Shown here one piece after another: positions 1 to 64,000 of a stretch of 64,000 bases of DNA. Numbering within the stretch: the stretch's first letter is position 1; the number at the start of each line of letters is the position of its first letter. The position numbers were made by a program, and so were the translations under genes. The stretch comes from Tubulanus polymorphus (Eukaryota; Animalia; Nemertea). The DNA lies in NCBI RefSeq assembly GCF_964204645.1, contig NC_134025.1:28438299-28502298 (forward strand). The letters run 5' to 3'. Under the pieces are notes generated by a model. The model saw only the letters and a program-made list of their open reading frames with translations. It was not told the origin of the DNA and did no database searches.

Positions 1-1150
1 TAATAGAACAGGTTAGCTGCCCGTTTACTTACATTATACCTCATACTCATATTCAGCCAAAATAACTTTTCAAATGGAATATTAATCATTTGTTTCAGGC
101 TGAAGAGACGCAATTCAACCGCGCATTACTGATGAATATTGGTTATTTAGAGTCACTGAAATATGATGATTACGATTGTTTTATATTCCATGATGTTGAC
201 TTGATCCCCGAGCACAACAGCAATATATATTTATGTGATAATAATTTGAGGCATCTTGCTGCTGCTATAGATGAATGGAGATATCAGTAAGTCTAATGAT
301 AATAGCTGTGATTCAATAACTATTTTTGAGTCCCAGATTGTATTTTGGATTAGATTTACTAAGTGTAAGTCATAAGGAGGATAAGATCATCGATATTATC
401 ATTATCCCAACTATGTTAACTTTAAAGTTTGACTATAAAAATGTTTTGATCTGAAATTTACTGATGAGGAATTTACTACACGGTGTTATTCTTTTTTTTT
501 AGTGTAATGTATTACAATTATGCCGGCGGAGTTGCTGCTCTTAGTCGCGAAAACATGATTCTTATTAACGGTTTTGCTAATACTTATTGGGGCTGGGGTT
601 CCGAGGATGATGACTTTTCAGCGAGGTAAGATTAAACCACAGCTTCATAATTTGACAGTTTGATCAGGTTGGTTATTTTCGATGATATTAATTTATAGGA
701 CGATGGAAGCCGGTCTGCTGATAACGAGACCACCAAATTATATCGGCAAATACAAGATGATTCGGCACAATAAAGCGACGCGTGGAGAAACTTCGTAAAT
801 ATCTCAATTTCTTAATTTTGATATCGTTGAAAGTTCAGCCAGTGCTATGTACATTGTTCTATGTGTCATTGTAGATTCGGTTATTTTATGGGTTGGCGCG
901 GGCGCTGGATGAAAGATGGCTTAAACTCAATGAAAGAAGTTGGATTCAATATTGGCTCTCGCAAGATCGAACCTCTTTACACTAATATTACTGTTAAAGT
1001 TACCGGAGCTCTGACCCAGATTGAAAGTGAAACAAAGGAATCAATTTGGTGGTAAGTAAAACAACTTTTTTGTACTTTCAATTCCCGAAAGAATAGCTTT
1101 TTCTTGAAAAGATTTTATTTTTCAGGTTCTTCAAATTTTACTTCCCATGA
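1..1150 (+). CDS. GT7 beta-1,4-galactosyltransferase-family protein, 3' part (5' end outside window)
   Basis: Spliced exons (~99-286, 503-625, ~699-794, ~875-1051, 1126-1150) give FNRALLMNIG, FHDVDLIP (DxD), NYAGGVAAL, NGFANTYWGWGSEDDD, KYKMIRH and the end ESIWWFFKFYFP*; all introns GT-AG. Confidence 0.9.
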
Positions 1151-1755
1151 GATTCAGCACTAAATGAATGAACTATTGATGCAACTAGATACAAGACTGA
1201 CATCATGTTTCACATTGAACTTTGCTGGATTCTCTGAAATCTCCATTACAATTAAAATTAGTACTCTTTGAAGTATATTTTACATTCCTTGTAAATATTA
1301 GTAATTCTATGAGATTAATTAAAAACAGCTCAATCAAATCATTGTCAAACGCTTCACTTGTCATATCAGCATGAACTACTCAGAACTATGGTCTCCATGT
1401 TGATCCATATCAGTGGAACTGCCTCTCAAATATTGCACGATAATCGAGTTTGTCATTTCAAGCAAATTTAACTTATGTTTTTAATAAAAATTAGTTAATA
1501 ATATTGTACATGTATGGCTTTGTATATTGAATAGATTTTGAGGATCTGACCAAACACTCCATTATCTGGGAAAATACTGAACAATAACACAATATTTTAA
1601 TGATAATGATGACTATTTTATTAAATGTGTACAATTTAATTTGGAAAGGATATCCATTATCATAACCCTGTTCTCAAGCAGATGTACTCGAGTATTTTAA
1701 TTATTTCGACCCATTTGAGGACAAGCTGATGATATATGGTATATGATCAAACAAT

Positions 1756-2917
1756 TCAGTTTTCCAGGAAAGAGACAAAATCGGTCAAACGAGATAAATG
1801 TTGTTCGCTAGGTATAACAGCACATTGAGTGTTTTCTGAAAAGAAAGTAACTTATTTCAGACATCAAGGAATAGTGATTGCCGGTATTTTCCAGTATGCT
1901 GGCTATATCATACCTGGCTTCTTCGGAATAATAACTTTGTTTTGATCATCTGCAGCCCAACCGTGCTCGACTGCAACTGGAAAAATACATCAACATTTGT
2001 AACAGAGCGAAGCCAATGGGCTGTTTCTCCTATGCTGAACATTACTTTTAAAACAGTTTCCATAAATGCTTACCATTAATAGCGTTATCAGTCGACACCC
2101 CGACAAAAGCAGCAAAATCATCTATCGATATTGACGAATAAGCCTGAGAAACCAGGTTAAAAGCACGAATCTTTGTTGCTTCTGAAAGAACAGGGATTTG
2201 AACTCGGTGTAGATTACAGTATAATTTCTACACGCAAATGTCCCGACGAGGTATCAATTATAGAAATGCGATAATGACCTGTCAGTGCTGTCATTAAATT
2301 CTTCATATTTTCCGACCATTCTTTATTCAAACACTGGTATATACCGGGAAAATCACGATGCCACATTTTCTGTCCTACAGCCCATATTTGAGTGAGTTCA
2401 GCATCAGTCTACAAGTAAAACATTTGATCATATCATATTTGATTCGCAGCGAGATTGTTTTCGTATCTCCAACTCATGAATTACTTACAGATTTTATAGT
2501 AACTGGGATTCTTTTCCACAGAAATTTAGCATTTGGTCTGAAATAAAGAAGACAATAATCTTCGAGTAATTTTATTAATTTCTCTCACCAACTTTTATAG
2601 CGGTAGGTCTACTTACAAATCATTCTGTAATAAATATACAGCTAACAACTGTCCATATGTCTGAGGTGTAGCTATTCCACCAGGAGACTGAAATCATAAA
2701 AAATTTACAAAAATAGTATTAATCAGTATCATCTCACCATCAACGCAATTAATTGCATGATTTTTCATTTAAGCAGGTCAGGATACATTTAAGGTCATTT
2801 ATTTAAGATACGTCAGGTCATTTATAAGCAGGACCAAAACATGAGGATACATACTTCTAATTCTTGTGTCTCCAGCTGATCAGTGAGCCTCACAATGTCT
2901 TCATTTGTCATTGCCAT
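1756..2917 (-). CDS. COPS8: COP9 signalosome subunit 8
   Basis: Spliced translation [99 protein letters not shown], matching the CSN8 PCI-family sequence and C-terminus; 7 short exons, absent from the ORF track. Confidence 0.92.
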
Positions 2918-3632
2918 GTCTTTTGAATATTCCCGTTCGGTGAGATCTTACGTCAAACCATCGACAACTGAGGAGGAATAAAATGTAATTGAATTTATGT
3001 TGAATTAAAGATTCTGAGCTTTTTCACGGAGACATTTCAAGAAATAAACAAGCGAAATACATTAGAAAACAACATGATATAGTAAATCATACTCAGCATA
3101 TTCTATGATTCTACCTTTTATTGTATTTAAACCCCTAGGCCTATTTCTATTACTTTGGAAGTTTTTTAAGAGTTGTCCTACATCGGTGCCCAATTCCCAC
3201 GCGCACGTCATTTGCAATCTCGAGATTCACACTGATATGACGAACCGGCGATTAGGGCGTATTGATTTTTTGTCGACCTTGTCAATTTCTTTAAAAAACA
3301 ACTATCCATATTCGATTTATAATCAGGATAAATTAGGATGAAATTATAAGAATTTGATCCAGGCCGATGCCAGTATCGGGACTGTATCTAGGTCAGTTTG
3401 CCTGCTGTTGGAGGCGTTTTAATCTTTATTGGCGCAACGCCAACGGCTATAGAACAGATTGTGGAGAACTGGTGCATCGACATGTAAAATAATTTCTACA
3501 TTTTGACGAGGATGTTCGACGTCACATCACCACTACTAATGTTTCGTATAAATTAGGCTACGTTGCTCTATCGCTCTTGCGTGATTTATCTATATTTATC
3601 GATAAATTGAGAGATTCGATTAAATTGCGATG

Positions 3633-3651
3633 ACTTCCGGTTTACTTCCGG
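3633..3651 (-). promoter_or_regulatory. Tandem ETS/GABP-type sites (CCGGAAGT x2) upstream of EGLN1
   Basis: ACTTCCGG at 3633-3640 and 3644-3651, just 5' of the EGLN1 coding start. Confidence 0.5.
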
Positions 3652-3661
3652 GTCTAGAAAA

Positions 3662-3718
3662 GTGTACGTGCAACCAAAACAATTTAATGAGTTCAAGGTC
3701 GATTGTATGGTTGTAAAT

Positions 3719-3735
<17 letters not shown>
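3662..3735 (+). promoter_or_regulatory. Two hypoxia-response elements (TACGTG) at the EGLN1 start
   Basis: GTGTACGTGCA at 3662-3672 and GTGTACGTGA at 3726-3735; both contain the HIF RCGTG core. Confidence 0.6.
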
Positions 3736-5865
<2,130 letters not shown>

Positions 5866-7320
5866 TTCAGATCACTTGGGGAGTGTTACTGAAGTCATTA
5901 TTACATGATACTTAAATTTATAAGGAATATATTTTTTTGTAAACAAAAGATTTATAGTATTATTCAATGGAATTAATCTATGACTGTGCTACGAAGGATG
6001 AATAATGAATTATTTCGGTTGAATGATTTCTAACACTTCGTTACCAGAGAACTTGATGTATTGATTAACGTGTTATAGGAATGTTAATGTAATGTAAGTT
6101 TGCTATGAAATGTCGATTGATAATTTATAAATGTACCAGTAAATATCATCATAGATAAGAATAATTGTATCAAAAATCCAACAAATAATATGTAGAAATG
6201 TGATGGTTATCAAATTATACTAAGAATTTATTGAGGATTACTGGTAAAAATTTAGCAGATCTGAATTTAACACAGTTATATCATGTATCTAGGAAAACTT
6301 ATCAGATATCAATCAGTCAAGTGGGAAAAATGTTCGATAAGATCTGACTTTATTCTACTATGAGAAAGAAGTGCTTCAGTAATATATAATCGATAACACC
6401 AATTACACGATTAACCTAAATGGATAGCGTAATGTCCAAGCTTTATCCATATTTGTGTACATAGTATAGACTTAGTAGGAATGACTGTCTCTGAAACACC
6501 TCTAGAAGCATGCATATTTTGAATATGTGAGACAATTCGATACCAGTGATAAAAAAGTACACGCTGCCTGTACTATAAGTTATGTTGCTTTTCAGTATTT
6601 TTAACAATACATATGTATATGTGTTGTGTTTGTTACAATAATTAAAAACATATATATTGTTACAGTGATGTAAATGTACTATATTCGAGCTTGAAAAGCA
6701 TTGTTCGACAATATGATTGATGTAATAAACTTTTACTTGAATCAGACATATACGCAGTTTATGTAGTATGATTGGATTTGAACTGGTCTTCAGTAGTGAT
6801 GATTGAAGTTAGTTCTGTAAACAATAACTAAGACATAAATTTGCTATTATTGCATTATATCTTAGTTATTGTTTACAGATCTATTCGTTATAAGAAGCTG
6901 TGCAGAAGGGCGCCAGAAACCAGGTATATTGTCTATTAGTGGTTTCTCTTGTCCCAGAGAGGATCAGCTCTTTGGCGCTCCCTGCGGTTAACAGCACGTG
7001 GTCACAGTTATGTTATTGTTTACACTTCTCAATAGTATCTTATGGTGGATTGCATTTAACCATTGCTTCGGAGGTATTTTATTTCCGGGTTGGTGGATCC
7101 CGTCGTCGAAAAAGTGCGGTAACTTATTCATTATCATATATATTTTCGGAAAAAAATGCACATCGTTAAGCTTTAGATATAGAGCTTCTTTGTTGTTAAA
7201 ATTTCTCATTGAATATTTCAGAACCCCGAGTTTCAACGTCAACTTTCGTTTGGTTACACTGTGGTGGCAGCACCTCCCGGTTAATTGGATATTTTGCGGG
7301 CTTAGAATAGGTATTAGAAA

Positions 7321-8262
7321 ATGGGCAAAGAAAAACGTAAAAGAAGAAAATATCATGCATCCAGCAGCACTAACAATGCTAAAACAGATAAGGAATCAAA
7401 TAATAAGAAGGTGAATAGATAACCTAAATTTTCTTTAACTTTTTCTTAGATTTGATTTATGCCATGTATTTAAAATACTGTTGTTTTTCTATTCATCAGA
7501 CTCAAGATCTACCAACAGCAAAACTTGGTGAAAACGTATTTGAAGGCATCAAAATCGGAAGTTCACTTCTGAGTCAAAAACTCCCAGACTTCGATGCGAG
7601 GAGTGCAATTACTAGCAAAACATTTAAAGGAGTTAGTGTTACCAAAAAGGACAAACAAAAAATCAAACGTGAGGCTTGGATGCAAAGTAAGTATTAGAGT
7701 GAAGAAGATAGGGCTGCACAGAGATTCCAATGTAATAATGTTGGTTGTCTTTTACTGTAGAAATGGATTCAGTCCAGGCGGCAAAACGTGCTGTAAAGGA
7801 GAAGAAAAAGAGAGAAAGAACAGCAATTGTGGGCGATATGAAACCATTGGAAGATGCTTTACCAACGTTAGAATTACTGCTTAAAGAAGGTTCGAAAACT
7901 AAAGAAAGGTACACAGCGTAGTAGTTGCAAACTGATGAATTGTCCATATGTATCCAACTGCAATTAAAAGATGAAGTATTAATTGTCATTGAAATCTTTA
8001 GGAAAGGACCTGCAAAACGAAAAGCATTCAAGACAGAAGTAGCAAGGAAAAGAGAGATGTGAATACGGTTAATCAACTCTTTCCAATAACATAGCTGTGT
8101 CCTCCATATATCAATGTGTTTCGTAATTTTCTTTGTAGGATGGATGAAGTGGCTGCATTTAAAAAAGTTTTTAATGATCCAGAGTTCAAACAAAATCCAC
8201 AAAAGACAGTTTCAGAACTTCTGAAAACTCGCATGAAATATGAGGATTTTATGGAAACGTAG
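7321..8262 (+). CDS. SLX9: Ribosome biogenesis factor SLX9/FAM207A
   Basis: Spliced MGKEKRKRRKYH...TKKDKQKIKREAWMQK...KREKTAIVGDMKPLEDALP...EVAAFKKVFNDPEFKQNP...*; the IVGDMxPLxDALP motif is typical of SLX9. Confidence 0.85.
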
Positions 8263-8419
8263 CATCGAATACCGATTCCGTCAGCTAATTGTGAAAATCT
8301 TTATTGTCTATACATGTACTCTGACAATGTATTTTGAAAAATAAGAATTTAAATGGATAATAAACTATCATTGAAAGATATACATGTAGTTGTTAGTAGA
8401 TAAAAACAAACCTCTGCTA

Positions 8420-8570
8420 CAGTGGAACCTCGTTTTGACAAACCTTAGGGGACTAGAAAATATGTTTGTTTATAACCGATAGTTTGTTACAAAAGCCAGT
8501 ATGAAATCATTAAAATTTTTAATAACCGATAAATCGTTACATCCAAGGTTGTTATAACAAGGTTCCACTG
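8420..8570. mobile_element. Tc1/mariner (pogo/Tigger-like) MITE
   Basis: TA|CAGTGGAACCTCGTT...AACAAGGTTCCACTG|TA: terminal inverted repeats with a TA target-site duplication, between convergent SLX9 and UBE2F. Confidence 0.8.
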
Positions 8571-9029
8571 TAACTCGTCCCTGGGAACTGATGGTGCCGA
8601 CTTATCCAAATGACAGCTTTACACTTGGAAATACAAATTGGGACTCGAAAATAGTGACCACGACTTATCCGATGAGAACGTAGTTTTCTCTTTGCTGATC
8701 CAATCTTTCAACACACAAACAATAAACAACTTCCTTCAAAATGATTTAATTTATTTCAAATATATACATATACCAAGGTTTCCAGTATAGCTAAGGCTTT
8801 AAACAAACATCACATATTGTTTGAAGTCAAATTTGCGCTTGTCACAGAACGATACAGTACTGCACTATTTCATCGTTTTTAATACTGGAGTTTACTAAAG
8901 CGAGGCCAAGAAAACAAAACAGTCCAATCTTTCCATTTCACCCATAAAACGAAAACGCAGCACATTTTTCAATTTCCCATGAATAAATAAGTTCAGTACA
9001 AAAAGTTTATCCTAGTATCTTGCTGCTAA

Positions 9030-9963
9030 CTACCTTTTGGCGTATTGCTGTATATAGTCTCTTACTTTAAGACGAAAAGAATCCTGAAAATGATAAAATC
9101 GGAGGAATATGAATCAAAATAGTAATTTAAGAGATCCACTGTAGCAGTAGAGATGCTTACTTTGTTATTTTTGTAGTGATCAGCAGCTTCTACATTTAGA
9201 GGGTCATCGAAATTGAGCAAATCCTAAAAATGAATACAAAATATCAAGCCTATCGCTATTGTGAGCAAGACAATGTGACGCAGAGGAAAGTATATTTTGA
9301 AGGAATGCAGGGAGGATTTTACCGTAAATAAAGAATTCAATCCCCAAACGACATCTTTCAGCTTTCTAGTTGGCGCCCAACCTGAAAACAACCGCAAATT
9401 ACATTCAGAATACGACAATACTAAAGCACTGACAACATGACAATAGTTGGTAAAATCAAATCAAACCTAAACTATCCAAAGAGTTTTCTCTGAGTAAACT
9501 GAGACAAACTTCACCATCTTCACTGATGTTTGGATGCCAAATTCGTGTTAAACACTTCACCTTTGGTGGCTAAAAAAAGAAGAAATGACCTGTAGACATA
9601 AGTATTGAGAAACAAAATGCTTTTCAGATAGATTCTTACCACAAAGTTATAATCTTCAGGAACATGAATGTCAAATATAAAGTATCCATTTGCCCAAAAT
9701 CCCTCATCAGGGCTGACAGTGAGAGTAAACATATACATCTTATCAGGATCGGCAAATTCAGGCATACATGTTTTTGGAAGTGTCTGCTCCATTTCCATTA
9801 CCTCTGAAAGAATAATGAAATTATCATTCAAAATTTGTTACTGACATAAAGACACAATGATATTTTGTGACAAACCTTTGGGTAAGAGTCGATCCCTGAC
9901 TGAAGGCCTCTTCTTCAAGCTCTCAGTAGATTTTTGTTTCCTCTTCTTTGATAAGTTAATCAT
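9030..9963 (-). CDS. UBE2F: NEDD8-conjugating enzyme UBE2F
   Basis: Spliced MINLSKK...[15 protein letters not shown]...[68 protein letters not shown]...YAKR*; catalytic Cys intact. Confidence 0.95.
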
Positions 9964-10611
9964 TGTAAAATCTGTCAATGGAACAATCTGAAAAATACAA
10001 ATACATAATTCAATAAGGAAGTAAATCCACCACAGAAAGAAATAATATTTAAAGATAGTACCAGCAGATTCTACAGTACACAAAAAGTCAATATGAATTT
10101 AGGCACAGTAACAGGATGATTAGTGCCCTAATTAGCTCAGATAAGGAAATCGAACATCAGAGCAGCTCTGCAGCACCAGTAAAAATAAACTAACTTTTTT
10201 GAATTGAATTGACTCATCTGGAAGAAAATCAGAACACAGTTTTTATGACGTTAGAATTGCAATCATAGGAATTGTATCATCGTACACTTACCTAGATACT
10301 TCTAAACGAATTGAAATATAGTGAAGATAGTAATTATTTAGCAGCAGTAACATCGAAATATCGCTTCAAACTCTCAAACTCAAAGTATTTCAAAGCGGAA
10401 ATAGCCAGATTTTCGATCGCTTAGGCTAACATCAATAATAAAGACAATTCCTATCAGTTTTCTATCATTTCGGTAACATCATCTTCCTTTTCGAGCATAA
10501 AAGCATTTTTCCTTTAAAATGTATGAATTAAGTTTGAAAAAGATTTGAAATCTTTTAAATTGAGGCTTTCGAATATTTTTTTATGCTGTATGCGATGGTG
10601 GAGTAAACAAT

Positions 10612-11990
10612 ATGGCGGCTGTTTTTGAGTGGCCGTGGCAATACAATTTTCCACCCTTTTTCACGTAATTAATTGTCTAGTTTTAACATCGGGCATGGAA
10701 TCTGGGACTACAGGGAGGTGTCGGATGCATTGTCTGTCATCCCAAAAACAATTCAATTCGGGCTGTACGCATGGTTTCTTGCGTTTGAAACGTTGTGACC
10801 AACAAACCCGGCAACCAACTAAAAACTACACAACACAAGGCATGCAATTGCAATGCCAATTTATTGAATGAAATGGCATCAAGAAAGTAGGGCGACGTGG
10901 GAAGCACTATGTTTTAAGTCTCTGAATTCTATTTTAGGGTGCAGCCAAACGCCGAGACGAGAAAAAAACAGATAGAAGCATGGTGTAACTTGATTCTCGA
11001 ATACTACAGAAAAAATAAACTATTTAATTTAGATGTAAAAGAATCACAGAACGATCCCATATTTTACAACAAAAAAATAGATCGTATCCTTTAATAGAAT
11101 TAAATACAGCAGGTGATTGAGATTATTGAGATGTGGTTACAAAAAATGAAAGTTCTTTCTTCATTTAGGAGTTTGTTACATATATGTACACTGCATTATG
11201 TACCGGTATAGTTGACCATCGTTTATACAATTCTGTTATGAAACTTGTTAATTACAATGATTTCCACGGCAGCATGTCCCAGCTAACATGTTATATCAAT
11301 CTACATTTGGTTAATACGAAACCTGTTAATACAACAATTTCACTTTTCCCACAAGATTCATATCAACAAGGTCCCAATATTTCTGTTAATCCTGTCAATA
11401 TGCTACATTCTTAACATAATGGCAGGCAAATTAAATTTAGACGCAATACAAGCTATTCTTGAAGAATTACAGAAAAAAGGTACTGAAATAATCCAATCTC
11501 TTTAGTTTTTCTTGCCAGCATACAAACAATGCATGAATTACAACTCTGAAAAATATTTTAGGAAATGTTGAATGGACGGATAAACGAAAAGAACAATGTC
11601 TAGTTATGTGGAGAAGTCCAGAAGAATGGGGAAAAATCATGTATCAATGGGTAATTAAAGTGATTCAAATATTCTATGACAGTTTTTAGGGTACGTTATG
11701 GAGAATATCTGTGTTTGGTATTATCATTTTGACAGGCTCAATCAAATGCAATGATGAATACAGTTTGTACATTTTATGAGTTAACACAAGGTGACGACAC
11801 AGTCAATCAAGGTAATTATAATTGATTCTTGTACTGACTTATTAATTTTAACTGCTGTATATTTATATCTTGTAATGGAATTCTAGAGTTTTATGGTATT
11901 GAAGATTGGCTGTTAATCAGGGCATTGAAAACGTTGGAAGAGCAAAGAAAAGCCGAAGTTATTGGAGATGAAGGCGTGAAATTCTTTTGA
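10612..11990 (+). CDS. VPS25: ESCRT-II subunit VPS25
   Basis: MAAVFEWPWQYNFPPFFT-QPNAETRKKQIEAWC...WRSPEEWGKIMYQW-MNTVCTFYELTQGDDT-EFYGIEDWLLIRALKTLEEQRKAEVIGDEGVKFF*. Confidence 0.95.
11084..11425 (+). other. U12-type (minor spliceosome) GT-AG intron in VPS25
   Basis: 5' splice site GTATCCTTT (11084-11092); branch site TTCTTAAC (11408-11415) lies 8 nt before the AG (11424-11425), with no polypyrimidine tract; the junction restores the frame (KIDRKL). Confidence 0.88.
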
Positions 11991-12329
11991 ATAAATAATC
12001 AGTAAAGGATAGTTTCAAATGAAATGTGCGAAGTAGTCAAAATGTTTATTAGAAGCTCTAAGATTTTATACAATCAAAGATTATGTTAAATAAATGTCTC
12101 TGTATAGAAAATAAATCCATCCTTATATTTTATTTTTTGTATAATTGTCCCATTTGAATATTCTATTTTAAGTTTTGATGGGAGCTCTAGTAGGAGAATA
12201 GACTGCCCTTTCCGTCGGAATGTGAAGTCCGTATTCGTGATTTCCTATTTTTGTAAATAGTCCATACCCGTGATTTAGCTGTACGACTTATACGACTAAT
12301 GGCATTCCATTGTTAGAGGAAACCCGGAA

Positions 12330-15300
12330 ATGAATATTTTGACATTTGTTGTAAACAAACAGTCCTTATGTATAAGCAATATCTCAGTGAAGTAAGATGC
12401 AATATTTTGAAATGATTTGTATTGATGAATCCATTTATTGAAAGAATTTATCCTTTGGTTGCCGTTTTTATTGAAACCCCACCACAATTTATTTCAGGTG
12501 AAACAGCAGATAAAAATAGAGGCTGCTGAGCCTGAGGAGGTCGAGGAAGGCACACCTATAATAGATGATACAAGTGATGAACTGTTTAATGATGATGAGA
12601 TAGATAAATGTTGGCAAATCATTTATGAACGAGATAGAATAGCATTAAAATGTGACAAATATGAAATATCGACTTCTAAAGGAGGCTGGAAACCGATACG
12701 ATTGTTTGTTTCATCTACATTTTCTGACTTTTTCAATGAAAGAGAAATTTTAGTTAAACGGGTGAGTGCCAGAAACAGATAGATACCGGGATCACAAGCA
12801 AAACTAGAATGCATCATTCTTTTGTAACAATTAAACATATGTCTAGGTATTTCCTGAACTGCAAGAATGGTTATATCAACGAAATCTTTATCTGGTTGAA
12901 TGCGATTTACGTTGGGGCATTCCTAAATTCACATCAACAGCTGAAACTATAGCGACATGCATGGAAGAGATAGATCGCTGTAAACAAGACAATGTACAGC
13001 CATTCTTTCTAAATATGACTGGTTATAGGTAAATATATACATTACTTCTAATACACGTATGAACTAACGTAGAACTTATCGATGTTTGTTATATTTCAAT
13101 TATAGGTATGGTTGGGTCCCTACGAAGGAAGATATATCAACAAATTTAAGAGAACAGTATCACTGGGTTGACGATGTTTCAATTACTTGTATGGAAATAC
13201 TTCATGGAGCGTTCTGGTTGAGGAATAGAAATGCTCTTTTCATGTTTAGAGATGTTTTAGGAAAAATACCTGCAGATCACGAAAGATATTTCTTTGAAAA
13301 AGATCCCTTAGCACGTAATCATGTCGAGGTATAATTGCAAAGATTGTTCAGTGTTTAGGCTCCAAGCTTCGTTTCAATATCATATTTAGATGTCTTTGTG
13401 AAATTGTAGTGTTTGAAACGCAAAATCATCGAAAGATTTCCAGAACAAGTGTTTAATTATGCATGCTCCGTAAAGGGAGTTGAAGAATTATCTGGCAGAA
13501 ATCGGGTATGAATTATGTGAAGTATGACCGAAATTATACATTTGAACATCTTTGAATATTCAGTTTTCACTGGCATTTCTGTATTGGTTATGTGTGGTTG
13601 TATTGTATTTTAAGGTTGTATTAACCGGGCTCGATGACTTCAGTAATATAGTGTTAAACTTCTTCAAAGAAACTATTAACCGAGAATACGGTGATCAATC
13701 ATCAGCCTTATCTTCTTATCAAACCCGTAAGTTGATCGAATTCTCAGTCGAATTTCTGTTATTCTATTAACCATAGTATATAACAATTTCGTTATCAATG
13801 TATTAAAGCTTATTCCTTAGGAGGATTTCTCATTTATTGCAAAATTATGACCACAGTATTTTATAGATTAGTTTTAAATTATATCTCCAGAATTATCATC
13901 CCACACACAATACATGCATCAGAAAGCTGAAATCTTTTATGGGCGAAAGACTGAACAGGATATTCTGAGAAAGTTTTTGCATGGCAAATGCACAATTGAG
14001 AACGAAAGTAAACCAAATGATGAAGTAGTTTTCAGAAAAGACATGGAATTATGGTACATGCCTGTTGATACTGTTAATCCTATTATGTATGTAATGGCTG
14101 CACCTGGGTATGGGAAGTCGACGTTACTAGCTGATACTGTTAAATTCATGGTATCTGAAGTAAGAACTACACAATTTCTCAATCAACATCAATTTCTCAT
14201 TATTCTATAGCGAAATAACCTAAAGCTTAATGTCAATTTCAGGAATGCAATAACTTATTCTACCACTTTTGTGGTCTTTCTGGTGATCCGTGTGTACTTC
14301 TAGCAAGATTGATTACTTTCCTCGATGTCATAAAAAGTAATGAAGGTAAGAATATTATTCATATCAAAACCTTCTCTGTTACCTTGAAAGCAAACTGTTT
14401 GTTTATCATTGATTATCTTGCAGATGAAAGCTGTACAAAATTTGATGACTATCTACGTCTGTCTGAAACTGATTTGGCTAAAATATTCAAACAATCTTTA
14501 TTAGAATGTTCAACAAAACCTATTTGTATAGTTATAGATGCTCTTAATGAGGTTTGTATTGAGTTTTCTTTCTCCTACTTTAAATGATTATGAATCTATT
14601 CATTTTGTATTTCTCAAATTTTAGTTGTTGACTAACCAATCACCAGATCATTTGTCATGGCTTCCTCCAGCATTTCCGTCCAATATTTACTGCATTGTTA
14701 GTTGCGTTGAAGATCATCTGCCCACTCTCAGTCGCCTCGGGGACCGTTTGACCAAACAACTGAAAATCGACCATTTGGGCAAAGATGCCAGTCGGATGTT
14801 TGTAGAAAACTTTTTTCACAACTACTCAAAGGTACCAGTAGTTTAAAGACTGGCCGTACTAGCGTTGAATTCGACCAGGAATTTCTGTCAAGGGTACAAA
14901 CTTTTATGCTTTCAGAAATTAGATGGAGAACAATTGACTCTGCTGATGGAGAAAGCTGAATGGGTATCACCTCTGTGGTTACAAATAGCGTGTGAAGAGT
15001 TACGCACACTCGGAGATTATACACTAGTCACCGAAATCATTGAGAATTTAGACATCAATATGAAAGGTTTACTGTCTCAGATAATAACTCGTTTAGCCTG
15101 TGATGATCACACTCAGTCGCTTCAAAAGGTAATCAACATTGTTCAATAATTTCTTTTCTCATTCTGTATGCAAAAGTAACTTACTTTTATAACTATTTAC
15201 AGCTATTAGCAGTGATAGCTTGTTCTGAATATGGTATTTTGGAAACAGATGTCTGTCAATTGCTTGGAGATTTCAAACAAAACATTCCATTGCCTCCTTC

Positions 15301-16151
15301 ACATTGGGCACATTTACGCAGGGTTCTATCGAGTTTCATCAAAACGTATCCATTCAACCCTCCAGCGATAAACTTTGTTCACGGCACCGTGAAGAAGGTA
15401 TAATATGTACATTTTTGAGCCGAGTTTTATTCTAGGAATGAAGAATGCATTGGTATCTTTCAATTTCTTAAAGGCTGTTTTTGATATTTGCAACCTCCGT
15501 GATTTGAAAACCGTCCAGAACTGGCACGCATTATTCGCCGATTTCTATCAATTCCATTGTAAACACGAGATTGCCAATATTCTGCCAATACATCTTCTCA
15601 AAGCTGGATACACCAAAAGGTATAATACTTTCAGCATTTCATGCAACAGGATATCTCCGTTTTTACATCTATTCAAATGATTTTCTTCTAGATTGCTCAG
15701 CTTTATAGATGATACAAGAAACAAGATCAAGATACCAATCTTCAAGCAACGAATGTACAAAAATGTGAGTATACCTAAACGAAATAATGATTTAAGACCA
15801 ATTTCAGTTCATCTGGTATAATATATACACAATCCTTTGATCTTTTTACAGAAATTACGCTGTCAACAGGCAATTGTACCAAATATGACTAGTCCAGCCA
15901 TTATTTGCAATTTTTGTGGTTGTCACATCATTGGTGAAAACAACGAATGTTGTTTTTGTAATGTTCGGTATTCTCAACAGTCATTGGTTGCAGCTATGTT
16001 ATGTATGCAGCATCGTTCTCGTCATTCAAATAGGAATACGTGCTTCAAATGTGGTAAAATTACACTCGAAAAAATGATCAAATGTGAAGCTAAAATATGC
16101 ATATTTTGTAACACTGGTCTTAATAAATGTTGTAAACTTATTGTTCATTAA
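12330..16151 (+). CDS. DUF4062 (TEP1/NPHP3/NWD-type N-domain) + STAND/NACHT-like NTPase + C-terminal Cys-rich PHF5-like zinc knot
   Basis: IRLFVSSTFSDFFNEREIL, DLRWGI, CMEEIDRC, YRYGWVP (DUF4062); FYGR, Walker A AAPGYGKST, Walker B ICIVIDALNE, LSWLP, SPLWLQIACEELR. The last exon 15852-16151 splices in frame. The start (ATG 12330) is uncertain; firm coding begins at 12498. Confidence 0.82.
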
Positions 16152-16454
16152 ACTTGATCCATACTAAATCTAAAGCAGCAATCTATCCATGTCTCCATTT
16201 GTTATTCCTGTGCCATAATCTTCTCACAATTTACTCAACTAAGCTGTTTTTTTTGTGATTATGATAATAATGAATATGAATCAGTTTTATTTATGACAGT
16301 GGTTATATTGATTATACATTGTTCTTGTTATCTATGATACACTCATTTTATCTACAATTTAGCAATATAGATATGTTTAGGACATTTTATATCTTTTTGC
16401 AATATACATTTATTTACAAATGAATTTTTTTTTTTTAATTTAATTAATGGGATT

Positions 16455-19400
16455 TCACTCAATTTCCATTTCGTTACTAAAGCCTTCTTCAAGATCCCGA
16501 AGGACAAGACTCGTCAAATTCCCCAAGCTTGTAGTATCCATGATTTCTGTTACCACATTTGGTCCATTGCAATAACTGCTATTTCTGAAATTTCAAAATT
16601 GACTAGTAAAGTTACAGGCTATAACCAAGGCTGTAATTAGGAATGATTTCTTAAAGGAATGGTTACACGCTTACATCTGATAGGGAACTTGCTGTGAAAA
16701 CGGTACATCTACATTCACCAGATTCTGAATTGTGCAAAGTTGCGTGCTGACATCATCCGCTGATAGTTGTGGAATTGAAAATTCTCTAGCAGTAGTTTGA
16801 TGGGGATACGTCCCTGGTAGAGGCAAAGAACCGCCTGGTGAAGATGGAGCCGGACTAAGACACGAGAATTGCGTCGACGGCGTCAATGGAGCATCGGATA
16901 AACAGCTCGACATCGGTGAAATCGGACCAGACGAACCAGATCCTATACGCCTGTAATACCCACATACCGGTGTCATCGATATAGAATATAAACATAAACC
17001 ACCGGTCAAATAATGACATGTGATATGTGCTTACCGTCTGGCCTGCATTTTTTGTTCACGTCTCAGTGGCAAATATCCATCAAGATTCACTGCATCTAAA
17101 ATGAAATTGAACATGCACTCGTAAAAAATGTATAAACGTAAAAATCTAAATATGTCAGTTACAGAAACTAACCTTCTTCATCCATAAAATCAGCAAATGC
17201 TACGTTGATAGGTTCACGCGGGTACAAATACAGAAGTGGTTTATCCAATAATTCATCTTCGATTCCCATTCGCGTCAACATCAAACCAAAGCTTTGCTCT
17301 TTGCTCCTATTTGTTTCTTTGTCATATAATTCTTTGAGGAAAAATGGATTTCCGTGAGCGACTTCATTATCTGATAAACATACAAAAAAATACACATTGC
17401 TTTGTATTTTTACATCATTTTCTGCAATCGTTTAGCTAAAATAATCACATGTACGTTACCAAGAACAACAGCTACAGATAATGCTCCATAAGGCACAGAC
17501 TTTTTATTGATGTACGTTTCACTGAATCGAAGAAGAAATGTTCCATTCGGTTTACCACTCATCAATTCATTCGTTCTTTGTTTCGTTATGTAGCCAATAA
17601 TTTTACTGAAAAAGTAAAACACAGATCGTTAGGAATTTCTATAAATTCAATTTATGCAAATTCAATCTCGTTACACTTACTTGTCTCTCCAGACATTAGG
17701 CAAACATTTCGAAATGAAATTCAATGTGGCGTGGTACCATCGCCAGAATGTGAATGAGTTGTTTGGAGGAATCGTCTCTTCGTTGAATTTTTTCCATGTT
17801 ATCTCCGTGGTAGAGTCATCAACAGGGCCTACTACAAAATCAAATAGAATTTCTTCGACAATTAAGAAAAAAATATAATATGTTAATTTCACTTGGAACT
17901 ATTCGTACCTATTAACTTCTCTTTGAAGAACTCAATATTCTCTTGAGTTAGTATGCGTCTAGTTTGCTTGAAACATTCAACTTTCAACAGATTTATAAAG
18001 TCTTTCCAGCTCACCCTTCTCACAGTACTCTCTGGCAGTTGATTCTTAAAATATGTAAAGAATGATTTTTCGTTTTTTTTGCTCTCAGTTTGAAGAGAAA
18101 CAAGCATCAAGTTGCAACAATGCATCAAAAGCTTACCAGCTCACGGAAGGCATTATCCCAAATAATAGTTGCCATACAGTTACATTCCTGCGATGTGTGA
18201 GACGTTCTTGCAACTATAGACAATGATTTTATCTGCAAAAGGTCCCAATTGCAAAATTGTTAACTTTCGGATAATTCACATCTATCGAATATATGATGAA
18301 GTCATTCTAAATATCATTTGTCTGGTGTAAATACATGTGTGAACATGTACAAAGATTGATTGGTGATAATGAATGAAGCTTGATTTTTCTAGAATGATGA
18401 AGCTGCGCAGTAGTATCATCAGAAGCAAAAAGCCCAGCATCTAATCTGAAATTTCACTTTCTACAAAATGCCTTTTAAATAATGAATCTTATAACGCTGA
18501 ACAGTCTCTTTGTGCAATCGAATAAATCTTGGTTATACTTTCAAAGCCATAGCGGAATGCTCAGTAAAAATCATTCTCAAACCTGTATTGGAATTGTTAA
18601 TTGGTTGTTAATTGGACTTAAGTAGTATGGACAATTTCCCACCTCCATATTAGGCACTTTCAAAGGTTCTTTCAACGCCGGAAACTTGATTGAAGCCGTT
18701 GTTTTGAAGGACATGTAATATTTCTGTTCAGCAACTTTCACATCACAAGGTAATGTCTTGAAATCTTTGACGATAAGTTTATTGAATCTGGCTGTCACAA
18801 TTCCATTCGACTGAACAAACTTTGCGCTGTTATTTTTGATGGAATTATTTGATTCGCCTGCAGCATTAAAAAAGGTCGCTTCAACTGCCTCATATAAAAC
18901 TGATGGACATTTAAACGAAGGCAACAGACACCTGCAAAACAAGATGAAAACATTTCTTGTAAGCTACTGAACTTCAAAGAATTATGAAATGAAAAATGTT
19001 GCCAATTTCAATAATCCACACCTCAGAATCACCGCAAAGTCTTTTGACTCTTTGTCTTTCAGTTTCATTAATTGTGGTGGTTGCATTTCAATAATGATGG
19101 AACTGAAATAGAATAAATTTATGAAAAAATAACTTGATAATTGAAAGATGATGATTTCCCGCAAGAATACTGTTTGTCTGTGTAAAGAATATAAGGTGAT
19201 GAAGTCAGTAACAACATTATCAAATTTGTACATACTCTCGAACTAATGTCTTCATTTTTTCCAGCAATGATGTATAGTATTTATTCATAATGACGTTCAA
19301 TTCTTGTTTACTCTTAACCTTCAAGATCAAAGGCACCGCTTTGATAGTCAGTGCCATGCACTCCTCACATAACAGAAAAAATTCACAAAACCTGAAAAAA

Positions 19401-21488
19401 TGCCATGAATGGTTTCATTGCAATATCCGGTAACATTGAATTGTGCATGTAAATACTTCATATATACGTATGAATGTGTATATCCAGGACTTACAACTTC
19501 TGCATTACATCCAATGAGAGAAAATCTTTAGCTTCAAGTTCACCAATAGGAAACTTCTGTTCATTTCTCCAAGCCATAACATCAGACAGTAAAGCTGCGT
19601 GTTCAGCTGAACATATTTCAATAAACTGGTTCAGATAGTTACACAGCTTCTGTAAATACACAATAATGATTCGATGAAATTGCCTCGAAATCTCTCCATA
19701 AAAATCTAGGAACGATGAGAAAATTCTTTCACCTCTAGATACTTAGAAAGAAGATATAAATTACTTTGGGATGCCAAGCCATCAGATTCTAGTCTCCTAC
19801 TCTTTGTACCTAGACAAGAAACCAAATATTTAGTCCCTCGTACTCATAATCTTAGTAAATCTTTAATCTAAAATTCTTAAAATTTACACCTGTAGGTGAC
19901 GGTGCGGTTTCTTGATTCGAATTATCTTGTTCCATGTTACCAATGGCTTGTGCAATCTCCTGAAAGATAATGTGTTACCGGTACATTAACTATGGTATAC
20001 ATACAATGAAAACAACTGTAAACTTTAGAATGATGCAATACATACACCTCTAAGTAAAGACAGTTGGTTCAAGCGATTGCGATGTGGCTGTTCTGGTGAC
20101 GATGATTCTTGCGGATATATCGTTTCAATTACTGTAGATCCTTGATTCACCTTACACTAGAACACCATAGATATCGAAGAGAAATTACAATAATTAGTAG
20201 CACTTTAAAAACGATATCACGCAGAGGATCTGAATTAGGGAGGGAATCATTTTGCATCCCCAAAAAAGTGAAATGGAGTAAATAAAGTAAATGACTATGG
20301 CATATTACGGGAATAGATAATGTGAACAAATCATGCGCCAATTCATAGAAGAGAATTGATTATTCATAATAGATTTTGTTGTGCTAACATAAACACATAT
20401 TTCTATTCACAAACAGAACTGAATTCAACTTGATGCAATTTATTGTACTGATGGTACATTCACACATATCTAATAGCAATGTAGCAACAATTCGATAAGA
20501 TTTATGATTCTATAGATGAAATATAAATAGATTTATATAATTTAGAAATGGCAATACAGATTTCAGAATTTATTTATGATCTATGAATATGGGTGCATTT
20601 ATGAGAGGAATGAATGGATACAATGAAACTAGAAGTTATAAACTGGATGGATACATGTCCAACATCACATCCTTGTTTGAGGAAAATTAGTAACAAACCT
20701 ATCAACTACAATGACTATGAAAAAATTATGAAAAGATATAAAGCAGGTACAAACAAAGGACTGAAAACATAAAACATGTTCATCTAAAACTTACAGCCTC
20801 TTGTTTTTCATACTGAAATAGACATCATTTGGTTAAAACATATTGCACAATCAATACAAATGGGTATTTCGTAGCTTCCCTGCGTAAGGTCTTGTATGGT
20901 GTGTGCAATAAAAAAATTCATGAGTCTTTACGAATTTAGATATGACTGTTTTATTTTTACTTACAAATGTTTCAATAATTCGCTGTTCCGTCTTCAAACA
21001 TTCTTGAAGGGCTTTAAAAAACTGGAGTGGATCATCGAAATTTTTCTGTCAAATAAAGAAAAATGATGATGAAAAACACTAAAAACATTTATCGATACAA
21101 AGAGTTTGATACTGTCGTTTGTTAATAGAATTCTATGCGACAAAATCGCATCCCCGCAAACCTTCAATCTGTTTTTGATTGGTATGAAACATAATTCATT
21201 TGCTCTGTTAACTTTGGAAATCAATTCTTCAAACCACTGAGCTGCAAACCGCTGATTTTCATCAGTCCTATGAAAATTGAAAAGGACAAATAAATAGAAG
21301 TCTAACAGGCAGTTAGGCTAAAGAGGGGATTCATCTGTTAGAATTTACCAGTCTTTGCTATCAATCCATGCGTGATACGTTTCTCTCAGTCCAAAAGGAA
21401 TGTTTTTCTCCTCATAGATACTGAACAGAAATTGCGTATCATTTTCGTCGTGTTCTAGAACACTTCGTAAATCACTGTATTTACTCAT
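16455..21488 (-). CDS. STAT: Divergent STAT transcription factor
   Basis: N-domain (IPFGLRETYHAWIDSKDW), IEMQPPQLMK, ATIIWDNAF, linker FTFWRWY, SH2 GYITKQ...GTFLLRFSE and YLYP, phosphotyrosine-like LDGYLP, S/P-rich tail; many short GT-AG introns and an 18-nt microexon at 20795-20812. Confidence 0.9.
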
Positions 21489-22472
21489 TGCGCTGTAGTG
21501 TCTGTAATAAAATATTTCAACATCAAAAATCTTTTAAAGAGATGAAAATTTTGACCAAATCACAACACAAAAACACACAATAACAAATTGCAATTCAAAT
21601 CATTCTTCAGATCTGACACAATTTAAAACGCACATCCGTCATCCTGACCTAGTAGGCCCCTACCTACTATAACTGATAAGAAAACCATACATTTTCATTT
21701 AGCATGTCGTCAGGTACTCGTACTGGTGACAAGACATATCTAACTTTTAGCCTATCTATGCATGATGCATGCTATTGCTCGATGCGGAGCTAAAAATAGT
21801 AGAATAATTAAAAATTATAATAGCCTCACTTACTACTAATCTACTAAAAAAAGGCTAAGCTTACACTACTCACAAAAAAGGGAAAAAAGGCTCGTTTTAT
21901 CATGTTTATCATAATTAAGTCTGGAGGCCTACCACGGCTCACTATTAGAATGTTTTATAACATGACACAAATTCTATACCTGCTTCCTCAACAAACTTGA
22001 AAGAGCTGAACTCTCAATTCATCATATCAAAACACGAATATAGTTCATACTCGGTATTGGGGTCATGGGTTTTCCCATAGATTGATATTGACGGTGGCGC
22101 ATAGTGGTGCTTTCAATTCAAAATAGACGGCGCTGTCAATACGATTGTAAGCGGGTGGCTCCGGTAAATTCCTACCGCCAGGTTCGAATTATCCTAGATG
22201 GCGTTGTCTTAGAACCGCCAGCATTCAAAAATAAGTCCTCATGAAAAATACATTAGAATCACTTTAAAATCGATCTATTTAATCTATTTTGATAAGCCAA
22301 GTGTCAGGTATGTAGATAATCACATTAAGCCCAGCGTCTATCTTTCAGGGATAAGATTTAAGTTGCAATTCGTGGATTTGTCTTGATCTTCAAAAAATTT
22401 TCAAAATCAAATTCAAAAAAGAAGAATAAACTCGTTTTATCGATATTTCAGTTTTTCACCCGTTATTGAACA

Positions 22473-25400
22473 ATGAAGGTCAGTCAGTATCGACTGAGTC
22501 CTAACGAAGTTGAGAAATTATTGAAGGAAGAACATGAACGTCGAAAAAAATTACGGATTATTCAGGTAAATTAGATTCTTACATGCTTCATGATAATTCA
22601 TCAAAAAACAATGAGACAATTTTGATAGAAATCCACTTACTTCACTTATGTATTGCCAAGCCTGGAATAGATTGTTATATTGATGTTAAAAACATGGTTT
22701 TTGTTTTCATAAGGTTCGAGAACAATCAAAAGCCCGTGCAGCGAAAATAAGGACTGCCGTGAAAGAAGAAAGAGAAAGACAGCTTAGACTACTGGAAGAT
22801 AAAGCGCGGGTAAATAGAATAGAATCTGCGTGGGAAATTTGCTGCTTGAACTTTTTGTCAAATATTCAATTACGATGTATTTTGTCATGAATAGGCGGAG
22901 CTTGAAGCAGAACGTCAAGAAAAAATCAAACAATTAGAAAATGAATATGAGCGCTGTTTAAAATCAGTTGGTGAAGCTCATACTCACGCATCTGATTTAG
23001 ATAAGGTAAATTCGACGCTATGAAAACGTTCCTGAAGACGAACAAACTTTGATGATTGGTTCTGAATTTCCAATTTGCACGTTTCTAGGAGCATAAAGAT
23101 GTAAAAAGACAAATCAAAAGAGAAAAAGATGATTTGAGGGCTAGAAAAAGACATGTTGTGGCATTGAAGAAGGAGAAGATTCAAAACGATCTCCAAAAAT
23201 ACGAAGAAACTAAAACAATCATCGCCAGGTCGGATACGGTTCTCAATTTGTCTCTAAATGAGTTGATTGAAAGTAACTTTTTGATTATGATTTATTTCCT
23301 TGCAGACAACGTACACTTGAAAAAGAACGTGAAAGATCGGCTCACATTGCTAGTTTACCTCCTCCAAAACCAGATCCGGTGAATGAGATTGAACCTCCAA
23401 AACGTACGTGGGTTTCATTTCCATCCAGGGTTCCTACAGACCTAGAGAAAATCGGGGGGTCCCGGATTTTTTTTTTCTCCTGCTGGAAAAATCACAGGGA
23501 ATTCTGACTTTTCTTAAAAAAAATCAAAGTCACTTGTCTTGTTGAACTCGCTGGACCAGCATAGAACCCTTCATAAGAAACAGCCCCCGCTGATGATACC
23601 TTTTACAATACAATCACGGAGTTTTTGGTGAAGGGTATGGGAAAATTGGGGAATTTTGGATTTCTTGTTAAGTAAAAACACTGCTGATAACACTTAGATG
23701 TAATAGCTAAATATTTAGTTTATTTTTTTGATTTATTGTAGATAAACCAGTTACTGTTATCGATGCATTTTCGAGTACATATTTTCATTTGTCTGAAGAG
23801 GATTATGCCGTTATTCGAGCTCAACCAGAGGAACAGGTTTGTATGTTATAAGAGTATATATTCAGAGTATATATTATAACAAACACCAGGACCCAGTTCC
23901 ACATTTGTGAGTTGAAATTTGACTCTGAGTTAACTCGTTGAAAATGCACTGATTTCAACTCATAGTTAACTCTAACTCACAACTGTGGAACTTGGTCCTG
24001 GTGTTTGTTATAGGTGTTTTTCATGGAACGATCATCAATAATTCTTGACATGTTTTTATTTGCAGATCGACGCACGGCTCCTTGCCGAAGAAGAAGGACA
24101 AAAATACGAAGATGAATTGGAAGACGTCGGAAAAACCAGACGCGATTTCTCAGAAAAAGCGAATCTACGCGGCAAACATGCGTTACATAAGGAAGTCTTG
24201 AAACGAGTAAGATTTATCAACATGAAAACCTGTAAATTAAAAATTTCCATGATACAAAATCGACATTTCATCTTGAACTGTATAATTAGGATTATGGTCA
24301 ACTGCTTCTTGATTTGAGTGATTTACAACGTAAAGATCGTGAAAGAAGGCAGAAAATAGTTCACAACATTCCCGTAAGTTTCTATCATGAGTAAGAGTCA
24401 ATTCTACCGGTAACCGATGAAATACGGCACATCTTAACCATTCTCCTTATACAGAGAAACGTCTTCCAACCTCCACATCGACATTTAGAAGAAAAAATGG
24501 AACGGCAGCATTTGATGGAGATGAACTTTGAAGATATGTATACAGAACAACAAACAGGTATTTACAATATAAACGTTGATATGTGTTTAAACTGACTGCA
24601 TACCGTAGGTGTTTCTCATCATTATTGATTCTATTATTTCAGATAAATTTGAAAGGCCGGCTCTGTTAGATATCACTAATGAATCTCAAACTGAAGGTTA
24701 GTTGATGTTGCGCTTATTTCAAACCCGATGCTGAAATGCTGCTTGTTATTAATATCGGCGGTTAATTTCCAGGTGCAGGTTTAAAACATCTTTTGGATAA
24801 AGTTAAAAAGCAACAAGAGCGCTGGATACACGAAACAGATCAACAATATCCGGATCACGGTGAACCAGTTCCATCTGACGGTAGGTGAAATAAAGATCTT
24901 TCTAAATTATGAATTTAGTTCAAGCGTTAATGAAATGCTGTTGTCGTTGGTTGGTGGTTTTAGATGGTCCTGAAACATCAGAAGAAAAGGTTGTGGCAAC
25001 TTCTGAGGAATCGCCGTTCATCACGGAGGAGAGTGAAGTAACAGATGTTGGAGTGACTGACCAACCAAGTGTCTCGCTTCCACAATCTACTACTCAATCA
25101 CCAGGTATATTAATGATTAAGATAATTATTTATGATTCATGCATATGAAACATGCTGTCTGCTATGGTTTGATTCTAGGGTCAACAATCGGTGCGAATGA
25201 CTCGGATGGCGTGTTACGTCACCCTCTCGAAGAAGCTATGAGAATAAGACAAGCGGCACAAAGACAAATTCAGTCAGTCGATAAGAAACTTCAGGTAGGA
25301 AACTGTTTGTTTGATTGAAATAAACTCGTTATCGACATGAAATTCTGTACTTATTTGCGATCTCGATGCTTTTACAGGATTTTAGAGAGGAGAGAGCAGC

Positions 25401-28400
25401 TGACCAGCCTCATAGATCATTTCTCAATCAGCAACATATACTCGAGTAAGTCTGACAAATGTGTAAAAATCATACTTAAACTTCAATTATCACAGTAAAT
25501 AGAATTCCTTCGATTTTAGGCAAAAAGCGCAAGAAATACAACTGAAGATAGAACAGCTGGAAGCCAAGCGCAAGGAAATGGAAGAGAAAGAATCTCAAGT
25601 TTCTCAACATCTCATGGAGATCAGCCAACACCCGTTAGAGATATCTGCAGACGCTCAAGCTGAAGCCGATGTGAGCAGTGTTTCATCGTACCTTCCTCCG
25701 GCCATCGACGAACGCTTGTTGAGAATACGTCGTTTTCAGAATGATTTATTAGTAAAACATCAACTGAATCAGTCAGGAGCGAGCAGCGCGAGTAGATTGA
25801 GTTCATCTATTCTCAGCAGCGGATCATTGACCCCTCCATTTACACAATCAGCTTCATCCTACATGTCACCGGTGATGGGTAGTTCTCCGACACTGATGCG
25901 ACCTGCTGCGGTAGATCCTGTCGGTCAGTCGAACGTCATTCAGGCGATGGCTCAAATGGCGTCTCTCGCAAATCGTTTGTATCAACTATCGCCGCGTGGT
26001 CGAGAATACATGTCCGAATCTCAGCCAATACTCTCTACAAGCGAACCAATGCATGAAATACTTTCTTCAGGGAAATATTCTTATTCCGAGGAACCTGCTG
26101 CGGAAAAGTTGAAAGACTCAGTACCTCAACCACCTTCTATAGATGTTACGACTAAGACTGACTTTGTTCAAGCTCGTACTGATAACAAGACCAGTCAAGA
26201 TGTTCAACAAAAATTACCCTCACCGGCTAATCAAAATAAGCAGTCGTCTCCTGAAACTTTATATCAATCTGCTCAATCTTTGAATATTCTTCGTCAAGAT
26301 GATATCAAATCTCCACAATCAATGGCTGTGCCATCTACACCTATTCCTCTAGTTCAAGAATCATCAGCAGCATCTGACGCTTCAAAATCCGACGAATCTA
26401 TTAAAAAACGTAAGGAAGACCTCGAGAAGCAATTGTTAGATATTCAGAATCAAAAACAAGAAATACTGAATCGACATTCGGAGATTTACGACAACTGGAC
26501 ATCGAAACTACAGGAATGGATGAAACCGTTACAAAGCGGTTCTTCCACTGTGGAGGCGAGTAGCGCCACCCCTGATCGATTGAGTACGTCTGGAGAACAG
26601 ACACTCGAAATCGACGAAAAACTCCTCGAAGAAATAGATAAATTGTACGATAGCTCTCCGGAATCCGAGGATTCCGACCCTAAACGAATTCCGCCACCAG
26701 TTACGAAGAAAGTGATGTTTCGGGATGACATCGTTCCGCACGAACTCAGCACGATACAAGAAGTTGAAACGCCTCAAAGCGATCGTAGCAGTCAGAGTCA
26801 GAGTTTAACCTCCGAAGACGCTCGTCGAGCTTTAGAATTCTATAAAAGCTTCGAAAAGATCGACCAATCGACGACTCAATCGGGATCCGGAAATGACTCG
26901 ATTCTACCGCAGTCGGAACTGAGTCAAAGTCCGATTCAGAAGTCTCCGAGTCTGACATCAGACGTCAGTCCGAGTAAAACTCTCGAATTGAGTCAACATC
27001 CATTTGTCCCGTCGCCGCAGGGAATACAACACGATGGCAGTTCACAGATTATTCATCAACAGAAAACTATCAATCAATCATCCAGTGCTGGTAAGTGTTC
27101 TGATCAAAACCTCAGACAAATACAGTCAAATTCAATTAAGTTGTCATAGTTAAGTTCGGATGACCATTATCTTGATGGCTTACGCTGACAAGCGAGAGAA
27201 CTGAAAATAGAGACAACTTAAGTGATGCGATGACTTATACAATGACGACTTACTGGAGTTTGACTGTATTGATTTAAGAATACTTATACATTGAAACTCA
27301 TAATGTTTTATGATTTTCAGGTTCGAGCACTGAACTGTCGCAGTATTCGATGACATCCGGAGAGAAATCAGTAATTCAAGTCGCTCCACCTACATTACAC
27401 TACGATGAAGATGATACGACTGAATCTGTCGCGCCTTCATTTACATCTCCCTTCGCCGGAATCGACGAGACGAAACAGCAGCAGGAAATACAGTTCGCGC
27501 CTCTTCCTCTCGATATGTCAGTTACATCGAATAAAACAGCCGATTACTCGCAGCATCCGATTCTAACACCGGCGCAAAATGTGGTTTCAGCTCGTAAAAT
27601 GACGGATGTCACGTTACCCTCTCCACCTATTGATCTATCTGCTATATCTTCGGTATCCCCGGCTCAACACCACGAAACGACAACATTCTACGGCACGAAT
27701 TCCCTGCTAGGAGCCGACGATTCTAAAATGAGCGATCGAATGAGCATCGGTGAATATCAACAACTGAAATCGACGTCGGCGCCTTCGCAATTCACCGCTT
27801 TACAATTAGACGCATCGCTCGCGTCCTCAGGAAGGACTCTCGAATTATCCCAACACCCGATCTCGACCCCGAGTTCATCGACATCTGCTACATCGCCCGC
27901 GAGTAAACTGGATGAAACTTCGTCTCCGTTCTATGGGAATATTTCCGTTTCGTCTGGTCCTCGATTTCAACCGCTCGAAGCGAGTATGTCTTCGTTTCTC
28001 GAATCGAGCAGCAACAAGAGGAGTTCGATTCTTAAAGAAAAAATGGCGCCGATTCAACGAGAGAGATTTTCATTTCAAAAACCGGGAGAATCTTCAATCG
28101 CTTCGTCAATACATCACGATACTACAACAATGAGTCAACATGCGAGTAGCACTATAGATACAGTCAGTGAGGCTCCACAACGTTATTCACTACACAGTAA
28201 CTTGAAATGGGCCGATATTCTGAAGAGCGACCAAACACAAAACACGTCGGTGACTACGAAGGGCAGTACCGCTGAATTTCGAGAATTACACAAAACTATA
28301 TCCCCATCAGCTTTTACGGTCGAGAAGGGTTTAAAAGATTTGAGCATCTCTTCTTCATCGCCGCTCTCCGCGTCTACCAGTACACCGGCTTCGTTATCCG

Positions 28401-30240
28401 ATCAATCTCGTTTAACGACCGACATGAGCCTTCGAACGTTGTCACCGTCGATTATAACGACATTACTCGAGAATACCAACTGGAAATCGGAGCTGAGTCA
28501 GTTTAAAGTGACTCCGTCGAGTAGAAGCGGTAGTTCACTGGGCGAAACGTCTCCCGATTCACTGCGATTGTCGATGAAACAATTAGATACGAGTAAAGAT
28601 CTAACCCAGTACGTCGCGTCGCCAGGAGAAAGTGATCAATCTCTGAAAAGCGCCGATTTAACTAGTGATAGACCTGAAGCGTCACCAGCTCATTCTACTG
28701 ATTCCAACTCTAAAGCCGATTTGACGCAATACGCTATTCAGACATCGGATGCTCCTGTAGACACCACTGTTAGAACTAGCGAAGATGAGGCTAAAATTAC
28801 TCAACATCCCTTAGAAGTTTCGGAAAGTCTTACGTCTTTAAAATCGAGTTCCGACGAGGGTAAAATGAGCCAGTATCCTCTCGATACGACCGAGCATTCA
28901 TCACCGCATTCTGAGATCGTCAGTTTATACCCGTTAGAAACGAGTCCGGAATCTTCATCCGTTCAGAGTGAAATCGTCACGCAGTATAAAGTTGAAGACA
29001 CGACTGGTAGGACTGATGATGAACAGATCGCGGATCTCGATGAATCTGTAACTCAGCATCCTATCGATTCTACCGTAGCGTCGACGACAATTCAGTCGGA
29101 CGAAGTTGACGAGCAGTCGTTCAAAATTCCTGCATTAGATAACTCTGGTGTCAGTACAGTACAATCCGTACAAAGCGGATCCTTAGCATCGACGTTCGGT
29201 CCTGTACTGACGGCGTCGGATTCATCTACAAAACAAACTACCGCGTCTTCTACATCTCTATGGTTGTCATCGTCGAATTCGAAGGTCGATGCTTTGGACG
29301 ATGTGGACGGTCCGATTAACCGGACGGAAGAGGCTGCTAAACGAGAAGTCGAGGTTGATGTAGTAGATGGATTGGAAGGTGCAGTAGGATATGATTCAAC
29401 TGTTGCATCGATCAGTCAGTATCCGCTAGACGATACGATCATCGCTAAAATGACTGAAAATAGCTCTAAATGGGTGAGTATTATTAATAGAAAAACAATT
29501 GCCTATAGTTACATTAAAGATATTCACAGAATTATTAATTGATGATGTTTAGCTCGCCGCTGAAGACGACACGGGAATCTTAGAAGAACCGGATATGACG
29601 TTCTCGTCATTGCTGTCTTCATCGACGATTCATGATTCGACGTTAACGAGTTTACCCGGCGAAGAACCTTCCCCGTCGCTGATGTCATTCGAACAACACG
29701 AACTCAGCCTTCAAACGACGAACGCAAGCGTACGGGCCGATCAGGAAACGGATTCGAATGCGGGTAAAGATCTTGATACACTTCTCACTGTGAGGAATTA
29801 TCGATAATGAGCTCATGCGATGTGATTTTATGTTGATTTAGATTCGGGTAGCTCCACAAAAACTTCAGCTGACCGAAAAAAAACGGAAAAGGAAATGCTT
29901 GATAGGAACAAGAGGTATGTATCAGGTTTATCCAAATGCGTAATCCACATTCATATACTAATTAACTGGTGAATTGTTTACAAAATTAAAGTAAAATCAT
30001 TGTTTTGTAGGATTTATAATAAACTGGAAGAGGTCAAACAAAAACGTGTTGAACAAGAGCGACAAAAGCAGTACGCTGAAAATCGGCAAAAAGCTAAAGA
30101 ATTTCAAAAGGTAAGTAATATATGGATATTCTAATCTTCATCATTCAGTTGCTATTTATTGTTGATGATTTTCTGAATGGAAGAATTATGATTTATCATT
30201 CCAGAAAGTGCGAGAAAGTTTGCTAAAGAAAAAGACTTAG
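22473..30240 (+). CDS. CEP295: Centrosomal protein CEP295/Ana1-like
   Basis: N-terminus RLSPNE...EEHERRKKLRIIQVREQ; KANLRGKHAL; HELSTIQEVETP; GILEEPDMT; C-terminal ALMS-type motif EKEMLDRNKRIYNKLEEVK...YAENRQKAKEFQKK; two large Ser-rich exons. Confidence 0.85.
23426..23683. mobile_element. Degenerate MITE, CAGGGT-end family with AAAATCAGGGAATT-like internal repeats
   Basis: Left end CAGGGTTCCTAC and degenerate right end GTAAAAACACTG, in a CEP295 intron; related to elements at 33582, 51478 and 52453. Confidence 0.55.
23875..24012. mobile_element. Hairpin MITE (CAGGACCCAGTTCCACA TIR family), copy 1
   Basis: TATAACAAACACCAGGACCCAGTTCCACA ... TGTGGAACTTGGTCCTGGTGTTTGTTATA; the interior is homologous to 61028-61141. 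Confidence 0.8.
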
Positions 30241-30881
30241 ATATGATGCCCACAGCCCAAGAGGAGCTAGATGTTAGCACGGATATTACTGTGATTAGAA
30301 TAGTATAAGATATCTGTATTATATACACTTATATTAGTCACTTTCTGTACTTAAAACATTGCTTAACTACTTAACGCAATTGTACTTAAAAATAAATTTA
30401 ATTAACAGTAGTAGTGATATATTATATTCACGTTTTTTTTGTTGCTCATATGGTAGTTTTACAAAAAATAACATTACCTAATTTCAAGCTTTGGTGACTA
30501 TTTTAATGAGTTTTGTAGTATTTGAGGTGTTGGATGTGTATTTGAATTGTACGTAGTTGGATGTGGATTTTGTGAAAAACAATAGGTTTATTGATACCTT
30601 AATTCTATAAAATGGAAAGTTTACTGTTCTATGTAAATATTTTTAACTTGTCAGCTGGTCTGACTCGTAACAAATTATATCAAATAAATATGCTCTTGAA
30701 AATTTCACTTCATTTCTTATTTATATTTATCTACAAAGTGTGTTCCACTCGAGGAAAAGGAGCCTGTTTGTTATAGAATTAAGGAAATTTAATCATCGGG
30801 AAACTTTTCCTGTATTAATGAGGGATTCGAACCAGAGTATGGAGTTGTAGCTGCACCACATTGCATCAGAATAGATCAAAA

Positions 30882-33800
30882 ATGGCCGCCGAACCGTATG
30901 TACAGGGACAGCCCCATCTTTCAAGACAAGATCTTTCTAATTTAGTAAGTCTATCCGTCTTTTTCAAATTATTGAGAAGCAAAGAAATGAAAGTATTATC
31001 TATTGATAGAAGTTTCCCGCTCACTTAAAGTTTAAAAAACGGGTAATTGTGCGTTTAAATGCTAACCGGCTGTTCATACAAATAGTCTGCGTTTAAACGT
31101 TCAGTTTGTGTCACATTATCTACAGCAATATGTTTTATTATAGTTCGGTTATTGCAAGCAGTATTCGGCTTAACGCTTTGATAGTTCTTGAAAGGTCATC
31201 CTTGAAACTTAAAAGTGATTTTCTCATTCAAAAGTTCTGTCAATATGAGGTCAATATTCTCTGCAGATCCACTACACACTAGAAATAGAATTAGATCCCC
31301 TCTGTCTGGCCTGCATTAAGGCTTAGTGCTTGCTGAAATCTCTCTTTTTGCTCCATTTATTGCCCCTCATTGCTATGTTCCTTTTTTGATATAGGTTATA
31401 GAGAAATTGACTCCTTTAACTCCAGAAGTTATCAGTCGACAAGCTACTATTAATATTGGTAAGTTTAAGATACCATATACAATAGTCTGGATTACCATGG
31501 CTAAGAAGCCTATAGATGTTTGTTTTCTGTCTAGGTACTATTGGTCATGTAGCTCATGGTAAATCTACGGTTGTTAAAGCGATATCAGGTGTACAGGTAA
31601 AAATAGAATGACTGTTGAATTACTCTTAAATTAAGAAGAATTTAATTGAACTTTACAAAAATGATTTTATTATTTTCAGACTGTTCGATTCAAAAATGAA
31701 TTAGTGAGAAACATCACAATCAAATTAGGATATGCAAATGCAAAGGTGTGTTGAGATGATGGTCTGAATTTTTTGGATTTCAGCTCGAATAATAATTTTG
31801 AATAATAATTTTCTATTTTCAGATTTATAAATGTAGTAATAAAGCTTGTCCTCGGCCTAGTTGTTATCGATCGTGCGGTAGTTCTAAAGAGGATGACTTC
31901 CCTTGCGATAGACAAGGATGTTCCGGTAGATTTCAGTTATTGAGACATGTATCATTCGTCGATTGTCCCGGTCACGACATTCTTATGGCTACGATGTTGA
32001 ATGGTGCTGCTGTCATGGATGCTGCTCTACTTTTAATTGGTAGGTCTCCTTTGCAACCGTTACCTGTTGGTTTCAATAGACATCTATTGATGTAATAATG
32101 TCAATGATCACATTAATTGTGGATTTTCGCACCTAGAAACTCCATTTCACTCTTATTAGATTAATTTATAAGTTAGTTTTCAAGGGAGTCTTCGTCATCA
32201 GATCTTGGAATTGTGTTACAATCTTTGTATTTGATTGTTGATTGTGCAATTTGTTTTTAGCCGGAAATGAATCGTGTCCTCAGCCTCAGACGTCTGAACA
32301 TTTAGCCGCTATTGAAATTATGAAATTGAAACACATTCTGATTCTACAAAACAAAATAGATTTAGTGAAAGAAAGTCAAGCCAAAGAACAGTACGAACAC
32401 ATCCTCAAATTTGTTGAAGGTAAATGATTCTTGAAGTGTAATGGCTTGTTATCTTTATGTGAGTATTGGAATAATAATTAAATGTGAATATTTTTGTAGG
32501 AACTATCGCTGAAGGAGCTCCAATCATACCAATCTCAGCACAGCTTAAATATAATATCGAAGTAGTAGCTGAATATATAGTTAAAAAGATACCAGTTCCG
32601 ATCAGAGACTTTACGTCAGAACCTAGACTTATAGGTCTGTATTAAAATCAACCGCGACCAACATAATGGGAATGACGTATTTATTATATGTTGATGATTG
32701 TTATTTCAGTAATTCGTTCTTTTGATGTAAATAAACCTGGGTTCGAAGTGGATGATTTGAAAGGTGGTGTAGCTGGTGGAAGTATACTTAGAGGTGTTTT
32801 AAAGGTATGTATATATCCGAAAACTCAAATTACAGATTGAATTCATATCAGTTTATACCGTGTTCTCTATTTCTGCAGGTTGGGCAGGAGATCGAAGTTC
32901 GACCGGGCATTGTCTCTAAAGATGAGGATGGTAAATTATCGTGTAAACCTATATTTTCGAGGATCGTATCTTTGTACGCAGAACAGAATGATCTTCTTTA
33001 CGCTGTTCCTGGTGGATTGATCGGTGAGTTAAAAATTTTCATGATTCAAGCTCCTTTTCTCTCACTATAAAGCATCAGTCATTCAGCGCAATGTGAATTT
33101 GGATTGGTTCATTCAGGTGTCGGAACGAAAATCGATCCAACTTTGTGCAGAGCGGATCGTATGATCGGACATGTTCTCGGAGCAGTAGGTACCTTGCCCG
33201 AAATCTACACGGAATTAGAAATATCGTACTTCAGATTGAGAAGATTGCTAGGTGTAAAGACCGAAGGAGACAAGAAAGGGGCAAAGGTGAAATGAATGAT
33301 GATTTCGCGTTACTCGTGGTTTGTTGAGACGATTGATGTAAATGTACTTACTAGATGTTCGTATCGATTTTTCAGGTGCAAAAATTAGCGAAAGGAGAAA
33401 TATTGATGGTAAACATCGGTTCGTTATCGAGCGGTGGTCGAGTTATAGCCGTTAAATCTGAATTAAAACTCGCTAAAATCGGTTTGACGAATCCAGTATG
33501 TACGGAAATCGGCGAAAAAATTGCACTGAGTCGACGAGTAGAGAAACATTGGAGGTTTGTATTAATTATGCTGTAATCGTGCTGAGTGGCTACTCACCTG
33601 GAAAACTTGGGAAATTAGAAAAAATCAGGGAATTTGTCAAATTTTACCTAAAACCTAGAAACTCAGGGAATTCAGATGATGCTAATAACCTTGGAATTTC
33701 TAGAACTTTGGAAAAGAATGGGGAAAACTCTGGGAATTTGTAAATGGGCAGAATGTGGCCACCCTGTTATATACCTGGTATTGCGTCTTTGATGTGAGAA

Positions 33801-33899
33801 AGGATATTAAATGTTTGTTATTGAATATTTATCAGGTTGATCGGTTGGGGAGAAATCCGAAGAGGAGTTACTATTAAACCGGACACCGGTGGAAATTAA
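30882..33899 (+). CDS. EIF2S3: Translation initiation factor eIF2 gamma
   Basis: [77 protein letters not shown]. Confidence 0.97.
33582..33766. mobile_element. Degenerate MITE, CAGGGT-end family, in the last EIF2S3 intron
   Basis: Right end GTGGCCACCCTG, degenerate left end CTGAGTGGCTAC, repeated AAA(A/C)TCAGGGAATT units. Confidence 0.6.
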
Positions 33900-34965
33900 A
33901 CATCTCACCGAATTACGTGAAACAATGATACAGAAAATTTCAATCTGCGAATATAAACATTATCAAATAAAAGTCATTTTACAGGGATTTATTTGATGCC
34001 TCTTTCTATGTCGGCTGGTTTGTGGCGTGTCTGTAAGGGAATGAAATCTCGACATTGTGTACATGGTATTAAATGATTTTGATGGTTTGCTTAGAAAAAA
34101 CATTTATTTCTGAACATTTATTACAATTACTTCCACCTGGTAAGGTTCGATAAGTGCTTTTCCACAAGATGGTAAATTCTCGATGAAAGATTTCTGCGGT
34201 CAGAGATTTGGAAGAATAAGCAGAAACTTCCAAATGCATCAAACCAATGCGGAAGTAGATCATTTCCTTTCTGGAAGCGGAGGACAATCGTAGAAGGCCA
34301 ACGATGAGTCGAAACTAAAACAGGCAGCTAAATGATTAAACACAACACCGAGTAATTCTGTCAAATCATTTTATAATATATACTTATATATTTGTGATTT
34401 AAATATGTCACATAAAAATAAGAAATGTCTGTTTATTTACACACAAAATGCAACAGATGAATGGATGACTGCACCATAACATCTATACATATAATAGAGT
34501 TAATTAGCATAAACATAAACATCTGTAACATCAACATCCAACAATATTTTACTTATTAGAGGCCATTCTTTCAAGATAGTACATCCACATCCATGGGGTA
34601 AAGGTCAATTCTTGATGTTGGTACATCAAGGATTGAAAAACAGCAAAACTTAAAGCATGTTCTTTATGAATGACCCCTACTTCATGAACGCAGATAGCTG
34701 ACAATTAATTATTTAGGAAGACGGTTTACACATTGAGCTACGAGGGATAGACGAGAATATTCAACACTGCAAGAGAGACATCTATTGAGCAAATACATCA
34801 CTGCACAAATGACGTCAGCAGTATTTATAAATCTGACTGAAGTGATCAAGATCCACCTCTATTGGGTTTAGTACGTGTTAGAATGAGAAGCAGTAAATTC
34901 ATATGGCCACAAATTCATTAAACGACACTGAAATAAATGACTATTTACCACCATAAATACTTCTA

Positions 34966-35138
34966 CAGTAGAATCCGCTTAATTCGGATTATTTCGGACC
35001 AACAAAATTCATCCGGTTTACGGGAAATCCGGATTAAAATTTATTTTCTTGTATGTTAGTGAACGTATGGACTGCAAATATTATCTGCATTAGACAAAAT
35101 TCTAGATCAAGCCGATCCAGATTTAGTGAGTTTGATTG
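34966..35138. mobile_element. Degenerate pogo/Tigger-like MITE
   Basis: TA|CAGTAGAATCCGCTTAATTCGGA ... TCCAGATTTAGTGAGTTTGATTG|TA, with internal ATCCGG(A/T)TTA repeats; lies 3' of the SFT2D stop codon. Confidence 0.55.
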
Positions 35139-35877
35139 TATAATGTGTCGATTAACATTGAAAAAACTACAACACTTATTCATTTAGAAAAATGGCACCG
35201 AATTATATCAAATTGGACTCCATTGAAATAAGCCATTTGAAAAGTCTTTAGCATCTGGAGTACATATCGACATGCAGTGGTGTAAGTACATCCACAAATT
35301 TTTCATATAATTCCATTAAAATTGAAACCAAATTCATAATTATTTTACAAACAATGGGTTGCTTAAAAGATTTTTCCGTTTGAAAAAACCTATTTCTGAA
35401 CACTTATTATTACATTTACTCCCACCACCACCTACTAGTTCAAAAATCTCAATTCACTTGTAATACTTGTACAAAATTGAAGAATTCAACCACAAGATCA
35501 GTAGTAACCACTAAACAGAAATGGCAAACAAACTACGTCCAGATGTTCATCTATTCTTTAACATTATTTATATAGTAGGTATATATTATACTTTAGATAC
35601 AAAATGTTGATGCAAAGCACTCAAATTTTGTTATTCCTTCCTATAAGCACATTAAAAAATTGGCCGCAAATTTCAGCGAGACAGTAGAGTAGGGTAAATG
35701 TAAATGAGGATATCAGGAACGCTGTACTCAGTGATGTGTCTGGATGGATGATACATTCATATGTATATAACATCTCGAAAAATTATATAGTCTCCACATA
35801 AAAATATTCAGAATTTTCGCTCTTGGTATAAAAGTGGCGTACAATAAATATCAGTTTTGTTCTCGTTTTATTCGTCG

Positions 35878-37187
<1,310 letters not shown>

Positions 37188-37560
37188 GTTTCCGACTCGT
37201 CCTTGGATGTTTTAATACCGATAAACCCGAAAATATTGAGTAAACGTACACTTTATAGACTCTTTTTAAACCCGGAAATGAGGAATGGGGATATCCCACT
37301 CATTTGCCACAGGTGGCTGAATCGCGACCTGGCTATTTATTCAATATCTCATCAACCCCTCTGTTGAGAAAGAAATATACCAATGGCAGAGGGAGGAACT
37401 TTACAAAACGCAACAGCCAAATTATACGGTGGGAAAGAGTTCACTGGTTGAAAGTGGGTTGCTTTCATTCAATGCTTGTGTAGTAAGTTGTGAAAGTTTT
37501 AAATGGATTGCACCTGAAGGGCTGTAACTATGACTCTGAGTATGGCGAGTTAAAGAGAGG

Positions 37561-40500
37561 ATGCCGTTTCATAAACGCGTAGTGCAACCTCAGAAAATCT
37601 ACCAGAGTGAAACTTTATCTATAAAAGAAGGAAACCGTGACACTATCGATGGAGAAGTAAGGTCTGGGAATTTGATTTTCATAAACGGATTGTTAAATCA
37701 GCTGTGTTCTCTAGCTAAACATGCCGATGACCTATTTGCTGATTTAGAAACCGAATGCAAAGCAGTTGTAGATCATACGAACTCAGTGAGAAGAAAATGT
37801 GCATTGCTCGAAGAAAAGTGTCTGAAACTTAACCACAAGACAGTTAAGATACGTAAGTGAAATTAATATGAAGCACTTTGCCAATTGGTCTTGTTTTCTT
37901 GTATTATTGGGTTTGGTTAATTAAAGCTTTTACGATTGACATTTCTACTATTCAAGACCAACAAATAATTGGACGATAAAAAGTTTTACGATAAAAGGTT
38001 CGATGAAGATCAAAGGAACAGGTTTTGAACGGAGTTTTTATCTTGCTTTTTCTTAAAAAGGTCAAGCACATTCTGCTAAGCCTAGTTGTTCAGGTCAAGC
38101 ATGGATTTAAACTTCATAATTATTTCCGTTGCCTGAACGGAATTATTACCTGAGGGTGAAAACTCCACTATAGCGCTGGTGTGAAATTATAACCTTTGAT
38201 TGTGTTTATCAATAGCTGTGCATGCTGATTTCATGAAAAGTTTTCGAATTAAATTTAATTCGTTGACGAAGCATGACTAGGCTATATTGCAAATGCATGG
38301 TATTTCATTTAGAGATGAGATAGGACACTGCACTGATCTCAATGAAACGTTGTTCATAGCCAACTGTCTTGTATTGATTGTGATAAGCAATAATTAAATG
38401 CATCTGTGCTACAGAATAATAAATATACTAATACTGATAGTAAATGAAGACACCTGTTACCCAACCATATACTCAATCATTGAGTCTGTGCTTCACGGTT
38501 CATCTGTGAGTCATTTCACTGCCACATCCTAACTGACTACAAAATTATGTAATTGCAATAAAAACAACTTTATTAATTGTTTAATGCTTGTCTTAACCCT
38601 AGTCAGTGCAGTCAGTCATATATCAATGAATATGGATGTAACTATAGTGTTTTCCAACTTATTTGATTGTCGTTTGTTGATGCTAGGCTATTGGATACTA
38701 CGAGCTTGCTGTAGGCTATGCCTAAGTCCCACATGTACTGTTACAATGGTTTTTGATTAATTGGTTATTACTTTCCAATTATCCTCAAACGCTAATGATA
38801 GAAAGCTTGATGTATTGACGGAATTTCTTCAGTGAACATGTCATTTTAAGGGCAATTAAAATTTCCAAGCATGGCAGTAAAATTTATAAGGTTATTTGTT
38901 TTCAATCTTGTTTAAAGTAGTTATGACCTCGAATGCCTATTCAATATTTAATGGTCATTGCGGCCTAATTTACATGTCACATGTTTGTATGTAAGTTTCA
39001 GTGCTAACCTTATGATATAGTGTTCATTGTCATTTCTGTTCAGTGTTGTATTTTGTTGTTAAATCTCTGCAAAGAAAGGTCAGTTTTTCACGGCAATTTC
39101 ATTTGCCCTTTATTAATTGATTTGTGTGGCTTGGTATTTGGGATATTCAGAAATTTAGTGACACCGAAGATAGCATCGATATTTAGTCAGCTGTGAATTA
39201 TTACTATCACATTGCATACATCCAGATCATCATATAGGAATTCTTGATTTCATTAGACTTAAAACTCCTATTCAGGATGTATCTTCGGTCCAACTGTAGG
39301 AATAGTAAGTAGGAAGCAGTTGTGAAATGTTCAAAAAATAATTTCTTCGGCAAAATCTATTATGAATAATTTACTGACTACATAGCCTAAGTTCTGCGTT
39401 CTCTAAGTAAGCAATAGTTGAATAATGCAGAGGTACTCGTTTAATTAGATTTTCAATCAATTTCAGCGGAAGCCACTTAACCATTACTCTATTTTATTTC
39501 CATTTCTACGGTTAGAACTTTATAGTTTTCCGAGCTTGAATAATTGATAATATTGATTGGCACTCGAGAATTTCAGTGTTGTTCCATTTAGAAAGCTTTG
39601 TCCCGTTTGGTAGTTATAAATGGCTGCGTTTGTTTGTCCAAATTCAATGTTTAAAGCAGCTAAAATGTCACATTTAATGATGAATGGCACCTGGTTCGGA
39701 TTGTTCCTTTTAACATCTATTTATTCGCATAATAATAATCTTTCATTTACGATTCATTGATATTTCTGATGCAGCTGCAAACAGAACTAAATCATTTCGT
39801 CTTGACAATAGATATTAGCTCTACAGCGAGCTGAAACTGGCGACGGTATGAAATAATGTTTCCGTGTCACCTAACTAGATTCTCGTTATTCATTTCAAGA
39901 GTCTTCTCATTTATCGGCAGAAAAGACAACTTAGATAAAATGTCTCGCTGCTCATCCTCTGTCTCAGCTGACACTAGATTTATCTACCTATGCCTATAAC
40001 TCATCGAGTAACATATTGCATTTTTTACTTCGAATGCCTTTTCTAAACAGTGGCGATAGCCTCTTTATAATCTTCTATTTAAGCATGATTTGTGTTTCAT
40101 GCGGACAAAAAGGTATTTCTATTTGACGTTGGTTGTATGGCCGTTTTATAGAATCGAGGGTTCTTTAATGACAATGTTACGACATCCTTTCATGTATGGT
40201 ATAGCCCACGCTGCTTTTAAAAATTCACCTAGTCTTGAAAGGGAATATATACTTACACGTTTGAAACAGATGTTGTATAGCTGGTGTATGATATAGAAGA
40301 GGAGTCTGTCTATCTAGGGGATTTAAATGTTCAGGCCACTATGGATTATAAAGGTATAAAGTTTTTATCTCACTGGTGACAGTTTGTATATGTGTCATGC
40401 TTGTAATATACGTGTCTTATCTGTCGTACGGACTTTCCGAGGAGATTTATTGCATAAAACATTATCAGAAATTAGATTAAGGCCTAGTTAGAATCTATTT

Positions 40501-43500
40501 TCGATTTCGTCTAGTGAAATGTGGTAGATAATATGATTATATACTATTGTAAGAGGTATGAGAGCGTTGTATAGGGCCTATGCGCTATAGGACTCGGACT
40601 TGAACAGATGACAAATAGTTCAATATTTGGTCAAGCATGTTCATGTCATGTCAATAGGACGTGTTATGAGAATGAGGGACAATGAATAAGTCTATGTTGG
40701 GTTTTGAACTATGTTATGATGAAGGGGTTTCGTAAAGTGAAAGCCATTCATGACTTCATTGATTAATAATTGATCTGCTTCAGTTTATCAGACTGGTAAT
40801 TAGTTACCGGGTTTACCTTCCTGTTACATTGTTCTGTGTGAGCTACGTGAACCTAACTTGGATTGTCTAAACAAATTATAACAAGCGTCTAAAAGGGTTT
40901 ACCTTTCTTATAACAGTAGCTTTTTAAAACTGGGTTAAGTTCAAAATGCGGTATTCATGGGTTTGTGTGAACTGGTACAGTTTATTGTACAATATAGAAG
41001 AGGGCTTGTTAGGTTTTAATTGTCATTTTTTCTAGGCCGACTAGCGAAGAAAAACATCGAAAAATCTTTTAAAAAATGTTTCCCCCCCACTGTGAAAGAG
41101 TTGTTGTCATTAGCTTGGTAACTCAGTTGTATATGTGTACTTATTAGTTAGAAAATGTTGGTTAAAATCTCTTGAACCTGAAACGCTCGGTTTTAGTTTG
41201 AATTAGTTCCGCTGTTCATTAAATTGAAAGTTACTAACAATCTGTCGCCGCACATATGGGGCAATTAGAATTTGTCTGAGTCACGTATTGTGCTCACGCG
41301 AGTGAATTTTCAATTATAAATTCATGAACTTTTTGTAACGCACAGATGATAAGTATTCTAAAGCTTCCGCTGGCACCGACATTGAAGTATCTGTCGAGTG
41401 CCTTCTTCAGTTGACAATATAGATATATACGTGTATCTATCCAGTTACATCGTTTCACATTTCATGTATTCATTGTAAATCACTAGAAAAAAACATCTCT
41501 AAAATATCTAATGATAGAAATGACACATAAGGCTAAAGAGAAATGAAACCTCGTTTCTCCTTATCACCCTAAACTGCAATAAGATCAGTTTATTTCTATA
41601 GCTGCTGGGTCTGTTATAGTTAGCTTGATCATGAATTAACCCTTTCAGTGCGTCTACACCGCAGTGCGGTGTATAAATCAGTGATGGATTTTGCTAGTAC
41701 ACCGCACTGCCGTGTATTGATGTAATTAGTAATTTGTAATTATCTCTATTGAAAAATGGCAGCAAGTGTCAAACATAGTGAAATAATAGTAACTAACGAT
41801 ACACCGCACTGCGGTGTAGACGCACTATAGTGGTATTCCCATTGTTCAACACACTAGGGTGGAATTTTTGAGAATTTTCAAATTTTCTCCAGCACTATAG
41901 GGTATTAATTAGTCAGCACTGAAAGGGTTAAGAAAAGAAGTTATGAACAGGGTAGATAGGCTGCCTATCATGGGCGGCCGGGTCAACTTTTTATCTCAAC
42001 AGAAATGAGGTATCAATATTTTTATATATTTACTCATTTAAGAAAGTAAAACCTATAAACTTTGTAGCATGTGTATTTAAAGCTGTTCAAAGGGAAAATT
42101 TGTCTTTGAAAAGTTTTTATTTGTCTTATCGTTTGTAGAGGGAATGTCTATGAACCTGTGACCGGTTCGTCTAATTCACGCGTCTATAGCGATATCTCGT
42201 CGGTTATTTTTTTTCAGCCGAGGGAAACTTGACAGAATTTAGCAAACAGTCGAATCACTTTACGACGGGGATTGTAATAGAACAACAGCATTTCTGTGAC
42301 GGGTCACGCCCGAGATGTGTCGACAGTCGATACAACGACGCTACCGCCGACGATAAAGAGAAATTACAACGCGTGCGACTTGTTTACCGCAAAGAGAACA
42401 AATTATCGCTACTAAAATCTGAACCCAAAATACCGAATCTTGAGCTAGAAACAAGAAAGGTAAAGTTACCGTTTATCTTCATCATAGTTTCGCTAACTTT
42501 TTGTTGGTTAACTTCGTGCAAATTGTCCGATTATTTTTCTTTCTCACGTTATTTCAAATTAACTCGATGTTTTCAGCATCGTGTGAGAAATGCTGAAATG
42601 TTAGTATTTTCTTGCTTTAAACGTTTGTTGTGCTTTAAATGTTCTATTTCTTTCTATCCCTCCAGTCATTTCTTATGAGCAGAACTGAACATTTATCACA
42701 GGTATCTTTTGTTTCACCGGTTTCAAGTTATCTTTTTTTTTTCGACGATGAGGTCGCGGAGCAGCGAACAATCTCATGAATATTCTGTAAAAATGTCTGG
42801 TTTTAAAGAGATCTAGTTGCTCTGTGACTAAGTTTTATCAACTAACCGATATAATATTTACTGACACTCTGTGTTGTGTTTGTTACACGGTATTTATTCC
42901 TGTATATTGTGAATGTATGGAAGAAGGAAGGTTTTTGAGAAACCTGCGGCTTTTCTTACAATAAAACCAGTACTAGACTTCTTTACTTCTTTTATGCTAA
43001 CCACGTGTGTGCGTTTTGAGTGATTAATAGTTTTACAAGGAAATCCTCGACGTGTCCTAGACTTGCCCCTTGAAACTCATTGATAACGCCTCTATGCAAT
43101 TTTATACGCCATTCATTCAATGATAAAGGCTTATTTTAGGCAGCAATTTTTCCGCAATTATTCAATTAATCTTAGAAAAAAACAATATCATAAAGGAATA
43201 TAACCCTACGAAATGAAAACTTTAAGGGAGATTTTCGAAACTACTATAAAACGTTGTGATACAGTTATTATGAATGTCTGCATTGATTTACATATATATA
43301 TATATATATATATATATGTTGGGCGGCAGATAATGAAATGTTAGTTCATAGAATCATCGTGGAATACAGTCCACCTGTACACATACATAATACCTTACTC
43401 ACAACGAATTAAAGTCAACACACACAAAAACGTCAGCTTGTTTTTAGCACATGTTTGAGTCTCATATTCATCTGTACCCTTGGTAACTCATTTATTTCGC

Positions 43501-46500
43501 GGGCTGTTTGTCAGGGCTGTCTCTTGCGTTTCGTTCAATTTAGTTCACACTAACCACACATTATTATTATCATAACGCATGTTACTGACTAATTAATGCA
43601 TTCACTCTGTTATCACTGTGATAATGATGATCATTAATTAATTGGGTGCAAAATCATTTGCTGTCTGTTATTGAATAAAAGAGTGTATGGTCGGATTAAA
43701 AGTTGATCAATATGTAGAGTTTGCCGTATCGTTAGGTATCAGAATCGTGTTTCTCTCTTCAAACTGGATAACTCTCTAACTCCCTTATGGATTATGTACG
43801 GAACGAAAAATCCCTGGGAATATCAAGTGTTTGAAGTGCACAAATGTGTACATAAAATTTGTTTGATTTTATGAACAGTTATATTCAACGCATGCATTTG
43901 AGTGAATTGTATCGAGAGCTTCGGATATAGATTGTTCTGGTCAAATCTTTACGATTGTTATAATGGTATAAACCGGAATTCTGCTTGGATGCTGAATTTG
44001 TAGATTTGATGTATTTTCCGCGCTGTATTTAAAGTTTCTGTTCTTGTTTTCAGCCGTCGCTGTTTACGAGATATATCGAGGAGAAAGACAGTCCATGGCA
44101 GCGAACGCGATCGGCTGATTTCGATGAGTTCTTCGCGAATCACTGCGGCGATGAGATCCCTTTACCGACTCCCGACGAACAGCTACAGCGAAATTCGAAA
44201 TCTCAGCCGTCCGTTCTCGTACCGGTCGACACGTCCGGGCAGAGTTTCGAGCGAATGTGCCGGCACAGACGATCTCTACAGGAAATCGCGCTACGTAAGA
44301 AAAAACGTCGCGTCACAGTCACCGGTGTTCCGAGCGATATAGTCGATCGAATCGGTCTGCCGAGTACATCCAGCGATCATCGTTCTAAAATAACTGATTT
44401 AGAAACGCCGGATATAGACGATGATAATGATAGCGTGTTTGAATATAGAATCGCTAAACAACGGGACCGCAATCATTCTGAATTAACTACGAGTAACAGT
44501 TCGAAATTAGACAATGGGTACGGAACATTAGAACGGTCGAGAGATGATCATAAAACGATTGAAACGCGAAAAGAAGAGAAATCGAAACGATGGAGTTGGA
44601 GAGGAAGTTTCCGAGATTTGACGACTCGCGGGTCGCGAAAGGACAAGTCGAAAACTAACTGTTGCTCGAAACCCGAAACGGTTCAACGTTCGTCGTCGAT
44701 GCCTCCGAATAAATACGTCGAAGACGCTTCGAGGATATTTGATGAACCGTTATCAGCGCGTACGTCGTCTCAGGATACGATACAATCGCTGCATTCCGCT
44801 AAAAACGGCTGTTTAGGGTTCTCTCGAAGGTCGCGTTCGACGATGTCCAAACGAAAAGATAAAAAAGATGATAATCTCGTTGAAGATCCGCCCGATGGCG
44901 ATATAGAGAATGAGAATGATGACGGTAAGAAAGAGAAGAAACTCACTCGTAGTCAGTCATTGACCAGACGTTTATCACGAGTGTTCTCTGTTCGACTGAG
45001 ATCTCCGTCAAAGAAGTCAAATAAAGATGAAAGACATTCATCAGGTGAGAAATGTTACTAGATTATCTTGTGGTTGATATCACTGATTGACCCTTTCAGT
45101 GCGTCTACACCGCATGGGGGTGTATAAATCGGGGATTGACTCTGCTAGTACGCTGAACTGCAGTGTATTGATGTTATTAGTAATTAGTTTTTAAATGAAA
45201 GATGAGTACACTTGTCAAACATAGTGGATATTAGTAACTATCAATACACTGCATCGCGGTGTAGATGCACTAAAGCGGTATGCCGTTAACACACTGGGGT
45301 GAATCTTTGAAAATTATCGCCAGCACTTTCTTTCCGGTATTAATTAGTCAGCACTGAAAGTGTTAAATCAACCGGCATTTATTTAGCTGATATCATTCAG
45401 TGCTTGAATCAGCGCTATTTACACTTGACCCTTCACACATTATGCTAATCTACATGTATATCAGATTGGTGTGAAAATCTAAATGAATTGCTGTATTAAT
45501 TAGTTGTTATTTCTCCCACAGGGAACTGGACAGGTAGCACTGACAGTATTAAAAGGTGTTCGGATAGCTCTGCTGGTTCTGCTGATAAAGGATCAAATTC
45601 TATATACGACTCTGCTGTGGAAATACGTGTTCCTCCCCCACCTAAGAAATTTTTGTAAGTTCATTAACAGTATATTGAAAAAAAAATGTTCTGTGAATTG
45701 AAATCATATCTGTTCAAACACTGTATTTAGAATCTGTAATAAAGATCCCTAGATAATCTATAGATAAAGTAGTTTTTGTGACACCAGATATTCATAAAAT
45801 CTATATTTACATAAACTTGATACTCGACAAAAAACCAGCTGTCCAGATGTAGACCAGAGCTCTTTATAGAATGTTTTTTTTAGCAAATTATCAATATCAT
45901 GCTATATTTTGCAGGGTATTACCGGATAGTCGATCTCGTTCGGGAAGTTTAGGAGAAGATTCAGTTCACAGCAGCAACAGCAGTCAACGATCGCAACGCA
46001 GCATTTCACTTTGCGATTTTCGAGAGAACTTTACTCAACTAGACACGAATACTTGGTTGGAATCGTTGGAGAAAGATTTAAACAACCTTCGTGGTGAAAA
46101 CCGTCCAGAATTAACCACCAAACATTTAGAAGAGCATAATGCAAAATTATTGTCGAAATCGTGCAATAATGTTTTATTAGACGAAGAACAATGTTCGCAG
46201 TTTTCCGTCGATCAGGATGGATTTTATACGAGTATGCACATAGACAGCGGTCTGAAATCAATGGCACTCGCGGCTAAAAGTCTTGATACGTTGAGTGTTA
46301 GTACAACGACTAGTACTTTAAAATGCGAGCCGTACTCGTTATCGCAAAGCATCGATAGCGTTATATATCAACAACCATCGCAGCAGCAGCAGCAGCAGCA
46401 GCCGGCTTCGACAAATAATAAAAACATTAATGTAGCAAAAACATCCGATGCAGGTGTCGGAAAAATAGTAACAAAGCCCAAAGTAAAACCAGCTCCTCCG

Positions 46501-48879
46501 AAAAGAACTACGCCATTATTGAAGAGCAAGAGTAGCGTATCGCTGAATTCACAATTAGCTACGGTTTTAGAGAATCCGAATGAAGGAAATATTCCAGTTC
46601 AAAGGAAGCGTTACAGCACAGGATCGGATAGTTTCAGTAGCAGTAAATTAACAATATTCACCGGTAGTAATAGCAGTATGAACAGTAGTTACGTAACGCA
46701 GTCCGATCAGGAACCGATTTATTCACGAGTTAAACGTAAAACGGTCATCGATACGACCGGTTACCCATCGTTGTGCGAAGTAACGCCCGCGCCGAGTGAT
46801 GACGATGACAGGTCGTATAGAGATACGGCTTCACGAAATTCTATGATTAATACGAGCGGTACATTGTTACTGAGTTCGGTTCCCTCGGTGTGGAGCGAGT
46901 TTAAATCACCCTATTCAACTATAAATCAACATTTGAATACGAATAAAAGATACAGTTATACGGAGACTAACAACAACAACAACACGATGGAGACAGAGTC
47001 AGGAGCTGCGGATTATAGTACGTTACCTACACGCTTATCAGCGAAGAAACCTATGAGGCGATCGATATCGGAACAACCGACTAAACAACCTGTAAAAACT
47101 CCGGAATCAAACGAAACTGGAAATGATATGGATTATTACAATTCGTGGCCTCGTTCTCCTAAACATAACAATAATAATAATAACAATGACAATCATGTTA
47201 CAAATAAGAAAGTTGCGCCTCCTCCTCCACCACCACCTAGACAGTCTTCACAACTATCGGTGCATGATTCATCATCTATGAATTCAGTAAACGAGACGTT
47301 GTCGTTGTGCACGGAATGCCGATCTAGACGTAGCAGCGGTGGTTCCAGTCAAACGTTAACGGGAAGTCAGGTGTCGCTTACATCAACGACAAACTCAACC
47401 CGGTCATCAGGGTCCAGTAGTCGTGTGCCAGAAAAATATCAACAACACATAACAGTCCGTCCGAAGAGTAAAGGTGCAGATGGTGCTATTCACACATCTC
47501 AGGAACACATCTATGCAAGAGTGATAGTAGATACAGATACTAGTAATACTGCTGTAAATTCATCAGGGATGGTATCGTATACTGCGACACCGGTTATAGA
47601 AACTCCTGCTCATATTTACAAAAACATACGTCCGCCCGTTTACGTGAATTTAGAGAAGCCGCGACCTCCGACGCCTGAGCGCACGTATCGTTCGTCCGGA
47701 GTTTACAACTTAAAAATCGTCGACGATCACAAGAATAAACCCCTTCCACCTACACCACTAGACTATACAGCTAACAGTGTCGACTTTTCAGCTTCTAATG
47801 TGCAATGTAATGCTATGACCAGTACACCGATGAATCAGGGTAACCAGTTAGAAGAGGCATCACCAGTTCTTTATGCCAGTACTAACATAGTTTCTCAATC
47901 AGATGGACCGTCGCATTATTCCGTGTCAAGTGACTCATTAGGTGAAACTATTGCGATACCGAAATCATCTTCTTCAATCCCATCCAAAGCTCCGATGAGG
48001 TCGTTCAGTGCTAAGAAATCGGAAGCGCATAGTTCCGTCTTCGTGAGGAATGACGAGGCAAAGATTTACAACGTCCACGAGGATAATACTTCCTGCATTT
48101 ACTCACAACCATCGACGAGTCCGATCAAACCTTTCGTAGGCGTGTTACCTCGGCCTTATAGGGCACCGCAACCCGTGACAACCAATCGCACCTCTTTATC
48201 GAGTAAATTCGCTTCGATTCGCTCGGGTAACAGACGTTACAGCGTGGAGAATGAGGGAGCTACAAAAACATCCCCTCAGGACCCTAGCGTGCTCGTGGCT
48301 CAAGCAAGAAGGAATAGTTTACCAAACGCCAAAGTTTATAACGTGCCGTACAGAGACTCTTCAAGGCAGCAGACGTATTCATCTTTAAGGAGACCGACAA
48401 CATTGAACGTTAAATCATCAAAAACTGCTGCACCGTATTCATATTCATCCCTACCACGTTCAGCATCTAGACAACAAACAGCTGCACCGGAGCAGAGTCC
48501 TGAGCTTCATAACGTTAACGATTCACCAGCTGAAAACATAACCGAACCAATTACATGTACTAGCAAAACTGTGAACAATGATGATGCTGATAACGATCGT
48601 GTGATGACATCATTGTCGGTGAAATTACGACATCCGAGTGATGGGTCTTACGGGAATCAAATGAGGCGAATCAGCGCGATGGAACGACGACTGGAATCAA
48701 GGAAATCGGTGAATCGCGACAGCGTTTCCGAAATCGATGAAACGCAGGTGATGAATATATTGGACAGTATTCGTAATACGATTAAATCAATCGCAACTAA
48801 AGAAGCGGACGATAACGATAGCGCGATCGGTTCACCGGAGAATTCTTCAATGTTAGAATCTAATACAAACACATTGTAA
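37561..48879 (+). CDS. NHS: Nance-Horan syndrome/NHSL/GUKH-family actin regulator with WAVE-homology domain
   Basis: MPFHKRVVQP...LNQLCSLAKHADDLFADL (WHD); LPTPDEQ, VPVDTSGQSFERM..RRSL, HSSGNW, DQDGFYTSMHIDSG, polyproline. Exons 37561-~37852, 42218-42459, 44054-45044, 45522-45654, 45915-48879, with consistent phases. Confidence 0.88.
41640..41927. mobile_element. piggyBac-like MITE, copy 1
   Basis: TTAA|CCCTTTCAGTGC ... GCACTGAAAGGG|TTAA; perfect 28-bp internal inverted repeat 41647-41674/41799-41826. Confidence 0.9.
43292..43317. repeat. (AT)n microsatellite
   Basis: About 13 AT units in NHS intron 2. Confidence 0.9.
45091..45362. mobile_element. piggyBac-like MITE, copy 2 (older)
   Basis: TTGA|CCCTTTCAGTGCGTCTACACC ... 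TAATTAGTCAGCACTGAAAGTG|TTAA; collinear with copy 1. Confidence 0.85.
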
Positions 48880-51039
48880 AAACCTATAATAGCACGAATC
48901 ATAGCAAATTTTGTACAATTTTATGATTTTTTCAAAGACAAGTATCAATAATCCCGATGTAAGGGAAGAAAACTCCTTTATTCACTTTTCGGTAAACTCT
49001 CTGGATTTTCTGAGAGTTTCATTTTCGAATTTATGTACGCTGTATTAAAATGTCGACATTTATTCAAATAAAGGAGATGTTCTTCCATGTGGATTAAAGA
49101 TTTTGCTACAATTGAATTTTCATGGAAGATGAATTCGTATTCTATTTCGCTTTGTACAAACTAGTTGCAAACTCTGAATTATTGGTAAGATATGTACATG
49201 AGAATTCTTTTTTTAACAATTCATTCTTCGTTGTTATGGTTGTATTAGTTAAATTTTCATTCGGTTGTGTAAACGTGAATACATGTACTGAATACTGTAG
49301 TGTTGGGAATTTTGATTTATCGAACATACTTCATATTGTCTGAATTATCTAAACGTATGGTAACATACAATTGTATTTACTTACACTGTGTCGAATTTCT
49401 CTAATCATAATTCATATCTATTGATTTAGAGTTTGTCATTTGATCGTAGGTTATGTAGATATCTCTCCCAATCATTATTAAATTTCCCAGGGTTTTTAGA
49501 CACTTTTATTTGTTATGGAAATGTACTACACAGATTAGCTGCGGTGTTTTAAGTAAACTGCAATAATATCTACTATTATTATTACATGTACTACTAGTAA
49601 GGGACGCTGTTAGGAGAAATTATTTAAAATGGTTAACAATTTTAAGTATCCTTGTATTTTTGTTTTGAAAGCTTATATTTTCTATCCTATTTTTTTTCAT
49701 CATACGTATCTACTGTTCATTTGAAGCTAGAGATTGTTATGTACATGTACATCAGTGAAATGTGTTTTATACAGAAGATATATTTGTAAATATGAAAAGT
49801 TCAAGTAATGGGCTGTGTACATGATATTTGTTTGTTTAATACAAATTGCTTTTTCTTCATAATAAAATGAACGAAATTCAACTGATATAAATGGTTTCAT
49901 CCTGTTTAAGAATATTCTTCTTTGGGACCTTGTTATAACCACAATTTGACCAGAATGTGAGAGATCCGATTTCACTTCATTGCGTGACCCCCTGATGCTG
50001 TTGGTTGTGAATACAGTGATAACTAATTTGAGTGGGCCTAGTGCTGAAGGATGAGCCTGCTGGGCTGTCCCAGGTTCGGTCGTGTAGAGGATGACGAAAA
50101 GTTCGAACCCAAAAATGAAATCCAACTGGCCTCGACATCGACGTGAAGAGTAACGATAATTTCGCCATCTATCTGAATTTTGCAGAACTATGAAATATCT
50201 GCAATCGAAACGTTGGAAGATTTGCAATGAACCTTATTTCACAAGCGCCATCTATCGCAATATAGAATAGATGTATTAATATCAGAGCGAACAAGATGTC
50301 CTTAGTTCGAGCCCATTAATTACTCATGCTGATGAGTGATCCAAATGATAGCGAAGGGTAGAAAATGGTGTCTTATGACATCTCAGAAATTTCATAGTGA
50401 TCCAGAAACCTTTCAACAAAACCCGCCATTTGGCAACAATGGAGATCCACTCAAAACAAATGTTAACAAAAAAGGTATTACATGATATTTACTTTATTTG
50501 TCCTTTAACCACTTTTTACAAAGATACATGTAATATATATATCGATAATACATTAGTATAAAATGTTCATTTAAAAGTAATAAAAACAGATACAAGTGTG
50601 GTATATAGTGAATATCTAACAACTGTTACAAAATCAATTTAGTAGATCCCTACATTTTATAACCCGATATCATTCACAGAAAGACTGGTTTTATGTATCT
50701 TTAATAGAGGCAGCAATAAAATGATTTTTGACTTAAACCCCGATTTACTGTACGTACAATTTAGTGAGCTTGGAAAATTAAAACATACTTCTTGAGATTT
50801 AACATAGAACTAACCGTACCCTTAATTCTTCACATCTATATATATACAGTATAACTCTGAATTATGTGATTTAACATACAAAACGTACAAGTCACTGTTC
50901 ATATATACAAAACTGTACAAAATAAAATATCAATTGAACATTTTCAAAGATGGAATGATGTTTTACGATTCCATATTTTGATGACGCAAAATACTAGACT
51001 AGATGATTCCCCCAGAAGACACAAACGGCTCCGCGGTTG

Positions 51040-53796
51040 CTAACTAAACAATGTCCACATGGCGATGATAATATTCAATGCGACTAATACCGTCCCGAAG
51101 AGCAATATAATCGAGAAGATAACTCCTCGCGTTCGATGATCGGGAATCGTTGATCTCAACGTTAGTTCTATAAATGCATGTAAAATCCACTGTCCGTCTA
51201 AAGCGTAGCAAGGCACGACGTTTAGAATAGCTAAAGCACCAGATAGTGATATCAGATATCTATACATATCATTAAGGACAAATGAGAGATTCGTAAACTG
51301 AATTAGAGAATGAATATTCTTTTTTTTTAAAAAGGATACTTCGAGAATGTTTCTAAAACATAAGGCAAGTTGAGCGGTATCAAACTCGATTTCGGCACAT
51401 AATCACTGAGAGTAACTGTAAAATAAAGTTCATATCAATTGAATACCAGGGATAATTAACAATACATTATACCATTTTGAGAATTCCCCCGATATTTCCC
51501 TGATCCATGACCATTAGTTCCCAGATTAACTTAAGAATATCCTCAGTGAAGGCTGTTTTTTATCAAGAGGTTTCTTGCCACCTAAGACAACTAAGACCAC
51601 TAACAATTCATATTCCTTGGCTTTTCCCAGATTTTCAACTGCAGGGGAAAATAAATCCAGAATTTCTCTGATTTCCCTCATCTGAAAGAGAACCATGCAT
51701 GTCAGGCACAACCTAACGCATAAATACCTGAATAAAGAAGATCAACAGGATATCCTAGAAACAACAGAGGAGGTTTCCTTCCATGTTTAACTCTGAGTAA
51801 ACGTGTCGAGTTATCCAGCGACGGGTAAACACAAACATGCTCTCTTTTCGGGTTATAACAATCACTCTGTAGTCGACAGATCTGACGGTTATCGGTTGTT
51901 GCTCGTGCTGGTAAACAGGCGTAATGCTGCAAATATATACAAACGCAATTACAACTCATCCCAGTTCATCTGAGCTAGGCGCGAGGTTTCTCTGTATCAT
52001 GATTATTGATTGCCCAAGAATTTGTACTTACAATTTTTGATGACGCTTTTGAGTGATATTTGAAACAAATATGTGTATTACTTATGTTTGAACAACATTC
52101 GACATTTCCAGCTGCTGTTGTGAAACCTTTAAATGAAATATTTTGAGTTGAAATGCATGTATCACAAAAACAGTAAAAGATTCATGTTCTACATAAAATA
52201 TAACCTACTTTGAAAAGAGATATCGAGCTGTTTCATTTGTTCTACTGGCATACAAAACCCTGCGATCTCGTCAATGGAACTTTTTCTTATACATTCGTGC
52301 CACGCGTTGATACTAGTAACCGGGCAACCGCTAACACTAGTTATAGCTTCGCCAACAGCGAGACCTCGCGGTCCTGATACGGCGGATTTCTGTAATCAAA
52401 TACTATAAAATTTATACAAGCTTAGAACACTAGGATATGTGTACAATTTACACAAGGTTCTTACGAATCAACCAATCCAAAATTCCACGATATTTCCCTG
52501 ACCCCTGAGACAAAAAATGGCCCGATTAGATTTGAAGATACCCTGTTGGGGGCTGTTTCTAAGAACTCTGTTTTTGCATTCTCAATTCGTATTGCGAGAC
52601 AAACCTGTAAAATACCGGTGATGACGACAGAAGATCCAACGGTATAAAACGGCAGTAATATCCACGGTACAGCGAACAGTACAAACAACGCAACAATCAC
52701 TATCACAAAATTATGCCAGACTCCGGAGCAATAAATACGCAATTGTCGTAATGGTGAGATTACTTGTAAATGCTCAGTCAACAGGTCGACAAAAGCACCC
52801 GGATATATAGCGAATAAGAATATCCCAAATCCATTCACTCGAACTTGTTCCCTAGAGAAAAAATAGATGAACAGGAGATTATGGATACTGGTTAAAATCT
52901 AATATCAAAGTAGGGGCCTACAGGTTGAGGTTTAAATCTATGACCAGCTGCACAGTTCTGGCTTAGATTCATAAAGACAAGTCTTGGTAAAAAACAATTA
53001 CGATTCTATAACTAATCTTAGCAGTTTAAGACCAGTCCAGCTTAGTGCCCATTAAGTACAATCTAACAGCGTAAGGCCTTTGAGTAGGCCTTATCATGAT
53101 TACTCCAAGGTAAGACTTACTTCTTAAGACATTTTTCAGACTGAGTCTATATTACAATGATACAACTAGACCGAGGTCAAGTAAATGGCTGCCTACCTTA
53201 CTGCTGCTATAGCATGCCCAATCTCATGTAGAATACCACAAATAAGTAATGTTAACAGGTAATAGCTAATCTGGTGCATTGGCAGATTAACTCCAGGCAT
53301 CTGAAATACGACGATAAACGTTAAAATCAGAATAATCAGTTTGATTTCAAAAATTCAAATTGAAACTCACCACTGGCGTAAGAACTTGTTGTTCGATTGG
53401 ATGCTTCTTTAATGTGTTATAAACCATTAAACCCAGGAGAAAAACTGAGATAACCATCGATACCAGGCCGAATATAACTCCGACGTTGAACCAACATTTC
53501 AGGAATCGTGGACGGCATTGACCGAATCTTACGAACAACCGGTTGAAACTGGTCGTGAACCATCGCAGCTGACAAATAGAAACGCTCAACCCTGTCTTCT
53601 CTAGGAAGGATATGTACCACACATACGTAAACCTATTTGTCTAAAAATAAAAATATTTCAGTTGGAAATTAGTTTTTTTACGAAATAGAATTTATTAGAA
53701 ATTACTATCTGTTTCTATTATTACCTTTAAGAATACATCTAACAGATACAACGAAGCCCAACAAATCAGAAATAATGCTAAACCTGCAGGCACCAT
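51040..53796 (-). CDS. MBTPS2: Site-2 protease (M50 intramembrane metalloprotease)
   Basis: [13 protein letters not shown]..., [12 protein letters not shown] (HExxH), [44 protein letters not shown] (LDG). Confidence 0.95.
51260..51339 (-). other. U12-type GT-AG intron (80 nt) in MBTPS2
   Basis: Minus-strand 5' splice site GTATCCTTT (51339-51331) and branch TCCTTAAT (51278-51271) close to the AG; the junction gives ETFSKYLIS. Confidence 0.88.
51478..51690. mobile_element. MITE relic, CAGGGT-end family, in an MBTPS2 intron
   Basis: Repeated (G)ATTTCCCTGA / TTTTCCCAG units, the reverse complement of the repeats at 23426 and 33582; ends unclear. Confidence 0.4.
52453..52590. mobile_element. MITE relic, CAGGGT-end family, in an MBTPS2 intron
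   Basis: CAAGGTTCTTACGA start; AAATTCCACGATATTTCCCTGAC is shared with the element at 51478. Confidence 0.4.
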
Positions 53797-54517
53797 TTCA
53801 TCATGTGTGAAATGTTACCGATCAGATTTGAATATCATCGATTCTGAAATGGGAAAACAGGTACCGGTAAATTAATAAACGTAAATGTGCATCTAAAACA
53901 TCCAAATCATAGATTAAACCAGTGGATAATTGTTTGAGAGAAAGAAAAGGTAATGACAGTAAGTTGACAAATGGCTAATAAATTTTTGATTTTGATTGGA
54001 AAATAGTGGACGTTTTCAGAGCAAAATTCTGACTTTAATTCTCAAAATGAGTCGCATCTCTTGAGAGAAGACAACGAGATCAATTACAGCAATTGATTAA
54101 AAGTTTAATTGGGTAAAACACAACCGATTATTGACGATGAAAAGTAAAATCATTTACCAGAAGTAAACAAAACCACATGTCACTGAACAAAACAACCACT
54201 GACTCATCCATATGAGGGGGCGCCACCTCCTTACTACACTGCACACAATCACGTACATAAACAGCACATGTACTTCAATAATTCAGTTTTTCTAATGAAC
54301 CAGTTTTATTTGAGCCTACAGTATAAACCCGTTGACCCCAAAGATTAGGCAACTTCTCTAGAAACTATTGTCTCATGTCAAGCTCTACAGTAGTGTCCTC
54401 TTGTCACTAGAAAATCCATTAGACCCATCAACAAATCATGACAATGATAAACAACTCTTTCTTTACTTTTTCCAAGTATTTATTTCCATATTTTACTAAA
54501 TACAAGATACCAACAAA

Positions 54518-57500
54518 TCAAGTTTTCAAAGTCAACAAAACTTTTTTCTTTTGCTTCCTTTTCTTTTTCCGGGATTCACCAGTGGCATCAGCGAAGAATA
54601 TAGTCTCTTCTTTCTCCTCTATCTGCTGCTTAATAAATTGAAGTCCGGCCATGTTAAACCCGATCACATCCTATAAACGATACAGTTTAAATATGTTTGT
54701 AATACCTTTTAAATATAACTCATATAACTATTGAAGAGTATAAGACTGTACCTTAACATAGTTGACTTGTTTCGGAGTTTGGCTTCGTAGTTTATCAATA
54801 ACTGGTAATAAAATTTGACTTGAAGTTATTTGTCCGTGGTGTACTCTGTAAAATCGAAAAGAATAGATATTTACTCATCGGTTCATGAGAGGAACTGAAA
54901 ATAAATGTAATGAAAAATACTTTACTTCAGTAGAAACAATAAACATCTACAGGTCAACTCAGGTTCCCAACTTTGTTCCAGGAAATGATGAAGTATCTCC
55001 AACAAATCAATCACATAAGAGAAAGGTAAAACTAACAGGGATTCCTCTAATTCACTGAAAATATATTCACAAATAATCAATCAATCTGTATGTATTCTAG
55101 TTCCTCGATAAAATTGAAGCACTGTTACAAACCTGGATTTAATCTTTTTCAATACCATTAATACATATTTGCTTGGAGTAGTTACTTTATAAGCCATGAA
55201 AAGGGGATGTAGCGGAGGAGGAGCAATCTGAAATAATTCCCAAATACAATGATTCCAATCTTATCTTAAAATGTTTGACTGTTTTTCATTGCGGCATGTA
55301 GCAAACCTCTTTTTTAGACAATTTACACTCCATCGCATGTTCGTCAAGCTTAGCATTTTCTTCTTTATAAAGTTCTAATGCTTCCATTAATTTCTCAGCC
55401 TGAATACGAATAATTATACATGTCAATGGAAACTTGGTTTCTAATTCAAATCAAGATTCTATCATTTTTGTTCCGAAACTCTACTTACTGATTTAACTGT
55501 CTCCAATGTTTTCCGTCCGGCCATTCCGACTTCATTGTTAGTTTCACCCGGCACCTACAACAACCAGTATCAATGAGATAAATACATACCGTAGCAATAC
55601 ACGAGAAAAATGGCAGTTATCAAAAAACGTACAACTGGTTGATTTTCGCCAGCGGCATCCTCATATTCTTTTTCTCTCTCCTAAAAAAAAAGGAAATACT
55701 GAAACCACAATACAAATAATCTGTGGACATATTACAGAAATCAGGTAAATAATTACTGACCATTTCTCTTTCCTCTTCTAATACAACTGGTTCTTGTGTT
55801 TTCTCCCAGAATCGTAGAGATTTATCGTGTGAACCTGTAACTACGTATTTGCCATTATTTGACACTGCCAAACACCAAATCTCAGCATGATGACCCTATA
55901 ATATACACATGTGTCCATAGCAGTACTGGTAAAAAGGAATATATCAGAAATTCAAGTTAGCAGGAGAAGATACTTACAGTAAGAGTAATAATGTGCTCAA
56001 ATATATCTCCATCCCATTGTTTCACTTTGCCATCCTTACCGCCAGAGAAGAACATATGAGTATTGGCAATGAATTGAAGGCACATGATACTACAAATTGA
56101 AACAAGATAATTCTATGAATAACTAATATCTATCAGAACATAGCTTACGAAAACTAAAAACACTTCTAACCTGTCATCATGAGCAAATATAGACTTATGA
56201 CAATCACCAAAATCTAGACCCCAAAGTTTGACATTACGATCGGCTGATCCAGTCACCAGTAGACTACTGTCTGATGATATATCCATACTTAAAACAGGCA
56301 GTTTGTGGCCATACAGAGACAAGAAAAACTACAAAACAAAATCCATATTCAATGAGTGTAGACTGTATTCAATCTAAAATTATTTGGAAGACATTCGATA
56401 CAGTTGTTTAATGTACCTTCAGTGTATCAGTGAAAAATACTTTCACTGTATTATCCAGTAAAGAAACTGCTAATAATCGTTGATTGGGACTAAATTTCAC
56501 GCATAAAACATCCTCTGACATTTTCAGTGTTCGTGTATTAACTAATGTTAATCGTTTACTGCAACACAATGAATAAATACACTTAGAAATTAAGCATCTT
56601 ATTAAGATTTTCACAAAGTGAATATGTATTGAAATTTGTACCTCGTCTCTTGTGCATCAGTTACCAGTTCAAAATTCCAAAACTTTACATCGCGATCAGC
56701 GCTTCCTGATACAATTCCTCGCTACAAAAAGAAAAATGCAGGATTCAATCAAAAACCTTCTTTATGATATTAGAATTGTTGATATGCTTGTTAAGATTTC
56801 TTAATACCTTATCGGGAGCCATGTGCATTGACCAGACTGCTCCGCTATGGGCTGAAATACTCTCAAGCAGTGAACCGGATGAGATATCAAATATTTGTAT
56901 CTTTCCAGTCTGAAAATTACGAAAATATACAGATTAAAATCAATCATATAGGCTTAACTATTTGTATGAAGACAGTGATGATGGAGTTGTTTTGCGATCA
57001 CTTACCTTAGTTCCAATAATAACGTGTCGATCTCCGGGTGCAAACATCGAACATAAAGCATAATCACAACTTACTGATCGGATGCATTGTGTACTGGCTC
57101 TATAAATCACAACAATATATCAATAGAAAATATATTAACAGTACATTGAAGAATCACTGTTTATTGATTATAATGCGTGTCCTACCGGTTCCAAATCTTT
57201 ACAGATTCGGCACTAGCCGAGACGATAGCCGTGTTATCAGAACTGAATGCTACTGTTCTTACATCACTACGGTGACCATGCAGTGTCAACTTCGTAGCAG
57301 AAGAACCATCAATGGTTTTTCCGGTCATTTCAACATTTAATACTTCAACGATATTATTACTCAGCAGACACACCATCTAAATATACAATATTGGAGTTAC
57401 AGATATGTTTATACACATTTAATACTTTAATACTTAAAGTCTTTGAACTACCCCCGTAAATACCTTAGTAACTTTAGCTTTATTCGTTTTGATGTCAAAT

Positions 57501-59304
57501 CCACGCAGTTTCCCAGAGGCAGTCACAGATCCAGCTCTCCTGATCATATCATCAATATTTTCCTCAGTTGGTATTTCTTCTTCTTGACCAGTTTCGCTGA
57601 AAAAGGCAATCATCAGTCAGTAAAGTTAAAAATGAATGGAAAATATTGAAGACAAAATGCTTGAACTTCACAAATTCAACACAAACCGGTTTTGTTTTCG
57701 AATTCTTTTTTGTCTTCTCATTAAAGATTTCTTAGCTTCCTCTTTAGAGTTGATTTTAAAGACTTCCATCATCTTGTCAGTTCCCTGGTTGATATGAATT
57801 CATCATTTCAATGAACATATGATAAACTACATTAAAATACAGATCTCAGACAACTAAACTTACGTGACATGCGAGGATTGAACCGGTTTGATCCAGTTTG
57901 AGATTCACTACACGATCTTTTCCATGTCGCAGTAAAGATCCAATCTTTTCACAGGTAAGAATTCTCTGCAAAATAACAAACATTTATACAGAATAAAAAC
58001 ATTAGAACTCTTAAGGTGTACGTAGCCTCTGTTTACTCCATTTATTTATCCCAGAAAACCTCTTCTTACCTCCTCTTCTTCATCTTCATTTTCATCATCA
58101 CTTTCTCCACTTTCTATTTTAGCTTTCTTTTTTGTTGGTTCATCATTACTATCATTATTACTGGTTTCCTACAAGCAAGGGTTTATAGATAACACTAGTT
58201 TGTCCTGACTGACAGTGTGAATATGAGGCTTATCTAATCTACCTCTAGACTATCATCGATATACTGTAAATCCCACAATCTCAGTTCATTATCTCCACTA
58301 CCTGTCACAAGTCTTCTCTCTTCGGGTGTTATAACAAAATCCCAAACCTTAATATATATAAAAAACATAATATTTAATGATTCGAGGACAAAACTTCAAA
58401 TGGGATGAGATCGAGACAGAAAATACGAACCTCTGTCCTATGTCCAACTAGTGTCTTAAAACAGTGTTGAGTAGAAAGATCCCAGAACTTCACAAATGTG
58501 TCTTTAGAACTGCAAAATGAGTTTAATTGTAATTTCTGGATACTAAACTTTAATCAATATCTGAAAATTTCAAGTCGTTATTTGAATGCATGTACCTTGT
58601 AATAAGAAGGTCTCTTTGTTTCAAAAACCGAGCTTGCGTGATTTGACCTTTGTGTCCTTTTAAACGATATAAACCCGCTTCATTGACTATATCCCATACA
58701 ATCACATCAGTGTCCTGGATTAATTCGATCAGATAATAATTCAACAAAAATGATAAAAACGGAAACTTTAGCGAAATTGAATTTCAAGAATGTCATCCTT
58801 ACCCTAGATCCAGACACAAGTTGAACTCCTATATGATCGTAATTAAGAGCAGTCACAGCTGATTTGTGTCCGCTAAAAACTATGACATTTTCACCAGTTT
58901 CTACATCAAATATGTTTATTTTACCATCAGCATAACCGACCGCTATATGCTTATTATCTGGTGATGCGGAAATTACTGAAACTTCCGACTTATCTCCGAA
59001 AAATTTGTTAACCTGTTACACAAAATTAAAGGAGTTGAATAGGTGTTAATTTGGTCTCAATAAATGCGAAGACTGGTGAAAAATGAAAATTTTTGAATTT
59101 TGAGGCGATTGAATTAGGAGATAAGAATTATCCAAAGATACTTACTACAACCCCGGTTTTGATGTCCCATATAAGAACGTGCTCACAAGCTCCAACTGCA
59201 CATTTTTTCTGTCCATCAAAATATACCACATTTGCCTTTGGACTACCGATTATTCCAAACACTGCACCAGCGACATAGCGCAAGTATTGTTTAGTCAATC
59301 CCAT
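54518..59304 (-). CDS. WDR3: WD repeat-containing protein 3 (Utp12/Dip2)
   Basis: [10 protein letters not shown] start; WD40 repeats ([65 protein letters not shown]); Utp12 C-domain ...[10 protein letters not shown]...KT*. Confidence 0.95.
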
Positions 59305-59902
59305 TGAAAATTGGCAGGGATACTTTTTGATTAAAATTCCTTTTCCACAAATTATAGATATTTATTTGACGTTGAACTGAAAATAGATGAAAAGAAAAAG
59401 GAATCAAAAATACAACAATAGCCATCGAGTCAAATGAAGATGTTCCAGGCAGTCATAATGTAGTTTTGACTGTTTCATTCGGCAATTAGTACAATTCTTA
59501 ATATTTGATTTTGCTCCGATTCAGTTCTTAGAGTAAATATGACGAAAATAACACTCGGAACAGAACAATCAACTAGATTATTTTTATTTGAATAGGTTAA
59601 ATAACCCTTAGAAAGTCTATACGATAACATTAAAGTGATTTAAAAGAAAAAAGTACTCACATGTAACACATGTATCGGCTCGACGACCTTGAGAATACGA
59701 GTGCGCGATGGCGCTTCTGTTGCTAGAGACGCCATTTTGGTGTAAGAGGGGCGATACTTTCTGAAAAGTTGCCAAAATCATGCAAATTGTCGTGTTCTGA
59801 ACCAGGAATTCTCCCCAGAATTATATACCGATTTAAATTCACTCTTAGCCAATAACAGAGCGTTCTATATATAGAGGTAGTCCAGTTCCAAGCGAGTCCA
59901 AA

Positions 59903-62900
59903 ATGGGTAAGAAAATAAAAATCTCTTCCAGTTCCAACCAATTCAATCAATTCAGTATTCACGCAGGTCTGCCTAGACTAGATTTTCAAAACATTACAAA
60001 CAAAATCTATTCAACTAATGTTTCTTTCTGGTTGTTTGAATGGATACCTGTCTTAATGTTGCTGAAACAGATTTCTGCCAGTCAATCAAAAAAGTTTGAT
60101 TGGCGAATGAATAGGTTTTTGTATTTTGTGCTGTAAATAAAACATTTTACTACGTGGTAATCAAATACTGAATAGGCCTAAAATGTATTAAACATGGTGA
60201 TGAAGTAAAATATAATGCTATGTTTGTTACAGTGGAAGTACTGGTAGAGTTTGAATACGAGGCCGTTGAAGATGATGAACTCTCTCTTAAAGTTGGAGAC
60301 GTCATCAAAAATGTGATCATTCAAGACGGGGGTTGGTGGGAAGGAGACCTCCGAGGAAAACGCGGTGTATTTCCTGATAATTTCGTCAAGGTAAATATAA
60401 CAGAAATTACGCCGAAATTTTGTAACGATTTCGATAATTAGATTTCGTTCATTTGCTTGTTTTTTTTTTAAGGTTCTTAAAGAAGAAAAGAAAGAAGAGA
60501 AAAGAGAACCGGTTCAAACTGTAACCGAACTAAAGAATAAACTAACCCCGAAACAAGCCTCGACGAAGAATGCAAATATAAAGCGAGGTAGAATAATGAT
60601 TAAACATCAGTCATTATTAATCTGTTTATTGTTGGAAAACATTTACTTTCATTGTAAAACGCTTTGTGACTTGTATAAACACGACCTAGTGACCTTCATT
60701 GTTGACTCAATGTCATTAATACAATACAAATAATACGTCCTGCTATTACGCTTGATTCATCGAAGCGCAACTTACAGAAACGTGTCCCGGACTTCATTTG
60801 TCAAAATTTCGGTTTTATTTTGTTTTACACAGATAGTTCGACTAAAAAGAAATTGTTCGCGAAAGCTCGATACAGCTACACGCCGACGAAAGATGACGAA
60901 TTACGTTTGAATGTCGGTGACATCATCGAAGTATTAGACCAGGTTAGTACAGTAGACCTAGCTAAAACCAGATCAGTTTAAGCATAAGCTTTCTCCATGA
61001 GTGGTTATAAGTGGATTGTTTTTACATCAGGGCCCAGTTCCATGGTTCCGAGTTAAGATTTGACCCTGAGTTAACTCATTGAAAATGAACTAACTTTAAC
61101 TCACTCTTAACTCTAACTCATAACTGTGGAACTGGGTCCTGGGGCTCAAAAGTTGATTAGAGTTAACCAGCGAATGTTGACATAGTGACATTTAAATGTT
61201 CACAATTACTGTGGTATCCGCCAGTTATTTTTAACCAACTTTTAAAGCAACTGGCCCCTGATTGTGTGATTATGATCTGAACTAGAATAATTTTAGGTTT
61301 ACTTTGATCGTTGCTCGAAGTGGCCAAAATTTACTAAAAAAATGTTTATCTCCTACAACAGGAAGAAGAAGGCTGGTGGTCTGGAGTTCACAATGGTCAT
61401 ACCGGAGTATTTCCATCTAACTTTGTTGAAACTGTCGCTGAAGATGAAAAGACCGAATCTGGTTCGTATAAATCTGTGAATTAACGTACCGGTAGTTTCA
61501 ATCGGTCATTGAAAATGATTACCGCAATCGTTATTTGTTTATAGAAGCAGCTGAAAATAAGGAAAAATTCAAGGAAATCAAAGGCAAAAAGGTCGTCGGT
61601 GTCGGACTCGGGAATATATTCCAAGGTCAGAATATTCAATTGAAACCGACTGGTAGCAAGAAAGGGGATGATTCAAAGGTAAGTACGAATATCAAATATC
61701 ATCTGTTCATCACTTATTACATTACTCTCATAAATGAGCTTTTATAAAAAAATACATCAAGAAGATTGATTCCACACTTAAAGACTAAAAATAAAGAATT
61801 TAAAGGATAATTGATATGGTCTCGATAAGCATTCAAATTTTTTAAACTATTGGTCTTCAATAATTGGATGAGTTGTAATCACCTATTCCACTGATAAGCG
61901 TCACATATTGATTACTCGTTAGTGTGATGTGATCGAATGATTGTATATTCTAGGGTTCTGCTGCTAAAAAGACTCAAGCTGAAGAAAGTCCAGTTCTTCC
62001 ACCGAGACCGGCGAAACCTAGTAAGTTTGGATTTAGCACCGTATAGCTGTGTAGCTGTAGATTCTAAATGTCTATCAATATATATAACCTGTGTAACTGT
62101 TCCTATAACCTTCCATGTTTAACCTCTGTTTAACAACTAATACAAACCACAGAAAAATTCCAAACATTTCTAGATACTTTTGCTCAAAAGTTGGTAAGAA
62201 TTATTGGCCTCATTGTTATTGTTACGAAAAAAAAAAATTCCATATTTTTTCCTCAGTAGTTGTGGCAACTATGCTTGTGGTTTCTATCAGTTGTTCTCTG
62301 TCCGTCCTGACACCCGTCTCTTTCCTTTAACCTCTATTGCTTTGCACTTCCTTCTCTTCTAGTCCTGCGTGGTAAAGCCCACAACAGCATTGACATGAAG
62401 TCAACATACTTCGGTCGGCGTGAAAATGATATCAAATCTGATATAACTAATAAACCACGTCGCAGTAGCACCGGTTCTAGTGCTGGCAATCCAGGTGAAT
62501 TTCAATCACACGCGACTGATCAACAGTTGCCGTCAGTTTTGCATGAAAAACAAACCGAATTCGATATTGAAAGTAAAGAAGATCGTAAAAAACAGTCGTC
62601 TAGCGACGAGAGCGCTGGCTCTCCAGTCGCTAAAAGAATTTGCAATAATGTTGATTATCCGAAATGGATTCATATAACTCCCAAGAAAAGAAAACGCAAG
62701 AAGCGTAATAATAATTCGAATCAATGTTCTCATAACGGGGTCGTTCATGTAGTCGGGCAGGGAATGATCAAACAAGGTCATGTAAGTCCACAGTCCAAGC
62801 CTTATGATAGGGATGATTTCGGCGTTAGGAATAGTTTTAGCTCGGTCGGTCCCGTTAATTCTGTCGATGATTCGGTAACACCTGGTCTAGAAGATGAGAA

Positions 62901-64000
62901 TCCTTTACCCGCAAATTTGACGATTAAAACCGATGACGCATTCGCGCATAGCCCGGTCCTCGTAACGAACAGTAAGACTGACCCCGACTGCCGCCACAGC
63001 ACGCCGGAAACTAGGACCGATTTTGAATCTTTCGAAATCAGTACAGTAGAGGAGACCAGCGTTTATGACTCTCCAGCTGTGAGTAATACAAACAGTACAT
63101 CTACAACTTATCTGACACCATCTGCTTTTTCTACTGATGACACAAGTTCTGTAGATAGACAGGGAGTTCATCATCGGTCACCGCGTTATTTCTACGACCG
63201 CGTTGCTTCATTCAATCATAACTACGAAGCTAAGCCGACTGTTACTGATGATTTGGAGAGCGAACGCACAATTACAGACTATAATGACGATGTAGCTTTG
63301 AAAACTCCGGACAAATCGAGCGCCTGTAGTCCTATCGACTTTACAGCTTTACCGGATAGTATAGCCGTACAGAGAAAACATATGTCTCGATTGAGTTACA
63401 GCGAAACGGAGCAACAGCCGCTTTCTCCTGGCGTTAATCTCAATTCGAACGCGATTGTTCGATTCCTCGACGCTGACTATGAAAGATCGAATGAAATTTG
63501 CGTAGAAAAAGATGATGAGAGTTTAAGATCGTCACAGTCGAGTTTGCCAGTTGATCGCGGAAACAAGGCGAATATTATTCATTATTTACCGATTATCACA
63601 GTGACCGATGTAGATGGAGTGACGACTGAGATTTCGTTCAACGTAAGACAAACCACCATCGACCCTACGATCCAACGAGCAATCAGCGCTATAACTACCA
63701 GTTCCATTTATAAAAAGAGCCATACTCTCGAGTCGCCGAAAGGCAACCGAAGAACTAATCGATATTCGACGGAAATGCGTAAATACGGAAGCGAATGTAC
63801 GATGAATGTGTGTAGAAGTGAAGTAGATAGCGGTGAAACGTACATTCAAACTCTGCGTCGACTCGGTAAATTACCGCCCAGTATTTGCGATATCTACGAT
63901 AAATGTAACACGTTTAACCGTCAGGACTGGACGGCGAAGTCCGACGTGCACTCGGAGCCGGTTGCAGAAGTGACAGTAGATAAAGCAGAAGTCGATGAGA
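59903..64000 (+). CDS. SH3KBP1: CIN85/CD2AP-family SH3 adaptor, 5' part (continues beyond window)
   Basis: 4-nt first coding exon ATGG|gt, then [23 protein letters not shown]...WWEG...GVFPDNFVK (SH3A), [13 protein letters not shown]...EEEGWWSG...GVFPSNFV (SH3B), [12 protein letters not shown] and [10 protein letters not shown]; then an in-frame open exon from 62363. Confidence 0.88.
61028..61260. mobile_element. Hairpin MITE copy 2 plus an abutting related element
   Basis: CAGGGCCCAGTTCCA...TGTGGAACTGGGTCCTG (61028-61141) is homologous to 23887-24000 and is followed by a segment ending GCAACTGGCCCCTG (61260). Confidence 0.7.

Follow-up and report, generated by a model that had tools for sequence, protein, structure and literature searches.

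Gene structure and transcript

The locus studied here lies in a window of 64,000 nucleotides from Tubulanus polymorphus (the whole stretch of DNA analysed) and raises two questions: whether a DUF4062-STAND protein is truly joined in one gene to a zinc knot resembling that of the spliceosomal protein PHF5A, and what such a knot would do there. The whole coding gene is on the forward strand at 12368..16151 and has 15 exons: 12368-12391, 12498-12761, 12847-13028, 13106-13328, 13410-13505, 13615-13726, 13891-14159, 14243-14345, 14424-14551, 14625-14831, 14916-15128, 15203-15397, 15474-15619, 15692-15764 and 15852-16151. It encodes 844 aa, with the domain order DUF4062, STAND NTPase, helical domains and zinc knot, and the translation of the joined exons is identical, letter for letter, to the annotated Tubulanus protein P0001. 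The database name of this protein, "telomerase protein component 1-like", reflects the shared core only.

A single 3946-nt contig of run X2 skips 13 of the 14 introns, namely the last one and 12 others, all of them GT..AG. It begins at 12561, and the first intron (12392-12497) is outside its coverage. X2 was counted as RNA solely because its contigs skip introns, no run being recorded as RNA; run X4 returned only short dissimilar pieces. Lying in phase 0, the last intron (15765-15851) has GT..AG borders. The preliminary description had proposed a phase-0 junction between the NTPase transcript and the last exon, and the contig indeed joins 15764 to 15852. The motifs AAPGYGKST (from 14097) and IVIDALNE (from 14528) were also found where it had placed them. 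Its start at 12330 was wrong: the true ATG is at 12368, and the exons counted from there rebuild P0001 exactly. From the ATG at 12330, the unspliced frame reaches a stop at the 22nd codon. Half of the aligned homologues (29/58) start with M[YF][KRMQA], as does the protein read from 12368.

Zinc module and its predicted fold

The last exon (15852..16151, forward strand) encodes a 12-ligand zinc module in a 99-aa tail. The ligands are C749; C764/C767; C778/C781; C796/H799; C809/C812; C828/C831; and C838. Their spacing of 14/10/14/9/15/6 agrees with the earlier reading, as does the PHF5A/Rds3-like order (C, five CxxC, C), in which one CxxC is CxxH. Among 100,000 shuffles of the tail, 4 produced this order. 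All 12 ligands are invariant across 58/58 aligned homologues, with His at ligand 7 in every row, and the family median spacing is 16/17/15/10/17/8. Outside the ligands the module is weakly conserved (25% identity to the query): a few glycines are kept, and no surface. Its net charge (K+R-D-E) ranges from +4 to +13, with a median of +8. The protein stops 6 residues past the last Cys, without the basic C-terminal helix of PHF5A; at the position of PHF5A Y36 it has Arg, and Tyr occurs there in 4/58 rows.

Direct searches gave little. The Tubulanus module matched no Pfam family and did not reach the PHF5 gathering score of 26.7 bits; single-sequence searches of Pfam and PDB with the module yielded nothing useful, and word-based searches for homologues recovered P0001 alone, whether the query was the module or residues 560-844. 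Among the tails of the family, PHF5 was the most-matched Pfam family (8/40 at E<=1, best 8.3e-4; 17.5-18.3 bits). Module profiles (A1, A3) searched against PDB at E<=10 found no PHF5A/Rds3, and their best matches were chance zinc proteins with E 0.08-0.3.

A fold model built from an alignment of 72 rows, none of them PHF5A or bacterial, reached pLDDT 88.8 and pTM 0.79; single-sequence AlphaFold of the last exon gave a pLDDT of only 43. Foldseek ranks 1-13 for the alignment-based model were PHF5A/Rds3-sized chains from SF3b or spliceosome entries (prob 0.72-0.97, TM 0.48-0.58, 13-18% identity), with E-values of 0.07-0.5, none reaching 0.001; from rank 14 onward prob was <=0.08. VIA-align gave Z>=2 for 2 of 48,161 solved chains only, PHF5A (5zya_D: Z 7.1, rmsd 3.0, 80 aligned) and Rds3 (5gm6_J: Z 6.6, rmsd 3.2, 80 aligned), a Z of 7 being middling by the tool's own note. 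LIM, RING, FYVE and PHD folds were rejected as candidates (Foldseek prob <=0.08; absent from the VIA-align list). In the ESM Atlas, no usable feature match was obtained for two members, and the structure neighbours of the Atlas's own model were non-PHF5 with TM <0.4.

The model thus singles out PHF5A/Rds3, as the preliminary description had proposed, and the module very probably has the predicted three-zinc PHF5A/Rds3 fold. If the PHF5A ligand pairing holds, the third zinc site is predicted to be Cys3His. From the end-to-end sequential match, and from that only, we infer a putative trefoil knot in the module backbone. It is extremely unlikely that the PHF5A likeness merely reflects how the cysteines are spaced together with a bias of the prediction, the module being an unrelated zinc cluster. 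The high Foldseek E-values, the missing direct profile match to PHF5A and the Atlas neighbours would fit such an artefact; however, two aligners pick PHF5A/Rds3 only, and the sequence comparisons below speak against it independently of the model.

Relationship to bacterial three-fold-repeat proteins

The module family matched a family of small bacterial three-fold CxxC-repeat proteins (HH 98%, E 1.8e-13), which in turn matched PHF5A in PDB (E 2.5e-4); 6 of 7 bacterial repeat proteins passed the Pfam PHF5 cut-off. This transitive link from module through bacterial repeats to PHF5A does not depend on the model. When shuffling kept the ligands fixed, the signal was lost: the 580 controls had a median of -2.0 bits, against 18.6 bits for the real modules, of which 54/58 exceeded the controls' 95th percentile. 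No family name was found for the bacterial proteins. They share with the module the ligand set and, in 26/49 three-unit proteins, the His of the middle unit; they differ in being stand-alone, in their near-perfect triple repeat and in that most are cut at another repeat point. A signal-like hydrophobic stretch is present in 48/56, half of these with a twin-arginine motif. Around the 62 bacterial repeat loci, no neighbour was shared except within groups of 5 loci of similar appearance and within one mixed cluster of 11.

By these sequence comparisons, the module is closer to the bacterial three-fold-repeat proteins than to PHF5A. A direct spliceosomal origin is therefore not supported, given also the His at ligand 7, the missing basic C-terminal helix and the rarity of Tyr at the Y36 position. 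The same likeness, tail and Tyr position count against the "integrated decoy" of the preliminary description, taken here to mean that the module imitates PHF5A and so catches pathogen factors, or small molecules, directed against the SF3b complex. PHF5A is a site targeted by natural splicing inhibitors (PMC5458519), the predicted fold is the same, and PHF5 is the Pfam family matched by the most tails; however, identity to PHF5A/Rds3 is low, and a decoy should follow its highly conserved model, yet the module drifts freely. We regard a decoy as very unlikely.

A switch operated by metal or redox state is improbable too, if slightly less so. With His invariant at ligand 7, one of the sites would be of the Cys3His type, and this site might drop its zinc on oxidation or metal stress and free the NTPase. 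Conservation limited to the ligands and a few glycines would suit such a switch, as would Rds3, whose three zinc sites include one that exchanges more quickly than the other two (PMC7614390). However, the same His occurs in 26/49 three-unit bacterial proteins, and the module His may therefore be merely inherited.

Family, tree and copy number

The 58 homologues, from choanoflagellates to amphibians, form one tree clade adjoining the TPR-ended paralogues; support for the knot clade was just 54 in the first quick tree, which had long branches, and the careful tree omits 23/58 rows, including Seison, P0230 and Helobdella. Orthologues are named in amphioxus, lamprey, bichir, lungfish and amphibians. 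In the tree, the module has been passed down vertically within a single lineage from the split between choanoflagellates and animals onwards. Since the nearest paralogues bear TPR repeats in the same slot, the knot replaced a repeat domain. Both forms often co-occur in one species, e.g. Glandiceps, Sinanodonta and Amphiura. The architecture had been called undescribed, and we found no account of it in literature searches on DUF4062, NACHT, STAND NTPase, PHF5, PF03660, zinc finger, "trefoil knot" and "telomerase protein component 1-like".

Immune NLR families are typically expanded. Matches to this family were mostly one per named species, in a tree resembling the species tree, and the 64-kb window held no paralogues of the gene. 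A myristoylation-like MG start was found in 15/58 family rows and 16/21 TPR-ended paralogues; one choanoflagellate member has a PH domain in its place.

DUF4062 domain and STAND NTPase

The DUF4062 TIR-like domain (residues 71-280, exons 2-6, 12684..13665, forward strand) scored 34.1 bits with Pfam PF13271 (cut-off 24.7) and aligned to the TEP1 TIR-like crystal chain 11GZ_A with E=7.8e-17. No other part of the family is as well conserved (identity to the query averages 49%, vs 24-31% elsewhere). The TEP1 domain is a TIR-like NADase that requires E1008 and whose activity climbs with concentration; loss of R908 lowers the activity (bioRxiv 10.64898/2026.05.01.722283). In the 11GZ_A alignment, with the register set by the TEP1 construct 895-1113 and R908/R954/R976, E1008 falls on E187 (codon 13194..13196, forward strand), a column with Glu in 54/55 covering rows. 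R157, equivalent to R976, is Arg in 53/54 rows; Arg stands at the R908 position in 1/51 covering rows and at the R954 position in no row. Of four full-length human DUF4062 proteins, only one was active as purified, NWD1, NWD2 and NPHP3 being inactive (bioRxiv 10.64898/2026.05.01.722283). The suggestion that DUF4062 acts as an effector with NAD hydrolase activity gains from the TEP1 work and from the aligned Glu; by this analogy the domain is a likely NADase, and we think it somewhat probable that it is active.

The STAND P-loop NTPase (13891..14831, forward strand) has Walker A at 14097-14123 and Walker B from 14528. Pfam NPHP3_N scored 33.2 bits, above its cut-off of 24.8, and NACHT 20.0 bits, below its cut-off of 26.7. 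The Walker residues K376 and D463 are each kept in 54/58 rows; the Walker A Lys is missing in 3/3 choanoflagellate rows and in Seison. The region that follows (14916..15764, forward strand) is helical, with invariant K536, W557, L565 and G569, and its last helix continues into the first zinc ligand. It presumably holds the STAND helical and winged-helix domains, names taken from STAND architecture and not from a model. The domain order of the proposed layout of effector, STAND and sensor was confirmed; the label of putative sensor comes from position.

Proposed function

Our best explanation is an ancient DUF4062-STAND protein in which the predicted PHF5A-like zinc module would act as sensor and brake of a STAND-gated NADase; we consider this about as probable as its opposite. 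Taken separately, a switch function of the knot is somewhat probable, and an immune role is evenly balanced. At rest, the knot would keep the NTPase closed. Binding of a ligand to the knot would permit nucleotide exchange and oligomer formation; the TIR-like domains, brought together in this way, would split NAD+ to give ADP-ribose and nicotinamide, with defence or cell death as the output. Because the module is basic, RNA or another polyanion would be a likely ligand, as would a protein; the poor conservation of the module outside the zinc ligands does not suggest a fixed ligand pocket. Counting against this explanation are the absence of R908 and R954, the degenerate P-loops of choanoflagellates and Seison, the single-copy pattern and the inactivity of three of the four human DUF4062 proteins.

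The protein might instead have no immune role and work, as NWD1 or NPHP3 do, as a single-copy signalling or scaffold protein of the membrane or cilium, in which the knot would form a structural cap or a module for constitutive docking and DUF4062 would be a weak or regulated enzyme. This is possible but not likely. The copy number and species-like tree are consistent with it, as are the MG starts, the choanoflagellate PH domain and degenerate P-loop, the inactive human proteins and the poorly conserved knot surface. However, the Tubulanus protein has no MG start, and the TIR-like domain, better conserved than any other part, keeps its Glu in nearly all rows, which favours catalysis.

In the broadest proposal, the PHF5A/Rds3 knot, which has been reported as unique to the spliceosome, would derive from a bacterial three-fold zinc repeat; one copy would have become the SF3b subunit, while another would have come to sense nucleic acids in an ancient NLR-like NADase defining an overlooked NAD-depleting defence pathway from choanoflagellates to amphibians. 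We hold this to be rather doubtful. The PHF5A fold is predicted in two further settings, small bacterial triple-repeat proteins and, in animals, the sensor slot of an ancient STAND protein, and the origin of this knotted spliceosomal fold therefore becomes testable; the bacterial proteins resemble a symmetric form that could have given rise to the knot. DUF4062-STAND NADases have been recognised only recently, and a member of 844 aa with a 99-aa candidate sensor and vertebrate and amphioxus orthologues offers a much simpler system for tests than TEP1 does.

Comparison with known systems

PHF5A/Rds3 (PF03660), an SF3b subunit of the U2 snRNP, has the same 12-ligand order (PMC5458519) and the same predicted whole-domain fold; the PHF5A crystal paper found this fold otherwise in Rds3 alone (PMC5458519). 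PHF5A/Rds3 is stand-alone, has Y36 and a basic, RNA-contacting C-terminal helix, and its ligands are all Cys, whereas the module is fused to a STAND NTPase, has neither of these features, carries His at ligand 7 and has longer first loops. PHF5A is highly conserved, in contrast to the ~25% identity of the module family.

TEP1 and NWD1/NWD2/NPHP3 have DUF4062 beside a STAND NTPase and helical domain, as here, with the catalytic Glu and the R976 equivalent kept. The Tubulanus protein differs from TEP1 in its length of 844 aa, in the zinc module in the place of the sensor and in lacking R908 and R954; Pfam at E<=1 found no TROVE, vWA or WD40 in P0001. The TPR-ended DUF4062-STAND proteins ("DDB_G0287407-like") are the closest paralogues in the DUF4062 and NTPase tree, with TPR instead of the knot and mostly an MGC start. 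The anti-phage systems Swarozyc and Evangelion are bacterial and have no STAND NTPase between effector and sensor, and a term search found no zinc module mentioned for them; in both, a DUF4062 effector is triggered via a C-terminal auxiliary sensor, resulting in NAD+ loss.

Structure and transcription of the zinc-module gene

The gene (12368-16151, + strand) has 15 exons separated by GT..AG introns of 72-164 nt; its start had previously been placed at 12330 and is corrected here. Translation of the exons gave an 844-aa protein (P0001) that matched residue for residue the database entry 'telomerase protein component 1-like [Tubulanus polymorphus]'. The P-loop NTPase motifs, the phase of the last junction and the zinc-ligand spacing were all as reported in the preliminary description. 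In one 3946-nt contig of sequencing run X2, 13 of 14 introns are absent, 15765-15851 among them, indicating that the last exon (15852-16151), which encodes the zinc module, sits on the NTPase transcript, as had been proposed. Run X2 is not on record as RNA and was taken as RNA here because its contigs lack introns. Over 15852-16949, the spliced contig continues from the last exon into 3′ exons of a convergent STAT gene (− strand; SH2, STAT_linker and STAT_bind matches at 17410-18963). It is probably a merger of two overlapping transcripts, the 3′ ends of the zinc-module and STAT genes overlapping. The 15764/15852 junction nonetheless belongs to the DUF4062-STAND gene and is GT..AG on the + strand. 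Upstream lie a ubiquitin-conjugating-type gene (9520-10100, − strand; UQ_con match, E 6.5e-5), which we take to resemble UBE2F, and a short spliced gene with visible introns (11420-11990, + strand), presumably resembling ESCRT-II VPS25, for which there was no family match.

Conservation of the TIR-like and NTPase domains

Pfam matches above cut-off in P0001 were DUF4062 (76-170) and NPHP3_N (361-472); NACHT fell below cut-off, and Pfam gave no match in the last 99 residues. Residues 71-280 aligned with the TIR-like crystal chain of TEP1 (E 7.8e-17). A preprint (bioRxiv 10.64898/2026.05.01.722283) identifies DUF4062 as a TIR-like NADase, both in bacterial proteins and in TEP1; the TEP1 activity requires E1008 and rises with concentration. 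With the register set by the TEP1 construct offset, TEP1 E1008, R976, R908 and R954 correspond to Tubulanus E187, R157, S84 and E129. Of 58 aligned members ending in the zinc module, 55 cover the E187 column and 54 of these have Glu there; Arg occupies the R157 column in 53 of 54. Arg was found in 1 of 51 covering rows at the R908 column and in no row at the R954 column. Mean identity to the Tubulanus protein was highest in the TIR-like domain (49% vs 24-31% for other parts). The Walker A Lys and the Walker B Asp were each present in 54/58 rows. The Walker A Lys was missing from all three choanoflagellate rows and from Seison (P0223, P0214, P0079, P0203); the zinc ligands and the catalytic Glu are retained in these proteins.

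Predicted fold of the zinc module

Modelling of the module from its single sequence failed. A 72-row alignment of eukaryote-type tails, with no PHF5A and no bacterial repeats among its rows, gave a model with pLDDT 88.8 and pTM 0.79. Foldseek ranks 1-13 were all PHF5A/Rds3-sized chains from SF3b or spliceosome entries (prob 0.72-0.97, TM 0.48-0.58, E 0.07-0.5), after which prob was ≤0.08. In VIA-align, 2 of 48,161 chains reached Z ≥2, both over module residues 1-99: human PHF5A (Z 7.1, rmsd 3.0, 80 aligned) and yeast Rds3 (Z 6.6, rmsd 3.2, 80 aligned). These scores are moderate, and PHF5A/Rds3 had no near competitor. Zinc-module profiles did not find PHF5A directly, 8 of 40 tails matched Pfam PHF5 weakly, and ESM Atlas gave no support for a PHF5A-like fold. 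The earlier proposal of a PHF5A/Rds3-like module is supported by the predicted fold; a false fold match seems very unlikely. In PHF5A (PMC5458519), CxxC 1 pairs with 4 and 2 with 5, while the two single Cys join CxxC 3. Were this pairing valid here, the third zinc site would be C749/C796/H799/C838.

Bacterial triple-repeat relatives

The tail profile also found small proteins of three near-identical CxxC-CxxC units, and 6 of 7 tested passed the Pfam PHF5 cut-off. The family includes P0190, P0207, P0220, P0227 and P0231. When PDB was searched with a profile of the bacterial repeats, the eight highest-ranking rows were PHF5A and Rds3 (best E 2.5e-4); the profile matched the zinc-module family at 98%. 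When residues other than the ligands were shuffled (n=580 controls), 54/58 real modules exceeded the 95th percentile and the Tubulanus module (15.8 bits) exceeded the control maximum (14.2), indicating that the likeness is more than cysteine spacing. A scan of species genomes revealed 62 loci (L001-L062, near 4001-4350) in Myxococcales/Polyangia, Bacteroidia, Planctomycetes, Lentisphaerae, Elusimicrobia and one Micrarchaeota bin. A signal-like hydrophobic stretch was present in 48 of 56 parsed reading frames, with a twin-arginine motif in 24 of these 48. His occurred in the middle unit of 26/49 three-unit proteins, at the position of the invariant His of the STAND module. The repeat family comes in two cuts, and four proteins are cut like PHF5A. 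The STAND module and PHF5A are thus best seen as cousins rather than as copy and original, and the symmetric repeat may be the form behind the PHF5A knot. A knot serving as a PHF5A decoy is very improbable. P0226 (501 aa, ENA contigs, 6 members), which joins an N-terminal zinc module to ankyrin repeats and a UBA-like domain, is a possible third setting of the fold.

Distribution and descent

A full-length search gave 786 matches among 7996 scored candidates; among the 120 matches listed, 45 had a complete 12-ligand module at the C-terminus, with others TPR-ended, WD40-ended or short models. For Capitella, two models with neighbouring numbers, on a contig of equal length, carry the NTPase and the module separately and look like a single split gene. 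A search of 1.84 billion proteins with a profile built from 40 tails yielded 124, of which 113 were new; 63 of these had the full ligand order with His at ligand 7. Names were looked up for 29 of the 113. Named carriers of the architecture, for which a metazoan search had been suggested, range from choanoflagellates (Monosiga, Choanoeca, Helgoeca), Trichoplax and cnidarians through nemerteans, molluscs, Capitella, Seison, Priapulus, echinoderms, a hemichordate and amphioxus to lamprey, bichirs, lungfish, a frog genus and a newt. The names obtained included no amniote, teleost, arthropod or nematode, which does not amount to absence. A PH domain lies at the N-terminus of P0223 (Choanoeca flexa). 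Cnidarian, placozoan and deuterostome members have MG or MGC starts, as do 16/21 TPR-ended paralogues; lophotrochozoans, including Tubulanus, have M[YF][KR]-type starts in their place.

The 12 ligands were invariant across the 58 rows; as rows were picked for the module, this indicates a fixed pattern and says nothing on loss rate. The Helobdella model stops after the fourth CxxC. In a 35-row tree built on the DUF4062 and NTPase columns, with those of the knot excluded and metagenomic rows as outgroup, the 19 knot proteins formed one clade (95/87) containing animals (99/96) and choanoflagellates (99/98), and Tubulanus paired with Lineus. This topology fits a single pre-animal origin and vertical descent alongside TPR-ended paralogues.

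Proposed function

The architecture, its splicing, the retained catalytic and Walker residues and the ancient single origin are observed features of the gene, and the PHF5A fold is predicted. We give about an even chance to a zinc-knot-gated STAND NADase. STAND gating, as in APAF-1 and NLRs, is the source of the analogy for a knot-held NTPase. The C-terminal knot would keep the NTPase closed at rest, ligand binding would release it, and oligomer formation would bring the TIR-like domains together. These steps draw on STAND biology and on the model in the preprint (bioRxiv 10.64898/2026.05.01.722283). The main alternative, which we rate as less likely, would be a membrane or ciliary protein with no immune role. 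It accords with an apparently single-copy family, with MG starts in 15/58 rows and a PH domain in a choanoflagellate member, both likely membrane anchors judging from sequence, and with the inactivity of three human relatives (full-length NWD1, NWD2 and NPHP3) in the same preprint. The zinc module could also act as a metal or redox switch, which we consider unlikely. For the gated NADase, the zinc module is basic in 58/58 rows (net charge +4 to +13) and PHF5A touches the RNA backbone (PMC5458519); nucleic acid is therefore a weak first guess for the ligand. We infer that the protein works as an NLR-type NADase.

Comparison with known systems

The preliminary description considered the architecture undescribed, and no account was found in the literature searched, which covered few subscription journals. 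TEP1 has TROVE, vWA and WD40 domains, none of which Pfam detected in P0001; the database name is thus misleading, and the Tubulanus protein is not a TEP1 orthologue. Strictly speaking, it does not belong to the PHF5A family either. The feature is real: a variant of the DUF4062-STAND kind, with a PHF5A fold predicted within its module and outside the spliceosome.
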